Source: a virus
Strand: one strand, 5' to 3'
IMG/VR virus record: IMGVR_UViG_3300031991_000033
Length of the DNA stretch: 64,000 nucleotides
In this document: positions 1 through 64,000 of the stretch, piece after piece
Layout of the letters: each line of letters begins with the position of its first letter
Numbering within the stretch: the stretch's first letter is position 1
The notes under the pieces: model-generated
The model's input: the letters and a program-made list of their open reading frames with translations, nothing else
Database searches by the model: none
What the model was told of the DNA's origin: nothing
Position numbers and translations under genes: made by a program

Positions 1-252
1 ACTGCAACAATTGTATCGGGTTTGGATTTGGTGATTGCTGTTGATACAGCTATTGTTCATCTGTGTGGGGCACTTGGAGTTCCTTGCTGGATGTTGGTTC
101 CTTATAACCCAGATTGGCGTTGGGGAACTGAAGGAGATACCACTTGTTGGTATGATAGCGTCAAGCTCTACCGTCAGAATGAGCGTGACAATTGGAGCGA
201 GGTCATGGAAAGGGTAAAACAGGATGTTCTTTTACTACAGAATCAGCGATAA
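1..252 (+). CDS. C-terminal end of a GT9/heptosyltransferase-like (GT-B) glycosyltransferase; 5'-truncated by the window edge
   Basis: The frame is open from base 1 (TATIVSGLDLVIAVDTAIVHLCGALGVPCWMLVPYNPDWRW...LYRQ). This matches the 'LDLVISVDTxxxHLAGALG.P.W.L......WRW' signature of TPR-GT9 proteins. Confidence 0.8.
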   Translation, partial: TATIVSGLDLVIAVDTAIVHLCGALGVPCWMLVPYNPDWRWGTEGDTTCWYDSVKLYRQNERDNWSEVMERVKQDVLLLQNQR

Positions 253-1090
253 GTCTTACAGAAAAGAAAAGTTGCCCGGCATTGGTAAACGTGAATGCTT
301 GGAAAACTTTCTAAGTGTTTTCAAAAGATGGAACGGAATTGTGCTTGCAGACAATTGCGGCGAAGATACTTTGGCAATGGTTCGAGAAATTTGCAAACCA
401 TTACCAAACGTTTCCATCAGGACTTCTGAGCTTGGAAATGCTGGTGCTTTGAAGTGGTGTATTGACCATGCATTAGAGAACGCAGAGAAGCTTAGGCGAT
501 ATCGTTTGTACTTCGTTGAAGATGACTATCTTCACTCACCTAATGCTGCTGATATCTGTAACGAACCTTTGTCATTACCGGGTGTATCTTACGCAACTCT
601 TTTCGATCATCCAGACAAATACACGCAGTTGTATGGATTTGGAGAAACATCAAAGGTGTTCCGTGGAACGCATCATTGGCGTATGACTCAAAGTACAACG
701 ATGACTTTCTTGGCAAACTCGATGGATTTGCAAAGAGACTATCCGATATGGGAAAAGTATACTTCTAGCAGCCATCCACACGATCATCAAATCTTCACAG
801 AGATTTTGATGGAGAACGAAAAGCTTGACGAGGGCAAGCTGGTTTGTGCAATCCCCGGAGCGGCGGTACATACGGACTTGAGTGTATCAATTGCATTAGC
901 CAAGGTTTCAATCGAACCTTGGGCAATTGCAATGTCTTGCTCTTCGCTTGAGAAGAAAGCGGCTGCAATCGACGATGAAGGTTCTCAAGAAACCTTGGCT
1001 ACAATTATTGGAACGACTCAGAGTGGGACGTGGGACAGAATCAAGTTGCTGAACGCTCTGATTCAGTTTCAGTCGCCCCTTCTATCTTGA
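224..1090 (+). CDS. Putative GT-A fold glycosyltransferase
   Basis: VLADNC, ELGNAGAL and LYFVEDDYLH (DxD-like metal motif) are typical of phage GT2-like proteins. Confidence 0.6.
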   Translation: MFFYYRISDKSYRKEKLPGIGKRECLENFLSVFKRWNGIVLADNCGEDTLAMVREICKPLPNVSIRTSELGNAGALKWCIDHALENAEKLRRYRLYFVEDDYLHSPNAADICNEPLSLPGVSYATLFDHPDKYTQLYGFGETSKVFRGTHHWRMTQSTTMTFLANSMDLQRDYPIWEKYTSSSHPHDHQIFTEILMENEKLDEGKLVCAIPGAAVHTDLSVSIALAKVSIEPWAIAMSCSSLEKKAAAIDDEGSQETLATIIGTTQSGTWDRIKLLNALIQFQSPLLS

Positions 1091-2003
1091 CCTTGAGTCC
1101 GAGTTTCCTAGCCGCTTTGCGAGCAAGTTGGACAAGCGATTTTCGTTCTTCGAAGATCGTTTTTCCGTCTTTTGCAGACAACTTCGTGCGGCTTATACCC
1201 GGAAGTTCTGTGTACCCTTCCCAGCCGATGTATTCTCCTTGTGATTTACGTCTCTTCACAATAACAGAAAGTTCTATAACCACAGAATCAGTGAGGTCTT
1301 GTGTGTAAGGTAACACTTCTTTTCGGTTATAACCGACTGGAATGAAGCTCTCAGTTTCAGTTGTGATGTCGAACACTTTGGTGGCATCCCAATCTGCGTT
1401 AGCATCATAAGCACAGTTTTTGAGCGTAGGAGATAAAATACGCTTTCCCTCTGGACGTTTGCGTGTTTTGTAATACTCGTCGATAGCTTCGGTGTATTTC
1501 TCCAAAATCTTAGACGGATTACAGCTTTTGACATTTCGAGCAACATCAAATGAGTCGATAATGTCTTTAACTGTAAGATGGACGATCTCAATGGGTACTT
1601 TGTGTTTATCCGATCCAATTCTTGAGAAATCAACAAACCAAAGCATGGATTCATGGTCGTAGGAAAACACGGGATTCCGCAAACCCGCAACCGAGTGTTT
1701 TCTGACATAATCTAAGATTTGTGCGTACCAGATTACACCTTCGTCGTATAGATAGTGTAAGTAGAAACCGACGATCCCACGGAAGTCCATGAGTAAGACA
1801 TGCCCTTTCTTTTTGTGGTTGAATCGATTTCTAAGACAGAATGGACAGTAAAAGTGTCCGTGACCAAGTTTGACAATGTTTTTGTAATCGTCTTCTTTCA
1901 TGCCAGATTCTTTCTGGCAGAAGTTACAGCGGGCGACAACAAACTCGAAAATTCCACTTTTGGAATCGATTGGCTCCATGCTCACTTTTACAACTTTTGA
2001 CAT
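1041..2003 (-). CDS. Hypothetical protein with an N-terminal Zn-finger (CxxC...CPFC)
   Basis: 320-aa ORF with CNFC and CPFC pairs; GGAG upstream on the minus strand. Confidence 0.65.
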   Translation of the reverse strand: MSKVVKVSMEPIDSKSGIFEFVVARCNFCQKESGMKEDDYKNIVKLGHGHFYCPFCLRNRFNHKKKGHVLLMDFRGIVGFYLHYLYDEGVIWYAQILDYVRKHSVAGLRNPVFSYDHESMLWFVDFSRIGSDKHKVPIEIVHLTVKDIIDSFDVARNVKSCNPSKILEKYTEAIDEYYKTRKRPEGKRILSPTLKNCAYDANADWDATKVFDITTETESFIPVGYNRKEVLPYTQDLTDSVVIELSVIVKRRKSQGEYIGWEGYTELPGISRTKLSAKDGKTIFEERKSLVQLARKAARKLGLKVKIEGATETESERSAT

Positions 2004-2016
2004 TTTTTGTACTCCG

Positions 2017-2045
2017 TTTTCGAACTGAAAATTTCAGTTCGAAAA
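2017..2045. promoter_or_regulatory. Perfect 14-bp inverted repeat (29-bp palindrome) in a divergent intergenic region
   Basis: TTTTCGAACTGAAA-A-TTTCAGTTCGAAAA, between the starts of 1041..2003(-) and 2089(+). Confidence 0.7.
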
Positions 2046-2088
2046 GCTATATACGGTAGGCAATGTAACCATAGCGAGGAAAGACATT

Positions 2089-2307
2089 ATGCTTGATTTC
2101 ATCGAGTGGGCTAAGGAAAATGGGCTGGACCTTCCAGCAATCAACGAAAATCAAACTCGTTCGGGTGTCCGTGGACAGTATCCAGACGGCTACGTCCGCA
2201 GTCAGTACCCAGACGGCTATTTCGCACCGACATCGGCAACTGCTTTCCTTGACCTGAAAAACGCAAAAGGCATCAGTCACAAAACTGGCAAAAACGAAGC
2301 CAAGTAA
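2089..2307 (+). CDS. Small hypothetical protein; possible internal virion protein
   Basis: GAGG RBS; N-terminus MLDFIEWAKE; internal repeat R(G/S)QYPDGY x2. Confidence 0.7.
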   Translation: MLDFIEWAKENGLDLPAINENQTRSGVRGQYPDGYVRSQYPDGYFAPTSATAFLDLKNAKGISHKTGKNEAK

Positions 2308-2328
2308 AACGACTGAGCCAACTTACAC

Positions 2329-2362
2329 AAAGACCCCTGATTTTTGATCTAGGGGTCTTTTT
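2329..2362. terminator. Bidirectional intrinsic terminator
   Basis: AAAGACCCCT...AGGGGTCTTT stem flanked by A and T runs, between convergent genes. Confidence 0.8.
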
Positions 2363-2373
2363 GTATAAGTGGA

Positions 2374-2769
2374 TCACGTCGTTACAATGATGGAGCCAAG
2401 TCCATCTTCCAAATGATCATCGATACGGGAAGACTTGTCTGTATCCCCGATGCTCTTGTTGTTTTGGTTTTCGATACACTTTTCGTAAACCTCATCACGT
2501 TCCCAATATCCCCAATGATCGGGACGCATTGGGTTGGCAAAGACAAGACCCATCTTAACGTATTTGGCAATGATTTGCTCGACCCTCGCACGAGGTAGTC
2601 CGCTTTCTTTTGCGAGAGCTTCTGTGCTTCGCCATTCGAACTCTGGATGACGTACCAGACCTGATTGGCGGTTGAGTCCAATGAAGAATTTCTGTTCTTC
2701 ATCGCCTTCTTTTGTCCCTTGTGGGTAGACCTGAGTCCACTTCTTTAGCTTCATTTTCGACTTGCTCAT
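2374..2769 (-). CDS. Hypothetical protein (possible winged-helix)
   Basis: 131-aa ORF; WRSTEALAKESGLPRARVEQIIAKYVKMGLV is HTH-like. Confidence 0.6.
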   Translation of the reverse strand: MSKSKMKLKKWTQVYPQGTKEGDEEQKFFIGLNRQSGLVRHPEFEWRSTEALAKESGLPRARVEQIIAKYVKMGLVFANPMRPDHWGYWERDEVYEKCIENQNNKSIGDTDKSSRIDDHLEDGLGSIIVTT

Positions 2770-2881
2770 TTCTGAATCTCCGTAATTTTGGAAGCGACAA
2801 CAGTATTATACAATAAGAAGAACTTAACGCAAGGTGCGTTTTGCCGCCTCACTATATGAGTGAAGTCCACAAGGAGTGTAA

Positions 2882-3370
2882 ATGAAATATCGCAAATTCA
2901 ACCGATACGAGAAAAAAGAGAATAAAGCTCACAACGTCAGGGAAGCCCTCTCAGGAGGCGGCGTCTATCTGTACCAGAATAGTAACGCCAAAGCAGAACT
3001 GACTTTGCCACGACCAACCAAGAGTGGTATGCGAGTAATCAAGCCGGGTGCTCAGTTTCAGGGCGACGACTATTACATGCAACTCGTCAAAACTGGAATG
3101 CTTCGTCTCGTCGAAGTGCTCCAAACAGCCGAACAGGAAAAGGCTGAACAAGTTAAACAAGACCAAGGAGAACAAACCATGAATGAGTCACAACAATTGC
3201 TTCTGGACCAACCAGACACAGTTACTCACGCCGGTCCCGTTGAACACGTCGTCAAGGGCGACGTTACTCAGAAGAAGGTGAACGAGCAAGCCAATGCTTC
3301 GCAGGTTCCGGTTCTTCTCAACGAAAGTCCGGTTGCTGACGACGGATTCGTTATCGTCGAAGAAAACTGA
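2882..3370 (+). CDS. Hypothetical protein
   Basis: AAGGAG RBS; 162-aa ORF. Confidence 0.7.
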   Translation: MKYRKFNRYEKKENKAHNVREALSGGGVYLYQNSNAKAELTLPRPTKSGMRVIKPGAQFQGDDYYMQLVKTGMLRLVEVLQTAEQEKAEQVKQDQGEQTMNESQQLLLDQPDTVTHAGPVEHVVKGDVTQKKVNEQANASQVPVLLNESPVADDGFVIVEEN

Positions 3371-3399
3371 GATATATCGAGAAAATCTGAAAACTCGGT

Positions 3400-3427
3400 T
3401 TTACGTTCCAAATTTTGTTCGTACAAT
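3400..3427 (+). promoter_or_regulatory. Sigma70-like early promoter (weaker copy of a repeated promoter design)
   Basis: TTTACG-N16(ending TTCG)-TACAAT upstream of the AAA gene. Confidence 0.5.
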
Positions 3428-3481
3428 GGGCACACGGCTCAAATCGTGTGTCCATTTTCACTTACAAGCGGAGGTCCGTGC

Positions 3482-4708
3482 ATGGCAAACTTCAAAGTAA
3501 CTTTGGAACGCAAAACTGCAAAACGCCTCAACTCTGACACGCTGGAAGAGCATCTTGAATACCTTGTGAGCCGTGCGACTGCCGGTGATCGCAAGGCTTG
3601 GACGAACACCAAATACAACGTGAGTGGACCCAAGCGTGAGTCTGGTGGACACGCTTATGCCATCACACTCACGTTTGAACGTAGCCGCCTTGGTAAGGAA
3701 CCATCTGGCGAACAACTCACCAATGAGTTGAAGTCAATCATGGAATACCTCACCAAGGCGGCTACGTCAACCAAATTCAAGCCTGCATGGTCAGTTGGTG
3801 ACCCTCAGCCAAGTTGGAGTACAAGTGTTGTAATGGGAGCGGAGTCTGACGGCTGCGATATTCTACCGTTTGAACGTGCTCTGACCTTCGAAGAACTGGT
3901 GATCCCCGAAGTGCTGGTGAGCGGTACGGATGAAGAAATTGAGCAGCATCCAGCGTTCCAAGGCATCTATGCACGTGCGGCACATATCCGCATCATTGGC
4001 TCTTCTTTGAAGCGAATGGTGGTCACCAAGGGTGCCAAACGAAACCATGTATTGCTTCACGGACTGCCCGGTTGTGCAAAGTCCCATATTCTTATGGGAT
4101 GGATGAACGTTCTCGGACCCGGTGCTTACTTCACCATCAACGCCAATAGTGCAACTCGTGCAGGCATTGAGAAGTTGTTCCTCGACAGATTCCGGCAAAC
4201 TGGTGTTCCGCCAGTTTGTTTTGTTGAAGAAATCGAGAAAACTCAAGAAGCGATTCTCACAGTCTGGCTTTCCATCTTAGACGAACGTGCGGAAGTTCGT
4301 AAAATCAATTACCGTGAGCAAGCTCGAATTGAAGCTAAGGTCTTGTCAATTGCGACGGCAAATGATAAAGTCCTGTTCGACCGCTTGCATGGCGGACGAC
4401 CGAGCCATCCCGGTGCTTTGTCGAGTCGTTTCACTAAGAAACTCTATGTGCCTCGACCTGACAAAGATGTGATGGAGAGGATTCTGCTTCGTGACATCAA
4501 TATGTACGGCGGCAAGAAAGCATGGGTGAAACCGTGTCTGGAAATCGCCGAACAGATCGGAACGAACGATCCTCGAATTGTGATGTCTCTGTTGGACGGT
4601 CAAGACCGTCTGCTTGACAACGGTTACCGTGAAGACATGCTCTCGATCTACAAGATGGAAGACAACGACCATTGGCAAGAAGATCGAGACGAAATCGAAG
4701 AAGACTAA
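3482..4708 (+). CDS. AAA+ ATPase
   Basis: Walker A HGLPGCAKS, Walker B CFVEEIEK, sensor-1 ATAND and Arg-finger ALSSRF; GGAGG RBS before ATG 3482. Confidence 0.85.
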   Translation: MANFKVTLERKTAKRLNSDTLEEHLEYLVSRATAGDRKAWTNTKYNVSGPKRESGGHAYAITLTFERSRLGKEPSGEQLTNELKSIMEYLTKAATSTKFKPAWSVGDPQPSWSTSVVMGAESDGCDILPFERALTFEELVIPEVLVSGTDEEIEQHPAFQGIYARAAHIRIIGSSLKRMVVTKGAKRNHVLLHGLPGCAKSHILMGWMNVLGPGAYFTINANSATRAGIEKLFLDRFRQTGVPPVCFVEEIEKTQEAILTVWLSILDERAEVRKINYREQARIEAKVLSIATANDKVLFDRLHGGRPSHPGALSSRFTKKLYVPRPDKDVMERILLRDINMYGGKKAWVKPCLEIAEQIGTNDPRIVMSLLDGQDRLLDNGYREDMLSIYKMEDNDHWQEDRDEIEED

Positions 4709-4718
4709 GGAGAAACCG

Positions 4719-5186
4719 ATGGCTGATTTTGTGTCCTATTGGGCTGTTTTCGCCTCTGGCAATGTTGCCGCACTCTGCCCTCAACGTGAAGACGCATTGG
4801 AATACATGCGTTTGAACGGCGGCGAGGGTATGGAGCAAGTGCGTTCCTTGGAACAGTTGTTCCAAACTTTGCAGCGTCACCGTGCTGCATATCAACAACA
4901 AGTTGCCGAAGACATCCTGCGTGTTCTCGCCGTTGAAGAAGAGATGGGCGAATGCTTTGAAGAAGCATACGACAATCTCATGAACAAACTTGGTGAGCTT
5001 GGACTCACTCGTGAGAATGCTCAGAAGGTTCTCGAAGACCTTCGCAAAGGAACCAGTGACTTCACTAGCGTTCTTGGTGGCTATGGCTGTCAAGCAGTGA
5101 ATGCGGCTGGTGGTTTGCTTGGTCGATTTGCCGCCAAACTACAATCCTTCGGCGTCAATGTCGAGGGGGAAAACGAAGACGAATAA
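4719..5186 (+). CDS. Hypothetical protein
   Basis: AAGGAG RBS; ATG 4719; phage-like codon usage. Confidence 0.7.
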   Translation: MADFVSYWAVFASGNVAALCPQREDALEYMRLNGGEGMEQVRSLEQLFQTLQRHRAAYQQQVAEDILRVLAVEEEMGECFEEAYDNLMNKLGELGLTRENAQKVLEDLRKGTSDFTSVLGGYGCQAVNAAGGLLGRFAAKLQSFGVNVEGENEDE

Positions 5187-5197
5187 GGAGCCTGTGA

Positions 5198-6271
5198 ATG
5201 GCTAGTACGTTGATTGCTGAAGTTTGTAAGATCGCTGAGATCGAGCCGCATCCCGACGCTGATCGTCTTGAATTGGCACGCATCAAAAACTGGTGGTGCA
5301 TTGTCAAGAAAGACGCATTCATCGTTGGCGAAAAGGTTGTATACATCCCACCGGAAACTGTTGTTCCAACAGCGGTTGCCGAGAAATGGGGCGTGTTCAA
5401 CTATTGTTCTCGTCTGCCAAAGTTGGGTGATGGCACTCAACCCGATGGTGTACGAGTCAAAGCGGCTCGGATTCGAGGCGTTGCCAGCCAAGGTTTGATT
5501 CTACCTCCCGAAGACAAAAATTGGGAATTGGGTCATTCGGTGGTTGAACACTTCGGTTTGAGCAAGTACGAGCCACCGCCGCCCGTGAACGCAGGTGAGG
5601 CAATTCCAGAACCGGAGATGTTCCACAGATTCACCGACATCGAAAACATCGGCAACTTTCCTGATGTATTTGTTGATGGCGAGGAAGTTGTTGTCGATGA
5701 AAAGATTCATGGCACCAACGGTCGTGCAGCTATCATCAACATTGACGGCGAAATGAAACTGTTCTGTGGTGGTCACAAACAGTGTCTCAAAGAAGTAAGC
5801 GATGATGGAAAACGATGTGTTTACTGGACTGCTATGGATGACAAGATGCAAGCATTGCTTGCCAAAGTGTCAGAAGGCGGTCGAAACGTTGTCGTGTTCG
5901 TGGAAGTCTTTGGTAGAAAGATTCAAGACATGGAATACGGCATGAACCAAATTGGTTATCGTGCCTACGACATGTCTGTGGATGGTCGTTACTTGGACTA
6001 CGAAGACAAAGTGGCTCTTTTCGCCGAGTTTGGCGTTGAGATGGCACCACTTTTGTATCGTGGACCATTCAGCATGGCGAAGATGCAAGAGTTGGTAGAC
6101 GGTCCTACAACCATGTGCGATCCAGACAAAGCTGGTCGCTTCAGTGGTCGTGAAGGAATCGTCATCCGTCCTGTTAAGGAAGTGCGTCATCCTCATGTTG
6201 GACGGAAAATCCTCAAGATGATTTCGGTTGATTACCACGAACGCAAAGGTAACAAAACCGAATTTCACTAA
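5198..6271 (+). CDS. RNA ligase, DRB0094-type (N-terminal OB/tRNA-binding-like domain plus Rnl2-like nucleotidyltransferase)
   Basis: N-terminal IEPHPDADRLELA...RIRGVASQGL; motif I EKIHGTN; VEVFG; AYDM; REGIVIRP; ILKMISVDY. Confidence 0.9.
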   Translation: MASTLIAEVCKIAEIEPHPDADRLELARIKNWWCIVKKDAFIVGEKVVYIPPETVVPTAVAEKWGVFNYCSRLPKLGDGTQPDGVRVKAARIRGVASQGLILPPEDKNWELGHSVVEHFGLSKYEPPPPVNAGEAIPEPEMFHRFTDIENIGNFPDVFVDGEEVVVDEKIHGTNGRAAIINIDGEMKLFCGGHKQCLKEVSDDGKRCVYWTAMDDKMQALLAKVSEGGRNVVVFVEVFGRKIQDMEYGMNQIGYRAYDMSVDGRYLDYEDKVALFAEFGVEMAPLLYRGPFSMAKMQELVDGPTTMCDPDKAGRFSGREGIVIRPVKEVRHPHVGRKILKMISVDYHERKGNKTEFH

Positions 6272-6280
6272 GAGGTCTCC

Positions 6281-6571
6281 ATGTTCAAGAAAAAAGACTC
6301 ACTGACCGGCATAGGGCTGATTCTGTTCTGTATTGCCTTGGCTGTCGTTATCATCATCGACAGCCAAGGCAAAGAACGGAGAATCCATGCTTGGGCAGAG
6401 CAACAGGGCTACGAGATTGTAGCCATTGAAGAACAACAATTCACAACCGGTCCTTTCCAAAACAAAGACGATACACAGAAGATTTATCGTGCTAGAGTGA
6501 AAGGGAAAGACAACCAAGATAAGTGGATTTGGTTCCGCATTGGTTGGTGGCTCGATGCCAAGGAAGAATGA
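6281..6571 (+). CDS. Small membrane-anchored protein
   Basis: N-terminal hydrophobic helix GIGLILFCIALAVVIII; GAGG RBS. Confidence 0.7.
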   Translation: MFKKKDSLTGIGLILFCIALAVVIIIDSQGKERRIHAWAEQQGYEIVAIEEQQFTTGPFQNKDDTQKIYRARVKGKDNQDKWIWFRIGWWLDAKEE

Positions 6572-7064
6572 GCATGAAAGTTTTGTACTCTAACGAGCCA
6601 GCTATCGGTGATGATTCGCATTCGATCTTTCTTGCTGGACCTACGCCTAGAAGCAGGGATGTTGATTCATGGCGTCCTGAAGCATTGGAATTCCTCGAAG
6701 TTATAGGTTGGAATGGGTTGGTCATGGTGCCTGAACACCGAGACTGGTCTGCCCTTGCAAGTTATGACGGACAGGTTGAGTGGGAGCAGGTTTGCCTCCA
6801 CGGTTGTGGTAAGGTTGTTTTTGGGTTCCTCGTGATCTCAAAACCATGCCAGCCTTCACTACAAATGTTGAATTCGGGTATTGGATCGCACGTGATCCCG
6901 TAAAGGTCATGTATGGGCGACCGGACAACTCGCCCAAGAACCGATATCTGGATTGGATGTATCAGACGCACACTCAACGAGAGCCTGTGTCTGATTTAAG
7001 GACTTTACTTACACAGACTGTTGGGACTTTTAACCATGAATCTGGGACGAGAACATTGGCGTAA
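6568..7064 (+). CDS. Nucleoside 2-deoxyribosyltransferase-like protein, split by a -1 frameshift at a T5 run (6818-6822)
   Basis: IFLAGPTPRS...W in one frame; VVFWVPRDLKTMPAFTTNVEFG...YGRP...RYLDW continues in the -1 frame. One extra T restores the family motif. Confidence 0.75.
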
Positions 7065-7677
7065 ACGTTGGATTACAGCGGATTGGCATTTGGGAGAAGA
7101 TCGCATGGGAATCATGATGCGACCTTTTTCCAATCAACAAGAACACATTAACAACATTGTCATGAGACACAACTTTGCCGTAGCACCTGATGATCTAATC
7201 ATCGTTGTCGGCGATGCTGTGAACCAAAATAAACCTGAGTGTGTCGAGATTCTTGAAAGACTCAACGGACGGAAGGTTTTGATTCGTGGGAATCATGACC
7301 GACCATATTCGGATGAAGAACTCGGAAAATACTTCGAACTCATCATCCCCGAAGGTGAAGGCGTCGAACTTGAAGTGATGTGTGATGGAAGTTTATTGCA
7401 TTGTTGGGCAACACATTATCCAACTCAAGCTCGTGAAGATCGATTCAACTTAGTTGGTCACATCCATTCCGCATGGAAGTTCCAACTGAACAGCGTCAAT
7501 GTTGGTGTGGATTGTAACCATTTCTGTCCACACGATCTTGATGTATTTGTTCCGTTTGCATACACCGCCATCAGTAAGTTCTATGATGACGATGTGTGGG
7601 CGGCTTACCACGAAGCAAATTGCTCCTTCCACGGCAAGCGTGGCAAGGAAGGGGTATATTTCAAAAAGGAAGACTGA
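7036..7677 (+). CDS. Calcineurin-like metallophosphoesterase
   Basis: Motifs ADWHLG, VGD, RGNHD, HYP and GHIH. Confidence 0.9.
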   Translation: MNLGREHWRKRWITADWHLGEDRMGIMMRPFSNQQEHINNIVMRHNFAVAPDDLIIVVGDAVNQNKPECVEILERLNGRKVLIRGNHDRPYSDEELGKYFELIIPEGEGVELEVMCDGSLLHCWATHYPTQAREDRFNLVGHIHSAWKFQLNSVNVGVDCNHFCPHDLDVFVPFAYTAISKFYDDDVWAAYHEANCSFHGKRGKEGVYFKKED

Positions 7678-7678
7678 G

Positions 7679-8512
7679 ATGAGTGATGCACTTGGGGATA
7701 GAATGAAGGCATACGAAGGACAATACGCCGTTCAGGTATTGATGCCTCGTATCCCGGTTGTTGCTCGTATTGACGGTCGAGCGTTCCACAGCTTTTGTCG
7801 TGGACTCAAGCGTCCTTATGATCAACGTCTGTCTGAACTGATGGTTCGCACCACCGAGTATCTCGTTGAAGAGACCGGTGCCAACTGTGGTTATACACAG
7901 AGCGACGAAATCAGTTTAGTGTGGTACAGAGAAGAATACAACTCGGAAATCTTCTTCAAGGGTCGCCTTTTGAAGATGACTTCGATTCTCGCCTCGATGA
8001 CCACCGCATTCTTCAACAAGTACATTCCTGACTACATGCCAGAGAAGGAGGATATTTTCGCCTTCTTTGACTCTCGTGTCTTCAACGTACCCCTCGAACA
8101 GGAAGCAGCAAACTACTTCGTGTGGAGAGAGATGGATGCAACACGCAATAGTGTGAGTATGGCAGCACAGGCTTACTTCTCACACAATTCGTTGCAGGGG
8201 CAGGGTAGTTCGGAAATGCAAGAAAGACTCTTCCAAGAGAAGGGAATTAACTGGAACGACTACCCCGCCTTTTTCAAACGTGGTACTTACGTTCAAAAGC
8301 GTAAGATCAACATCCCATTCACTGCTGCCGAGATTGACAGACTTCCTGAAAAGCACGCTGCAAGAACAAATCCAAATCTTGTAATTGAACGCCAGAAGGT
8401 GTTCAGAATCGACATGCCGCCGATTCTTAGGGTTACAAACAGAGTGGATGTAATTCTGCGTGGTGATGATCCTCAAACCGAAAGCGAAAGCGATGGTCAA
8501 AGTAACGAGTGA
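7679..8512 (+). CDS. tRNA(His) guanylyltransferase Thg1 / Thg1-like 3'-5' polymerase
   Basis: LGDRMKAYE, ARIDGRAFH, YTQSDEISL, FDSRVF, YFVWREMDATRNS, GINWNDYP and FKRG. Confidence 0.92.
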   Translation: MSDALGDRMKAYEGQYAVQVLMPRIPVVARIDGRAFHSFCRGLKRPYDQRLSELMVRTTEYLVEETGANCGYTQSDEISLVWYREEYNSEIFFKGRLLKMTSILASMTTAFFNKYIPDYMPEKEDIFAFFDSRVFNVPLEQEAANYFVWREMDATRNSVSMAAQAYFSHNSLQGQGSSEMQERLFQEKGINWNDYPAFFKRGTYVQKRKINIPFTAAEIDRLPEKHAARTNPNLVIERQKVFRIDMPPILRVTNRVDVILRGDDPQTESESDGQSNE

Positions 8513-8933
8513 AAAATCTGATCCCTTCGAGATTTTTACAACCTCGAAGCTCGAACGCATTATGAATGGTGCGTTGAAGGAGACTATCCGGGCACACGGA
8601 CCTGTAGATGTCAACGGCATCTCTTCTGTGTCAAAACGTGCCTGTATACAACTCCGAGCCTATCTGCGACAGTTCACTTCACAACAATTGTTGGAAGAGT
8701 CAACTAAGCAGATTGTCGAAGCTGCTGAACAATCCAATGTTGATCTACGAGAACACAATCGTAGATTGACAAAACAGGTTGCGTTTCTCGGCGAAGAGTT
8801 ACGCAAGATTCGTGATGGTGAATCCGAGAATCCGTCTGAGACGGCAAAGGAAGCCATCGTTCAAGCAAGGTCGATTCGCAAGGAAGAGAAATGCCAACAG
8901 ATTTCTGGATCGGAATTGTCTTCGGAACTTTAA
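8493..8933 (+). CDS. Hypothetical coiled-coil protein
   Basis: Open frame filling the gap after Thg1; start uncertain. Confidence 0.5.
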   Translation: MVKVTSEKSDPFEIFTTSKLERIMNGALKETIRAHGPVDVNGISSVSKRACIQLRAYLRQFTSQQLLEESTKQIVEAAEQSNVDLREHNRRLTKQVAFLGEELRKIRDGESENPSETAKEAIVQARSIRKEEKCQQISGSELSSEL

Positions 8934-9124
8934 TTGGTATGTTGATCCACATGCTGTGGCTCCGCTCAACGGCAACTGCTGTTGTGGAGAAAATCAATGA
9001 ATGCCAAAATCGTGATGACGAATGGTGGAAGCGTGGCGAACGCCCCCTTGGGAGCGTGAGGACTACGAGCATGATGGGTAATCTTTTGGAAAAATTTGTC
9101 CGACCTTGTTTTACAAAAAACTGA
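8891..9124 (+). CDS. Small membrane protein
   Basis: GGAG RBS; N-terminal TM helix FWIGIVFGTLIGMLIHMLWL. Confidence 0.6.
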   Translation: MPTDFWIGIVFGTLIGMLIHMLWLRSTATAVVEKINECQNRDDEWWKRGERPLGSVRTTSMMGNLLEKFVRPCFTKN

Positions 9125-9137
9125 AACTCCGTAAAAT
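9110..9137 (+). promoter_or_regulatory. Sigma70-like promoter for pncA-vWA
   Basis: TTTACA-N16(ending CCG)-TAAAAT, 52 nt upstream of ATG 9190. Confidence 0.7.
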
Positions 9138-9189
9138 GGTTGCAGTGAGTTAAACTCAGTTTCAAATCCCCGAAGTAGGAGAACTTGTC

Positions 9190-10014
9190 ATGGCGAAGAA
9201 CACCCAACTGATCGTTATCGATCCGCAGAATGATTTCTGCGATCCAAACAAAGGAGCACTTTATGTGAAAGGTGCTCATGATGACATGAACCGGCTCGCC
9301 GGTATGGTCACCCGTCTCGGTTCCAAGATTGACGACATCCACGTCACTTTGGACTCCCACCACAAAATCCACGTTGCTCATCCCATCTACTGGAAGGACA
9401 CGTCGGGCAATCACCCGAACCCCTTCACCATCATCACCGCCCAAGAAGTTCGTGACGGCGTGTGGACGCCTACTCGCCCGGCTTGGTTGCGTCACACTCG
9501 CAAGAGCTTTGGTGCTCTCGATTACGTGGAAGCTCTGGAAGCCAATGGCAAGTACCCGTTGTGTATTTGGCCACCGCACTGCTTGATTGGACATTGGGGT
9601 CACGGTGTCTTCCCGGTTCTGCTCGACGCTCTGGATAAGTGGGAAGAAGACGAATTCGCAGCGGTCAACTTTGTGACCAAGGGTTCGAACTACCACACTG
9701 AACACTACTCCGCTATCTGTGCGGACGTGCCAGACCCGACCGACCACACCACCGACATGAACAAGGGCTTCCTGCAAACCGTGATCGAAGCCGACGAGAT
9801 TCTTCTCGCTGGTGAAGCTGGTTCGCACTGCCTCGCATCGACCGGTCGTGACGCCGACGCCTTCTTCAGCGACGACTCCTTCGTCAAGAAGCTGGTTCTG
9901 CTGACCGACGCCACCAGCCCTGTCCCCGGATTTGAGGGTCTTCAGGACGCCTTTATCCGTGACATGACGGCGAAGGGTATGCGTGTCACCACAACCGTCG
10001 ATTACCTCGCCTAA
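9190..10014 (+). CDS. pncA: Nicotinamidase / isochorismatase-family cysteine hydrolase
   Basis: Catalytic Asp in VIDPQNDFC; metal ligands TLDSH and WPPHC; Lys in TKGS; nucleophile Cys in AGEAGSHCL; adjacent to NAD genes. Confidence 0.85.
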   Translation: MAKNTQLIVIDPQNDFCDPNKGALYVKGAHDDMNRLAGMVTRLGSKIDDIHVTLDSHHKIHVAHPIYWKDTSGNHPNPFTIITAQEVRDGVWTPTRPAWLRHTRKSFGALDYVEALEANGKYPLCIWPPHCLIGHWGHGVFPVLLDALDKWEEDEFAAVNFVTKGSNYHTEHYSAICADVPDPTDHTTDMNKGFLQTVIEADEILLAGEAGSHCLASTGRDADAFFSDDSFVKKLVLLTDATSPVPGFEGLQDAFIRDMTAKGMRVTTTVDYLA

Positions 10015-10073
10015 ACCGTAGTGGTGCAATTTTTGCACCCTGTTCCAACAACCACACCTTTGGGAGAAAAATC

Positions 10074-10829
10074 ATGCCCAAGTTCAATGATGATAATCTT
10101 GAACAGCACAATAACGCTGGAACCGGACACTACGGTTTCTCGGCTGTCAAGATTGAAGACCTCGAAGCCAGTGAATATACACTGGTGACAATCGTGCTCG
10201 ACGAATCCGGTTCCACGTTCGGTTTCAAAAACGAAATGGAAGCTTGCATCAAGGAGATCGTCAAGGCTTGCCGTCAGTCGGCACGTGCCGACTTCCTTCT
10301 GCTCCGTGTTGTGGCATTCGGCACTCGCATGTCGGAAATCCACGGCTTCCTACCGCTGGAACAATGCAATCCCGACAACTACAACGGTTGTTACGGAACC
10401 AACGGCAACGGTGCCAGCACCGCACTTTACGACTCGGCTGAAAACGCCATCAAGTCTTCGACCGTATACGCTGAACAGCTATCCGATCAAGACTTCGACG
10501 TGAACGGTATCGTCTTCATCCTGACGGATGGTGATGACAACGAATCTACGTCGGGCGAAAACGAAGTTCGTGAAGCACTGCAAGCGTGTATCACCAGTGA
10601 GAAGATGGAGTCGCTCGTCTCCGTGCTTGTCGGCGTCAACGTTCAGTCGCCGCATCTCGCTCAGTACCTCGACAACTTCTATCGCAACGCTGGTTTCAGC
10701 CAGTACGTGAAACTGGAAGATGCCGACGCCAACACGCTGGCGAAACTTGCGGACTTCGTGAGCCGAAGCATTTCCAGCCAGAGCCAAGCTCTGGGAACTG
10801 GCGGTCCTTCGCAGTCGCTCACCTTCTAA
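10074..10829 (+). CDS. von Willebrand factor A domain protein (TerY-like)
   Basis: MIDAS elements LDESGS, STALYD and ILTDGDDNES. Confidence 0.9.
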   Translation: MPKFNDDNLEQHNNAGTGHYGFSAVKIEDLEASEYTLVTIVLDESGSTFGFKNEMEACIKEIVKACRQSARADFLLLRVVAFGTRMSEIHGFLPLEQCNPDNYNGCYGTNGNGASTALYDSAENAIKSSTVYAEQLSDQDFDVNGIVFILTDGDDNESTSGENEVREALQACITSEKMESLVSVLVGVNVQSPHLAQYLDNFYRNAGFSQYVKLEDADANTLAKLADFVSRSISSQSQALGTGGPSQSLTF

Positions 10830-10852
10830 TCGGCACCTGTTCTCCTGCCGGG

Positions 10853-10890
10853 AAAGCTGGGTGGAATTTATTCCACCCAGCTTTTTTCTT
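10853..10890 (+). terminator. Intrinsic terminator closing the pncA-vWA unit
   Basis: AAAGCTGGGTGGAA-TTTA-TTCCACCCAGCTTT followed by a T-tract. Confidence 0.9.
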
Positions 10891-10924
10891 ATCACACTCT
10901 CTTATTGCAACAGGAGGACCAATT

Positions 10925-11146
10925 ATGGCTACCAGCTTTAGAAGTAATGGAGTGACTTTCATCTCCAACGAAGACCTTACAGGGGACGTGATGATTCGTC
11001 TGGGAACACCGGACAGCGAGAAACATGACATTCTTCGTGTACCAGCAGAGGCTATTATTGCCTTCGCAGCCGATGTGGTACGCAAGCGAAAAATGAAGAG
11101 GCTAGAGAATATGCCGCCTCTTCAAGTCTTGACCGAATCAGTTTGA
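10925..11146 (+). CDS. Small hypothetical protein
   Basis: AGGAGG RBS; 73 aa. Confidence 0.75.
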   Translation: MATSFRSNGVTFISNEDLTGDVMIRLGTPDSEKHDILRVPAEAIIAFAADVVRKRKMKRLENMPPLQVLTESV

Positions 11147-11167
11147 TTACCAAACTTGTAAAAATGG

Positions 11168-11224
11168 AAAGCCGGGAAATATCCCAGCTTTCTTCTTTGA
11201 CAGATCAATTTTTCTTCGTAAAAT
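11168..11224 (+). promoter_or_regulatory. Hairpin plus sigma70-like promoter cassette driving the pncB-nadE-PP2C-nadD-kinase run
   Basis: AAAGCCGGG..CCCAGCTTT hairpin, then TTGACA(11197)-N16-TAAAAT(11219); a near copy lies at 44280-44335. Confidence 0.75.
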
Positions 11225-11263
11225 CCCATCAGATCGAAGCTTTCTGTATCTTGGAGAACTGTC

Positions 11264-11613
11264 ATGGAACTCACGCCTGCTGAAAAAAAAAGTTGATCGC
11301 CGAACGCCGACAACAAGCTCAAGAAAAGGTGGACAAAGCTCTTGAAAAGGCAAACGAGTTGGAACAATGTTTGTCTTTTCAAGTTCGACAACTTTCCGAA
11401 TACACTGACGCCGAGAAGATTGCGGCTTTTGATAAGCTGTACAAGTTTGCTTCAGGTGTCTATCAAGCACGCCGAAACGAAGAACGGACCAAAGATTCTA
11501 ACCACTACGCTTACGAAGCGGTCATGGAGCTTCTAACGCCCAAAGGCGAAAGAAATCGTGTCTTTTGGGACCATTGGAATGAACTAGGAAACTTACTTCA
11601 GTGCTGGGAATAG
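11264..11613 (+). CDS. Hypothetical protein with a -1 frameshift in an A9 run (11283-11291)
   Basis: GGAG RBS and ATG 11264 give MELTPAEKK; the body LIAERRQQAQEKVD... is in the -1 frame. Confidence 0.65.
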
Positions 11614-11624
11614 AGGAGAACACA

Positions 11625-12800
11625 ATGCCCATTCAATCTGCCTTAGATAACGACCTATACAAGTTCACGATGCAGAACGCTGTACTCAAAAACTTCGCTG
11701 GCGAAGATGTCGAGTACAGGTTCAAAGATCGTCGTCCTTCGGGTCTCTACAACGAAGCATTCCTTGCAGGGTTCAACCAAGAGTTGGATCGAATGTCCAA
11801 GATGCGGTTCAGCAACGAAGAACTCGCTTATGTCCAAAGCGATCTGCCCTTCCTCAACCGACCCGACTACATTGCCTATCTGCATGACTTTCGATTTGAT
11901 CCCAATCAAGTCAAGGCGTCGATTGATGCTGATGGCAACCTTGATATGGGCATCAAAGGCACGTGGGATTCCACGATCCTCTGGGAAGTTCCTCTGCTTG
12001 CAATCGTGAGCGAACAATACTTTTTGCATTGTGACAAGCATTGGACGATGGACGGGCAGTATGAACTTGCTGCCCAGAAGTCTGATCGTCTCACCGCTGC
12101 CGGATGTACTTACGCCGACTTTGCCACACGTCGCCGCCGTAACAGTGCTACGCAGGAGATTTTCATCAAACAAGCGAAGGGCAAAGCCGGGTTCGTCGGA
12201 ACCTCGAATGTTCACTTTGCTCGCCTGTTCAAACTCAAAGCCATTGGAACGATGGCTCATGAATGGATCATGGGTGTCAGCGGCAAAGATGGTTTGCGTC
12301 GTGCAAATCGTGACGCACTCTGGCGTTGGGCAAACACTTACGATGGCAATCTGGGTATTGCTCTCACCGACACCTATGGAACCGCCGCCTTCTTCGAAGA
12401 TTTCGACGGTAAGTTGGCTCGTCTGTACGACGGTGTTCGTCATGACAGTGGAAATCCGTATGATTTCGGTGACAAAGTGATCGAGCATTACAAGAAGCTC
12501 GGAATCAAACCGAACACTCGGACCATTGTTTTCAGCGACGGGTTGGATGTTGACACAGCGATCAAAATCAAGAACTACTTCGCTGGTCGCATCAATGTCA
12601 GCTTTGGTATCGGAACGCACTTCTCGAATGACTTTCCGGCGTGTAAGGGCAGCAAAGCCCTAAGCATTGTCATCAAGTTGTGGAGCATTGCTGGCATTCC
12701 CGTTGTCAAGATCAGTGATGAACCAGCAAAAATTCAAGGCGATGCCGACGCATGTCGGGTAGCCAAGTGGACCTTCTTTGGAACTCCACTAGACGCCTAA
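11625..12800 (+). CDS. pncB: Nicotinate phosphoribosyltransferase
   Basis: DNDLYKFTM, DFATRRR, GTSNV, TMAHEW (phospho-His), LTDTYG, RHDSGNP, VFSDGL, FGIGT, IVIKL and KISDEPAK match the E. coli-type PncB pattern; GAGGAG RBS. Confidence 0.93.
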   Translation: MPIQSALDNDLYKFTMQNAVLKNFAGEDVEYRFKDRRPSGLYNEAFLAGFNQELDRMSKMRFSNEELAYVQSDLPFLNRPDYIAYLHDFRFDPNQVKASIDADGNLDMGIKGTWDSTILWEVPLLAIVSEQYFLHCDKHWTMDGQYELAAQKSDRLTAAGCTYADFATRRRRNSATQEIFIKQAKGKAGFVGTSNVHFARLFKLKAIGTMAHEWIMGVSGKDGLRRANRDALWRWANTYDGNLGIALTDTYGTAAFFEDFDGKLARLYDGVRHDSGNPYDFGDKVIEHYKKLGIKPNTRTIVFSDGLDVDTAIKIKNYFAGRINVSFGIGTHFSNDFPACKGSKALSIVIKLWSIAGIPVVKISDEPAKIQGDADACRVAKWTFFGTPLDA

Positions 12801-12812
12801 CAGGAGAATACC

Positions 12813-14993
12813 ATGAAAGAATACGGTTACTGCCGAGTGACAGCCGTCACTCCAAAAGTTGCAATCGGCAATGTTTCAGCGAATCTCGAAGAACACATTC
12901 GTGCCATCAACGAAGATAACTTCGGACTTACTGACGACGTTGAAGACTATGGTGTAGAAAGCGATGTTATCGTTTTCCCTGAACTCAGTCTTACCGGCTA
13001 TACTTGTGAAGATTTGTTCTTCCAGCGGTCTTTACAAGAACAAGCGTTGGATGCTTTGCGGCGTCTTGCAACTTTGAGTGAAAACTGGCGTTCGACTGTT
13101 ATCGTCGGACTTCCTGTCTTCATGCAAGAAGATGCCACGCTTCGTAACTGTGCGGCTGTGATCGGTAGTGGTCGTGTTCTTGGTATCGTCCCCAAAACGT
13201 TTCTGCCGAACTACCGTGAGTTCTACGAAGCACGTTGGTTCGCCCCAGCAAAGCCAACCGATCCACAGATGGTCAACATTGGCATTCCTGAACGAGTTCC
13301 GTTTGGTGCCGACTTGTTGTTTTCGCCCAAACGCTACGGTAACACAGCATGGACGTTTGGTGTTGAAATCTGCGAAGATGTTTGGTCACCGATTCCACCA
13401 AGCTCTTTTCAAGCACTTGCTGGTGCAACAGTGTTGTTCAATCTTTCGGCGAGCAACGAAACGATTGGCAAATCTGAATACCGTCGCAATTTTGTCAAAG
13501 GTCAAAGCGGTAAGCTGGTATCTGCATACATCTATTGCAGTGCGGGACCAACCGAATCGACCAAAGACCTTGTGTTTGGTGGGCACAACATTATCGGCGA
13601 AGGTGGCAGCATCGTTGCCGAAAGTGAAAAATTCGTGCGGCACACCCACACTTTGACTGCCGACATTGATGTTGACCGCCTATTGAGCGAACGTGCTTCG
13701 ATGCCGGGAACTTTTGCCGAATGTGCTACAAGAAACATGAAGCCGTTTCGGTTTGTTGAGTATCAGACCAATCCGTTGGTCGAGAAAAACCAAGAGTTGT
13801 ATCGACATGTTGAGGCTCACCCCTTTGTGCCAAAGAACCACACCGAATTGAAGGCTCGTTGTGCTGAAATCTTTGGCATCCAGACTGCCGGGCTTGCTAA
13901 ACGATTGGAGCGTGTATCGAAAGACACATACATTGGTGTGTCGGGCGGTCTTGATTCGACTTTAGCTTTGCTTGTCGCCTGTAAGACCTACGATATGCTC
14001 GGTATCGACCGCAAGCATTTGCACGGTATTACGATGCCCGGATTTGGTACGACCAACCGCACCAAGACCAACGCACGGATGTTGATGGATAATCTGGAAA
14101 TTAGCCAGAAGACCATCGACATTCGTGAGATGTGCATCCAAACTTGGCGTGATATGAAACACATTCCGTTCGGCGATGCGGAATGCGTTGTTGGTGGTAG
14201 AACAATGTTGTTTTCGGAGTGTCTACATCAACACACAGTTGTTGAAGGCTACGAAGAACGAAGAAGCATCCTTCCAGAAGAGTTGACTGTCAAACTCTTG
14301 GAAGAGTGTTTGAAATTCTTGCCGGATGGTGCTCAGGATTTGATCTTTGAGAACGTGCAAGCACGTGTACGCACTTTGATTCTCATGAGCCACGGTTTCG
14401 TGTTGGGAACCGGTGATTTGAGCGAGTTGGCTTTAGGTTGGTGTACGTACAACGGCGACCACATGTCGATGTACAACGTCAATTGCAGCATCCCAAAAAC
14501 GCTGGTCAAGTTCTTGGTTGAATACATTGCAGAACACGAAGTCGATAAGACTTGGGTGAACCGCAATGAAACATACCATTGTTTACTTGACATCGTGAAG
14601 ACTCCAATCTCGCCTGAGTTATTGCCAACCAAAGAAGGTGCAATTGCACAGGTCACCGAAGATAATGTGGGACCATACGAGTTGGTTGACTTCTTCTTGT
14701 ACAACTTTATGCGGTGTGGATTTGCACCGGGTAAGATCATGTTCTTGTCGCAGTTCGCAAACTTTGACAAGGACTACGAGTTGAACGAGATCGGCAAGTG
14801 GTTGAAGTTGTTCTACACAAGGTTCTTCACACAGCAGTTCAAACGAGACTGTGTGCCAGACGGACCAAAAGTTGGATCGGTAAGCCTCTCGCCTCGTGGA
14901 GATTGGCGTATGCCACCAGACGCCGACCGTGACGCTTGGTTGCATGAAGTTGATACATGGCTTGAAATTTACGGAGAATTGGAAGATGATTAA
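12813..14993 (+). CDS. nadE: Glutamine-dependent NAD+ synthetase (nitrilase-like glutaminase domain plus synthetase domain)
   Basis: VFPELSLTGY, PKTFLPNYREFYEARWF and EICEDVW (E-K-C triad); GVSGGLDSTLAL; ENVQAR; GTGDLSELALGWCTYNGDH; PKTL; PISPEL; KRDCVPDGPKVG...LSPRGDWRMP. Confidence 0.96.
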   Translation: MKEYGYCRVTAVTPKVAIGNVSANLEEHIRAINEDNFGLTDDVEDYGVESDVIVFPELSLTGYTCEDLFFQRSLQEQALDALRRLATLSENWRSTVIVGLPVFMQEDATLRNCAAVIGSGRVLGIVPKTFLPNYREFYEARWFAPAKPTDPQMVNIGIPERVPFGADLLFSPKRYGNTAWTFGVEICEDVWSPIPPSSFQALAGATVLFNLSASNETIGKSEYRRNFVKGQSGKLVSAYIYCSAGPTESTKDLVFGGHNIIGEGGSIVAESEKFVRHTHTLTADIDVDRLLSERASMPGTFAECATRNMKPFRFVEYQTNPLVEKNQELYRHVEAHPFVPKNHTELKARCAEIFGIQTAGLAKRLERVSKDTYIGVSGGLDSTLALLVACKTYDMLGIDRKHLHGITMPGFGTTNRTKTNARMLMDNLEISQKTIDIREMCIQTWRDMKHIPFGDAECVVGGRTMLFSECLHQHTVVEGYEERRSILPEELTVKLLEECLKFLPDGAQDLIFENVQARVRTLILMSHGFVLGTGDLSELALGWCTYNGDHMSMYNVNCSIPKTLVKFLVEYIAEHEVDKTWVNRNETYHCLLDIVKTPISPELLPTKEGAIAQVTEDNVGPYELVDFFLYNFMRCGFAPGKIMFLSQFANFDKDYELNEIGKWLKLFYTRFFTQQFKRDCVPDGPKVGSVSLSPRGDWRMPPDADRDAWLHEVDTWLEIYGELEDD

Positions 14994-15180
14994 CCTTCCA
15001 ACAACCGCTGACCTTGAGTGTGATGAATGCAACGAAATTATCGAAGTTGACCTCACACTCTTTGCTGGCGATCCAGAAACCGTTGGTTTTGACCATCACG
15101 AAATGCCGGAAGGTTGGGCATTTCGTGATGGCGAACACCTTTGCCCCAACTGCAATAAGGATGAAGACCATGAAGTTTAA
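14986..15180 (+). CDS. Small acidic Zn-ribbon protein
   Basis: CDEC...HLCPNC; overlaps the nadE stop and the PP2C start (translational coupling). Confidence 0.7.
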   Translation: MINLPTTADLECDECNEIIEVDLTLFAGDPETVGFDHHEMPEGWAFRDGEHLCPNCNKDEDHEV

Positions 15181-16006
15181 CGCCGATCATTTTTACTGCA
15201 TTGGGACATCGCATCACTTCTGCGAAGATTTCGCAAACTCTGCGGTTTCCGAACAACAGGATAAGGCGTACAGCATCGTGTCTGACGGATGCTCGTCTGC
15301 CAAAGAATCGAGCATTGGTGCAATGCTTCTGACGAAAAGTGCAGAACAACATTTGTATCCGGTTCGACCAAAAGATCGTGCAGACGAAATGGTAAACCTT
15401 GCTATGCAGGGTGCGAATGTTTTTCGTCGAACGCTCGGTATGAGCGTGGAAGCCTTGCGTGCCACGCTCCTAACTGTTTCCGTTGTCGATGGTGCTTTCC
15501 GAGTTACCACGAACGGCGACGGTGTTGTGGTGGCACGCCATCGCAAAAATGGATTGGAGTACATGGAACTTGAGTTCTCTTCTGGTGCTCCATTCTATCC
15601 GATTTACGATTTGACACACGCTGACCGGGAAAGGTATCTCTCAGAATTCCCCGGCAATTATACGATCCGCCTGCACAGCAATGGGAATGTCGAAGAGGTT
15701 GTTGTGCAGGTGGATCGAGCAAATGGAGCGATCACCTACGCCTACGATTATCCAATTGATCAATACGATCTGGTTGGCGTCATGTCTGATGGAGCACAGA
15801 CCTTTTACAAAGAGAACATGACAGGTACAACCAAAACACCTATCATGGTGCCGGTTGAAGAGGTTGTGAACGAGATGTTCTCGTTCAAAAATCTGCAACC
15901 TAACTTTGTAAAAAGGCGTACCCAGAAGGCGTTCAAAGCCTTTGAAAAATTGGGATACAAACACTTCGATGACTTTAGTATTGGAGTAGTGTGTAGCCAT
16001 GACTAA
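15170..16006 (+). CDS. PP2C-like protein phosphatase (TerY-P triad type)
   Basis: IGTSHHFCEDF, IVSDGCSS, NGDGVV, VMSDG and C-terminal FDDFSI give the PPM metal-binding Asp pattern. Confidence 0.85.
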   Translation: MKFNADHFYCIGTSHHFCEDFANSAVSEQQDKAYSIVSDGCSSAKESSIGAMLLTKSAEQHLYPVRPKDRADEMVNLAMQGANVFRRTLGMSVEALRATLLTVSVVDGAFRVTTNGDGVVVARHRKNGLEYMELEFSSGAPFYPIYDLTHADRERYLSEFPGNYTIRLHSNGNVEEVVVQVDRANGAITYAYDYPIDQYDLVGVMSDGAQTFYKENMTGTTKTPIMVPVEEVVNEMFSFKNLQPNFVKRRTQKAFKAFEKLGYKHFDDFSIGVVCSHD

Positions 16007-16592
16007 ACGACGAATCAACGTGTATGGCAGTGCGTGTAATCCAACACATAACGTGCATCAACTAATCTTGGAAGACCTGTGCCAGATTGGGTTTGATGAA
16101 GTTTGGTTCATGCCCTGTTCTGCCCACGTGTTCGGCAAAGATATGATCGCACCGATTCACCGTCTCAAGATGGCAGAGATTGCTGCCATTGCCGCTGGTG
16201 CTTATGTCTGTGACTACCAAATCAATCTAGGGCGTAAAATCCCCACTTGGGATACATTGCAAGCCTTCCATGCAAGCCAGCCAGATGTGGAGTTTTCTTT
16301 CACGATTGGCGGCGACAACTTAGCCGATTTTGATAAATGGCATCGTTGGGAAGAGCTTGCAGACAAGTATCACGTTGTTGCTTATCGCAGAAATGAAACA
16401 GTTTCAGATTCGATTCTGAGTCGCTTCCGTAATTTGACAATCCGTGAACTTGAACTCAACCCAATTTACGACGGTTTGTCGTCAACGAAAATTCGGGCAT
16501 TGTTGGCGAACAATGACCCCGAAGTGGACCAATACCTGCACCCAGCGGTCTCGCAGTACATTCGAGAGAACAGCCTGTATCGAGGAGAATAG
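15999..16592 (+). CDS. nadD: Nicotinate-nucleotide adenylyltransferase
   Basis: YGSACNPTHNVH (variant of GGSF(D/N)PxHxGH), VWFMP, HRLKM, TWDTL, IGGDNLADFDKWHRWEEL and LSSTKIR. Confidence 0.9.
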   Translation: MTKRRINVYGSACNPTHNVHQLILEDLCQIGFDEVWFMPCSAHVFGKDMIAPIHRLKMAEIAAIAAGAYVCDYQINLGRKIPTWDTLQAFHASQPDVEFSFTIGGDNLADFDKWHRWEELADKYHVVAYRRNETVSDSILSRFRNLTIRELELNPIYDGLSSTKIRALLANNDPEVDQYLHPAVSQYIRENSLYRGE

Positions 16593-16594
16593 TT

Positions 16595-18298
16595 ATGAAA
16601 TACAGCATTCGTGGCACCGGCAATGAAGTTACCCTCACGAATCAGCACTTTCTCGCCAAAGGCGGCGAGGGTTCGATTTTCGCCCGCCCACCGCTGGTTT
16701 ACAAAGTTTGTGAACCGGGCAAGATGATGCCGGATGGCAAAGTACAGGAGCTTGGCGTTCTCGATTCGCCTCGTGTCATTCGACCCAAAGATGTTCTCTT
16801 GGATTCCAAGAAGAAACCGGTTGGATACACGATGGACTATGTGGCAGACACCACCGTTCTCTGCCAACTATTCACCAAGGCGTTTCGTAAGCGAAACGGC
16901 ATCACGCACGATATGATTTGGGAACTTGTGCGTGATATGGAAAAAACAACTCGATTCATCCACAGCAAGGGCGTCTTGGTTGTGGATTACAATGAGTTGA
17001 ATTTTTTGGTGGACAAGAACTTCAAAGAAGTTTACTTCATTGACGTGAACAGCTATCAAACTCCGAGCTATCCCGCTACGGCGATCATGGAAAGCATTCG
17101 AGATCGCCACTGTGGAAATAAGTTCAGTGAACTTACGGATTGGTTCTCTTTTGGGATTGTTTCTTTCCAATTGATGATTGGAATTCACCCATTTAAGGGT
17201 AAGCACCCCAATTTCCTTGATCCGAAAACTTCGATGGATGAACGGATGAAGGCAAACATCTCTGTATTGAATCCTGCCGTGTCTTACCCACAAGGGGCAA
17301 CACAGCCCTTCAGCGTGATTCCTGATGCGTACATGCAGTGGTATAAAGCGATCTTTGATGGTGGCAAACGATTGCCTCCTCCGGGTGTTGGCAGCGGCGT
17401 TATCATCATTGCAACGCCGGTTGTTCAATCGGTGGGTGGTAGCAACTTGTTCACGGTCAACGAACTCTACAACTTTGGTGAAGAAATCATCAGCATCTTC
17501 ATGCATGTTGGGAAAGAGATCGTTGTTACCGACAAGTCTGTCTACGTGGACCGACACAAGATTCCTAACACAACGGCTGATCCAACGATGAAGATCGGAT
17601 TTACACCAACAACGTTGCAGCCAGTTGTGGCGTCAGCCGACATGCGTCAACTGAAGCTCAAGAATCTGACGACCGGTCAGGATTTGAAGTGTTCGTTGTA
17701 CGCTGACGACATCATGTCGCACGATGGTCGTTTGTACGTTCGCAATGGTTCACAAATTTTGGAAATCGAATTCACCGAGATCGGCAAGAATGTGCTCGTC
17801 TCTCCAAAGCATGTTGGCAACGTTTTGGAGCAAGCTGCCAAGGTGTATGATGGTGTGATCGTCGAGAACTTGTTTGATGCGATGTATTTCTCGATGTTCC
17901 CAGAGAGCGGAATCTGCCGTCAGATCGCCATCCGTGAATTGGATGGTTACAAGATCATCGACGCCAAGTATGAAGGCGGATTGTTGGTTGTGATCGGAGT
18001 CAACAACAAGACGGGTGAGTACGACCGATTTACTTTCTGGTTCGATAGCAAGTGGAAGTATCAATCGGTAGTCGTGAAAGACATCACGTACACCGGCTTG
18101 AACTTCACGGTGCTAGATAATGGCGTCGTCATCTTGATCAACGAAGAAGAAAAGGTGGAAATCTTCCGAGTCGCTGATCCAACCAAGAAAAAAGTTGTAG
18201 ACGACGACGCTATTGCGGCTGACATGAAGTTGACGAGTTCTGGTGCTAAAACTATGTTCACAAAAGGACAAAGTTTGTACAGCTTCAAGATGAACTAA
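16595..18298 (+). CDS. Ser/Thr protein kinase-like protein with a long C-terminal domain (TerY-P triad type)
   Basis: Gly loop LAKGGEGSIF, VYKV, catalytic loop HSKGVLVVDYNELNFLV, FIDVNS, TDWFSFGIV and GIHPFKG. Confidence 0.85.
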   Translation: MKYSIRGTGNEVTLTNQHFLAKGGEGSIFARPPLVYKVCEPGKMMPDGKVQELGVLDSPRVIRPKDVLLDSKKKPVGYTMDYVADTTVLCQLFTKAFRKRNGITHDMIWELVRDMEKTTRFIHSKGVLVVDYNELNFLVDKNFKEVYFIDVNSYQTPSYPATAIMESIRDRHCGNKFSELTDWFSFGIVSFQLMIGIHPFKGKHPNFLDPKTSMDERMKANISVLNPAVSYPQGATQPFSVIPDAYMQWYKAIFDGGKRLPPPGVGSGVIIIATPVVQSVGGSNLFTVNELYNFGEEIISIFMHVGKEIVVTDKSVYVDRHKIPNTTADPTMKIGFTPTTLQPVVASADMRQLKLKNLTTGQDLKCSLYADDIMSHDGRLYVRNGSQILEIEFTEIGKNVLVSPKHVGNVLEQAAKVYDGVIVENLFDAMYFSMFPESGICRQIAIRELDGYKIIDAKYEGGLLVVIGVNNKTGEYDRFTFWFDSKWKYQSVVVKDITYTGLNFTVLDNGVVILINEEEKVEIFRVADPTKKKVVDDDAIAADMKLTSSGAKTMFTKGQSLYSFKMN

Positions 18299-18532
18299 GC
18301 GGTGTTCTTGACACGCCGCTCTTGCATATTTTTCAGCAGTGACGAAGCCCTTGAAGGTATATCGAGGGCATTCGTCCATATTGCCTTCGCCTTCTAGCCT
18401 CAAAAGAGTGTCGGTATCACCGACATGCTGAACGAGCGATCCATGCTCTGAACGAAGTTCCCCACAGGTACACATCTCATCAACTACCCAATCTTGAAGG
18501 CGTTTTGAGTAGAAGGGTTGGATCGCAGTCAT
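18113..18532 (-). CDS. Hypothetical Cys/His-containing protein
   Basis: CTCG..SEHG motif. The 3' part overlaps the kinase gene antisense, so the extent is uncertain. Confidence 0.4.
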   Translation of the reverse strand: MTAIQPFYSKRLQDWVVDEMCTCGELRSEHGSLVQHVGDTDTLLRLEGEGNMDECPRYTFKGFVTAEKYARAACQEHRLVHLEAVQTLSFCEHSFSTRTRQLHVSRNSVVVYNFFLGWISDSEDFHLFFFVDQDDDAII

Positions 18533-18763
18533 TGTTTCGACCTTTACATTTCAGGCTCCGTTTGCCTTCGTTGAACCATTCAACGAAGTGATTCTTTAGT
18601 GCTGTTGCAACTCCCGTACCAAGCGAGAACGCCTCAGCACAATCTCTATTTTATTGATTTGAATTTCGAAGAATATCGGGAAATATCTGAAAAACTAGGC
18701 GAAAAAACCTGTGCCACGTCGATTACTCCGACAAAATGTCTGATGATCACGACAAAATGCCGA

Positions 18764-19231
18764 TCATTCAACGATCAAGTTGGTTGCTGAGAGACCGATG
18801 TCAAGCCATTCCTTGAAGGATGGTTTGATTCTGCGACGTAAAGCACGCAGATATTTGGGCATATCTCTCTTGAGGGCAGGGTGAAGGGGAAACCTAGGGA
18901 GTTCCCCGATCTCAACCCACATCCATGCAGAGTGCTCTTTGGAGAGCTTACGCACCTTAAAATGCGTGTCCACCTTCCATAGTATGCAATGGAACTCGAA
19001 TTGTCCAGTCCTAGAAGTCAGTGTTTCAATTTTTGTGCCGGGCGGTCGATAGACTCCGGTTTCTTCTCGAAGCTCACGCCGAGCCGTCTCTTCTGGACGC
19101 TCACCTTCTTCGCTGTGACCACCGGGTAGACACCATGTTCTCGGATAGGTTTCGGTGTGGTTGCGTTTGAGCAAGAGGATTTTAGAGCCGTCCGAGAAGA
19201 GATAACCGGCTCCTTGTTTTCGCTTGCTCAT
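18764..19231 (-). CDS. Nudix hydrolase
   Basis: Nudix box GGHSEEGERPEETARRELREETG; ILLLKR; EHSAWMW. Confidence 0.93.
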   Translation of the reverse strand: MSKRKQGAGYLFSDGSKILLLKRNHTETYPRTWCLPGGHSEEGERPEETARRELREETGVYRPPGTKIETLTSRTGQFEFHCILWKVDTHFKVRKLSKEHSAWMWVEIGELPRFPLHPALKRDMPKYLRALRRRIKPSFKEWLDIGLSATNLIVE

Positions 19232-19692
19232 GCTTTAGGACCAGTCTTGAGTGGCACTCGCTTCAGTTTCGCCATGTGACGATCTGGCTTGTCCTTGAGA
19301 CCGTGCATCTCATTCTTCACTTCCTTCACGATGTCTGATGCATTTGTTGCATCAAGTTTCTTGGAATCACCTTGCTTGGTGATCGACTTCGTGTCTTTAC
19401 GGAAGAAACCTTTGGTCAAGAAGTAGCATTTGTGGTGCGTGTTCCATGAGACCACAACGGTCCATGTGCCATCGTCCCAATTGCGTTGAGACACCATGAT
19501 GCGTGGCAGGTTGTCATCAAACACCTGCTTCACATGGAAGTCCGCCTTCTTGAGACCAGCAGAGGTGTAGCCAAGAGAGATTTTGGCATAGTTCGTCAAT
19601 ACTTCATCGACGCCAGTGCGGAAGTTGACCTCCACACTGTATCGAGTGCTGTTGTTTGATTCATTGATGAGCCAGCCTACAAAGTCTTCCAT
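19228..19692 (-). CDS. Hypothetical protein
   Basis: 154 aa; AAGGTGG RBS; N-terminus MEDFVGWLINE. Confidence 0.75.
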   Translation of the reverse strand: MEDFVGWLINESNNSTRYSVEVNFRTGVDEVLTNYAKISLGYTSAGLKKADFHVKQVFDDNLPRIMVSQRNWDDGTWTVVVSWNTHHKCYFLTKGFFRKDTKSITKQGDSKKLDATNASDIVKEVKNEMHGLKDKPDRHMAKLKRVPLKTGPKA

Positions 19693-19701
19693 TGTTCCAC
19701 C

Positions 19702-19866
19702 TTACAGCAAACAAATACCTGCGAAGGCACAGATTAGGATTTTGATGATCCACCAAATCACCAACCCAGCTACGCCAAATCCAAGAATCCACTCCTTGAC
19801 GCCCATCAATTTTTCGAGAAACGTCTTTGGTTGTTCTGGTTCTTGCGGTTGCATATCTTCGGTCAT
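19702..19866 (-). CDS. 54-aa membrane protein (not in the ORF track)
   Basis: AGGAGG RBS; MTEDMQPQEPEQPKTFLEKLMGVKEWILGFGVAGLVIWWIIKILICAFAGICLL. Confidence 0.65.
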   Translation of the reverse strand: MTEDMQPQEPEQPKTFLEKLMGVKEWILGFGVAGLVIWWIIKILICAFAGICLL

Positions 19867-20192
19867 TGCAGACCTCCTACAAATTTGGAAGCACGATCAG
19901 AGGCATTCTTGTCATGCTGATTATATGTATCGTTTCCCATTCGATAAAAGTCCAAATTTGAGTTGTGCATTAAAGCATCTTTCAGCATTTTCTTGAGCTT
20001 TTCCGCCATCTCTGGGTGTTCGCCAAGAACTTTTGCGATAGCTGCTTTATTCTCAGGTTTTTGTAGTTGTGCGATTAAGCCCATCTCATTTTCGTGTGTG
20101 TACGTTCCCGGTCGGCTTACACGCATATCGGCGGTTGGAAGTCCACCTTCGATGCCGTTGTTCTCTTTTAGATATTCCAAAAACGATTTCAT
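19863..20192 (-). CDS. Hypothetical protein; possible internal head protein
   Basis: AAGGA RBS; N-terminus MKSFLEYLKE. Confidence 0.7.
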   Translation of the reverse strand: MKSFLEYLKENNGIEGGLPTADMRVSRPGTYTHENEMGLIAQLQKPENKAAIAKVLGEHPEMAEKLKKMLKDALMHNSNLDFYRMGNDTYNQHDKNASDRASKFVGGLQ

Positions 20193-20202
20193 GATTTTTC
20201 CT

Positions 20203-21111
20203 TTAGTCCATTGTGATCGGTAGGATGTCGCCATAGCGGTTGATCAATTGTTCTTCCCACTTTTCTTTCAACTCCCAACCTTTGGTTTTCATATACTCAC
20301 CGTCAAGTTGCACACCACCATTTGGTCCCGGTGGATTAGCAAATCTTCCACGAATGTGACCAAGTGTAATCATCACGTGTGCCAAAGCACCTTCACGCAT
20401 CGATTGAGTAACTTTTTTCCAATCTTTGCACTTTTGCAGATAGTGGACAATTACTCGTGAGCAACGACAAGGTGTTGGATAGAGTTTCACGTAACCCATA
20501 TCAGAAACCCATTCCCAGCCACCGATATTAGAAGATACTCTTGAATACATCTGTTCGTATTGTTTGTACAACACCCATTCGCCCATTTTACCCCAGATTG
20601 GTTGGATGGGGTTAATCATTCCAGCACCACCAGCATTACCGCCCGGATAGAAGTATTCAATTGGAATAACTCCATCTAAGTCCGAGGCACTGAATGCGTG
20701 TTGGCCTTGTTCTTTGTAAAAGACATTGCGAATAATACCTACATCATCAGGCATTTTATACACGCTCTTACCCGGAACGGTTGGGAATGTGTAATAATCG
20801 AAGAACTCTCGTGGAGCAAAATCTTCGATAATGTCGAGGGTTTCTTCGATTGCTTCGTCAATTTGTTGTTCATCGAGTTCCAATTTGATTGTTGGAGCAC
20901 CGAGTTTCAAGAGGATATAGTCTTTGATTCGTTCTCGAATTGCTTCTCGGTTTTTTCTAGGACTAATGTTGACATCCTCTACATAGTAGGAGCAAGCTGA
21001 TCCGCTACAACCATCGTAGGGTACAGCGACCCCGCCCGCCGCACAAAGGGCGTCGAACTTTGGTTTTGATGGTCTGCTGATTGCTAACGTGCGTGAACCG
21101 CAATTTCCCAT
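20203..21111 (-). CDS. Neck protein, T4 gp13-like
   Basis: LLKLGAPTIKLELDEQQIDEAIEETL and GHIRGRFANPPGPNGGVQLDGEYM resemble the gp13 pattern. Confidence 0.8.
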   Translation of the reverse strand: MGNCGSRTLAISRPSKPKFDALCAAGGVAVPYDGCSGSACSYYVEDVNISPRKNREAIRERIKDYILLKLGAPTIKLELDEQQIDEAIEETLDIIEDFAPREFFDYYTFPTVPGKSVYKMPDDVGIIRNVFYKEQGQHAFSASDLDGVIPIEYFYPGGNAGGAGMINPIQPIWGKMGEWVLYKQYEQMYSRVSSNIGGWEWVSDMGYVKLYPTPCRCSRVIVHYLQKCKDWKKVTQSMREGALAHVMITLGHIRGRFANPPGPNGGVQLDGEYMKTKGWELKEKWEEQLINRYGDILPITMD

Positions 21112-21183
21112 GTTGGTTTCCTCTTAATTTGGATCGTCACAGATATATAGGATAATGAAGCTAGGAATGTGAGAGCGAGCATT

Positions 21184-24100
21184 ATGAATTCATTTAGACT
21201 ATTTCTAATCGAACAAGAAAACCAACAGGCGTGGTACGATAAAGTTCCGCTACCTGAAATGACGGGTAACGCCTTGATGGTTACCCGGCAGTATGCTTAC
21301 AACTACGCCAAACAAGGCGGGGAAATTCAGGAAACGCACGGTCAGGTTGTAGCTGGTCGTGGCTATCCTTTGAACAAAGCTGCTGCCAACATGTTGTCGA
21401 TTGTTCCGGTTAGCTCTTCTGCAACAACTCAGGGTCGTGGAGAAAAAACAACAGCAGCACCAGCCGAACAAAAGAATGTTGGTGCCATGATTCACGCCTT
21501 TGACTGGTTGATGAATCGTGGTCTCTACGAAGCTTTGAAAATCCGTCAGAAACTTGCAAAACTTGCAACCCAAGAACTGCGTCAGCAGCTTGGCGATGCT
21601 GAGTTCGAAAATCTCGTGCGTGGTCCTGAAATCACCGAAGACATGGTGTATTCCAGAAAAGCCCACGAAGCGATTCCACCACTCGGAAAATGGTTCAATA
21701 ATCTCGAACCGTCTGCCACTGAACCAAAGAGCATGATCAGGTTCCCATCTACTGCTAAGGCTAAGACCGACAGCAGCAAGTGGATTCGTTTATCTTTGGA
21801 AGACATCAACCGTGTTATTCAGATGCTCAACCAAGAACAAGGAATCGTCAAGCTGGATGAGTTCCGTTATGGTGGTCCTGACGGCTTTGTTGAATGGATT
21901 GAAGATGGTTCTTGGACAGAAAACGAAAAGTTAGGAACCGTAGACACCAAGCAACCTTGGCGTACCAAGCACGGTGTCTCTCTGCATGATGCACAAGCTG
22001 TATCTGATCCACAAACAGGTCAGATGGCTTACCAATTCGGTGGTATCATTTCTCCTTTGCGTAACCTTGAAGGCTCTTACCAAAAGAAGCTTCGAGCCGA
22101 CGTACAAGCTTTGATTGGTCATACTGCACAAGCTATCGCAGGAAAGATTGATCAATCCTCTTTGTCTCCTGAAGAAAAAGAGTACCTTGAACAAATCACT
22201 GGTTTGTACAAAGCATCTGAAAACAACCATCTTGATTTCAATTTCGATTTCTCGACCCAGAGAGGCTATGAGCAAAGTTGGCCAACTAAGACTGATGAAG
22301 ATTTTAGTTCTGATGAGAGGAACGATTATGCTATCCACGTGCTACTTGCCCGTGCCGAAGTAGAGAAGCGTGCGGAGATCAATTCCGCACCCGAAGCAGC
22401 GAGTGTTGCTGCTAAGATGAACTCGGTCAAGTCTGCCGTGAATGAACTCGGTCCATTGTTGGATGACAACGAGAGGCTGTGGGTCAGTGGTGTTTCCAAG
22501 AAGTACGGCGTTGAATTAGGTGAATTGAAATTGATCATCGCTGGTAAGAATTCTGTTACCCCAGAGAACAAGGATAGCTTCCTCAAAGCCTTCGGTGTTG
22601 AACAAGGAAAAGATCATTACAAACTTGGTTCTGCACGTATGAAGTCGGGTACAGACATTCGTACCTCTGGTATCTTGAACAATGGTTTCAAGTATTTGCA
22701 ACACATGCGTGCGAGTGGTGCGTCTATTGGCGGCATCATCAAAAAGTTCCTTGGCGAAGACATTCAGAGCGGTAAGTTTGGCGACATCGATTTCAGCACT
22801 TTGGCGGAAGATTTGGATCAATTGGCTGCAAAAGCTTCTTTGCCAAAAATGGCTTTGAAAGATGGCAAGCCTGTTGCGTTGAAGGGTGAATTTGGTACTG
22901 AGGTTTCCAGCAGCAAGAGATTAAACCACAGTCAGATCAAAGAACTTATTGATCAAGGGTATCAATGGATGCCTGACCGTGGTCAAGACAAAGATATGAA
23001 CAATGCGTTGGCTGGAACGCTTGTGAACGCCGACAATATGATTGCACTTCGACGCAAGAGTCAAGACTCTGATTGGGATGCTACGTTCATTGATGACGAT
23101 GAAGGCAAGGCGATTCAGGGATATAGTGCTGATGTGCCGATGTTGTTCCCAAGTCGCAAGGTGCGTTACGGTACAAACTATGTAGCAAGTGATGCTGGTG
23201 GTCGCAATGACATGCAAAGCAGCATTAAAGACATGGAACAAAACCCAGAAGATTGGGGTTATGGTATCGGCAACTTGCCGCCAGATGTTCATTCTCACAT
23301 GAAGAATGCGGCTTTCACTTTGATTCGCAACGGTCGATCTGGTTCACCGGAAAATCGACGAGACATTCCATTTGCAGACAGGGAAGCTGGTTCTTTGGGT
23401 GTCGAACTATTGTCACACGTTGCTCAACGTCTTACAGGTCCGATGCTGAAGTATGGTGACCTGCGTGACAAAGATGTTTTGGGAACTTTGCGTAATCAGT
23501 TGATGATGGATGCGAATGGACTTCCCGGTTTAGCTGATACTAAGACAACAGCTTTCTGGATTGAGCGAGCCGGTAAGTTTTTGATGAGTGGTGGAAAACC
23601 AAAATTTGTAGAGACCGACGATTACTCGCCTGAAGCATGGGCAAACCGTCCTGTCGAAGAAATGCCAAAAGGTGTTTACAACGCCTTTTTGACAACGGGT
23701 GCTCACGCACGTGCTAAAGCGGCTAGAGCCTTTGCACGTGAACAACTTAAAATGGACAAGGCTGGACAAGCACCTGTTGGCAAAGGCAAAGAAGGGGATG
23801 AAATCTCTTTCGACGCTGAAGACATGCGAGGCAAACACCTAGCCAATAGTGATACGCCTTATGACCCTGCCGCTGAACGTGCAGCTAAGTCTGGTAGCGG
23901 GCAAGCCGATACAATGCGTAACCGACTTGGTGTTGACCGATTCCAAGGTGGATTCGGTGATGACGCACAACGTATTGAACCGGGGCAGAGTGGTAGTGCT
24001 TCTGTGAATTTGCAGCCAGTTCGCCGTCAACGCAAGTTGGAAGACGATGGACGTTATGTTAGCAACTATGACCGCACGAAGCAAACTCTTACGAGTGATG

Positions 24101-24894
24101 CTAAAGAAATTGCTCGTGAAGTTCGTGGTATTCAGAGCGATACGGTAAACACGGCGATTCAAGGTAGACTTGACGCTATTTCTGACCATGTTTGTGGAAT
24201 CTTGAATGGCATGGCTGAGAATATCAACATGCAGAAAGATAAGAACGACAATATGCTTAAGCCGTTGATCGACTTTGCTAAAGAAGTTTGTTTGACTCTT
24301 ATGGCTCGTTACGAGCGAAATCAAGATCAAATCAATTTGAAACGAACTTTTGCCGAGGCGATGGGTGGAGTTGGTCCAGTGGTATTGCGTAAAGCACGTG
24401 ATGCGAAAGAATCTGAACGTTCGGCATTCTTTAATGCTGGCGACGATCAAGGTCAACAAGAATTGCGACCTGCTGCTTCTACGGCACAACAACAACCAGC
24501 CGCACAAAGTTCTCCGAACATCGTTGGTGGTAACTCCTTGAAAGACATTATGGCACGCAAGCGTGCGGAGCGTGGCGAGCAAACGCCTCAGCAATCTCCG
24601 CAACAGCCGCCGCAACAAGGTGGTGGTTTGCGTGGCTTTATTGACCGCAATAAGGACAAGAAGGAATCTTACTCTTTTAGAACACGTTATCTCCGCAAGC
24701 TTGCTGAGATGGCTGGTGCTACGGGTGCAGTATATGACGGAAGTAAGGGCGGCAAAGACTTCGAAGGTAATTGGGAGGGTGCCGTTGGTGATCCCCTTGG
24801 TGTTTCAATCAAGGGAGATGTAGAAGACCGTCAATCTAACCCGGATGGAACGAAGGGTAAGAAACGTGGAAAATCAAAGTCAACAGCCAAATAA
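21184..24894 (+). CDS. Very large hypothetical protein (about 1240 aa); probable virion/internal protein
   Basis: Long uninterrupted ORF; Q/P-rich low-complexity stretch near the C-terminus; no enzymatic motif recognised. Confidence 0.85.
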   Translation: MNSFRLFLIEQENQQAWYDKVPLPEMTGNALMVTRQYAYNYAKQGGEIQETHGQVVAGRGYPLNKAAANMLSIVPVSSSATTQGRGEKTTAAPAEQKNVGAMIHAFDWLMNRGLYEALKIRQKLAKLATQELRQQLGDAEFENLVRGPEITEDMVYSRKAHEAIPPLGKWFNNLEPSATEPKSMIRFPSTAKAKTDSSKWIRLSLEDINRVIQMLNQEQGIVKLDEFRYGGPDGFVEWIEDGSWTENEKLGTVDTKQPWRTKHGVSLHDAQAVSDPQTGQMAYQFGGIISPLRNLEGSYQKKLRADVQALIGHTAQAIAGKIDQSSLSPEEKEYLEQITGLYKASENNHLDFNFDFSTQRGYEQSWPTKTDEDFSSDERNDYAIHVLLARAEVEKRAEINSAPEAASVAAKMNSVKSAVNELGPLLDDNERLWVSGVSKKYGVELGELKLIIAGKNSVTPENKDSFLKAFGVEQGKDHYKLGSARMKSGTDIRTSGILNNGFKYLQHMRASGASIGGIIKKFLGEDIQSGKFGDIDFSTLAEDLDQLAAKASLPKMALKDGKPVALKGEFGTEVSSSKRLNHSQIKELIDQGYQWMPDRGQDKDMNNALAGTLVNADNMIALRRKSQDSDWDATFIDDDEGKAIQGYSADVPMLFPSRKVRYGTNYVASDAGGRNDMQSSIKDMEQNPEDWGYGIGNLPPDVHSHMKNAAFTLIRNGRSGSPENRRDIPFADREAGSLGVELLSHVAQRLTGPMLKYGDLRDKDVLGTLRNQLMMDANGLPGLADTKTTAFWIERAGKFLMSGGKPKFVETDDYSPEAWANRPVEEMPKGVYNAFLTTGAHARAKAARAFAREQLKMDKAGQAPVGKGKEGDEISFDAEDMRGKHLANSDTPYDPAAERAAKSGSGQADTMRNRLGVDRFQGGFGDDAQRIEPGQSGSASVNLQPVRRQRKLEDDGRYVSNYDRTKQTLTSDAKEIAREVRGIQSDTVNTAIQGRLDAISDHVCGILNGMAENINMQKDKNDNMLKPLIDFAKEVCLTLMARYERNQDQINLKRTFAEAMGGVGPVVLRKARDAKESERSAFFNAGDDQGQQELRPAASTAQQQPAAQSSPNIVGGNSLKDIMARKRAERGEQTPQQSPQQPPQQGGGLRGFIDRNKDKKESYSFRTRYLRKLAEMAGATGAVYDGSKGGKDFEGNWEGAVGDPLGVSIKGDVEDRQSNPDGTKGKKRGKSKSTAK

Positions 24895-25201
24895 TCCAAA
24901 CCTCATGAGGTACATGTCCAATCCAAGGTCATTTACCTTAAAGAAATGGTTTGCAGGCATTCTACAAGAGCGATTCCCACGTCACGAAAACACAGTCGAA
25001 CGAGTCGCCACAGCAATCGTTACTGAAGCGGATTTAGAAGCTTTCGGTAAATTGATGGGCGACTTGTTTGAAGTTGGCTATATGAAAGCAGTCAACGATT
25101 ATCGTGACGAGTTTGAGAGAATGGGAGTCAAGATTACGATTGGCACCAAGTCAGAATCGCCGCCTGAAGAGCCTCAGTCTGTAAAATCTGGATTGGCGTG
25201 A
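24845..25201 (+). CDS. Hypothetical protein
   Basis: 118-aa ORF overlapping the end of the large ORF; start uncertain. Confidence 0.6.
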   Translation: MERRVRNVENQSQQPNNPNLMRYMSNPRSFTLKKWFAGILQERFPRHENTVERVATAIVTEADLEAFGKLMGDLFEVGYMKAVNDYRDEFERMGVKITIGTKSESPPEEPQSVKSGLA

Positions 25202-25893
25202 GTGGGTGCGGCATAGACCATGTAGCCGCCGTCTAAAAGTTCCAATTCTTGTACTTGCCACCATCTTCTTGAGTGGTTTCTTGGATAGACTACCGAGGAT
25301 GCTGGAATCTCTGTGTTCGTCCAGAAGCGGCAAAAAAGGTCTTCTTCTTCGACCATGACTGCCTCGAATGTGAATTTATCACCATAGGCTTTTACTGTGA
25401 AAGTATCGCCATAGATATCGTCTTTAACCTTTCTGTCAAAGACTGGAAGGCAATAGACTTGAATCTTTTTCTGGCGAATTTTTGCCTTTTGGTCGTCGTT
25501 ATAAAATTCAGGTTGTTCGCCCGATGTGCGAGACATTTCCGACTTTGGTTTTGGCGGTAGTATTCTTTCGGGAGCTTTAACTTCAACAACCGGTTCCGGC
25601 TCTGGTTTTATAACAACTTCGACAACTGGAACTTCTTGAATGATTGGTTTTGGGTCAATTTTAGGCTCTGGTGAGAGGACTAGGACGTTTTCTATATCTT
25701 CTTTTGGTCTTGGTCCTTCTTTGTTGATCACATCGCTAATAACGGTTCGTTTGCCATCATCTTTCACAACTTCATCTTCAGTTTTGAAGTTGATGAACTT
25801 CAATTTGGATTTATCCCACAAATCCTGTTCTTTCATAACAGGGTTTGGTCCTTGCAGTTTGTAGACTTTTCCGTCTCTGTCCTTAATCGGCAT
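25174..25893 (-). CDS. Hypothetical protein with a Pro/Glu/Val-rich linker
   Basis: 239-aa ORF. Confidence 0.75.
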   Translation of the reverse strand: MPIKDRDGKVYKLQGPNPVMKEQDLWDKSKLKFINFKTEDEVVKDDGKRTVISDVINKEGPRPKEDIENVLVLSPEPKIDPKPIIQEVPVVEVVIKPEPEPVVEVKAPERILPPKPKSEMSRTSGEQPEFYNDDQKAKIRQKKIQVYCLPVFDRKVKDDIYGDTFTVKAYGDKFTFEAVMVEEEDLFCRFWTNTEIPASSVVYPRNHSRRWWQVQELELLDGGYMVYAAPTHANPDFTD

Positions 25894-26014
25894 AATTCAA
25901 AACCGTTCCTGTATAACTAATCTAAGGTAACCGTCCGATAATACTTGAGTGAGATGCTCAGATTTTACCGGTTTACACATAGATATAGAAGCTAAGAAAG
26001 CAAAAGGAGAAAAC

Positions 26015-26413
26015 ATGGCTCTAGTATGCCCTGATCAATTTGGCGAAATCCTACTGCTTCAATACATCGTTGGTCTGGTTGACGCTGGTAACCCCGTGTT
26101 GCATCTTTATGCAAACGACGTAACTCCATCTGACTCGACTGTAATCGGCGATCTTATTGAAGCAACCTCATCGGGTTATGCCGCTATTACTTTGGTGTCC
26201 TCAAACTGGACAACCACGCAAGCTGCTGGTGTTACAACTGCCGTTTACTCTGAAAGAACGTTCTCTTTCGGAACGGACGCTGTTTGCTATGGCTATTACG
26301 TTACAAACACATCTGGCAATCTTTTGTGGCTTGAACGATTCAGTGGTGCTCCATTCGACATCCCTGACGGCGGTGGAAGCATCAGCATCACCACCAAACT
26401 CACCTTGTCTTAA
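26015..26413 (+). CDS. Putative virion structural protein (beta-rich)
   Basis: AAAGGAG RBS; LHLYANDVTPS...GYAAITL...W...F pattern seen in phage structural proteins; precedes the neck/tail genes. Confidence 0.65.
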   Translation: MALVCPDQFGEILLLQYIVGLVDAGNPVLHLYANDVTPSDSTVIGDLIEATSSGYAAITLVSSNWTTTQAAGVTTAVYSERTFSFGTDAVCYGYYVTNTSGNLLWLERFSGAPFDIPDGGGSISITTKLTLS

Positions 26414-26427
26414 TTGGTGGTACAAAT

Positions 26428-26982
26428 ATGGTAATCAGAAACCCGGACGGGACTCCGTATCAAGTTGTAGGCTCGTTGCAACAATTCGATCCAGAAAACC
26501 CAGAGTTTGATTTACTCAACCTTTGGGACAGCGAAGCGATTAAACAAGGTGGAAGTCCGGTTTTCTATTACGAAGTTTTCATTCAGTCGAATACTGTTGA
26601 TCCACTCTACCTTGAAGACCGTGGCAAGATATGGTCTCCAAATCCCATCCAACTCTGGGCAATCTACGATCCCGTTCCATCTCAGAATTACATGACTACG
26701 TTTGGTGTTGATTCGCCTGACGAGGTAATGTTTGAGTTTAACTATCGGGATGCTTTAGATGCGATTGGTCATCCACCAAAAGTTGGATCAAGGCTCTATA
26801 CACCGCATCGTCGTGAGCATTGGGAGATTATTCAAAGAGGAGATGAACAATATCACTTGTGGGGGCAGTTCCGTTTACAAGTGATGTGTAGGCGTTTCCA
26901 AGAATCTCTCACTACAGGCGAAGGTAAAGTTACTCAGAAGGAGCCTGACTTTTCAATTGATGCGATTCGTGGTGCTCGATAA
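26428..26982 (+). CDS. Head-closure / neck protein, T4 gp14-like
   Basis: EAIKQGGSPVFY, DPLYLED, FGVDSPDEVMFEF and PKVGSRLY; located just before the gp15-like gene. Confidence 0.75.
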   Translation: MVIRNPDGTPYQVVGSLQQFDPENPEFDLLNLWDSEAIKQGGSPVFYYEVFIQSNTVDPLYLEDRGKIWSPNPIQLWAIYDPVPSQNYMTTFGVDSPDEVMFEFNYRDALDAIGHPPKVGSRLYTPHRREHWEIIQRGDEQYHLWGQFRLQVMCRRFQESLTTGEGKVTQKEPDFSIDAIRGAR

Positions 26983-27146
26983 CTTCATGCACTCTAGGTG
27001 GTATATGCACCTTAGCGAAAAAACGAAGTGGAATTTTGTTGGGTTGCAAACAACCCAATACAAACTTGACAGTCGGACTGCTGGGTTTTGAACCTTTGAT
27101 GAACTTGTATGGTTTCATACCATAGATAAGTGTAGGAATAGAAAAA

Positions 27147-28145
27147 ATGACGCAAGGTGATCTCAACAATTGTAATGAGCCGGGTCCAATCAAAGATTAC
27201 AACTTTGATTCGCCGCCACCATTTTGTCGTGAAGACCAACCTGATTGTGATAACGATCCAACAAACGCTTCTTTGCACGATGTACCCGGTAGAGTTGGTG
27301 CTTGGTTAGATGATCCAACATTACAGAAAACTGGTGTTGGAGAACGTGCAGACTGTGACCCGCATCTTAAGGGTCACATCATTAACTCACAAGACGGAAA
27401 ATCTGTAGACCGTAATGTTGTCTATCGATATGCCAAATCTTTGCGAGGAACAGATGAAGCGGTCAAGAGTTTATTCAACGATGTGATTGTATTGGACGAG
27501 TCAACGAAAGCATTTACTGTGCCGATTATTTGGGGCACGCAAGAGAAAGCTGTGATCACCATTCTTGGTGAGAACTACCGAAAAGACCCCTCGATGGTTG
27601 TGGATAGGATCAAACTCCCGATCATGTCAATTGCCTCAACGTCATACGATATCGATATGAGTCGCTATACGTATCACAAAGCAATTGATTATCTAAGAGA
27701 CTACAAGAACAACTGGCGTCCCGGTTTCGCTATTAAGGAACGATGGGAGAGAGATACGGTGTTTGGTGTGAGTCGAGGTCTTCCAGTTAATATCGGTTAC
27801 ACGCTTTATGTGTGGACGATGTATGAGGAAGACATGAATCAGATCACCGAACAAATTATTACAAAATTGACGCCTATGGGATATATAAGAGTGAAGGGAA
27901 TCGGCTGGGAGATTCCGGTGCGTTTAGAGTCAATTGCAAACAACATTGATTATGAACCCGGTGATCAAGCAGTACGAGTGATTAAGTATCAGTTCAACAT
28001 GACCGCTGAATCTTACATTGCTCAACCCATACATCGGAAGAAAGCTGTTCTCAAGACGAGAACAGAAATTGTGGACACTGTTGATGAAGATAACATAGCC
28101 GAAGTCATCGCACGACTAGAACAGGCTGTAGAGGAATTGCAATGA
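27147..28145 (+). CDS. Tail terminator / sheath stabiliser, T4 gp15-like
   Basis: VPIIWGTQEK, IKLPIMSI, YDIDMSR and PVNIGYTLYVWTMYEEDMNQITEQI. Confidence 0.8.
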   Translation: MTQGDLNNCNEPGPIKDYNFDSPPPFCREDQPDCDNDPTNASLHDVPGRVGAWLDDPTLQKTGVGERADCDPHLKGHIINSQDGKSVDRNVVYRYAKSLRGTDEAVKSLFNDVIVLDESTKAFTVPIIWGTQEKAVITILGENYRKDPSMVVDRIKLPIMSIASTSYDIDMSRYTYHKAIDYLRDYKNNWRPGFAIKERWERDTVFGVSRGLPVNIGYTLYVWTMYEEDMNQITEQIITKLTPMGYIRVKGIGWEIPVRLESIANNIDYEPGDQAVRVIKYQFNMTAESYIAQPIHRKKAVLKTRTEIVDTVDEDNIAEVIARLEQAVEELQ

Positions 28146-28366
28146 TTGAAGTCAAGAATAAAACACGAGGACCGGTGCAATTGGTTGTGCGGTCACGGTT
28201 GGCTCCAAGAGCTTTTACCACGCTAAATATACCCGGAATTGGAAAGGGTAAGAACGTCGTCCTCATTGAGGAAGAGCGGATCATATCTGAAATTCTTGAA
28301 AGGGTAGAGAAAACGGGGATGATCGCCACTAGATACATCAAAAATACGAAAGTAAAGGGAGATTAA
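28142..28366 (+). CDS. Small hypothetical protein
   Basis: GAGG RBS; ATGA overlap with gp15. Confidence 0.7.
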   Translation: MIEVKNKTRGPVQLVVRSRLAPRAFTTLNIPGIGKGKNVVLIEEERIISEILERVEKTGMIATRYIKNTKVKGD

Positions 28367-28369
28367 AGC

Positions 28370-30739
28370 ATGGCAATTCTTAGGGGCTTTCCACCGTCGA
28401 ACACAATTTCGCCGAGTGTAAGAATTACAGAAAAGGATTTGTCCTTTATCGCACCAGAACAATCCTTCCATCGTGCTGGATTGGTTGGGTTCGCATCTAA
28501 AGGACCGATCAACGTACCTACGGTTATCGCTACTCAGCGTCAACTCAATAGTGTGTTTGGTTATCCGCACCCAGAAAGTGGCGACCCATACTTGATCTAC
28601 GCTGCTTCGCAATACTTGCTCATTGCAAACGAACTGTACGTTGTTCGTGTAGCTGACGAGGACCAAGTAAGTGACGAACGAGCAAACGTCGCCGAAGTAG
28701 AAGTACCTTCTGCTGGCGGTCGCATTCAGGTTGAATCTGATACGGCTGGTCCTTACACATTTGCAACCGACGTGTTTTTCCGTTGGAGACTGAACGGCGT
28801 ACTTTCGCCTAAGACGGTTGTCCAATTGGCTGGCACTTACTCAACTGCACAACTTGTTGTTGACTTGAACTCTCAGTTGGTGGGTGACATCGACGGTATC
28901 CAGTTCTACGCAACGACTGATGACAAGCTTGCAGTTATGACGACCTTCTCCTTCGGTCCTGATGCCGAACTTGAGTTGGTTGCTGTGCAAGACGCCATGT
29001 ACGGTGGAGACGTTTACGACGGTCTCGACGCAGAGGCAACGAACATCACTGGTCTTGGTACTGGTATGACTCGTGCTCGTTTTGTTGGTAGCAAGTCTCA
29101 GTATCCTGAAGCTTACCAAACCGCTGGTGACTATGACTTCACTGGTTTGACCGAGCTTAACATTCAGATCGTGATCGATGGAACCGACAACACATTGATT
29201 GACAATGTTGTTCAGGTGATCGACCTCGAAGACCTCGAAGGTGCTGAATGGTCGATTGCTGAAATCGTTGACGAAATCAACAACCAGAAGGTCGAAAACG
29301 GTGGTGATCTACCGGGCGGCTGGACTGCATACGAAGAAGGTGACAACCTTGCCTTCCGTACTGACCATCACGGTCGTGACGCACGTATGTTGGTTAAGAG
29401 CGATTCGACGGCTGCTGGTATCTTCGGACTTGAAGCTGTAACCAAAGAAGGTTTGTCTCCAATCGGAACTTCCGGTGACGCTGCCGTACACACTTACGGT
29501 CGAGTCAATGGTGACGCCAACAGCAGTGGTGCTGTAACCTTCACGGCGATGGCTGACTCTGCTGGTATCGACGGTAACGCTACTCAGATTTTGGTAAGCA
29601 ACAACATTCGTGAAGGTAACTTCACGGTAGAGGTTTACAATAATGGTGTTCAGGTTGAAGCTTGGGGTAATCTAACCAAAGACGAAACAAGTCGTTTCTA
29701 TGTTGAAACCTACTTGTCTCTCGTGTCTGATTGGATTCGTGTTGAAGACAACACAGCAAATGCTGCTCCTCCGCTCGACGGAACATACACGCTCGTGGGT
29801 GGTTCTGACGGTATTCCGTCCGACCCAGACGATCAGGACGCTTTGATCATCGGTAACCAGCTTGGTTTCACCGGTATCTACGCCCTATCTGAACCTGAGC
29901 AAATCGACATCGACTTGATCGCTGTTCCGGGTCACACATCCACTTCGGTGGTTTTGGCTCTGCTCGATCTCTGTCAAAACATCCGTATGGATACTTTGGC
30001 GATCATTGATCCGCCATTCGGTCTTACGGTAAACGAAATCATTGCATGGCAGAATGGTACTCACCCGCTGAATACGACTCGATTCGACAGCGACTTCGGT
30101 GCTCTCTTCTGGCCATGGTTGAAGATGCGAGACAACTTCAACCGAGTTGACGTATGGGTTCCACCTTCTGGTTCTGTAATGGCGACTATCGCTCGTTCTG
30201 ATCAGTTGAGTGCTCCTTGGTTCGCACCTGCTGGTGTAAACCGTGGTACGGTTCCAAACATCACGGACGTGTTCTCACGCCCAACGCTTTCTGAGCGAGA
30301 TTTGATGTACGGTTACCGTAACTGCATCAACCCGATTGTACAGTTTGTGGACTTTGAAGGCTTCGTCATCTGGGGTCAGAAGACATTGCAACGACGCCCA
30401 ACGGCACTCGACCGTATTAACGTTCGCCGCTTGATGTTCTACATCGAGAAGCGTATCCGAGCCGCCAGCCGTCAGCTTCTATTCGATCCACACGATGAAG
30501 AGTTGCGACAGAAGTTCGTCCGAATTGCCACAGCCATTTTGACTGAGGTACAGGTAGGACGAGGTTTGACTGACTTCCGTGTTAAGTGTGATGATGAGCT
30601 TAACCCACCAGATGTCATCGACCGTAACGAAATGCGTGCCCGAATTGGTGTTCAGCCAACGAGAGCCGCAGAATTCATCTTCATCGAATTCTCTATCCAC
30701 AGAACTGGTTCGTTCGCTGAAAACGCAGACACCTTCTAA
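28370..30739 (+). CDS. Contractile tail sheath protein, T4 gp18-like
   Basis: SPSVRITEKDLS, GLVGFASKGP, LVGGSDG, IIDPP, WVPPSG, PWFAPAGVNRG, INPIV, WGQKTL, DRINVRRL, FRVKCDDELNPPDVIDRNE and PTRAAEFI. Confidence 0.97.
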   Translation: MAILRGFPPSNTISPSVRITEKDLSFIAPEQSFHRAGLVGFASKGPINVPTVIATQRQLNSVFGYPHPESGDPYLIYAASQYLLIANELYVVRVADEDQVSDERANVAEVEVPSAGGRIQVESDTAGPYTFATDVFFRWRLNGVLSPKTVVQLAGTYSTAQLVVDLNSQLVGDIDGIQFYATTDDKLAVMTTFSFGPDAELELVAVQDAMYGGDVYDGLDAEATNITGLGTGMTRARFVGSKSQYPEAYQTAGDYDFTGLTELNIQIVIDGTDNTLIDNVVQVIDLEDLEGAEWSIAEIVDEINNQKVENGGDLPGGWTAYEEGDNLAFRTDHHGRDARMLVKSDSTAAGIFGLEAVTKEGLSPIGTSGDAAVHTYGRVNGDANSSGAVTFTAMADSAGIDGNATQILVSNNIREGNFTVEVYNNGVQVEAWGNLTKDETSRFYVETYLSLVSDWIRVEDNTANAAPPLDGTYTLVGGSDGIPSDPDDQDALIIGNQLGFTGIYALSEPEQIDIDLIAVPGHTSTSVVLALLDLCQNIRMDTLAIIDPPFGLTVNEIIAWQNGTHPLNTTRFDSDFGALFWPWLKMRDNFNRVDVWVPPSGSVMATIARSDQLSAPWFAPAGVNRGTVPNITDVFSRPTLSERDLMYGYRNCINPIVQFVDFEGFVIWGQKTLQRRPTALDRINVRRLMFYIEKRIRAASRQLLFDPHDEELRQKFVRIATAILTEVQVGRGLTDFRVKCDDELNPPDVIDRNEMRARIGVQPTRAAEFIFIEFSIHRTGSFAENADTF

Positions 30740-30750
30740 TCATTGAGATG

Positions 30751-30782
30751 TTAGGGGGCACTCGTCCTGAGTGCCCCCTAAA
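30751..30782 (+). promoter_or_regulatory. Strong 13-bp intergenic hairpin between sheath and tube genes
   Basis: TTAGGGGGCACTC-GTCCT-GAGTGCCCCCTAA with no T-tract; attenuation, mRNA-stability or processing element rather than a clear terminator. Confidence 0.6.
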
Positions 30783-30819
30783 ACATCTTGTTAAGCATAT
30801 ATAACTTCAAGGAGAAAGA

Positions 30820-31362
30820 ATGGCACAGATGGGAATTGGCAACGTAGGGTTGCCCGGTGTCATCTTCAAGAGGAAGTTCCGTTGGACTCTCGAAATTAGC
30901 ACACCTTGCGGCTTTATACCGAAACATTACGTAAAAGTAGCCGGAAGACCTAAGCTCGAAATTGACGACACGGAAATTAACTTCCTCAATGCCGTGACAT
31001 GGATTCCCGGCAAAGCAAGATGGCAACCAATTACAGTAACCTACCGTGACGTTGCAGCAAACGATTTTGGATCACTTTATTCGTGGATCGCTTCGGTTTA
31101 CGACTTCACTGATCCTGCCAACCTGAAGCAAAGTGAAAAAGCAGGTTGGAATGGGGTTGCCAGACTCGATCTTTACGATGGTTGCGGTGCAAATTTGGAA
31201 ACATGGTTTCTAGCATCTTGCTGGCCACAATCCATTGATTTTGGCGAATTAGATTACGAAAGCTCAGACGAGGTAACAATCGAACTTACACTTCGATACT
31301 CAGAAATTCAATACCAGAATCGTTGTGGTCCGGGCGTAAGTCCGTGCTGTTCTGGATGTTAA
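30820..31362 (+). CDS. Tail tube protein gp19-like, paralog 1
   Basis: FKRKFRW, RPKLEIDDTEINFLN, IPGKARWQPITVTYRD, LYDGCG, WPQSIDFGELDY and IELTLRYS. Confidence 0.9.
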   Translation: MAQMGIGNVGLPGVIFKRKFRWTLEISTPCGFIPKHYVKVAGRPKLEIDDTEINFLNAVTWIPGKARWQPITVTYRDVAANDFGSLYSWIASVYDFTDPANLKQSEKAGWNGVARLDLYDGCGANLETWFLASCWPQSIDFGELDYESSDEVTIELTLRYSEIQYQNRCGPGVSPCCSGC

Positions 31363-31380
31363 ACATAACGGGAGACAAAT

Positions 31381-31983
31381 ATGGCAGATAGACGACCTAT
31401 GGGTATCGGTAAAGTTGGTCGAGCCGATATGACCTTCAAACGTAAGTTCCGTTTTACGTTTGAGATTCAAGGGTTCTGCGACAACGAGAAAAACGTTGTA
31501 CCTGAGAGCTTCGTAACTGTGGCATCTCGACCGAACCTTTCGATTGAAGAAACGGAAATCAACCACTTGAACGCTAAGACATGGATTCCGGGCAAAGCCT
31601 CTTGGGAAACCATTACAGTCTCTTATCTTGACGTTGCTCATGAAGAGATGCGTAGCTTGTGGAACTGGCTGGCAACAGTATACGACTTCACTGATCCAGT
31701 TATGCTTGGACAAGCTGAGAAGCGTGATTGGGACGCCACAGGTGTTCTCAACATGTACGATGGATGCGGTACGTTGATTGAAGGTTGGGAACTACAACAC
31801 ATGTGGCCACAAGCTATCAACTTCGGCGATCTGGACTACTCGGTATCGGATATTGCAACAATTGAATTGACCTTGCGATTCTCCGACGTTAAGTACCGAT
31901 CCTACTGCCCAGACTTCATCCCAGAAGCTTGCTGCTCACCTTGCGGTACGAGCGTCAAGAAAGTAAACGGACTCGAATTCTAA
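31381..31983 (+). CDS. Tail tube protein gp19-like, paralog 2
   Basis: Same motif set (RPNLSIEETEIN, IPGKASWETITVSY, YDGCG, WPQAINFGDLDY). Confidence 0.9.
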   Translation: MADRRPMGIGKVGRADMTFKRKFRFTFEIQGFCDNEKNVVPESFVTVASRPNLSIEETEINHLNAKTWIPGKASWETITVSYLDVAHEEMRSLWNWLATVYDFTDPVMLGQAEKRDWDATGVLNMYDGCGTLIEGWELQHMWPQAINFGDLDYSVSDIATIELTLRFSDVKYRSYCPDFIPEACCSPCGTSVKKVNGLEF

Positions 31984-31997
31984 GAATAGGAGCATAA

Positions 31998-32570
31998 ATG
32001 GCTGAAAAGATTCCAATGGGAATTGGAAGACTAGGATTTCAGAACCTAGTCTTCAAACGAAAATTCCGTTTTACATTCGAACTGGAAGATATTTGCGGTG
32101 GTCAGAAAGTGCCTAAGCACTTCGTTAAGGTTGCCGCTCGTCCAAGTTTGAGTATTGAAGAAACCGAAATCAACTTTCTGAATGCCAAGACATGGATTCC
32201 GGGCAAAGCCTCTTGGGAAACAATGACGGTGACTTACATCGACGTTGCCGACCAAGAAATGGGTCCACTTTTCAGTTGGCTTGCTTCTGTTTACAACTTT
32301 ACCGATCCTATTCAGTTGCAACAAGGTTCTCAACGACGTGACTATACCGCAACTGGTATTATCAAATTGTGGGATGGCTGTGGTGAGTTGCTTGAAATCT
32401 GGACACTGAAAGATGTTTGGCCAAATGCCATCAATTTTGGTGAGTTAGATTACTCTGTTTCTGATGAAGCAACAATTGAACTCACACTTCGTTATAGTGA
32501 CGTTAGCTACCAGAATATCTGCCCCGGCTTTACGATTAGCCCATGCTGCTCTGGTTGCCCCGCCGGGTAG
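31998..32570 (+). CDS. Tail tube protein gp19-like, paralog 3
   Basis: Same motif set (RPSLSIEETEIN, IPGKASWE, WDGCG, WPNAINFGELDY). Confidence 0.9.
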   Translation: MAEKIPMGIGRLGFQNLVFKRKFRFTFELEDICGGQKVPKHFVKVAARPSLSIEETEINFLNAKTWIPGKASWETMTVTYIDVADQEMGPLFSWLASVYNFTDPIQLQQGSQRRDYTATGIIKLWDGCGELLEIWTLKDVWPNAINFGELDYSVSDEATIELTLRYSDVSYQNICPGFTISPCCSGCPAG

Positions 32571-32649
32571 CCCAACGGCTCCACCAACGCCAACTGACAA
32601 CGGGACTGTTTAATCAAAGACTAACTGAGGAAGCCCGGTTAGTTGTCAT

Positions 32650-32684
32650 AAGGGGAAGAGGCATGTTGCCCCTTCCCCTTTTTT
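32650..32684 (+). terminator. Intrinsic terminator after tube paralog 3
   Basis: AAGGGGAAGAGGC-ATGTT-GCCCCTTCCCCTT followed by a T-tract. Confidence 0.85.
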
Positions 32685-32706
32685 CATATACAAGAAGGAA
32701 TCTGAT

Positions 32707-33255
32707 ATGGCTCGAATGGGACTACAATTCGGACTTGAAACAAACTCTTTTGACGAAAACAACAAAGTATTCGCCAAAACGTGTCTTCGAAAATTTCGTT
32801 GGTTGTTTAAGATCGACGATATCTCTGCTGATGGAGCACAAAGCCTTCCACCATCTCAAGCCGCAAGACCAAGTTTAAGTTTCACTGAAACTGAAGTTCG
32901 TCACGTCAACGAAAACTTTTTCTATCCAGCTAAACCAGACTGGAAGCCTATTTCGTTGGTGTTATTCGATGTGATGAAAACCAATGAATCGGGCGGAAGA
33001 AGACACCCAATCTTCGAATGGTTGAAAGAGATTTACGACCCGAAAGAAGATTCCAAATGGAAACCTGCCGCTGATGGATTCATTAAAGATGCCCGTCTTG
33101 AAATGCTTGACGGTTGCGGCACAGTGTTGGAAAGATGGGTCTTTGAAAACGTATGGCCGCAGGTCGTTGACTTCGGCTCGCTCGATATGGCGAACAACGA
33201 AGTCGTGACCTGCGACCTTACGCTACGATACGCAAGAGCGTATATCGAAAGTTAG
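32707..33255 (+). CDS. Tail tube protein gp19-like, paralog 4 (more divergent)
   Basis: RKFRWLF, RPSLSFTETEV, KPDWKPISLVLFD, LDGCG, WPQVVDFGSLDM and CDLTLRY. Confidence 0.85.
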   Translation: MARMGLQFGLETNSFDENNKVFAKTCLRKFRWLFKIDDISADGAQSLPPSQAARPSLSFTETEVRHVNENFFYPAKPDWKPISLVLFDVMKTNESGGRRHPIFEWLKEIYDPKEDSKWKPAADGFIKDARLEMLDGCGTVLERWVFENVWPQVVDFGSLDMANNEVVTCDLTLRYARAYIES

Positions 33256-33488
33256 AAGTCCAAGTCCTCTTCGAGAATCTCACGCATTGCTGTTAGAGCA
33301 TCCTCTAATTCCTTGCTTTTCCAGTCTAGTTCACGACAAGTGCGACTCTTATTGAGTCGCCCCTTTTTCGTGTAAACTTTGTCTTCATTGTCTAAGAGAC
33401 AATCGACCAGTTCTCCATAACCTCGTTTGCGAAGCTTGTCAATAAGCTCGCTATTTTCCAAAATTTCCATAGGATTGGCTACTCGCAT
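33252..33488 (-). CDS. Small protein, possibly HTH / late-transcription associated
   Basis: 78 aa; RLNKSRTCRELDWKSKELEDAL; co-oriented downstream of the sigma factor. Confidence 0.65.
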   Translation of the reverse strand: MRVANPMEILENSELIDKLRKRGYGELVDCLLDNEDKVYTKKGRLNKSRTCRELDWKSKELEDALTAMREILEEDLDF

Positions 33489-33516
33489 AATACGACTTCC
33501 TTCAATGATTGGTGGT

Positions 33517-34071
33517 TTAATTCATGAAGGAAAAATCGGAACCCGATCTTTCCTTGCCGTTCCTTCGGAAGACTGACTCAAAACGATCCTGAAGATAGTT
33601 GAAATACTTCTTCTTCAATTCGTTGTAGTTGCGATTGCTTCTATAAATCTGTCGAAAATGATTGATGATGCAGGTCGTCATGTAGTTAAAGGCACACCCT
33701 TTACGTGGATCAAACCTGTCAATCTTTTCAAAGCAAATCAGCACCGCCTCTTGCGTTGCATCATCCACATCAATACCAGAATAGCGATTGATGTAGTAGT
33801 TTGCGATGTTCTCGGACAAAATGTAGAAATCTTGAGTCAGTTCTGCCTGATACTGTTCAAACTGTTCACATGCGTTTCGGTAGTCATCTTCTTGTAGCCG
33901 TAGTGCTTCTTCGTTGGTGCTCTTGTTGTTTTTGCTTTGTTTCTGTTGTCTTGCGACTGTTTCTCTCAAATCCTTGAGAACGAGTTGGCATCGTGCCTTC
34001 TTTTTCTTGAACATCTGAAAGTTGTAGATCACAGATTCAAATGTCTGATTGTTAAGGTACTCGTTTGCCAT
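33517..34071 (-). CDS. RNA polymerase sigma factor, T4 gp55-like
   Basis: N-terminal EYLNN..F; region-2-like DDATQEAVLICFEKIDRFDPRKGCAFNYMTTCIINHF; no region 4. Confidence 0.8.
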   Translation of the reverse strand: MANEYLNNQTFESVIYNFQMFKKKKARCQLVLKDLRETVARQQKQSKNNKSTNEEALRLQEDDYRNACEQFEQYQAELTQDFYILSENIANYYINRYSGIDVDDATQEAVLICFEKIDRFDPRKGCAFNYMTTCIINHFRQIYRSNRNYNELKKKYFNYLQDRFESVFRRNGKERSGSDFSFMN

Positions 34072-34157
34072 AACACTCCTTCAAAGGTACAGGGTAGTAT
34101 ATATCTCCGTCTAGGTCCAGATAATTTCTGAGAAAATTTGGACTATCTTATTACAGT

Positions 34158-34397
34158 ATGCAACTTACAGAGATATTCGCCGAAATTCAAGCAAACCCTG
34201 ATAACTTACAGGCTTACCGCCGATTGATCGCCTATTACAAAGATTGTAATCGGTTGGATGAGGCAGGTGCTTTTGAGTACCTAGTGGAGACAAAGTATGG
34301 ACCTCACCGTTCAAATTCTAGCCAAAAACCAACAGACCCAAGTAGTTCAGACAATCCAATCTCTGCAACACCTGAAGTGCCAAATACTGGTAAATGA
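34158..34397 (+). CDS. Small TPR-like helical protein
   Basis: IQANPDNLQAYRRLIAYY...RLDEA. Confidence 0.55.
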   Translation: MQLTEIFAEIQANPDNLQAYRRLIAYYKDCNRLDEAGAFEYLVETKYGPHRSNSSQKPTDPSSSDNPISATPEVPNTGK

Positions 34398-35250
34398 CCT
34401 AGGATCACAGGACAAAACGGTCGAATACGCCCAAAAAGCCGGGGCTTACGTGCTCCACCATAACTCCACCGACCGCTCGGAAATTAGAAACAGAATTGTT
34501 GAACAATCTGGTACTAAGTTTCAGATGTACCTCGAACCGGGGGAGGTATTACTTCAAGGGCTACAAGAGATTCAGTCTTTCGAAGATATTTCCGCCTATG
34601 TATCTATTATTATCAATGGTACTTTAAGGAAAGAAATTCGACTTTGGAATTCCGAGAAAAAGTTTCGTTTCCATAACCCTGTCTTCGAATACCTTGATTG
34701 CAAAACCGACCTTGAGGTCAACGCATTTTTAAGCGGCGTGATTAACAATGATCCCGAACAGCTTCAGGCGTTACGCAATTGGCGAGCGAAGGAGCCTACG
34801 AATCCCTCACCCTACTATTATGAATCCTGTTTGCTCTTGTCGATGGGCGATATTGACGGTTTCATGAACATGTCTCAGCATTACATGTTTATCGAGACGC
34901 AGAAGACCTCTATGCCAGCAATCATGAACCGATACTACTTCGCCCTAGCTCATTTGCATAAAGGTAAGGTGAGACCGACATTGCAGAACATCAATCTATG
35001 CGTGTGTGCCAGACCGTTGATGGCAGAGTTTTGGTGTCTAATGGGAGACGTTTACTACTATCTCATTAAAGACTTCAAGAAAGCGATGTCGTTGTACGAA
35101 AATGCCAAATTACTTGGCTCACGACGAAAGAAGGGGGACAAATGGCCAATGGATATATCGAAATACAAGGATTACCCCAACAAGATGATTGATAGCTGCA
35201 AGAAAATCAATGAGTCTTTTGGAATTTACGCACTTGCTCTCAATGCTTGA
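34297..35250 (+). CDS. GT2-like glycosyltransferase domain plus TPR repeats
   Basis: ILVNDLGSQDKTVEYAQKAGA, then helical repeats (SPYYY, NRYYFAL, PLMAEFWCLMGDVYY); GGAG RBS. Confidence 0.75.
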   Translation: MDLTVQILAKNQQTQVVQTIQSLQHLKCQILVNDLGSQDKTVEYAQKAGAYVLHHNSTDRSEIRNRIVEQSGTKFQMYLEPGEVLLQGLQEIQSFEDISAYVSIIINGTLRKEIRLWNSEKKFRFHNPVFEYLDCKTDLEVNAFLSGVINNDPEQLQALRNWRAKEPTNPSPYYYESCLLLSMGDIDGFMNMSQHYMFIETQKTSMPAIMNRYYFALAHLHKGKVRPTLQNINLCVCARPLMAEFWCLMGDVYYYLIKDFKKAMSLYENAKLLGSRRKKGDKWPMDISKYKDYPNKMIDSCKKINESFGIYALALNA

Positions 35251-35672
35251 TCGATCTTTTTGCTGATGTCAGAAATCTTTTGAAGCTGCATTCTGTGAGC
35301 CTCTTTCAAATTCACTTTCTGATCTGTGATGTCCACCAAGCATCCCTCAATGCAAGAGCCGCCACAATTGATATGGAGATTGGCAGCAGCCCATACACTA
35401 CGCCCATTTGGTAACGAGAACTTGATTTCGTATTTATTGACTTCACCAGTACGCTGAATTTCTTTGATCAACTTTTTGCGTTCTGAATCTGGGTAAAGTT
35501 CCCGTGAGTTCCCGTAAGCGATAAGCTCGTCTACAGAATCAAATCCAAGCATTGTGGCGGCAAACTTGTTTGCCATCAAGAATTCACCGGTTTCTAGGTC
35601 GGTGCGTACAAATGCGACAGGCGTATCTTCGAAGAAGTATTTGTATTCTTCAAGTTGAAGTCTTTGATCCAT
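35226..35672 (-). CDS. Stand-alone PAS-domain (PAS/PAC) protein
   Basis: FFEDTPVAFVRTD..GEFLMANKFAATMLGFDSVDELI...YEIKFSLPNGRSVW....IEGCLVDITDQK. Confidence 0.9.
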   Translation of the reverse strand: MDQRLQLEEYKYFFEDTPVAFVRTDLETGEFLMANKFAATMLGFDSVDELIAYGNSRELYPDSERKKLIKEIQRTGEVNKYEIKFSLPNGRSVWAAANLHINCGGSCIEGCLVDITDQKVNLKEAHRMQLQKISDISKKIDQALRASA

Positions 35673-35717
35673 AAGTTATCCCCATATAGAATCCCTGTTC
35701 TATTTAGGGATAACAAA

Positions 35718-36107
35718 TTAGAAAATGGCGTCAAGTTCATTAACAACGACGGTAACTTGATCCTGAAATCTAGCCACATCAAGCTGTTTTCGACCGGGTG
35801 GTAATTTACGCAAACGGGCAGCGAGTTCGTCGATATGACAGTTGATGACTGTCCACTCATTTTGAGATACTCTTTCGATCTCTTTCTCTATCTCTGCTGG
35901 ATCGATACGCAGTTTGGTTGGATAGTATTGTGCGATTTGCGAGGATGCATTCTTTAAGACTTTCTTGTAGATCGGGTGATTGCAAGAACAGCCCGGATTC
36001 TTCAAGAACTTCTTAATATCCTCGTCAAGATCAGCCGGTAAAGTCTGGCGAAATCGCTCGTCCAAAAGGGCTTGCTTCACGTCCTGAAGATTGATCTTCT
36101 TCGTCAT
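35718..36107 (-). CDS. Hypothetical protein
   Basis: 129 aa; NPGCSCNHP. Confidence 0.7.
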   Translation of the reverse strand: MTKKINLQDVKQALLDERFRQTLPADLDEDIKKFLKNPGCSCNHPIYKKVLKNASSQIAQYYPTKLRIDPAEIEKEIERVSQNEWTVINCHIDELAARLRKLPPGRKQLDVARFQDQVTVVVNELDAIF

Positions 36108-36390
36108 TTTCTTTCTTCTCCACTATATGCGGAATTGCCTTGACATTAGACTTGCGTGCGGTAACTCCCCTACCACACTTGGGACACTTGAATTTTTTGG
36201 GTCTGGCATTAGTTTTAGGTGTGACTATCTTACCGTTTTCCATAAACGGTATTCCGGTCGGAACCGGAGCCTGTTTGATTTCTACAAGTTTGAAATCGGT
36301 TCCATCTGTTACACGATGAAAACCACAGTCGCAATGTAAAGCGTAAGCTTGACGTTGCTGTTTATTCTCTTTCAGAAAGTTCTGATCCAT
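36031..36390 (-). CDS. Zn-finger hypothetical protein
   Basis: CDCG...CPKCG. Confidence 0.6.
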   Translation of the reverse strand: MDQNFLKENKQQRQAYALHCDCGFHRVTDGTDFKLVEIKQAPVPTGIPFMENGKIVTPKTNARPKKFKCPKCGRGVTARKSNVKAIPHIVEKKENDEEDQSSGREASPFGRAISPDFTG

Positions 36391-36700
36391 CTGGCATCTC
36401 CACATTTACTTCAAAGTCTGTCTTAGACAAGACGAGTTCTGTAAGTAGATAGTGTGTAGACGCTAAGAAGCTACCAGCACAACCACACATCAGAATCACC
36501 AAAGGATTCCAAGAAATCAATACTGCACCACACAGAAAGCCGCACCAAGTACCACAACATTGATGACACTCGAACAATTCATATACCTTGGGGTGCAACC
36601 ATGATTTTAACCAATCACGGATCGGTTCGAACAAGCTGCTGTCCACAATGATGTTCGTCATTCCAATAGTTGCAAAACAGAAAATCAGGAAACTAATCAT
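36362..36700 (-). CDS. DUF1360-like membrane protein
   Basis: TM helix, SSLFEPIRDW, ELFECHQCCGTW and further TM helices; GGAG RBS. Confidence 0.75.
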   Translation of the reverse strand: MISFLIFCFATIGMTNIIVDSSLFEPIRDWLKSWLHPKVYELFECHQCCGTWCGFLCGAVLISWNPLVILMCGCAGSFLASTHYLLTELVLSKTDFEVNVEMPDGSELSERE

Positions 36701-36974
36701 TCGCCTTCTCCTTTTTGTCTTTCTTTTTCTTTTGACGATCCTCATCCTCTGCTGTAGGTTTAGACCGGTATAAGGGGAACGGTTTATCGAAATCGATCTT
36801 TTCTACTCGACTACCTTCATCCACTGTTGGAATGAAGATTACAGCATAGCCGCTCTCAACAGCCAGTTTAACCAGTTCGTCATTCGCCACAGTCATTGAC
36901 TGTAAAAGCTTTTCTTCATCTTGTTCACCAAACTCGTCACGGTTTAGATAACAAGCAATCAATCCTTTAGTCAT
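36693..36974 (-). CDS. Tandem paralog family member 3
   Basis: GLIACYLNRDEF...SRVEKIDFDKPFP. Confidence 0.8.
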   Translation of the reverse strand: MTKGLIACYLNRDEFGEQDEEKLLQSMTVANDELVKLAVESGYAVIFIPTVDEGSRVEKIDFDKPFPLYRSKPTAEDEDRQKKKKDKKEKAND

Positions 36975-37174
36975 GTTTTCTCCTTGAAGTCAATTTTCTC
37001 AATTCTCGACGCTTCGTGTACTGTGGTGAGGAACAGTATTGGATAACCTTGAGATTCAAATTCTTTGATCATCGATTTGTTAGCACGCACCATCAGTTCC
37101 AGAATTTTTTCTTCTTCCATGTTTTGAAAGGCGTCTCTGTTTAAGTAATAGATGATCAGTCCTTTGGGTATCAC
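36971..37174 (-). CDS. Tandem paralog family member 2
   Basis: GLIIYYLNRDAF...SRIEKIDF. Confidence 0.8.
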   Translation of the reverse strand: MIPKGLIIYYLNRDAFQNMEEEKILELMVRANKSMIKEFESQGYPILFLTTVHEASRIEKIDFKEKT

Positions 37175-37494
37175 TACTCAGCCTCTTTGCTCAAAGCTTT
37201 CTCTAACAACACGCAGAGGCGTTCCATTTTGGCAATCAAATTTTCATCCACAGGTGAGTCAACATCTTCGACACACAAATCAGATGGCTTCTTGCGTGGA
37301 AATGGTTGATCAAAGTCCACCTTCTCGGCTCGACTGGCTTCATTGGTGGTTGTAAGAAACATGATTGGATAACCCGCTTCCTTACACTTAGCCAAAGCGT
37401 CTGGGCTGTATTTCTTGATCAAATCAATCAGGCTTTTTTCCTCATCACCTTGGAAGTTGTCCCGGTTGATGAAGATGTTCAAAAATCCTTGCAT
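37174..37494 (-). CDS. Tandem paralog family member 1
   Basis: GFLNIFINRDNF...SRAEKVDFDQPFP; AAGGAG RBS. Confidence 0.8.
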   Translation of the reverse strand: MQGFLNIFINRDNFQGDEEKSLIDLIKKYSPDALAKCKEAGYPIMFLTTTNEASRAEKVDFDQPFPRKKPSDLCVEDVDSPVDENLIAKMERLCVLLEKALSKEAE

Positions 37495-37510
37495 AGTTTC
37501 TCCTTAAAAA

Positions 37511-37888
37511 TCAACGCCAGAAGGATACATAGAGATATTCATCATCACGCCATGTGCTGAAGTAATTGAATCCCACCACTTCACACAGCTTTTGACAAAC
37601 ATCGATTTGATCTAACGGCACTTGCAAATTTTGTACTGTGCTGTAGTTGAGTTTCTCGACTACGATTCTTTCACCGAAAAACTCTTCTAACTTCGCTACA
37701 TCCTCTTCTCTAATATGATTGAGGAAGTCAAGCATTGCTGATCGTCCAACCTGTTTCAGCATCGGCAACTGCCGACCGAGTTTCCATTGTTCAAAGAAGC
37801 TCGAATAGTAGGCTGGGAGAAGTCCACGAATTTCGTCCGAGTTCTCAAAAATCAGTTCTTCCACGTTCGAGAAATTTATGTGTTGCAT
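37511..37888 (-). CDS. Hypothetical protein
   Basis: 125-aa ORF. Confidence 0.7.
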   Translation of the reverse strand: MQHINFSNVEELIFENSDEIRGLLPAYYSSFFEQWKLGRQLPMLKQVGRSAMLDFLNHIREEDVAKLEEFFGERIVVEKLNYSTVQNLQVPLDQIDVCQKLCEVVGFNYFSTWRDDEYLYVSFWR

Positions 37889-37951
37889 ACTCTACTAACC
37901 TCAAGAGGGATAGGTTCATCAACATAATAGAGTCTCAAAGGAGTAGTAATT

Positions 37952-39178
37952 ATGGCTAAAGAAGTCTACCGCCAGCGAAAGAAAGTCAGTGCCGAGGATT
38001 TCGGTTTTGACCAAGAAGAAATGCAAAGGGAAAACACCATGTCACCTACACAAGCTCAGCCTTCTGAAGAAGGCAATCCACTCGAAAGAATCCAAGCTAT
38101 GCAAAATGCAATGGCAAGGGAAACAGGACGTGACGCCCCTAGCGTTATGGCTGACCCAATGGCACGTGCCGCCGCCGAGCAACCTTTTGAAGTTGCTGGC
38201 AACATCCCACCAGCTTTCCGTGATGCTCTCGCTAATCGCATTAGTCAAGTGCAACAAGGAGAAGTACCAGAAGATGGTTCGGTTCCTGAGACTCGTAGAA
38301 ATCATGCTGAGGATCGTCTGGATATGCCGCTGGAAGGTAAGGTTCGCCCTAAGCGACCAACCAAGCCAACTCCCGATACAAAAATTGCAGCAGTGCGATC
38401 TTCGACCGAGTTGCAAAACGTGCTTGCCAAGATCGATAAGTTCTCTGTGTACGACACTGTGGAACTTCCTTCGAAGAGCAAGTTCTACCAAACAATTCCC
38501 TCTGTTATTCATGTTCGCCCAATGACGGGTGAAGAAGAAAACATTCTTGCCACGCCACGTTTCGTAAAGAAGGGTAAGGCTGTTGACAAGATTTTTGAAA
38601 ACGTCATTCGAGAAGACATCGACACTGAGGAACTCCTCTCTATCGACAGAACCTATCTCTTGATCTTCTTGCGTGGTATCTCTTACACGCCTGAATACGA
38701 CGTTGAAGTTAAGTGTCCTAACTGCGACACCAAGTTCAATACCATGATCGACCTCAACATGCTTGAAGTCGAAATGTGTCCAAATGACTTCGGTCCAGAT
38801 AAGCTCGAAGGCGTTCTGCCACGTACTGGTTTGGCTTATAAGTATCGTTTGGCTACTGGTGATGACGAACAGCTTGTCACTCGTCACCGTGAAATGCACA
38901 TCAAAGAATTCGGTGACCAGAAGGAAGATGATACCCTGTTGTATCGCTCCGCTCTGTTGCTCGAATACATTGATGAAGTTGAAAACACCAACGAACTTCT
39001 TATGCTTTTGCGTAAGCTTCCTGTTGAAGACGTGAATTACATTCGTAACACGATCAACGAGCCGCCTTTTGGTGTGGAAACTGATATTGGTTTGATTTGC
39101 CCCTCTTGCACGGAAGAGTTCGAAATTGCTCTGCCGCTAGAAGCAAATTTTTTCTTCCCTCGGAAGAAGACGGAGTAG
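37952..39178 (+). CDS. T4 gp26-like baseplate hub / tail assembly chaperone with a long N-terminal extension
   Basis: VELPSKSKFY, VRPMTGEEENIL, LSIDRTYLLIFLRGISY, VKCPNC, LPRTG...YRLATG and ICPSC; ends NFFFP. Confidence 0.8.
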   Translation: MAKEVYRQRKKVSAEDFGFDQEEMQRENTMSPTQAQPSEEGNPLERIQAMQNAMARETGRDAPSVMADPMARAAAEQPFEVAGNIPPAFRDALANRISQVQQGEVPEDGSVPETRRNHAEDRLDMPLEGKVRPKRPTKPTPDTKIAAVRSSTELQNVLAKIDKFSVYDTVELPSKSKFYQTIPSVIHVRPMTGEEENILATPRFVKKGKAVDKIFENVIREDIDTEELLSIDRTYLLIFLRGISYTPEYDVEVKCPNCDTKFNTMIDLNMLEVEMCPNDFGPDKLEGVLPRTGLAYKYRLATGDDEQLVTRHREMHIKEFGDQKEDDTLLYRSALLLEYIDEVENTNELLMLLRKLPVEDVNYIRNTINEPPFGVETDIGLICPSCTEEFEIALPLEANFFFPRKKTE

Positions 39179-39372
39179 ACCCCAGCGTAGTTCTGTGGCA
39201 CACTCTCATGGAGGAGTTGTTTTTCTTCCAATATCATTTGCACATGTCAAAGCAAGACTGCATGACGCTACCGATTCACGAACGCAAGTGGTTGATTCAA
39301 CGCTTTGTCGAACAGAAAAAGAAAGAAAACGACGCTATCGAAAAAGCCAAGAAGAAGGCGAGGAAAAATTAG
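39148..39372 (+). CDS. gp51-like / tail-chaperone extension, reachable by -1 frameshift at T_TTT_TTC (39148-39154) or from ATG 39207
   Basis: EELFFFQYHLHMSKQDCMTLPIHERKWLIQRFVEQKKKEN pattern; the -1 frame is open across the slippery site; no SD before ATG 39207. Confidence 0.65.
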   Translation, partial: FFLPSEEDGVDPSVVLWHTLMEELFFFQYHLHMSKQDCMTLPIHERKWLIQRFVEQKKKENDAIEKAKKKARKN

Positions 39373-39572
39373 TGAGTGATTCCAATACACCCAAAGCTAT
39401 TCTGCGTGGTTTTCCTCCAAGCAACAACATAGGTGGAGGTCATAGTGTGGGTGGACATTATTTTCCACCTACACTAAATGGCGAAAAACCACCCAACCGT
39501 TATAATGTGTGGTTGCGTCGATATTACGTGAAACAGTTTAAGAAACGTCTGGCAGCATTCGGAAATAACTAA
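39372..39572 (+). CDS. 66-aa protein carrying the sheath N-terminal decapeptide AILRGFPPSN
   Basis: GTG start overlapping the upstream TAG; MSDSNTPKAILRGFPPSNNIGGG... Confidence 0.65.
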   Translation: MSDSNTPKAILRGFPPSNNIGGGHSVGGHYFPPTLNGEKPPNRYNVWLRRYYVKQFKKRLAAFGNN

Positions 39573-39583
39573 GGAGAGTTACA

Positions 39584-40324
39584 ATGGCATTGAAGGAACG
39601 TTTTCAGAATCCAACCAGCATCGATACAGTCCGCCTCAGATTGTTCACATACAATGCGAACAATTTTGCTGACATCGAACTAATCGAAAAGGTAGACATC
39701 TACTACCTAGACCCAGAAGAGAAGTCAGCAGAGAATCCAGATGGTCGGCGTCTAGTCGATACGATTCCCGGCACGGCAGTACAAGCACTTGATACAGGTC
39801 ACTATGTACTCGACTTGCCTCTTGAAACAGAGAAGTATGTTATCGGTCGTTACTTAGACGTTTGGACGATCTATCCGATTATCGACCAACCAGTTCAAAC
39901 GGTTGTCAACTTCTTTGATGTTTACCCGAATATGTGGTACACCACGGCTACGCCAGTTGTGTATGACTTTTCGTTCCATTTCCAACCTAACCGACTTCGA
40001 CAAGGCTCGAAGCAATATCTCATTGCAGAAATTGTACCAAATGTACCGAAGGCAACTGATCTCTGTCGTTACTACGAGAATCTCGCCATCGCAGCAACAA
40101 TTTCTCTCTCTATTGAACAGATGTGCGGTCCTTGCACGCCTGAAGAATCCGACCTAGCTTTAGTGGTTGATGACGAATTGATCGAATTGCGAGAAAAGAG
40201 ATTCGCATATTACCATCTCGATACAGAAGAGATGGATTGTGGAGTCTACAACGTATGGTTCAAGCTGGAATTCGGCGGGAACACATACATCTCAGATAAA
40301 ATGCAGTTGGAAATTTTTAATTAG
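39584..40324 (+). CDS. Putative virion structural protein (beta-sandwich-like)
   Basis: AAGGAG RBS; lies in the tail/baseplate region; no enzyme motif. Confidence 0.7.
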   Translation: MALKERFQNPTSIDTVRLRLFTYNANNFADIELIEKVDIYYLDPEEKSAENPDGRRLVDTIPGTAVQALDTGHYVLDLPLETEKYVIGRYLDVWTIYPIIDQPVQTVVNFFDVYPNMWYTTATPVVYDFSFHFQPNRLRQGSKQYLIAEIVPNVPKATDLCRYYENLAIAATISLSIEQMCGPCTPEESDLALVVDDELIELREKRFAYYHLDTEEMDCGVYNVWFKLEFGGNTYISDKMQLEIFN

Positions 40325-40341
40325 TCTTATATATAAGTATT

Positions 40342-40986
40342 ATGACTAAGAATACCAAAGAGCAAAATCGCAAATATGCCGCAGAACGTAGACAGAGACT
40401 CGCCAATGCTGGGCTATGTTTAATGTGTGGTAAGATATCTTCATTAGATGGTAAAACTAGATGTGGACCGTGTTTTGAAAAACACAATCTATTTTTGAGA
40501 AAAAGCTACGAACGTCGAAAGAAAAAAAGCATTGAAGAAAATCTATGTTCTAATTGTTTGAAGAATGAACCAATTAACGGTTCACAAATGTGTGAAGTAT
40601 GTGCTTTGTATGCTAGAGACCGTTATTATAAACGTAAAGAACGTGGCATCTGTGCGTATTGCACACAACCAGCATTGGATGGCTTAACTCGGTGTTTGGA
40701 ATGTTCTGAAAAGCATAAGTTAGATCGAAAACTTTTGAGAAAAGAGATTTTTGAAGCTTATGGCGGTGCAATTTGTAACTGTTGTGGTGAAACAATGGAA
40801 AAGTTCTTGACCATTGATCATGTTAACAATGACGGCTCGAATCATCGCAAAAAATTACACCAAAGTATGTTGTACAAATGGTTGAAACAGAAAAACTTTC
40901 CCATAGGTTTTCAAGTGCTTTGTTGGAATTGTAATATCGGTAAATCTAAAAATGGTGGCGTATGTCCACATAAGGAGAACGCATGA
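40342..40986 (+). mobile_element. HNH endonuclease (probable homing endonuclease) with repeated CxxC Zn-binding units
   Basis: AYGGAICNCCGE..LTIDHVNNDG..HR...FQVLCWNCNIGK; six upstream CxxC units; visibly AT-richer than its flanks. Confidence 0.85.
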
Positions 40987-41627
40987 GCGAAAGACAAGAA
41001 ATTCTGCGAAGCATCATCGCAGACTTAGAAGCAATGATGCTTAAAGCCAATGTGAACATTCCATTGCTTGAAAAAGCAAAAGAGAAATTGAACATTGGAG
41101 AAGAACTAAGTAAGAGAGGGGCTGAAGAGTACAAAAGTAGAAATCAACCCGTCTCTGAAAAAGAAAACCATATTCGCATGGGTATTGGCGAGATCGGTCG
41201 TCCCAATGTGATTTTCCCAAGAGCTTTTCGATTTTTGTTGAAAAGCAAGTGTTTGCCAAGGCTTGAACATTTCGTCGTTAAAGTAAAACCACACTTTACT
41301 GGTGGAACACTTACCTTGGAGGTCTATGAAATCATTGATGAAACAGACTTTGCACAAAGTTTGCACGACTGGATTTTTGACCTAGCTTCCGAGAAACTAT
41401 CGGACGAACTTACTCTTACAACTTATGACGGTTGTGGTTCGCCACTCTACGAAATGAAGTTTACGGGAATCAAAGTTCTCGATCATCAGTTAAGTGGCTT
41501 CGACTACAGTATAAGTGACACGTCAAACCAGCAGTTATTGCTTAGTTTCGACACCGTTGTACGAAAGTCATTAGTGAAGAAAAAAGGGGAATCCGATGGA
41601 TCATGTAACACGAGTAAGACCAATTAA
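40983..41627 (+). CDS. Degenerate tail-tube (gp19-like) paralog 5 with an N-terminal extension
   Basis: Internal MGIGEIGRPNVIFPRAFRF and YDGCG match the tube paralogs. Confidence 0.7.
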   Translation: MSERQEILRSIIADLEAMMLKANVNIPLLEKAKEKLNIGEELSKRGAEEYKSRNQPVSEKENHIRMGIGEIGRPNVIFPRAFRFLLKSKCLPRLEHFVVKVKPHFTGGTLTLEVYEIIDETDFAQSLHDWIFDLASEKLSDELTLTTYDGCGSPLYEMKFTGIKVLDHQLSGFDYSISDTSNQQLLLSFDTVVRKSLVKKKGESDGSCNTSKTN

Positions 41628-42216
41628 AGTAAGTCCGCCAAAAGACGGACTAGAAGCATTGTTGGGCGGAAAAGATGTTGACGCAACGAACTTGCCAAAA
41701 ATGCCGGATGCCCAAAACTACTTCGCCATTCCAGAAAGCAAACCACATCTGCGATCCTTTGTACGTTCCTTTGAATGGAATTGTGTAACACGTGAGATCG
41801 AGATGCTCATTGATGAAACGCCAGCCTTTTCAGCTTATGATTGGCTGATAAGCATCAATAAGAAAAAACAAGAGAATCAAGATAAGCCACTCGGCGAACT
41901 GCAACAAGACTGCCTGACATTGATCCTTATGGATCAGGCAGAGCGGGAGGTTGCTAGAATCCGTTTCCGTGGACTTGAGCTTATCTCTCACAGGTGCGGT
42001 TTGAGTACACCAGAAGATGGTGCAACCTTTGGAGTGGAACCTTCAGATGAATTCGTACCAGTAAGACATCTCCTGATTCTGAAATACCAATCAGGCGAAT
42101 GTTCTAACAATAAGCTGCAATACCATGAGCCAGAAGATTTTGACTCCGACCCGGATAAAGAGTGGAGCGAAACTGAACTGGAAATCGAAGTGGCAGATAA
42201 ACCTGAGTCAGAATGA
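41596..42216 (+). CDS. Highly divergent tube-like protein (possible paralog 6)
   Basis: AYDWL...LTLILMDQAEREVARIRFRGL topology resembles the tube fold; weak match. Confidence 0.5.
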   Translation: MDHVTRVRPIKVSPPKDGLEALLGGKDVDATNLPKMPDAQNYFAIPESKPHLRSFVRSFEWNCVTREIEMLIDETPAFSAYDWLISINKKKQENQDKPLGELQQDCLTLILMDQAEREVARIRFRGLELISHRCGLSTPEDGATFGVEPSDEFVPVRHLLILKYQSGECSNNKLQYHEPEDFDSDPDKEWSETELEIEVADKPESE

Positions 42217-42421
42217 TAACAACACGTGTTAATCTGATAACATAAAGCTGGTATTTTTGTAATCGATCTGACTTGATCTTGTGACGTAACTTCTGTTACG
42301 ATATGAGCTTAAAGTTTTTATGGAAAAACCCAAACCAGATGGCATGAAAAATGTCCTCTTTTGGCGAGGTTACGGTATCTCATTGACGAGAACGAAACCT
42401 AATTCCTTTTGGAGGTACAAG

Positions 42422-43165
42422 ATGTACGATTTCAAGTTCGATTACACGAATTTCTTTGATCTTAACGACAAACGAGATCATACCTACCGGTCGGTGCAAA
42501 ACGACTTTGTGTCTAATTTTGCAAACTTCGCCCACAGATACATGAACGTTGACCACGCCAGTGCCTTGGTGATTGGTGAAACGCTTTGGACTCGAATGAG
42601 TGACAAGCGACTTCACTATCACACTCCGGTACACGTGATGTCCATCTTTCAAGATTTCTATAAGTTTGCCAAAGAACGCAAATTTCCAGAGTTCTTAGAA
42701 GCATGGAACTCACCAGAGCATCATCTTGCGATCTGGTTCCACGATGCCGTCTACGTTGTAGGTGCCAAACCGGGCGTTAATGAAAAGTCCAGTGGACAAT
42801 TCATGCGTTCGATGATGCAGCCATTTTGCGATGAAGATTCGCTGGATAAAGCTGATCTTCTCGTAAACGCCACGGCAGAATTCAACAACCTAAAGCTTGA
42901 GGGAAAATTCCATGCAATCATGGATTTGGACATTTCCAACTTCACTTGGGAATGGAAGAACCATGAAGCGGCTTCGGAATGTGTTGCAAGAGAGTTTTCC
43001 AACATTTGTACTCCTAAGCAGTACAATGAAGGACGTGGTAGCTTCTTGAAGATGATACTAGATCGGGATCGAATCTTTCGAACCGAAAGTCTCAACGAGT
43101 ACGGAGATCGATTGGCAAAAGAAAATATCGCCAACGCTCTTTCAAAATTGGGGCAGTGCTGCTAA
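42422..43165 (+). CDS. HD-domain metal-dependent phosphohydrolase
   Basis: HYHTPVHV, LAIWFHDAVY, NEKSS and MDLDIS; GGAGG RBS before ATG 42422. Confidence 0.85.
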   Translation: MYDFKFDYTNFFDLNDKRDHTYRSVQNDFVSNFANFAHRYMNVDHASALVIGETLWTRMSDKRLHYHTPVHVMSIFQDFYKFAKERKFPEFLEAWNSPEHHLAIWFHDAVYVVGAKPGVNEKSSGQFMRSMMQPFCDEDSLDKADLLVNATAEFNNLKLEGKFHAIMDLDISNFTWEWKNHEAASECVAREFSNICTPKQYNEGRGSFLKMILDRDRIFRTESLNEYGDRLAKENIANALSKLGQCC

Positions 43166-43174
43166 TATAAAGAC

Positions 43175-43241
43175 ATCCTCGGTGGTTTGACCTAGCCGCC
43201 AAGAGAGTCCCTGCGAACGGACTCTCAATGCCTGTGAGGAT
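43175..43241 (+). ncRNA. Candidate structured 5' leader (multibranch RNA)
   Basis: ATCCTC/GAGGAT closing stem enclosing GGTGGTT/AGCCGCC and GAGAGTCC/GGACTCTC hairpins. Confidence 0.35.
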
Positions 43242-43277
43242 CAGGTTTGAACAATACTAGGTTTTGAGGAGGTACAA

Positions 43278-44261
43278 ATGGTGTACTCGAATAAGTTCGT
43301 TATGTGTGTTTTGGTTGACGGCAAGCCCGTCAAAGAACTTGCCAATGGCGAAGTTCAAATTCCCTTCAATACGGAATACGTTCTAAGATTCCGTAACAAG
43401 AACGACCGACGTGCTGTCGTGAAGTTCTGGATCGACGGTGAACTGGTAAGTGGTGCTGGCGGTTACGTCATCCCTGCCAACGATCACATCGACATCAAGC
43501 GTCACAACAATCGTGATGCAGCTTTTGTACTCGTGCCACTCGACTCTGCTGAAGCCGTAGACGCCGGTAAAAACGGTCCTAACTACGACAAGCAAAAGGG
43601 TGTTGTGAAAGCCGAGTTCACGCTTGAGAAGAAGTATGAGCCGGTGCGTGAGATTCATCACCACCACAATCACTACTACCCTCGAACTCGTCGTGTTTCT
43701 CCACCGATCTATCCAAATCCTTGGCGTCCTTACGAACCTTTGTGGCTCAACGACCAATCCGTTACATGCGGCGGTCCTGAAGTCCACAATGGTGGAATGA
43801 CCAGCGATTACTCGATGGGTGATAAAGTCAGGAGTATGTCTAGTGGCTTGAGCTACAATTCTCTGGCTTCAAGTGCTGGTGCCGAGATGTCTTGTCACGC
43901 TGCACCATCCGAAGACATCGCACAGTTCAAGCGAATCTCGATGCCTAGTGTTTCAAGTCCTGCTGTGCAGGATGGATGCACTGTTGAGGGAACTGCAACA
44001 GGTCAGCGTTTTGGTACAACCTACGTTGATCTCGAAGATACGTCAACCACACTGCAAATTTTCTTGCGTGGGTATGATGTGGGATATGAGTTCCCAGAGA
44101 CGAGACGTGTTGAACGTCCTGTTCGTCGTCGTGAAGAGACCGTTGATCTCGAAAGCGAAAACGAACGGTTGAAGCAAGAAATTGCTGATGCCAAAAAGAA
44201 GAAAAGTCTCGAAGAAGAAAATGAACGACTCAGGCGAGAGCTTGAGAAGTACACAGGTTGA
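43278..44261 (+). CDS. Hypothetical protein (beta-rich N-terminal domain, coiled-coil C-terminus)
   Basis: GAGGAGG RBS; 327 aa; highly biased codons. Confidence 0.85.
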   Translation: MVYSNKFVMCVLVDGKPVKELANGEVQIPFNTEYVLRFRNKNDRRAVVKFWIDGELVSGAGGYVIPANDHIDIKRHNNRDAAFVLVPLDSAEAVDAGKNGPNYDKQKGVVKAEFTLEKKYEPVREIHHHHNHYYPRTRRVSPPIYPNPWRPYEPLWLNDQSVTCGGPEVHNGGMTSDYSMGDKVRSMSSGLSYNSLASSAGAEMSCHAAPSEDIAQFKRISMPSVSSPAVQDGCTVEGTATGQRFGTTYVDLEDTSTTLQIFLRGYDVGYEFPETRRVERPVRRREETVDLESENERLKQEIADAKKKKSLEEENERLRRELEKYTG

Positions 44262-44279
44262 TTCTAAATGACGAAAAAG

Positions 44280-44335
44280 AAAGCCGGGGAAACCCGGCTT
44301 TCTTTGTTTGACAAACAACACAATCTTCGTAAAAT
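44280..44335 (+). promoter_or_regulatory. Terminator hairpin plus sigma70-like promoter cassette upstream of denV
   Basis: AAAGCCGGG-GAAA-CCCGGCTTT, then TTGACA(44308)-N16-TAAAAT(44330) with CTTCG before the -10. Confidence 0.8.
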
Positions 44336-44363
44336 GATCACACATCGAAGATCGGATACGACA

Positions 44364-44735
44364 ATGACCAGAATCAATGCGGGTATTGATCCCGCTTCTC
44401 TACATCGTCAACACTTGTTAGCCGAACATCGTGAAATCAAACGCATACCCAATATGGTTGCAAGTGGAAAAGCCAAAATTGAGGGAATTCCTAAGAACTT
44501 CACTCTTGGTAAAGGTCACGTGAAGTTCTTTTATGACAAACTTGGGTACTTGAAACTGCGATATATTTCGATCCACAATGAGTGCCGCCGTCGTGGTTAC
44601 AACGTAACCAACTATGAAAATGCTTGGAACGATGTTCCCACTCATTTAATGAATCAATGGACTCCAAGTCCAGAGGACACTAGGCTGGTATTCGAAAGAA
44701 TACAAATCAGACTTAGAGAAAAGGATTTACTTTGA
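44364..44735 (+). CDS. denV: Pyrimidine dimer DNA glycosylase / endonuclease V
   Basis: MTRIN...L..QHLLAEHREIKRI...FTLGKGHVKFFYDKLGYL..RY..I..E...RG. Confidence 0.93.
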   Translation: MTRINAGIDPASLHRQHLLAEHREIKRIPNMVASGKAKIEGIPKNFTLGKGHVKFFYDKLGYLKLRYISIHNECRRRGYNVTNYENAWNDVPTHLMNQWTPSPEDTRLVFERIQIRLREKDLL

Positions 44736-45376
44736 AGACCTACCCAAGTATTCCACATTCGGGCAAAGCCCCTCGTGATGAACCGTGCCACGTATTCGTG
44801 AAATACGATGGCAGTAATCTTCGTTTTGAGTGGTCGAAGAAACAAGGCTGGTACAAATTTGGTACTCGAAAAACCATGTTTGATTCCAGCCATCCCATCT
44901 ACGGTTCTGCCATAGAACTCTTCCGTCAAAGATACGCAGACGGTTTGGCTCAAATCTTCACCACCAACAAACGATATCAACACGCCACCAATGTGATTGT
45001 GTTTGCTGAGTGGTTCGGTGCCAAAACTTTCGCCGGTCAGCACAAACCCGATGATCCCAAGACCCTCATTTTGTTTGATGTCAACATTCACAAGAAGGGT
45101 CTTCTGAGTCCCAAAGAGTTCTTGGATGATTTCGGGCATCTTGAAGTTGCCGAACTTCTTGAACGTCGTCATTTGGACGACGAGTTCATCGCACAAATTC
45201 GCAGTAGCGAATACGACTGTACTTCAAAACTTGCAATCGCCAATGAGATTCCAGAAGGCGTAATTTGTAAGGGAAGTGCTGGACACGATCTTTGGATGTG
45301 TAAAATCAAAACTCAAAACTACCATGACAAACTCAAGGAAACCTTGGGCGAGGATTGGACCAAACATTGGGAGTAG
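44732..45376 (+). CDS. Second RNA ligase-like nucleotidyltransferase (Rnl2-like, catalytic domain only)
   Basis: MKTYPSI, KYDGSNLR, FAEWFG, LFDV, EGVICKG and MCKIKT; TTG start. Confidence 0.75.
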   Translation: MKTYPSIPHSGKAPRDEPCHVFVKYDGSNLRFEWSKKQGWYKFGTRKTMFDSSHPIYGSAIELFRQRYADGLAQIFTTNKRYQHATNVIVFAEWFGAKTFAGQHKPDDPKTLILFDVNIHKKGLLSPKEFLDDFGHLEVAELLERRHLDDEFIAQIRSSEYDCTSKLAIANEIPEGVICKGSAGHDLWMCKIKTQNYHDKLKETLGEDWTKHWE

Positions 45377-45380
45377 AACG

Positions 45381-45572
45381 ATGAAGCGTAGCGAGTTGAT
45401 CCCCGGCAAAACATACAAGATGAAGAAGTATTACGACGGCAACTCTGCTGGCACTGAGGTCATCTTCAAATGGATGACTCAGGATGATAAATGGGCTGTT
45501 TGCAACCCGGTTGGAGAACCGAGTATGCAAGATTCAATGTGTCTTGATCCCGAAGAACTTGAGGAGGTTTAA
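45381..45572 (+). CDS. Small hypothetical protein
   Basis: GGAG RBS; 63 aa. Confidence 0.6.
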   Translation: MKRSELIPGKTYKMKKYYDGNSAGTEVIFKWMTQDDKWAVCNPVGEPSMQDSMCLDPEELEEV

Positions 45573-45573
45573 C

Positions 45574-46617
45574 ATGGGTCGTGAAGTCAAACGAGTCCCT
45601 GCCGATTTCGATTGGCCACTGAGCAAAGTCTGGAAGGGTTTCATCAATCCTTTCTACAAGTATTCCTTCAAATGTGAGGAATGCGAAGGTTCTGGATATT
45701 CTCCCGAAGGTAAACGACTACAAGATGAGTGGTATGGCTACGTCGAATTTGATGCAACCTCGATTGGTGCAAAGCCGTTGAGCATCGATTGTCCTCATCT
45801 ACGTCTTTCTGTAGAGAGGAAGATTGAACACTCGCAAAGGCTTGCGGCAGATCGTGGTGAGAAGGACTACTACACGCAAGACGGCTACTACACGATGCAG
45901 GAAGCCGTTGATCGTGAAATCAAACGGATGTACGGGCTTTGGAAGAACCAGTGGGCACACCAGCTTTGTCAAGCTGACGTGGATGCTTTGGTCGAAGATG
46001 GTCGTCTTTATGACTTCACACATCGACCTATTGGTGACTTCAATTTGGAAGATGCCGTGCGTACCCGTGCTTATTTTCTTTGGGAAGAAGCTGGTTATCC
46101 CCAAGGTGATGGAGCCGAATTCTGGGCTGCGGCTTGGGAAGAGTACACCAGTCGCTATTGGTTACCATTCCCGAACGGTTATCACCCAACCGCCGAAGAA
46201 GTCAATGCATGGTCGATGCACGGAATGGGTCACGGCAGCAACTTTTGGATTTGCATGAAAGCTCGTGCAAAACGAGAGGGAATTGACCCACTTTGCCCCA
46301 CCTGTAAAGGCGAGTGCAATTATTGGGAACCTGCTGAGATGGAGAAGAAAGCCGAAGAGTGGGAAGAAGAACAACCACCCGAAGGCGAAGCGTTCCAAAT
46401 TTGGGAAACTGTCAGCGAGGGTTCGCCGGTTTCTCCCCCATTCGTCAATCCTGAAGAGCTTGCTCAGTGGATGGTTGAGAACGACGACAGCGTTACCAAG
46501 GACACTGACTTTGAAGGTTGGATGAAGTTCATCCTTGGTGATGGATGGGCACCATCAGGCATGATGTCTTCAAAAGGTTGGCAGAGTGGTGTGAAAGCCA
46601 TAACCGATCTTGACTAA
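45574..46617 (+). CDS. Phage protein with an inserted DUF2934-like module
   Basis: MGREVKRVPADFDWPL..VW.GF...QIWETVSEGSPVSPPF; internal AVRTRAYFLWEEAGYPQGDGAEFWAAA; GAGGAGG RBS. Confidence 0.75.
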   Translation: MGREVKRVPADFDWPLSKVWKGFINPFYKYSFKCEECEGSGYSPEGKRLQDEWYGYVEFDATSIGAKPLSIDCPHLRLSVERKIEHSQRLAADRGEKDYYTQDGYYTMQEAVDREIKRMYGLWKNQWAHQLCQADVDALVEDGRLYDFTHRPIGDFNLEDAVRTRAYFLWEEAGYPQGDGAEFWAAAWEEYTSRYWLPFPNGYHPTAEEVNAWSMHGMGHGSNFWICMKARAKREGIDPLCPTCKGECNYWEPAEMEKKAEEWEEEQPPEGEAFQIWETVSEGSPVSPPFVNPEELAQWMVENDDSVTKDTDFEGWMKFILGDGWAPSGMMSSKGWQSGVKAITDLD

Positions 46618-46635
46618 CACTAACTCTGTTAGTGT

Positions 46636-47778
46636 ATGAGGAATCAAGCTTACTGTTCACACCCGTATCGACGTATCAAAATCCAATCTGATGGTACTTG
46701 TGGTAACTGCTGTTTCATGCAGCGTGGAGCCATTGGTAACATTCTGGAATACGGATACGAGGCTGTTTGGAAAGGGATTGTCGCCAACTCTATTCGTGAG
46801 AAGGTTGGCGACAATCTTTTACCAACCGCCTGTCAAACAGCTTCTTGCCCTTACGCTCACCTTACTTCTGAAGAGCGACTGTGGCATATTGTGGATGTTT
46901 CTAACCCACATCCATTCCCTACGGAGATCGAACTCGATCTCCCAGACTCCCACTGCAATGTCGGTGGTCTGAGTCCAAACAAAAAGAACCCGGCTTGCTT
47001 GATGTGCGAACGTCATTTGTATGGCACGGTGCAAAAAGATCGTGTCAACGAAATCTGTGCGGTTATCAAACCGTACATTCAATACATCGATAAGTTTCAC
47101 ATTCAAGGCATTGCTGAGACATTCTGGAAAGACAAAATCTTTGAAGTGTTTGATCTCTTAGATATGAGGTCACACAAGGATCGTGTATTTGTAAGCACAA
47201 CCACGAACGCCACGATATTAGATCAGAAAAGACGTGTTGCGTTCTTAGAGTATCCATTCTCAAGTCTTACTTTTTCTTTGGATGCCGCCACAGCGAGCAC
47301 ATTCAAACTTATCCGTCGCTGGGATATGTTTGAGAAAGTCAAAGAGAATGTTAAAAATTACTGTCAAGAGAAGACGCCGAGTCAGGTTGCTGGCATCCAC
47401 AATAATCTGAACCTCTTAAACATCAATGAAGCCGAAGATATGGTTGTGTTGGCGAAAGAGTTAGGTGTGGATTTTGTAGACTTCAATCCAACTTATGGAA
47501 TACCTGAAATCTGTGTGAACGAACAAAATGTTCATCTCTTCGCCGAGGCTCAATCAAAGATTAAAGAAAAGGCGGCTGAGATCGAGATGAAAGTAAGCTT
47601 CATGCGTGATTTGACGCTAGGATTGAATGTGCCTAGTGAACCAAAACTCATCCAAATCACGGTCGATCAAGTTGTCGATTTGGCAGAGAAGCTTTGGGTT
47701 GATTCAGAAGATTTGATGGCGATTACCGATAAAAACCCAGACATGGTAAAGGTGATCGGCTTCAAACCATTCTTATAG
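46636..47778 (+). CDS. Radical SAM protein with an N-terminal SPASM/twitch-like domain
   Basis: CSHPY..IKIQSDG...CC; C-x13-CxxC (CNVGG...ACLMCER); TTNAT; FSLDAATASTFKLIRR. Confidence 0.8.
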   Translation: MRNQAYCSHPYRRIKIQSDGTCGNCCFMQRGAIGNILEYGYEAVWKGIVANSIREKVGDNLLPTACQTASCPYAHLTSEERLWHIVDVSNPHPFPTEIELDLPDSHCNVGGLSPNKKNPACLMCERHLYGTVQKDRVNEICAVIKPYIQYIDKFHIQGIAETFWKDKIFEVFDLLDMRSHKDRVFVSTTTNATILDQKRRVAFLEYPFSSLTFSLDAATASTFKLIRRWDMFEKVKENVKNYCQEKTPSQVAGIHNNLNLLNINEAEDMVVLAKELGVDFVDFNPTYGIPEICVNEQNVHLFAEAQSKIKEKAAEIEMKVSFMRDLTLGLNVPSEPKLIQITVDQVVDLAEKLWVDSEDLMAITDKNPDMVKVIGFKPFL

Positions 47779-48303
47779 TTTTTGAGCAACCAAAAAGAAG
47801 CTATACTTATCGTCACCCAAGTCTTTGCCATGATCAATTAGCTCGTACAACTTTGGCAAATGTTCTCCTCGAAAATTCTTACCTTCGCCACAGAAAGCAC
47901 GTTTGAAGAACATCATGAATTGGGCGTACCTGTAATCTCTCATGTGTTCCAAGTTATCACCATTATTGTAATGGTCGCCATCAGGTAGATAAAGAATGAG
48001 CTTGCCGCCCGGCTTGAGTAACTTCGTCCACTCTATGAGTGTAGCATAATCGTCTTCCATGTGTTCAAGAACATGTGATGAGAACACGGTATCGGCGGTG
48101 TTGTACATGTGGTCTTCGAATTTAGATAGACCATCTTTCAACATCCCGACACACTCTGTTGATCGACCATCAATACCAACCGCATCTGGTGTGACCTTGT
48201 GTGTGCCGCAACCAATATCAAGTACACGACCTTGTACGTGATCTTTGATCTTGGAATATATCTTTTCTGTTTCGCTACTGTATGCCACCAGATTTCCTAA
48301 CAA
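47773..48303 (-). CDS. Class I SAM-dependent methyltransferase
   Basis: VLDIGCG, VFSSHVLEHMED and LLKPGGKLILYLP. Confidence 0.9.
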   Translation of the reverse strand: MLGNLVAYSSETEKIYSKIKDHVQGRVLDIGCGTHKVTPDAVGIDGRSTECVGMLKDGLSKFEDHMYNTADTVFSSHVLEHMEDDYATLIEWTKLLKPGGKLILYLPDGDHYNNGDNLEHMRDYRYAQFMMFFKRAFCGEGKNFRGEHLPKLYELIDHGKDLGDDKYSFFLVAQKL

Positions 48304-49273
48304 TTACTTCTATGCTAAATTCGCCAACAGGGTGTGCGTTCACAGGAAGTGAATGATCATAGCCATCAGACAAAACCTTGAGGCTTAAGATTTCACCATC
48401 TGGAATCGCTTTATTTAGCAAACCTTTTAGAGAGATTGTGCAAGGAGATTCTGATTCTTCAGGTAGCCAAAACCATTTGTGTTCACCGTTCCATTGGCTT
48501 GGCAGAGTCTTACGCTTCTCATATAGGTCTCTATGAGGCACCATGATAATCAAATGACCACCCGGCTTTAGAATCCGCCACCAGTTTTCAATCGCTTTCT
48601 TGGGGTTGTTGATGTGTTCCAAAATATGGCTGGCATACACTGTTTGGAATGACTCGTCTGGCACACCTTCCATCAATTCGGCATCGCCGTCGCCAAATGC
48701 AATATCCCAACGTCTGAAAGTTTGATTCAAACAATCGTATTGACATCCGATGTCAATGCCCGGTGCGTTAGCTGGTGCATATTTTTCAAACCAACCCTCA
48801 GCAACTCGACGTTCATGGGCTTTCCAAGTTTCACCCAATCGCCGAGTACGATGAAAATCGGCATCATTACGACGATCAACAGGTGGTACACATTCCCACT
48901 TGATCTCGTGATCAAACATCAATGTGCGACGAATAGCATCCCAATTTGGCAATCCACCAAATTGTCGGTCGTCAATATAGACAGTGGCATAAGGTTTACG
49001 ACCACCATTGTCTCTGAAGTCCAAGTCTTTGGGTGATTCGTTTACACCATCAAACTCCAAGCCGTTTTCTTTACAGAACTCGACTGCATCTTTGAGATAT
49101 TGCTTATTGATGTTGTAACCTTCATCTTCACGACACGTGAAGAGGATCAACTTCCAACCAGCGTTTTTGAGTTCTTTTAGGGTTTCAAGAGCACCGGGGA
49201 GTGGTTTTCCAACTTTTGGAAAAGCATGTTCAACGATTGTGCCATCAAAATCTACACAGGCAATCCGTCCCAT
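48275..49273 (-). CDS. HAD-family hydrolase fused to a class I methyltransferase
   Basis: N-terminal CVDFDGT, LFTCR, KPYATVYIDDR; C-terminal GIDIGC, YASHILEH, ILKPGGHLIIMVP. Confidence 0.85.
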   Translation of the reverse strand: MGRIACVDFDGTIVEHAFPKVGKPLPGALETLKELKNAGWKLILFTCREDEGYNINKQYLKDAVEFCKENGLEFDGVNESPKDLDFRDNGGRKPYATVYIDDRQFGGLPNWDAIRRTLMFDHEIKWECVPPVDRRNDADFHRTRRLGETWKAHERRVAEGWFEKYAPANAPGIDIGCQYDCLNQTFRRWDIAFGDGDAELMEGVPDESFQTVYASHILEHINNPKKAIENWWRILKPGGHLIIMVPHRDLYEKRKTLPSQWNGEHKWFWLPEESESPCTISLKGLLNKAIPDGEILSLKVLSDGYDHSLPVNAHPVGEFSIEVIVRKSGGIQ

Positions 49274-49458
49274 CCGTGATGCTCCTTCATATAATGTGCA
49301 AGTTCAACTGATTGTTTGATACTGAGTGATGCGATGCGGTCGCCTAGTTCTTGGATTTCATCTGGGAAATCGCTTGCTAAAGCGACTTTCGTTGGCGGTT
49401 TGTTTGGAGGTCCAGCCGGGGCGGTTTGTGGTTCAAGAACGAGGGTATTCATAGTCAA
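49252..49458 (-). CDS. Ribosomal protein bL12 (L7/L12) N-terminal domain only
   Basis: DEIQELGDRIASLSIKQSVELAHYMKEHHG resembles the bL12 N-terminal helical hairpin (planctomycete-like ELGDKIANLTLKQAKELSDYL...HG, from memory); no hinge or C-terminal domain. Confidence 0.7.
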   Translation of the reverse strand: MTMNTLVLEPQTAPAGPPNKPPTKVALASDFPDEIQELGDRIASLSIKQSVELAHYMKEHHGWDGLPV

Positions 49459-49888
49459 CTACTACCTTTGTGTGATCGCCGGGGTCTTTATTCCATCTCA
49501 AAAACAAAAGACCACTATCGGGGCATATTAGACCCTCAGCAACCTCCACGTCAAGATGGTTTTCTGCAAGACGAGTTGCAATGAACGCTCCTTTGGGATC
49601 GAAAACAAAGTCGCAAACTTTTACCCAATCTTTGTCATTACTACCGTCATGCCAGAAACATTTACCGACCAGAGTGCCTACGTTCATCGGAGCATTTTCT
49701 AATGCCCCGTAACAACGCCAAACACCAGTTTCGGATCGTTTCTCTTCGTTGCTTGCAAGCAACGCCATATAGTGAAATTCATCGTGGTACTGATATTCAC
49801 GCAAGAATGCGATCAGGTCTTGAACCTTAGAAGCATCTACGAAGTTGTGAGATACTAAATCGCAAGCTAGTTTATCGGTGTTAGGCAT
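49433..49888 (-). CDS. Hypothetical protein
   Basis: 151-aa ORF; GGAG RBS. Confidence 0.65.
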   Translation of the reverse strand: MPNTDKLACDLVSHNFVDASKVQDLIAFLREYQYHDEFHYMALLASNEEKRSETGVWRCYGALENAPMNVGTLVGKCFWHDGSNDKDWVKVCDFVFDPKGAFIATRLAENHLDVEVAEGLICPDSGLLFLRWNKDPGDHTKVVVDYEYPRS

Positions 49889-50429
49889 CGAACCAAAACT
49901 CCTTGTCTGTGTTTGCTAACAGTACGTCCAAAGACACGATAGTCCAATCTTTGTAACGCATCTGGAAATCGAACTGTTTGTTGAAATCGACGGCTCGAAC
50001 CATTGCCAGCCAAGGTTTTCTACTTCGCTTCCACATGATGATTGGTAAACGCCCGCTGGTTTTGGCATCGTTCTCAGATTGTTCGATGAAACTGTCGATA
50101 CGAGAACAACCACCATCCATTACGCTACTGAAGTCTACGTCATCGTCATAGCCGCCCTTGCACTCAATAACCCACTTGTATTTTTCAGGAGCACAAATGT
50201 CTCCTACAAGTGTTTGTTTGGCATGTGCTGGCATGTGCGTAACTTGACCCCATCGATTGCCAGAACCGACCGAGCGTGAAAATGTGTCGCCGTGATGCTT
50301 TGTAAGTAGCTTACAAAGTTCAAGTTCGACACGATTCCCCTTCTTTTTTCCATTGACCTTTTTCTTTCGACGAGCTTCATTTTCAAGCAAATCGTCTACT
50401 TCTAGGTCTTCTTCAAATGATTCGTCCAT
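49881..50429 (-). CDS. Holliday junction resolvase (PD-(D/E)xK, archaeal/phage type)
   Basis: NGKKKGNRVELEL, GDI, IECKGGY, EQS..DA and PIIMWKRSRKPWLAM. Confidence 0.85.
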   Translation of the reverse strand: MDESFEEDLEVDDLLENEARRKKKVNGKKKGNRVELELCKLLTKHHGDTFSRSVGSGNRWGQVTHMPAHAKQTLVGDICAPEKYKWVIECKGGYDDDVDFSSVMDGGCSRIDSFIEQSENDAKTSGRLPIIMWKRSRKPWLAMVRAVDFNKQFDFQMRYKDWTIVSLDVLLANTDKEFWFDA

Positions 50430-50450
50430 ACCCTTAACAGAGTATGGTGA

Positions 50451-51842
50451 TTAAAACTTTGGTAAGAAATGAACAGTGCCTTCCAAGTCCTGTTGTGTTT
50501 GCTCAAGACTTGTAAGAAGTTCCTGAAAATCGTCGGAAGTGATACTGCCCTCAAGTCCCGCATTTACAAAATTTGTTTCGATCTGATCGACCAAACGTTT
50601 AATTTCTTCGCAACGAGCGGCAACTTCGTCGGCAGCTTCCTTGAAGTTCTGTTCGTTTTCAAAGCCATCTCTGGTATGTTCTTCCATCCAGAGTTTATCG
50701 TCATCGACGGTTGTGTCGTCATCTTCATCTACATCAAGGGTTTCTTGTATCACATTGCTCGCCTTACTTTGAGAAACTTGTCTGTCGAAGTGACCCCAGC
50801 GATCTTTCCAATCATGTGCCCAAGGTCCGCTGACTTGGTATCCAATATCAGGATGGAAAAATGTTGAAGAGGACGGTGGTGCGTAAACAGTTTTGGCTGG
50901 AACTTGGTTTGGAGCGTTTCCTTTAGCATCCAAATCAGTAACGATTGAGAGGTTGATTTTCTTGGGTTGAATTGGTCTTTTCTTCCCGCTTGCCGTCCAG
51001 TCTTTTGAAACAGATTTGTCTGTTTTGATTGCAACTCTGTGGAAATTGGAATCTGTTACAATTTGATTTTCTTGATCAATTTTGAAACCCCAGACCTCAT
51101 TTACAGGTAGCTCGGCAAGTTTTTGAGTTCCGATTTCTTTTGAGAAGTTACATTCAGAAACGGCTTGGTGCCAAATTTCGGTTTCTGAGAAGAAGAAAAC
51201 TTGACCGAGTGTTTCTCGTAGGTCAGCCACCCATAAAGGGCGTTTCTTATTACGAAACAGCATAAGGGTTCTTGAGCCATCAACGTGCAACTCGCCGATC
51301 ATGGCGGCACAAGAACCTTGACGAACGACCGACCAGAACTCGTGTACAGACGCAAGTCGTTCTTGCATGTATTGTGGCGTGTTTGGGATTAACAGTGGCG
51401 GTTCAACAATTGCATTTTCATACATTCTCAACAGGATTTCTGAGTCACAGTCTGTTTGTGTTTCATACTTATCTGTAAGGAATGATGCTTCATGAATCTT
51501 CCCGTTGTGAATAACGCCGATACGTTTATCTTCTGACACGAAGGGATGATTATTTTCGTTGTTGCGAGCGTGCCCGACACCGGGCGATGTGCGGCGAGCA
51601 TGTACAAGAAGAAGGTTAGGGTTCAAATTTTGTACTTTTGCCCAAATCGGAATCTGCATAAATTCGCTGCTCTTGATTGGTGCTTTGTGATAGATGACTT
51701 TGGGTTTCTCTTTTGATTCAAGACCCCAAATACCAGCGGCGTCCGTGCCTCGACTTTCAAGCCGAGCAAAGATGCGAGTGGTTAAGTCGTGTGTTACTTT
51801 CGGCTTTTTAGCTTTGCCGATATATCCTGCGATTCCGCACAT
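50451..51842 (-). CDS. Class II (Ntn) glutamine amidotransferase with an acidic C-terminal extension
   Basis: N-terminal MCGIAG, RGTDAAG, HARRTS, NNHPF, HNGKI and DCDSE. Confidence 0.9.
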   Translation of the reverse strand: MCGIAGYIGKAKKPKVTHDLTTRIFARLESRGTDAAGIWGLESKEKPKVIYHKAPIKSSEFMQIPIWAKVQNLNPNLLLVHARRTSPGVGHARNNENNHPFVSEDKRIGVIHNGKIHEASFLTDKYETQTDCDSEILLRMYENAIVEPPLLIPNTPQYMQERLASVHEFWSVVRQGSCAAMIGELHVDGSRTLMLFRNKKRPLWVADLRETLGQVFFFSETEIWHQAVSECNFSKEIGTQKLAELPVNEVWGFKIDQENQIVTDSNFHRVAIKTDKSVSKDWTASGKKRPIQPKKINLSIVTDLDAKGNAPNQVPAKTVYAPPSSSTFFHPDIGYQVSGPWAHDWKDRWGHFDRQVSQSKASNVIQETLDVDEDDDTTVDDDKLWMEEHTRDGFENEQNFKEAADEVAARCEEIKRLVDQIETNFVNAGLEGSITSDDFQELLTSLEQTQQDLEGTVHFLPKF

Positions 51843-51921
51843 AGTTGTTCCCTTACTGTAAGATTCGATTGTAGCAATTTTCGATCCCAAAAACAATAGA
51901 TACTTTAAGACCGGAGGTTGG

Positions 51922-52458
51922 ATGGACGATTTTCTTTCATGGCTCGAAACACAAGATGAAACCGAACCTGTGCTCGTTGAGTACGGAGGTTTTATGGATG
52001 CTTTGCAAAATCCCGGCGATCTTGTGTTCTTTGGAATCCACTTACTGAATCGTCAATACAACGAATTGAACCAGTTCCCGTTTTTGAGTCTTGGTCCAAG
52101 TGCCGATCCTGATAGGTTTGATATTTCTCAGTATGTTACCGAAATTGTTGAATCTGATCCAGTACGTCGTACTGTAATAGTACGACCGAACAGAAAGCCG
52201 TCTCAGATGGGCTATCTGAGCAAGCATGTCAATAAAACAGACCGTCGTGGGCAATATCACATCCCATCAACTCATCTTGAGGATGTGACATTTCTTCTGC
52301 CCAAAGAGTCTCAGTCGAAAAGACTGTGGGTGGTGATTACAAATCCCTACCAGAGAAAACTTGCAGCTAGCTTGCGTAAAAGGGAAATGACTGCTCGACG
52401 GGAAAAAGAATCCCAAGTCGCTGCTAGAGCACCAAGCATGGTGCCATCAGCCATTTAA
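51922..52458 (+). CDS. Hypothetical protein
   Basis: GGAGG RBS; N-terminus MDDFLSWLE. Confidence 0.7.
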   Translation: MDDFLSWLETQDETEPVLVEYGGFMDALQNPGDLVFFGIHLLNRQYNELNQFPFLSLGPSADPDRFDISQYVTEIVESDPVRRTVIVRPNRKPSQMGYLSKHVNKTDRRGQYHIPSTHLEDVTFLLPKESQSKRLWVVITNPYQRKLAASLRKREMTARREKESQVAARAPSMVPSAI

Positions 52459-52473
52459 GAAGAACTTCTATCT

Positions 52474-52713
52474 ATGTTCGATAGTATGAAAGCACGCCCC
52501 AGCTTTACCGGGGAAAATACGTCTCGAAAACCAAAAAAAGAAGACGATGAAATCGCTCGTATCAAAGCATTACTGTTTTCAGATGACGAGCCAAAAGAAG
52601 AGTCCGAAGAGGACAAAATCGTCAAGAAGTTACAAGAAGAACTCTTTAAGTCCAAACCAAAAGAGAACACACTCAAGGATTGGATGACAAGAAGGAAGAA
52701 CAAGTTATTCTAA
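52474..52713 (+). CDS. Small charged hypothetical protein
   Basis: 79-aa K/E-rich ORF. Confidence 0.5.
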   Translation: MFDSMKARPSFTGENTSRKPKKEDDEIARIKALLFSDDEPKEESEEDKIVKKLQEELFKSKPKENTLKDWMTRRKNKLF

Positions 52714-53253
52714 AGGTTCTTGTTCCATGTCCATGCCGCCCTGTTGATCGGCGTTCTTGTTGACTTGCCATTGCTCGTCGTCATTCTTCGGTCCGTCAAT
52801 GTTTTTCTTTTTGTTCGGACCGTTACCAGTAAGCTCGAAGTCATTTTGACCAAGCTCTTGACCGACATCTGCTGGCGGTGCTTCTGCTTTGTTCACTGGC
52901 GTACCCAACTTAGAAGATACATCTTCCAACTTTTGGATCGCCATTTTGATGGTCTCCTTCAAGTCGTAAGTTGTCCCTTTTTCCTTCTTCTCGTCAATAG
53001 CCTTCTTAATCATTACAGCAATAGCTTGAAGCTCTCGAAGATGCTTTTGCTGATGGGCTTCCCATTGACGGTGTAGGATTTTGCGAATTTGATTGACAAT
53101 GTTGTCAGACATCCTCGCAACTTGTCTGGCACCCAGACTATCGATATCATCTTGTAGATCGTGTGCAGCCGTTAGAATATCACCAACCATGTGCCCAAGA
53201 TAGGCACGGTTTTCATTGATAAGAAAGTCTGCGAAAGTGAAGTTCTTTGACAT
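52705..53253 (-). CDS. Hypothetical protein
   Basis: 182 aa; N-terminus MSKNFTFADFLINE. Confidence 0.75.
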   Translation of the reverse strand: MSKNFTFADFLINENRAYLGHMVGDILTAAHDLQDDIDSLGARQVARMSDNIVNQIRKILHRQWEAHQQKHLRELQAIAVMIKKAIDEKKEKGTTYDLKETIKMAIQKLEDVSSKLGTPVNKAEAPPADVGQELGQNDFELTGNGPNKKKNIDGPKNDDEQWQVNKNADQQGGMDMEQEPLE

Positions 53254-53266
53254 GTCTTATTTACGT

Positions 53267-54883
53267 CTACTCTTTGCTTTTTACATGTGCAGCTTTCATG
53301 AAGCCGTTGAATAACGGTGCTGGCGACCCCAAACGACTCTTAAACTCTGGATGAGCTTGCGTCCCGACAAAGAAAGGATGCGTAGAGGGGTCTAATTCCA
53401 TGATTTCCACAAGTTCTGTCTGTGGATTGCGTCCTGACACCTTAAAGCCTTTTTTGGAGTATTCCTTGGTGAAAGCGTCGGCAACCTCATATCGGTGGCG
53501 GTGCCTTTCGCTAATAGCTTTCTTGCCATACAGTTCTCTGGCGATGGTGTCTTTCTTGATTTCGCAGTCATAAGAACCGAGTCTCATGGTTCCAGACTTT
53601 TTGCGAATACTCTCTTGTCCTTGTACGAACTCAATAACATTCGTACCATCTTGTTTGAACTCCTCGCTCGTGGCATCTGGAATGCCGATCACATTGCGTG
53701 CAAATTCAATAACCGCACATTGTAGACCGAGACAAATGCCAAAAAATGGGATTTTCTTTTCACGAACGTAGTTGATTGCATTGATTTTGCCTTCAACTCC
53801 ACGCACATCGAAGCCGCCCGGAACAACCACACCATGAATGCCTTCAAAATGACGCCAAACACTACGGCGGTCAGTAGCACCTTCTAGGTCTTCTGCATTG
53901 ATCCAACGGATGTCACAAAGAACGTTGTTCTCAACGGCAGCGTGTACCAGAGCTTCTTTGAGTGAGATATAAGCTTCAGAACAGTTCTCATATTTCCCAA
54001 CAATGCCGATGGTTACCTTTTGGAGTTCGGCACCATTATTGTAACGTTCAACTAGCTCTTTGTATTTGTGAATACGACAGCCAGTTCTTCGAAGCTGAAA
54101 CATATCCACAAATAGATCATCAATATGACGTTTCCAAAATTCAATCGGAACCTCGTAAATCGACTTCACATCTGGTGCGTCAAAAACAGCACTACGAGAA
54201 ACGCCTGTCAATTTTGAGACTTTATCCATCAACTCATCTGGAAGTGGTCTGTCTACTCGACAAAGTAGAATATCGGGCTGCAAACCAGTCGCTTGGAGTG
54301 AACGCACGGCATTTTGGAGCGGTTTGGTTTTGAATTCTTTGACAGTATCGTTCCAAATGATTGGAGCAACCATTACAACAGAAACGTCGTTTGGTTTAGC
54401 CTGTTTGAATTGACGAATCGACTCAAACAAAGCACCACTTTCAAAATCGCCTACTGTTCCACCAATTTCAACAATTGTAATGTCAGACTCTTTGCCGACA
54501 TTGTAGAGATGATCTTGGATTTTGTTTGTGACGTGGGGGACAATCTGAACGGTTTCGCCGAGGAATTTACCTTCTGCCTCTTCTTGGAGAAGGCTCTGGT
54601 AAAGCATTCCACTTGTAAAGATGTTCTTTTGAGACATCTCAATGCCGGTGATACGTTCGTAATGACCAAGATCAAGGTCTGTTTCCGAACCATCTTCACA
54701 AAGGAAGACTTCTCCGTGCTGACGTGGATTCATCGTACCTGCGTTCAAATTCAGGTACGGGTCACATTTGATTAGTTGGACATCTACCCCTCGCATTTTA
54801 AGCAGAAGCCCAATAGAAGCGGCACTGATGCCCTTGCCAGTGCCGCTATAAACCCCACCAACGACTACAATATACTTGCTCAT
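53267..54883 (-). CDS. pyrG: CTP synthase
   Basis: KYIVVVGGVYSGTGKG, DPYLN.NAGTMNP.QHGEVF, ETDLDLGHYER, EIGGTVGD, KTKPLQ, VPGGF, GICLGLQ, ERHRHRYE and QAHPEFKS. Confidence 0.98.
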   Translation of the reverse strand: MSKYIVVVGGVYSGTGKGISAASIGLLLKMRGVDVQLIKCDPYLNLNAGTMNPRQHGEVFLCEDGSETDLDLGHYERITGIEMSQKNIFTSGMLYQSLLQEEAEGKFLGETVQIVPHVTNKIQDHLYNVGKESDITIVEIGGTVGDFESGALFESIRQFKQAKPNDVSVVMVAPIIWNDTVKEFKTKPLQNAVRSLQATGLQPDILLCRVDRPLPDELMDKVSKLTGVSRSAVFDAPDVKSIYEVPIEFWKRHIDDLFVDMFQLRRTGCRIHKYKELVERYNNGAELQKVTIGIVGKYENCSEAYISLKEALVHAAVENNVLCDIRWINAEDLEGATDRRSVWRHFEGIHGVVVPGGFDVRGVEGKINAINYVREKKIPFFGICLGLQCAVIEFARNVIGIPDATSEEFKQDGTNVIEFVQGQESIRKKSGTMRLGSYDCEIKKDTIARELYGKKAISERHRHRYEVADAFTKEYSKKGFKVSGRNPQTELVEIMELDPSTHPFFVGTQAHPEFKSRLGSPAPLFNGFMKAAHVKSKE

Positions 54884-54930
54884 TTACAATACTCTCCTCG
54901 TCCCTATATGCGAGTATGTATCGTTGTGAA

Positions 54931-55140
54931 TTACGACCGTGTGTTACTATTCGAGAACTGTGTCTTAATACCGCCTCGAATAATGAACGTTAGCCAAGCA
55001 ACGGCACACCACGAGTAAAAGTTGATGGGAATCTCTGTGTGAAAGAGAAAGTTGATAGACCATAATGTGAAGATGGGACCGATGGCGATCACCAACACGA
55101 AAACGCCTAAAGTCAGAAGAACGCCGATAACTTTGTCCAC
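54931..55140 (-). CDS. Small membrane protein
   Basis: AAGGAG RBS; two hydrophobic segments. Confidence 0.7.
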   Translation of the reverse strand: MDKVIGVLLTLGVFVLVIAIGPIFTLWSINFLFHTEIPINFYSWCAVAWLTFIIRGGIKTQFSNSNTRS

Positions 55141-55144
55141 GATT

Positions 55145-55618
55145 TCACTCCTTCCTATGGGGTGCAGGCAACAGGACTACTTTAACAATATCCGCCGCTT
55201 CTTCCAAGGTCGTGACTCGAAAACCGATACATTCGGTGATCATTGGATGTTCGTGTGGGTTACCTGATGGCTCCATAATGGCAACCACAGGTGTCTGGAA
55301 CGCTTTAGCCCAAGCAATTTCCATGACCGTTCCAATGGAAACTTTGTCTGCACCCAGAAGGTTTGCAACCAAAACATCACAGCGTTTACAATCATTGTAA
55401 TCACGGGTTGTGATACCCCTTGCAGAAGACAAAACAATCTTCTCATACGATGCTGCGATGCTCTCAGAACCTTCTAGGTATGTTTTGCCACGCAAAGGAC
55501 TCATACCTGCGATTTCATCAGGCAGGAGTTGGATGAAATCTTCACGCCAGTCTACGGCACCGTCGAAAGAAAGCCCTGTGATTGGTCCAGCCAAATACGC
55601 AATATACTTCTTACTCAT
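55145..55618 (-). CDS. Nucleoside 2-deoxyribosyltransferase / nucleotide N-glycosidase family protein
   Basis: YLAGPI, RDYNDCKRCDVLVANL and SIGTVMEIAWA. Confidence 0.85.
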   Translation of the reverse strand: MSKKYIAYLAGPITGLSFDGAVDWREDFIQLLPDEIAGMSPLRGKTYLEGSESIAASYEKIVLSSARGITTRDYNDCKRCDVLVANLLGADKVSIGTVMEIAWAKAFQTPVVAIMEPSGNPHEHPMITECIGFRVTTLEEAADIVKVVLLPAPHRKE

Positions 55619-55964
55619 TTTCTTGTTCCTTCAATTTTTGTCCATACTTTGTAAGGATTGGTTGGGTTTCTAAATTGGGTGGATTTGGACAGTAAAAATA
55701 CCCAACTTCAGGTACAGTAAGGTCACGAATCATCTGCAAAAAACCAATTGTTTCATCCAAATCGACCATCTTTAGACCCGACTCAAGCTTTTCTGTAAGC
55801 TTGTCTATCGTTCGGTCCAAAACTTTCTGAATTGTCGGCACCACTTCTTCCTCTTTCATCGGGTGTTGAACACCACAAAACTTGAGGACGACAGGACCGT
55901 TTTCTTCTTTGTCCTCATACACTCTGAAATCGCCAATCTTCTCTTTCATTCGAAGTACCATCAA
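55611..55964 (-). CDS. Hypothetical protein
   Basis: 117-aa ORF coupled to the carbamoyltransferase stop. Confidence 0.65.
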   Translation of the reverse strand: MMVLRMKEKIGDFRVYEDKEENGPVVLKFCGVQHPMKEEEVVPTIQKVLDRTIDKLTEKLESGLKMVDLDETIGFLQMIRDLTVPEVGYFYCPNPPNLETQPILTKYGQKLKEQENE

Positions 55965-57409
55965 AGCACCTTTACGTTGTAAGCACGCTCAAAGTCTCGT
56001 GCGTCTTGTTCGTCGTCAACCATCGGCATACCACGAATGTTTAAGCTGGTGTTCAGTAACATCGGACACCCGGTTGACTCATAGAATCGCACCAGTAAAT
56101 CGTAATATCCGGGGTTTTGTTCCCTTGTAATAGTCTGAATCCTTGAAGTGCCATCCACATGCACAATCGCTGGAAACATTTCTGGGAATTTACAGCGAAC
56201 AGTGTACTGCATGTATGGTGAGTCTTGCAAGCCTATTTCTTTAAGGTCGAAATACTGGTTTGCAAATTGTTTAAGAACAACGGGAGCGAACGGTCTAAAT
56301 TTCTGTCGCCTCTTAATCTCATTGACCTTATTCTTCATCTCCAAAGTCCGAGGATCAGCTAAGAGCGATCTGTTTCCGAAAGCTCTTGGACCGAACTCAG
56401 CACGACCATTTGCGACACCAACGATGTTGCCCTTGAGTAGTTCTTCATGTGTTTGTTCCACTGGATATGGGCGGTCGATATTGTTGCCGAGATACGGACC
56501 CTTCCAATCTAAGCGAACACCGGCATGGTATGCTGCACAACCCAGCGAAGAGCCTGCATCGCCGGGATTAGGCATGATCCAAACTTTGTCGAAGTATTTG
56601 TGCAACAAACGATTTGCAACACAGTTCAATGCCACGCCGCCCATGAATACAAGGTTGTCAGATAGACCAGTGTATTTGGAAAGAATGGAATCGAGACAGT
56701 ATTCAGTCACTCTTTGAATGCTGGCAGCTAAGTCTTCTTTCTTAGCGTGCGGCATCCAATTACCAATTCCCTTATGAACATTTCGACGAAGAGCAAATGT
56801 TGGACTTTTCAAAAAGTCACGAACAATCTCGGTATCGTAGATGGGTTCACCATAAGGTGCCATACCCATCAAAATGTATTCTTCCTCATTGGGGATCAAC
56901 CCACAACGTTGCGTGAACGCAGTGTATAACATGCCCAATGAATGAGGGTAATTGACCTCATCGTGAAGATCAATTTTTGTACCATCACCATGCCAAACAG
57001 TAATTGTGTTTTCTTCGCCAAGTGAGTCGATACAAAGAATACAGGCGTCTTCAAATGGACTGGTAAGAAAGCCAGCGGCAGCGTGTGAGAGATGATGTTT
57101 GACGGAAACAACCTCTTGTTTGATTCCAAACTTACGCATATAGCGGTTTGGCCAACGGTCGAGGTTAAAAAGATATTGCCATTGGAAATTTTTGAACTGT
57201 CGCCACTTCTTCAGCCAACGATCCTCGAACCATACAACAGAATCGGGCGACCCATATTCAAGAGCCGCCCGAATGATTTTGTCGTTGAGATGTGGGTCGT
57301 TCTTGACTTTCGAATACCGCTCTGCGTGTGCTGCAAAAAGGATTTGATTTCCATCGATTACAGATATCGATGCATCATGCGTTAATGCACTTATGCCCCA
57401 TGTGATCAT
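55961..57409 (-). CDS. O-carbamoyltransferase (NodU/CmcH/TobZ family)
   Basis: HDAS, ERYSKVKND, HHLSHAA, SLGMLY, EEYILMGMAPYG, GGVALNC, PGDAGSSLG, EFGPRAFGNRS, KRRQKFRPFAP, VHVDGTSRIQT and LLNTSLN; GGAG RBS before ATG 57409. Confidence 0.95.
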   Translation of the reverse strand: MITWGISALTHDASISVIDGNQILFAAHAERYSKVKNDPHLNDKIIRAALEYGSPDSVVWFEDRWLKKWRQFKNFQWQYLFNLDRWPNRYMRKFGIKQEVVSVKHHLSHAAAGFLTSPFEDACILCIDSLGEENTITVWHGDGTKIDLHDEVNYPHSLGMLYTAFTQRCGLIPNEEEYILMGMAPYGEPIYDTEIVRDFLKSPTFALRRNVHKGIGNWMPHAKKEDLAASIQRVTEYCLDSILSKYTGLSDNLVFMGGVALNCVANRLLHKYFDKVWIMPNPGDAGSSLGCAAYHAGVRLDWKGPYLGNNIDRPYPVEQTHEELLKGNIVGVANGRAEFGPRAFGNRSLLADPRTLEMKNKVNEIKRRQKFRPFAPVVLKQFANQYFDLKEIGLQDSPYMQYTVRCKFPEMFPAIVHVDGTSRIQTITREQNPGYYDLLVRFYESTGCPMLLNTSLNIRGMPMVDDEQDARDFERAYNVKVL

Positions 57410-57413
57410 GTTC

Positions 57414-58223
57414 CTACTCCACAGGAATTTTCTCTTTTTGGCGAGCCTCAGCCCATTCCTTAGAAAACTTAGGGTGATTCCAAGTAATTCTCGTGATGTC
57501 AGATCGTTCTTTGAATTTTGTCCAATCAAACTTACCTGTTGTGTTTTTACATTCAACAACACGCTGATCGGGTGTGGCACCTTTCCCATGAAACCAGCTT
57601 TGCATTGAGATCACTTTGTCACACATGATTTGACTATCACGAACAAGACCATAATGCCAAATTTGTATTCCGTCTACACGGTTTGTGCAGCAAGTGTCTC
57701 CGCTTACGCCAAGGGACTCGGCATCTCCGACAGCATTCCAATGTTTGAGTCCAAGTCTGTTGACGATATCACTACAAGGTTTGCGATCCTGTGGCAAATC
57801 AAAACGCAGATAGTGGTTCATGTCACCAAACAAATTGATACGTCGGCACTGGAATGACTCATAGCCATACTTCTGTGCGATATTGACTGCCTTTTTGATC
57901 TCCAAGCGGCTATCTTCGTGGACAACCTCGTCTGCTTGAAGCATAAAATGCCAGTCGGTATTGAGTAGTTGTTTGGCTTGGTTGGCTAGAATGGAGAGGC
58001 GTTCGTAGTTTTGAGCACACTCCCATTGGGCACCAGCGGCAACTCTTAGGTTAGGGTGTTGTTCTTTGCAAGCGTGCATTAAGTCGAGAGTTTCATCATC
58101 GCTTTGTGCATCAAGAACAACAACCTCATCACACACATAACACAAACTTGCAATTGCTTCTTTGAGGCAATAGTCAAATTTCACTGCATTGTGTGCGAAG
58201 ATGCTTCCGCCTAAGCTTGGCAT
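57414..58223 (-). CDS. GT2-family glycosyltransferase
   Basis: CLKEAIASL...DEVVVLDAQSDDET and DWHFMLQADEVVH; GGAG RBS before ATG 58223. Confidence 0.85.
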   Translation of the reverse strand: MPSLGGSIFAHNAVKFDYCLKEAIASLCYVCDEVVVLDAQSDDETLDLMHACKEQHPNLRVAAGAQWECAQNYERLSILANQAKQLLNTDWHFMLQADEVVHEDSRLEIKKAVNIAQKYGYESFQCRRINLFGDMNHYLRFDLPQDRKPCSDIVNRLGLKHWNAVGDAESLGVSGDTCCTNRVDGIQIWHYGLVRDSQIMCDKVISMQSWFHGKGATPDQRVVECKNTTGKFDWTKFKERSDITRITWNHPKFSKEWAEARQKEKIPVE

Positions 58224-58798
58224 AGACCCAACTCCTGCACGACTCTCTCGAAGTCGCTTTTCATATCGACGTTTTTGTTGTACCATGAGAAAAAAGCTCC
58301 AATTCCCAACGTTGGATGATAACGTTTGAGAGTGATGGTAGCCCATCCGGGGAAATCATCTGCTGACCAAACGGACTTGTGACTTTCTGGATTCTCCCAC
58401 TTGTCGTCGCCCGGCGACGACATACACCAAGGATCGGCTGGTGTGAAGATAATCGAAAGATCGGCAATCGCTACCATTCGGTCTCTCAGTAAAAGACCTT
58501 GTTCTTTTGTAACATGCTCAATGCCGTCTAAGCATGTTGCAACATCCCAATGTTCATTGAACAATTCATGTTCTTTGAGGACATCGGTTTGAACAAAAAA
58601 ATTTTGTTCACTAGGGTGTGCCAACGTTCTTTCAATTACGTCGAGATAACGACGCTTTTCAAAGCCCAAAACACCTGTGAGTTGTGCGTGACAACAACAC
58701 AGGTCGATTAGGCTCCGATAATTTCCATTGATCATGGATCGAAGATAGGCTTCCGCTAAAGGAAAGCTTCCTTCTAAATCGTGTACTACACAATGCAT
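58211..58798 (-). CDS. Methyltransferase-like protein
   Basis: Motif-I-like LIDLCC; WDVATCLDGIEHV; IIFTP; HKSVW. Confidence 0.65.
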   Translation of the reverse strand: MHCVVHDLEGSFPLAEAYLRSMINGNYRSLIDLCCCHAQLTGVLGFEKRRYLDVIERTLAHPSEQNFFVQTDVLKEHELFNEHWDVATCLDGIEHVTKEQGLLLRDRMVAIADLSIIFTPADPWCMSSPGDDKWENPESHKSVWSADDFPGWATITLKRYHPTLGIGAFFSWYNKNVDMKSDFERVVQELGLCQA

Positions 58799-58807
58799 AT
58801 TTATTCC

Positions 58808-60460
58808 TTAGCTTTCACATGACTGACAAGTCAAGATACTTCTTGTGAGTTGTTGTGCAGCATTGACGCTAATCTGGTAGTACAACGACTTAACACCAAG
58901 ACGCCAAGCTTCAATCAAAAGTGCATTGACATCCTTGGCTGGAACCTTTGGATCGATCATCAAATTCAAAGACTGAGACTGGTCGATGTAACGCTGCCGC
59001 TGTCCTGCTTGAATGATGATTTCCTTGGGCGAAATTTCGATGAATGTCTTAAAGACGTTCTTCTCATGTTCCGTCAAGAATGACAAATGCTGAACACTAC
59101 CGGCATGTTTGAGGATACTGTCCCAAACCTCGTTGGTGTTCTTACCTTTGGATTCCAGAAGTTCTTCAAGATGCTTATTCTTGATCGTGAATTTGCCCTT
59201 CTGCAAGTCCTTGATCATTATATTAGCTCTGTGTGGTTCAATTTCTTCGGAGACCTGTCCGAGGATGAACGCCGAAGATTTCGTTGGTGCAATGGCTGTC
59301 AAGGTTGTATTGCGACGACCGTAACCCTTCAAAATCTCTGGTTCACCAAAGATTTGTGCCAATTTCTTGGATGCTGCCCATGATTGTTCTTTAATGGTGC
59401 GAGCAACTTGTGTATTGAACAACTTGGCTTCCATGCTTTCGAATGGAATCATTTTGCTCTGCAAGTAGCTGTGCCATCCCAACCAACCAATACCAATTGC
59501 ACGATGACGCTCTGCGAAACGCACAGCACGATCAAGGAATGGCACATCTCTAGCCTTTTCGATGAAGTCGGTCATCACTGCATCAAGCAGGAATGTAAGA
59601 ACTTCAACGGCATCCGTGTCTTTCCATTCGTCAAAGTACAGAATGTTCATGCTGCTCAAATCGCAGACGAACGCTTCGAGGATATCGTCTGGCAACATGA
59701 TCTCACTACAAAGATTGGAATGCAAAATACGCAAACCCAAGTCTTTGTAAACATCGACAGTATTGTTGTTGGCAGTGTCAGAGAACATGATATACGGGAA
59801 GCCCGTATTTGTTCTAGCTGAAAGCACTTTCGCCCAAGTTTTGCGTTTGTCTTGATCGCCGTCGATCATCGACTGCATCCACTCGTCGGAAACAGTAATG
59901 CCAGTAAACAGGTCTTGGAGTGGATTGCCTTCGGATCGAATCTCAAGAAATTCGTGAATATCAGCGTGTTCAATAGGCAGGTAAGCGGCGAAATTTCCTC
60001 GTCGGGTCTTGCCTTGGCTTACGATATTGATCAAATTATCGAACAACTGCATAAAGTGGACAGAGCCGAAACTCTCGCCGTTGTCACGAATTGGTGTTCC
60101 ACGAGGGCGTAATGCTCCAAAGTAACCGGAAGTGCCGCCCCCCACCTTAGACATCATACCGACTTCAGCGTGTGTGCTTAGAATAGACACCATGCTGTCA
60201 TCGATATATGATCCGAAGCACGAGATAGGCAAACCTCTAGCAACACCAAAGTTCGTCCAAACAGGTGTGCTCAACGAGAACCAACCCTTTTGGAAGTAAC
60301 TCTTAAACTTGGCACCAAACCCTTCCATGCCAAGAATTTCTTCGGCACGAGCGGCAATTTGATCCACTCGTTGATCTACTGTTTGACCGGGAAGAAGGTA
60401 ATCCCGTTCCAAAAATTGTTGTGACTCTGCGGTCAACCATCTGTAATCGCCGTTGCTCAT
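58808..60460 (-). CDS. nrdA: Ribonucleotide reductase class I alpha subunit (short, no ATP cone)
   Basis: STPVWTN, LPISCF, GGGTS, QGKTRRG, SNLCSEI, CDLSSMN, AIAPTKSS, DQSQSLN, KSLYY and C-terminal CQSCE. Confidence 0.97.
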   Translation of the reverse strand: MSNGDYRWLTAESQQFLERDYLLPGQTVDQRVDQIAARAEEILGMEGFGAKFKSYFQKGWFSLSTPVWTNFGVARGLPISCFGSYIDDSMVSILSTHAEVGMMSKVGGGTSGYFGALRPRGTPIRDNGESFGSVHFMQLFDNLINIVSQGKTRRGNFAAYLPIEHADIHEFLEIRSEGNPLQDLFTGITVSDEWMQSMIDGDQDKRKTWAKVLSARTNTGFPYIMFSDTANNNTVDVYKDLGLRILHSNLCSEIMLPDDILEAFVCDLSSMNILYFDEWKDTDAVEVLTFLLDAVMTDFIEKARDVPFLDRAVRFAERHRAIGIGWLGWHSYLQSKMIPFESMEAKLFNTQVARTIKEQSWAASKKLAQIFGEPEILKGYGRRNTTLTAIAPTKSSAFILGQVSEEIEPHRANIMIKDLQKGKFTIKNKHLEELLESKGKNTNEVWDSILKHAGSVQHLSFLTEHEKNVFKTFIEISPKEIIIQAGQRQRYIDQSQSLNLMIDPKVPAKDVNALLIEAWRLGVKSLYYQISVNAAQQLTRSILTCQSCES

Positions 60461-61431
60461 TAGAATAAATCTCCTGCTGTGATAGCTTGCATTTTCTTGC
60501 TATATGTTACTGGTTTCTTGTGGAAGAAGTCGGTGTTTACGTCAGAGTGAATCTCGTCGTAAAACCACCTAAGTGCCTCCAACTTCTCTGTATCCACTTC
60601 GAAGATACCTTCTGTGCCAATCAATACCAAACTTTCATTGAAACGATCCTTAACGAATTCAACCACAAGGTCTTTGGTTAAGAAGTCAAGATCACCAGCT
60701 TCAAACATCCAGTCGATAATCTTCACTTCGGCGTCATAAGCCTTTTGGCAAGCCCGTTTCAATTTGGCATAGAACTCTTCGTTAAACCACTCAGGAAACT
60801 CGTTTTTGATGTGGTTGATGAGACAGACGCCGAACATGGCGTGTATCTGTTCTTCTTTCTGCGTTGCCTGCACAACATTGTCGATGTCTTTCAAGATGTT
60901 CTTGTGTTTATTGAACGACTTGATGACAACGAACTGGCTGAACAAGCTGACGTACTCGATAAAGATCGAGAACAGAGTCAACGTCAGTGTGTAATTTTGG
61001 TTGGAATTGTCTGCCGCACCTTTCAGGTACTTCGACAGATAATCTACTCGACCTTGAATAACCGGGTTCTGCAACAACATTGCAAATTGATCATTCAAAC
61101 CTAGAACTTCCAGCAAGTGTGAATATGCGTCGGCATGACGTACTTCACTCTCTCCAAAAGTTGTACCAACCTGATCGAACTCCGCTTTTGGAAAGCGATC
61201 ACCCAAGTTTGTCCAAAACTTCTTTACAGATACTTCGATCTGCGAAATGACTAACATGGCGTTTTTGAGAGCGTTCTTTTCGACTTCATTTAGTTTCTTG
61301 AAGTCGTGGATGTCGCTCGTAAAGTTCCATTCTGTATGTAGCCAGTAGCTATGTCGAATGGCATCTTTGTATTCCATGATGTCGGGGTATTCAAATGGTT
61401 TGAACGCCACCCTTTTATCAAAGATTCCCAT
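60460..61431 (-). CDS. nrdB: Ribonucleotide reductase class I beta subunit
   Basis: KPFEYP, W...E, QIEVSV, ESEVRHADAY, IEYVSLFSQF, EEQIH and DFFHKKPVTY. Confidence 0.97.
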   Translation of the reverse strand: MGIFDKRVAFKPFEYPDIMEYKDAIRHSYWLHTEWNFTSDIHDFKKLNEVEKNALKNAMLVISQIEVSVKKFWTNLGDRFPKAEFDQVGTTFGESEVRHADAYSHLLEVLGLNDQFAMLLQNPVIQGRVDYLSKYLKGAADNSNQNYTLTLTLFSIFIEYVSLFSQFVVIKSFNKHKNILKDIDNVVQATQKEEQIHAMFGVCLINHIKNEFPEWFNEEFYAKLKRACQKAYDAEVKIIDWMFEAGDLDFLTKDLVVEFVKDRFNESLVLIGTEGIFEVDTEKLEALRWFYDEIHSDVNTDFFHKKPVTYSKKMQAITAGDLF

Positions 61432-61484
61432 AATCTTTCTCCTCGTATTCTATTTTCGGTGAGGGTATCTAACGTTGATAGAGA

Positions 61485-61524
61485 TAAAAAATGGGCTATT
61501 AACCAAACAGGTTGAACAGCCCAT
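61485..61524 (-). terminator. Intrinsic terminator downstream of the SbcC-like gene
   Basis: Minus strand ATGGGCT...AGCCCAT stem followed by TTTTT. Confidence 0.7.
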
Positions 61525-61545
61525 CTTGTTAAGCAAGCGGCGTGT

Positions 61546-63543
61546 TTAAGATACGAGGGTTGTGATGTCATCTTCTTTGACAAGCACGATTTCTTCGTAC
61601 CCATCAAGCATGTCCAATAGGTATTGATTGTGAGTTGTAATGAACACTTGACGCTCCTTAGACAACTCACAGATCATGTTGAAAACACCGCTAACACCAG
61701 ACTTGTCGATACCACCACCGGTGATTTCGTCAAGGAAGGCAAGTGACGGACAACTACCAGAATTCAACATCATTACGTAAGCAAACGATTGTGAAACAGC
61801 AAGGTTCACTCGCTGTTTTTCTCCGTTAGACAACGCCGGATAGTACGCATCCACACCATTGCGTTTGATGGTTTCAACAAGTTCATTGTCAAAAGAAAGT
61901 TCGATTTGACCTTCATAAAGATGTTCCATCCAGTATGCAATGCGTGCATTGAGTGCCGGGATGATTCCATCAACAACAAACTTGCGAATACCCTTATCTC
62001 CAAACGCCTTCACCCAGAAATCGTAATAAGGAAGTTGGTCTTCAGCGATCTTCAACTTGGCGACCTTTTCGTCCTTTTCGATCTCTTTCTCTTTCTTCTC
62101 TTCGATTGCAGCGGTCAGAATTTCCTTGTAAGGCGAACCGCCTTCAAGTTCCTCTCGCTTGTTCTTGATTTGCTTCTTCAACTCAGTGACTTCGGATTCC
62201 AAAACTTGTTGTTTGGCATCCATGTCTGGTTTCGGGAGCTTCGCCAATTCATTCATTTCACGCACATTGGAAGCACACTTCTTTTCAAAAGCAGACAATG
62301 TTGCTTCTGCTTTCGTGATGATTTCTTCCAACTTGACGATATTGACCTGATGTTCCTTGAACTTTGTCAATTCGTCGGTAATTGCACTCTTTGCTTTGGC
62401 AACCTCTGAACCACGAGCGTCAATCGTGTGTTGCTCATGATCAAGCACACTTTGATAGTTACTTGGATCAATCGTTGCATGACAAACAGGGCATTTGGCA
62501 CCAACAGCCAAGTTGCTCAAATCTGCAACCAAGCTTTCGCTCTTCTCAATATCACCCTCTGCCTGTCGGACAACATTGTTGTGGTCTTGAATGCGTTCGT
62601 TAACCTCATCTTTCAAGGTTTTGAGAACGGCGACCTTTTCCTTGGCTGTCTTCAAAGCTTCAGCAGTAGAGACCTTCTTTTCGTTGGCTTCGTCGATCTC
62701 GGCTTGCAATACAACAATGCGTTCTTGGGCAGCTTGGTATTTCTCCAATTCGCCGCCAGTGTCCAATTGTTGTAAAGCCTCTTGCTTGGTTTTGACGGTA
62801 GACATCAGCTTTGCAGCTTCAGCCATCTTGGTTTTCTTCCAAGTGTCTTCCTGAGTTTCAACTTTTGCAATTCGACTATTGCACTGCTCAAGCTCAACTT
62901 GACATCGCTCATAGTCTGCTGTGAGGTTCTTCACTTCCAGCTTGGCATCCTTCTGCATATCTTTGGCAATATCGTGATATTCACGATATTGATCGAGACC
63001 AAGCAGGTTTTCCACGATGGTGCGTTTAGTCGGAGTATCTGACTCAAGGAACGCATACGTGTTGCTGTCATCAAACACCACGACATTACAGAATGCCTGA
63101 TGCGTCATACCAACAATGCCTTCGATGGTTTCTTGTGTATCCTTCATGGTGCCACGAGTAATTTCAGACTCGTCGTCCCAAAGATGATCTTTGCTGCACC
63201 AGATACGCAGTTTGTTAGGACCACGCTGACGTAGGATTCGATAATCACCGAACTGCACTTCAACTTCCAGTCCCTTGCCGTCCGCTTTGGCGTTGATGAT
63301 TCTCTCATGACCCATCTGCTTCGGCTTCTTTACAGTCTTGCCGTAAATTGCGTAAGCCAAAACGTCTTGGATACTCGACTTACCGCTTCCGTTGGAAGCA
63401 GGAGAGTCATCGGTTCCCGTGTCTTTGTTGAATCCCTTGACCAAAATGATCGGTCCAAAGTCTTCCAAAAAGAACTCGACACCTTCTTTGCCGAAGCACA
63501 GCATGTTTTTGGCACGGAGATAACGGAACTTCAAATCAATCAT
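61546..63543 (-). CDS. SbcC/Rad50/T4 gp46-like recombination ATPase
   Basis: Walker A SNGSGKSS, coiled coil with CPVC Zn hook, signature LSNGEKQR and Walker B AFLDE. Confidence 0.95.
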   Translation of the reverse strand: MIDLKFRYLRAKNMLCFGKEGVEFFLEDFGPIILVKGFNKDTGTDDSPASNGSGKSSIQDVLAYAIYGKTVKKPKQMGHERIINAKADGKGLEVEVQFGDYRILRQRGPNKLRIWCSKDHLWDDESEITRGTMKDTQETIEGIVGMTHQAFCNVVVFDDSNTYAFLESDTPTKRTIVENLLGLDQYREYHDIAKDMQKDAKLEVKNLTADYERCQVELEQCNSRIAKVETQEDTWKKTKMAEAAKLMSTVKTKQEALQQLDTGGELEKYQAAQERIVVLQAEIDEANEKKVSTAEALKTAKEKVAVLKTLKDEVNERIQDHNNVVRQAEGDIEKSESLVADLSNLAVGAKCPVCHATIDPSNYQSVLDHEQHTIDARGSEVAKAKSAITDELTKFKEHQVNIVKLEEIITKAEATLSAFEKKCASNVREMNELAKLPKPDMDAKQQVLESEVTELKKQIKNKREELEGGSPYKEILTAAIEEKKEKEIEKDEKVAKLKIAEDQLPYYDFWVKAFGDKGIRKFVVDGIIPALNARIAYWMEHLYEGQIELSFDNELVETIKRNGVDAYYPALSNGEKQRVNLAVSQSFAYVMMLNSGSCPSLAFLDEITGGGIDKSGVSGVFNMICELSKERQVFITTHNQYLLDMLDGYEEIVLVKEDDITTLVS

Positions 63544-63958
63544 TGTATTTCTCCGACAACGCCTTGACTCGACTTAAGACATCCAATGTCTTACGGTCAA
63601 AATCAAAGCTCTTGAAAGTAACGAATTCGAGAAAACGAAACAACGTCTCTTCTGAAGAGGTATAAAACGAAGGTACGTCACGGTTGAAAGACGAATACTT
63701 GTAAAGCATATTCTCCTCGTATCTCGGAGAATCGCCCATAACCGTTACAGACCCAGAATGGTATGGCAAGTCTTTCCCATACAGAAAGATTTCATACTTG
63801 GGTAGACCCGCCGCACAAAATGGCGAAATTTCAAACACAGCATGAACCGCACGAGTCCATTCCAGTGACGAGATAATTCTCATCTTGGCTTCGTCCAAAA
63901 GCTTGCTGCGTTCCTTTTGCAGCTTAGACATTTGTTCGTCGATTTCTTTAAGTTCCAT
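63536..63958 (-). CDS. Hypothetical protein
   Basis: GGAG RBS; 140 aa; overlaps the SbcC start. Confidence 0.7.
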   Translation of the reverse strand: MELKEIDEQMSKLQKERSKLLDEAKMRIISSLEWTRAVHAVFEISPFCAAGLPKYEIFLYGKDLPYHSGSVTVMGDSPRYEENMLYKYSSFNRDVPSFYTSSEETLFRFLEFVTFKSFDFDRKTLDVLSRVKALSEKYND

Positions 63959-64000
63959 TTGTGTATCTCTCCATGACTGTTGGGCTTTGGGGCAACCGGT

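Follow-up and report, generated by a model that had tools for sequence, protein, structure and literature searches.

Gene order and signals at the locus

The window, a stretch of 64,000 nucleotides from the IMG/VR virus record IMGVR_UViG_3300031991_000033, carries a small open reading frame on its minus strand at 49252-49458, which is translated into LTMNTLVLEPQTAPAGPPNKPPTKVALASDFPDEIQELGDRIASLSIKQSVELAHYMKEHHGWDGLPV. The first-pass annotation had placed a frame at this position, and the peptide quoted from it was found exactly in the minus-strand translation. Two start codons are available, TTG at 49458 for a protein of 68 residues or ATG at 49452 for one of 66 residues, and the 66-residue form is identical to a protein on record, P0002. 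The frame ends with the stop codon TAG (49254-49252). The AAGGT element (49468-49464) precedes the TTG at 49458 with a spacing of 5 nt, and the orthologue in a second phage contig, L002, shows the equally spaced arrangement of GAGGT, 5 nt and ATG. The small gene lies on the same strand as its neighbours, has a Shine-Dalgarno-like site and is joined to the neighbouring genes by overlaps (Table 1).

Table 1. Positions of genes, signals and protein segments around the bL12-like gene, in window coordinates
Feature	Position	Strand	Basis and remarks
bL12-like gene, N-domain only	49252..49458	-	open reading frame, translation, identical 66-residue protein on record, relatives, syntenic orthologue
Phage-specific N-terminal extension	49372..49458	-	residues 1-29 of the 68-residue form; predicted coil
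bL12 N-domain-like two-helix hairpin	49273..49356	-	residues 35-62 of the 68-residue form; Pfam match, AF2 model, superposition
Shine-Dalgarno-like AAGGT	49464..49468	-	inside the 3' end of the upstream gene; read from the sequence
Shine-Dalgarno AAGGAG of the downstream gene	49282..49287	-	embedded in the M-K-E-H codons of the small gene; read from the sequence
Downstream gene: HAD-like phosphatase domain fused to a SAM-dependent methyltransferase, 332 residues	48275..49273	-	Pfam and PHROG matches
Upstream overlapping gene, 151 residues	49433..49888	-	without family match

An overlap with the ATG of the next gene (49273-49271) had been claimed as well and was confirmed, with a length of 22 nt. 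The embedded arrangement of the downstream Shine-Dalgarno sequence is also conserved in L002. The embedded AAGGAG and the 22-nt overlap suggest that the small gene and the downstream HAD-methyltransferase gene may be translationally coupled. The overlap is conserved in the two phages, which was a ground for considering a frameshift fusion. Such a fusion of the small protein with the HAD-methyltransferase was set aside: no slippery site was evident, and the downstream genes of other family members are unrelated.

The HAD-methyltransferase is 83% identical in L002. Pfam and PHROG searches with the upstream 151-residue protein gave no match, and when the translations were compared, its place in L002 was found to be taken by an unrelated gene of 131 residues. 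The gene neighbours differ at every locus of the family examined, and the HAD-methyltransferase is context and no conserved partner of the short proteins. A conserved methyltransferase partner was also considered and rejected, the methyltransferase beside another family member sharing just the generic SAM-binding motif. In cellular Planctomycetota, bL12 loci have uL10 upstream. The window gene, flanked by the 151-residue gene and the HAD-methyltransferase fusion, is not found in an rplJ-rplL-rpoB neighbourhood, and uL10 (PF00466) had no match in the virus record. The window encodes a tail sheath; this and the gene block syntenic with another phage contig support the earlier claim that the small gene belongs to a phage.

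Domain identity of the small protein

In bL12, the N-domain is the part that attaches to uL10, and the translational GTPases are bound by the C-terminal domain (review PMC10931766). The profile search proposed with the annotation did return the N-domain model Ribosomal_L12_N (PF16320) for the window protein (E = 0.0056), but with 16.8 bits, below the gathering cut-off of 25 bits. When 21 members of the short protein family described below were scanned with PF16320, 12 matched at E ≤ 0.1, the best at E = 7.6e-8. The family profile recognised the single bL12 gene of Planctomycetota genomes with 22-49 bits, all but one at 33 bits or more, with one match per genome and E-values down to 5e-12 per genome. 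The window protein alone scored 27-37 bits against the 25 best of 69 Planctomycetota bL12 proteins.

The hairpin region aligns with positions 2-29 of the Ribosomal_L12_N profile and with ELGDKIAxLTLKQAKELSDYLKxxHG of Planctomycetota bL12. The consensus of the short family tracks cellular bL12 column by column between the EF/F-P motif and ...YLK.xHG. The phage protein and the N-domain (PF16320) of cellular Planctomycetota bL12 are thus alike in their two-helix hairpin and in the common consensus (A/T)x(E/D)F..e.(K/R)ELGD(K/R)IAxLTxKQAxELxxYLKxxHG.

The AF2 model of the window protein (66-residue numbering) has helices at 31-41 and 45-59 with a pLDDT of about 90. It was superimposed on the N-domain of T. 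maritima L12 (1dd3_C) over 32 of 32 residues at 1.8 Å, and it also aligned with the N-terminal domain of E. coli L7 (1rqt) and with 6gaw_CL. Among the top 8 structural matches in 48,161 PDB representatives, 3 were bL12 N-domains. The Z-scores of the fold matches are low (2.5-3.0), as is to be expected for a domain of this size. A Foldseek search of the PDB gave nothing at E ≤ 0.001. The predicted hairpin fold is therefore consistent with a bL12 N-domain and is not proof of one. Taken with the PF16320 scan of the family, the profile matches and the consensus, the superposition supports the proposed homology to the N-terminal domain of bL12 only.

The absence of an Ala/Gly hinge and of a C-terminal domain, read earlier from the sequence, was borne out. 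The protein stops 7 residues past ...HHG, the point at which the bL12 N-domain ends in the alignment, and the model of the bL12 C-terminal domain (PF00542) had no match anywhere in the 157,792-bp virus record.

A likeness to planctomycete bL12 had been put forward with the annotation and is now supported: 118 of the 120 genome matches to the family motif are named Planctomycetota, as are all named full-length matches. When the PDB was searched with the family profile, no bacterial bL12 chain was obtained at E ≤ 1. None of 185,579 species genomes contained the strict phage motif FPD[DE]IxxLGDRI, and no short paralogue was seen in the 62 matching genomes out of 301 sampled Planctomycetota genomes. 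From the likeness of this one domain only, we infer a Planctomycetota host.

The family of short phage proteins and its N-terminal extension

A phmmer search of 1.8 billion representatives with the window protein returned 28 relatives at E < 1e-3, and a search with the family profile matched 329 proteins. The short family within these amounts to about 45-50 clusters. It was delimited by a length of 46-89 residues, an N-terminal Pro-Pro, the pattern F-P-D-D-I-x-E-L-G-D-R-I-A-x-L-T...E-L-x-x-Y-L and an end at helix 2 or shortly after it. In the window protein the two prolines are P15 and P16; it reads FPDEIQELGDRIASLS...ELAHYM along the pattern and ends 12 residues after Tyr-Met (Y54-M55). It scored 92 bits against the family profile, being itself among the sequences from which the profile was built. 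Longer, fused forms were not found in a word-index search. For the small protein, PHROGs and NCBIfam gave no meaningful match, and tblastn matches in 50,697 isolate phage records were confined to the low-complexity PPNKPP stretch, with E of at least 0.2. IMG/VR, searched with the two neighbouring proteins and with a family alignment, returned no relatives.

The contigs that carry the members are of phage or phage-like type and reach 634 kb. Some adjoin capsid, cement and head-tail genes, and further members lie on contigs of 177, 282 and 634 kb that are composed of small hypothetical ORFs. The four contigs with P0003 were uninformative for microdiversity because their DNA is identical. This short bL12-N family on jumbo and huge phage contigs is previously undescribed. 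Full-length phage relatives of bL12 exist as well, P0012 and P0027, and P0012 has the C-terminal domain. In a tree built on only 36 columns, P0012 grouped with a short member, and the window-type protein fell outside the single clade of cellular sequences. Cellular proteins that carry signal peptides of the lipoprotein type (P0004, P0007 and P0023) also have L12_N-like repeats.

The N-terminal extension contains PPNKPP, encoded at 49393-49410, and hardly any family member departs from its first Pro-Pro (49405-49410). Across 49 short members the column conservation is 100% at P15 and 98% at P16 (66-residue numbering), and the Pro-Pro motif was absent from the N-termini of 66 cellular Planctomycetota bL12 proteins. 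In the AF2 model the extension is coil with a pLDDT of 67-75. In the sequences compared, the Pro-Pro extension of about 25 residues is a feature of the phage version that is not found in cellular bL12. The phage protein further differs from cellular Planctomycetota bL12 in having neither hinge nor C-terminal domain and in not lying beside rplJ or rpoB. The annotation had called the protein a reduced bL12. This holds for the N-domain-only form, but instead of a one-off truncation we found an established family with an added, nearly invariant Pro-Pro.

The window and L002 share a syntenic block with the order GATase, PDDEXK_15, x, bL12-like gene, HAD-methyltransferase and methyltransferase. The L002 orthologue keeps the short form, with 52% amino-acid identity over a global codon alignment. 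Between the two genes pS was 0.67-0.76 (saturated) and pN 0.25-0.28, giving a pN/pS of 0.32-0.41, and this comparison supports purifying selection on the short gene. Since the short form is kept at 52% identity despite saturated synonymous sites, the gene is neither a decaying fragment nor a chance ORF. Whether the relatives are likewise N-domain-only and selected had been raised with the annotation, and the short clusters and the pN/pS answer this with yes.

That the gene is what is left of a decaying full-length phage bL12, or a non-coding spacer open by chance, is hardly credible. Although P0012 and P0027 are full-length and the Pfam score of the window protein itself is sub-threshold, this reading is already contradicted by the recurrence of the same short form in the 45-50 or so clusters on many contigs, by invariant residues along the whole protein and by the retention of the short form in L002 at a pN/pS of 0.3-0.4. 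Moreover, no remains of a C-terminal domain follow downstream, where a different, conserved gene begins. On the sequence evidence, the gene is confirmed as a genuine conserved phage gene for a stand-alone Planctomycetota-type bL12 N-domain.

Possible action on the ribosomal stalk

Phage-encoded ribosomal proteins are already known, and where bL12 of isolate phages has been described in detail, it has the C-terminal domain, which binds the factors. The examples that Mizuno et al. 2019 listed in their Table 1 and tested were recognised by the Ribosomal_L12 model of the C-terminal domain. They retain the uL11, EF-G and EF-Tu contact residues and are often embedded in large proteins (PMC6375957). 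They resemble the window family as phage-borne pieces of the same ribosomal protein, but the window family is the complementary half, without factor-contact residues and without a PF00542 match. As a precedent, which the annotation had made of it, this work stands for the existence of phage bL12 proteins; for the N-domain form it is weak because the Table 1 proteins are the opposite, C-terminal half. Al-Shayeb et al. 2020 list L7/L12 genes for huge phages without a domain-level description (PMC7162821). Both studies share the idea of phages tampering with the exchangeable stalk.

The N-terminal extensions of phage bS21 have been proposed to aid competitive binding to the ribosome (Al-Shayeb et al. 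2020, PMC7162821). In both cases a small exchangeable ribosomal protein is copied with a phage-specific N-terminal extension. However, bS21 is another protein of the other subunit, and its extensions are basic and aromatic (RNA-binding), whereas that of bL12-N is proline-rich; bS21 is also kept whole in phages, while the bL12-N family misses half of the protein. Laboratory N-terminal fragments of E. coli L7/L12 dimerise and bind L10 without being able to sustain factor-dependent GTPase activity. We propose the same behaviour for the phage protein, although the fragments are artificial and the phage family is naturally selected and has its own motif.

The functions put forward with the annotation, dominant-negative occupation of the stalk, a retuning of translation or a shield against toxins, are hypothetical. 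Considering the sequence comparisons as a whole, the best explanation, to which we give a probability of about 0.5, is that the phage protein acts as a decoy or remodeller of the stalk on Planctomycetota uL10 or host bL12. During infection of a Planctomycetota host it would pair in the manner of bL12, with another copy of itself or with host bL12, and these dimers would take bL12 sites on the C-terminal helix of uL10. The stalk positions so occupied would be without the C-terminal domain that recruits IF2, EF-Tu, EF-G and RF3. Factor recruitment would be remodelled, possibly together with the free uL10-bL12 complex that autoregulates rplJL. Through the Pro-Pro extension the phage copy could make an additional contact, with which it would compete for binding or reach another partner. 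When the complex of the C-terminal 57 residues of uL10 from a stand-in host (Stieleria) with two copies of the phage protein was predicted, the score was 0.02, the mark being 0.32, which weighs neither for nor against binding. A translation theme is visible in the virus record, with 13 tRNAs and an RRF-like gene, and the contig of another member has RRF and SmpB. A purely inhibitory decoy sits awkwardly with this, because a phage with tRNAs and RRF seems invested in translation.

The protein might instead act off the ribosome on free uL10, altering the uL10-(bL12)n repressor of the rplJL(-rpoBC) mRNA or blocking stalk assembly on new host ribosomes. In keeping with this, rplJL is repressed autogenously by the L10(L12)4 complex (review PMC10931766), and the uL10-binding domain is retained in the phage protein. 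An advantage for the phage is not apparent, however, and we regard this explanation as unlikely. To our knowledge, the regulation of rplJL in Planctomycetota is uncharacterised.

Since the invariant Pro-Pro is not a feature of bL12, the key activity could lie in the extension. One possible explanation, less probable than action on the stalk, is a non-ribosomal adaptor, in which the hairpin would be a mere dimerisation module and the Pro-Pro peptide would bind another host or phage protein off the ribosome. The conservation of the two prolines equals that of the hairpin core, they are missing from cellular bL12, and no conserved neighbouring gene links the family to translation. The repeats in P0004, P0007 and P0023 indicate that the domain was co-opted outside the ribosome at least once and that the hairpin can serve there, since these cellular proteins are secreted and lipoprotein-like. 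However, a dimeriser needs only the buried residues, whereas exposed and buried residues of cellular bL12 are both kept (ELGDxIA, T, Q/E-A, EL, YL). The grouping of the full-length P0012 with a short member also ties the family to a working bL12, and translation genes co-occur on two member contigs.

The two activities may be combined in a stalk-anchored bait, which we think unlikely. Here the N-domain would replace host bL12 on uL10, and the Pro-Pro peptide would be a tethered ligand in place of the C-terminal domain. The peptide would draw a factor of the phage or of the host to the GTPase-associated centre, or keep one out, so that ribosomes would be reprogrammed and not simply slowed. If true, this would be a new viral way to rewire the factor-recruiting arm of the bacterial ribosome.

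We know of very few described phages of Planctomycetota, and the Planctomycetota-like bL12 domain may be a practical host-prediction marker for large uncultivated phages of this phylum. What is new here is the mirror image of the known phage bL12, with the anchor domain only and a new motif. Should the protein dock on uL10, the phages would possess a natural ligand, dominant-negative or remodelling, of the one ribosomal protein that is present in several copies. It would then also help in studying how initiation and elongation are tuned by the number of bL12 C-terminal domains.

Relationship of the small protein to the bL12 N-domain

Residues 35-62 of the window protein matched positions 2-29 of the Pfam model Ribosomal_L12_N (PF16320) with 16.8 bits (E=0.0056; curated cut-off 25), and this sub-threshold, single-sequence match is by itself only a lead. 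When 1.8 billion representatives were searched exhaustively with phmmer, 28 matched at E<1e-3. Most of these are 46-89 aa long and show the pattern ...PPxxPP...FPDDIxELGDRIAxLTxxQAxELxxYL. Another two (P0012 and P0027) are full-length bL12 with N- and C-domains, and three contain two tandem domain copies behind a lipoprotein-type signal. PF16320 was matched by 12 of 21 short members (best E=7.6e-8).

The profile of the short family matched exactly one site per matching Planctomycetota genome, the bL12 gene (130-200 aa), with 22-49 bits and at least 33 in all except one. For the window protein alone, the scores against the top 25 among 69 bL12 sequences from Planctomycetota were 27-37 bits. In the PDB, the profile matched no bacterial bL12 chain at E<=1, only mitochondrial bL12m (E=0.27). 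When aligned, the phage consensus (AadFPDeIrELGDRIA.LT.kQA.EL..YLk) and the cellular consensus (tAT.EFSAetKELGDKIAgLTLKQAKELSDYLKdeYGIEPAAGG...) match column by column, and the phage proteins end where the cellular hinge starts. Neither a bL12 C-terminal domain (PF00542) nor uL10 (PF00466) was found in the 157,792-bp phage record, and the lack of hinge and C-terminal domain in the small protein agrees with the first-pass annotation.

The AlphaFold2 model from the family alignment (mean pLDDT 80) consists of a coil followed by helices 31-41 and 45-59. A Foldseek search of the PDB found nothing at E<=0.001. In a structural scan against 48,161 chains, bL12 N-domains ranked 1, 3 and 8 (bL12m 6gaw_CL, T. 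maritima 1dd3_C and E. coli 1rqt), and 32 of 32 residues superposed on 1dd3_C at 1.8 A. The Z-scores for this predicted model were low (2.5-3.0), as expected since the domain is a 30-residue hairpin. Taken together, the relatives, the family profile, the consensus and the fold comparisons back the Pfam lead and make the bL12-N identity solid.

Gene layout, neighbourhood and selection

The ORF was present as first described and lies on the minus strand. It can start at TTG 49458 (68 aa), with AAGGT 5 nt upstream, or at ATG 49452, giving the 66-aa form already on record (P0002). The closest relative, P0003, is encoded on the separate phage contig L002, where GAGGT-5 nt-ATG has the identical spacing to AAGGT-TTG. 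With its stop at 49433, the upstream gene overlaps the small gene by its 3' end, and the sequence confirmed the reported overlap of the small gene with the downstream gene (ATG 49273), 22 nt long. The AAGGAG Shine-Dalgarno sequence of the downstream gene lies within codons of the small gene. All three genes share one strand, a layout typical of translationally coupled phage genes.

Features of the window and of the 157,792-bp phage record (G000)
Feature	Location	Strand	Remark
Glutamine-dependent NAD synthase	window 12813-14993	+	
Protein-kinase-like protein	window 16595-18298	+	
Radical SAM/SPASM protein	window 46636-47778	+	
Second methyltransferase	window 47773-48303	-	
HAD-like phosphatase-methyltransferase fusion	window 48275-49273	-	phosphatase residues ~3-118; SAM-dependent methyltransferase ~168-260
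bL12-N-like ORF	window 49252-49458	-	translation LTMNTLVLEPQTAPAGPPNKPPTKVALASDFPDEIQELGDRIASLSIKQSVELAHYMKEHHGWDGLPV*
Upstream gene	window 49433-49888	-	151 aa, no family match; unrelated to L002:7613-8008 (131 aa, no family match)
Class-II amidotransferase-like protein	window 50451-51896	-	long acidic tail
Carbamoyltransferase	window 55961-57589	-	
13 clustered tRNA genes	G000:C1:143717-152676		7 Leu, 3 Ser, 2 Phe, 1 Tyr; outside window
Ribosome-recycling-factor-like gene	G000:C1:156086-156542 = L160 1474-1963		PF01765, 60.7 bits; outside window

L002 has the gene order of the window (amidotransferase, PDDEXK_15, unrelated small gene, bL12-N gene, HAD-methyltransferase, methyltransferase) and also the 22-nt overlap. 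Since the genes just upstream of the bL12-N gene are unrelated in these otherwise syntenic phages, this position looks like a gene-replacement hotspot. Synonymous sites are saturated between the two (pS 0.67-0.76). The non-synonymous divergence of the small gene was 0.25-0.28, corresponding to a pN/pS of 0.32-0.41 for this single orthologue pair with saturated dS, and the flanking genes gave 0.13-0.30. The two proteins share 52% identity in the global codon alignment and 56-57% over the stretches aligned by phmmer and MAFFT. Because neutral sequence at such divergence would be unrecognisable, this one pair indicates that the small gene is selected.

Searched with the family profile, 5.8 billion proteins gave 329 matches, headed by about 45 short clusters (54-83 aa, 54-92 bits). 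Full-length bL12 ranked below them with at most 52 bits, and those with organism names were all from Planctomycetota (Phycisphaerales, Thermostilla, Gemmataceae, Planctomycetaceae). In 49 short members, P15, P16, D31, I33, G37, D38, I40, L43, L51 and Y54 (66-aa numbering) are invariant or nearly so. The relatives are thus also N-domain-only, rather than full-length proteins beside one decaying copy, and a non-functional remnant is highly improbable.

The phage record has a CheckV completeness of 31%, and a 207,526-bp contig carries the same small protein. Among the products encoded in the window are a tail sheath, ribonucleotide reductase, CTP synthase, NAD synthase, a carbamoyltransferase and a kinase-like protein. 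Close to the small gene are a class-II glutamine amidotransferase-like protein, a PDDEXK_15 nuclease, the HAD-like phosphatase-methyltransferase fusion, a second methyltransferase and a radical SAM/SPASM protein. Auxiliary enzymes are densely packed in the window, and the radical SAM/SPASM protein, second methyltransferase, amidotransferase-like protein, carbamoyltransferase, kinase-like protein and NAD synthase jointly suggest nucleotide, sugar or DNA-modification chemistry. The record is that of a large, myovirus-like phage rich in auxiliary genes. For the HAD-methyltransferase gene, the best PHROG (1238) bears the name 'phosphoheptose isomerase', which does not seem to suit a HAD-type domain. 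IMG/VR calls the record a 'provirus'. Since neither integrase nor host flank was found near the bL12-N gene in its available part, and relatives lie on 177-634-kb phage-like contigs, the label may have arisen as an artefact when a jumbo phage was trimmed. The ribosome-recycling-factor (RRF)-like gene is broken into ORFs of 57 and 116 aa in two overlapping frames, and a frameshift, a fault in the assembly or programmed recoding could account for this.

Occurrence, host and history of the family

All ten member loci inspected look viral. Outside G000 and record L010, this status was judged from gene content rather than by a formal classifier. P0018 adjoins capsid, cement and head-tail joining genes. 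The contigs of P0010, P0043 and P0049 (177,649, 282,465 and 633,754 bp) have long runs of small co-directional, mostly unannotated ORFs with dispersed HNH, NUDIX, NADAR, PTH2 and YqeY domains. The P0025 contig (L156) also encodes SmpB and an intact 159-aa RRF, in contrast to the split gene of G000. The full-length P0012 has a non-ribosomal, phage-like neighbourhood. The strict phage motif had no match in 185,579 species genomes. No short paralogue was found in 62 matching Planctomycetota genomes (301 sampled), which is weak evidence since the filter scored just 20 candidates per genome.

Three cellular-looking proteins of 112-139 aa (P0004, P0007 and P0023; L155:5001-5396) have a lipoprotein-type signal, ending in …LTIGC, …LVGC and …LLAGC, and behind it two bL12-N-like repeats in tandem. 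P0007 adjoins a thioredoxin gene, and its 83-kb contig further encodes an M48 peptidase and an AbiE toxin-antitoxin pair. In such proteins, the ribosomal stalk domain appears to be co-opted outside the cytoplasm.

The species genomes were scanned with a DNA pattern from the consensus motif GDxIAxLT[LIVM]x[EQ]AxELxxYL, which gave at least 120 matching places. All matches listed are ordinary bL12 genes (133-138 aa), and 118 of 120 are named Planctomycetota (Pirellulales, Planctomycetales, Phycisphaerae, Thermoguttaceae, Gemmataceae), which bears out the resemblance to planctomycete bL12 proposed in the first-pass annotation. The other two are from an unnamed bacterium and a Nitrosopumilus MAG (L056, CAXQOB010000225.1). 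Since the latter bL12 closely resembles that of Rubripirellula (Planctomycetota), L056 is probably a mis-binned contig in this archaeal MAG. The similarity of this one domain points indirectly to a Planctomycetota host.

In a tree on 36 alignable columns, a supported branch (96/89) separated all 64 cellular sequences from all phage forms, and the full-length phage P0012 paired with the short P0018 (100/87). This fits a loss of the C-domain inside a phage bL12 lineage rather than repeated recent capture from hosts, but with so few columns the tree is only indicative.

The Pro-Pro extension and the proposed role

The 25-30 residues preceding the hairpin, overlooked in the first-pass annotation, carry a Pro-Pro as invariant as the hairpin core in the 49 short members, mostly embedded in (S)PPN(K)PP. 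The full-length phage bL12 P0027 has a comparable LPPTVPP, whereas the leader of cellular Planctomycetota bL12 is shorter, acidic and free of prolines. The extension is more than a linker.

Phage bL12 has been reported by Mizuno et al. 2019 (PMC6375957). The isolate-phage proteins in their Table 1 were detected via the Ribosomal_L12 (C-terminal domain) model, retain the residues contacting uL11, EF-G and EF-Tu and often form part of large polypeptides, whereas the present family has the N-domain only. In Al-Shayeb et al. 2020 (PMC7162821), L7/L12 is listed for huge phages with no description of its domains, and N-terminal extensions of phage bS21 are noted. Since phage ribosomal proteins are published and a full-text search of an incomplete literature collection found no description of an N-domain-only phage bL12 family, we rate it as a new form within a known kind.

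Dimerisation and uL10 docking reside in the bL12 N-domain, as also stated in the Pfam description of PF16320. In the ribosome, bL12 dimers on uL10 form the stalk, and their C-terminal domain is the common binding site of IF2, EF-Tu, EF-G and RF3 (PMC10931766). Since the small protein keeps the N-domain consensus residues and nothing else, the most plausible reading, with a probability of about 0.5, is that it acts as a bL12 N-domain, pairs with itself or host bL12 and sits on uL10. However, the main activity of the protein could instead reside in the Pro-Pro motif. A non-ribosomal adaptor role is doubtful, though secreted cellular proteins with L12_N-like repeats exist. The L10(L12)4 complex also represses rplJL translation (PMC10931766), and an action on free uL10 and this autoregulation is less likely still. 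The phage tRNAs and RRF suggest promotion of translation rather than a block, which fits poorly with a purely inhibitory role. Docked on uL10 as an N-domain, the phage protein would create stalk positions without the factor-recruiting head, and the conserved extension may supply a competitive advantage or a new contact.
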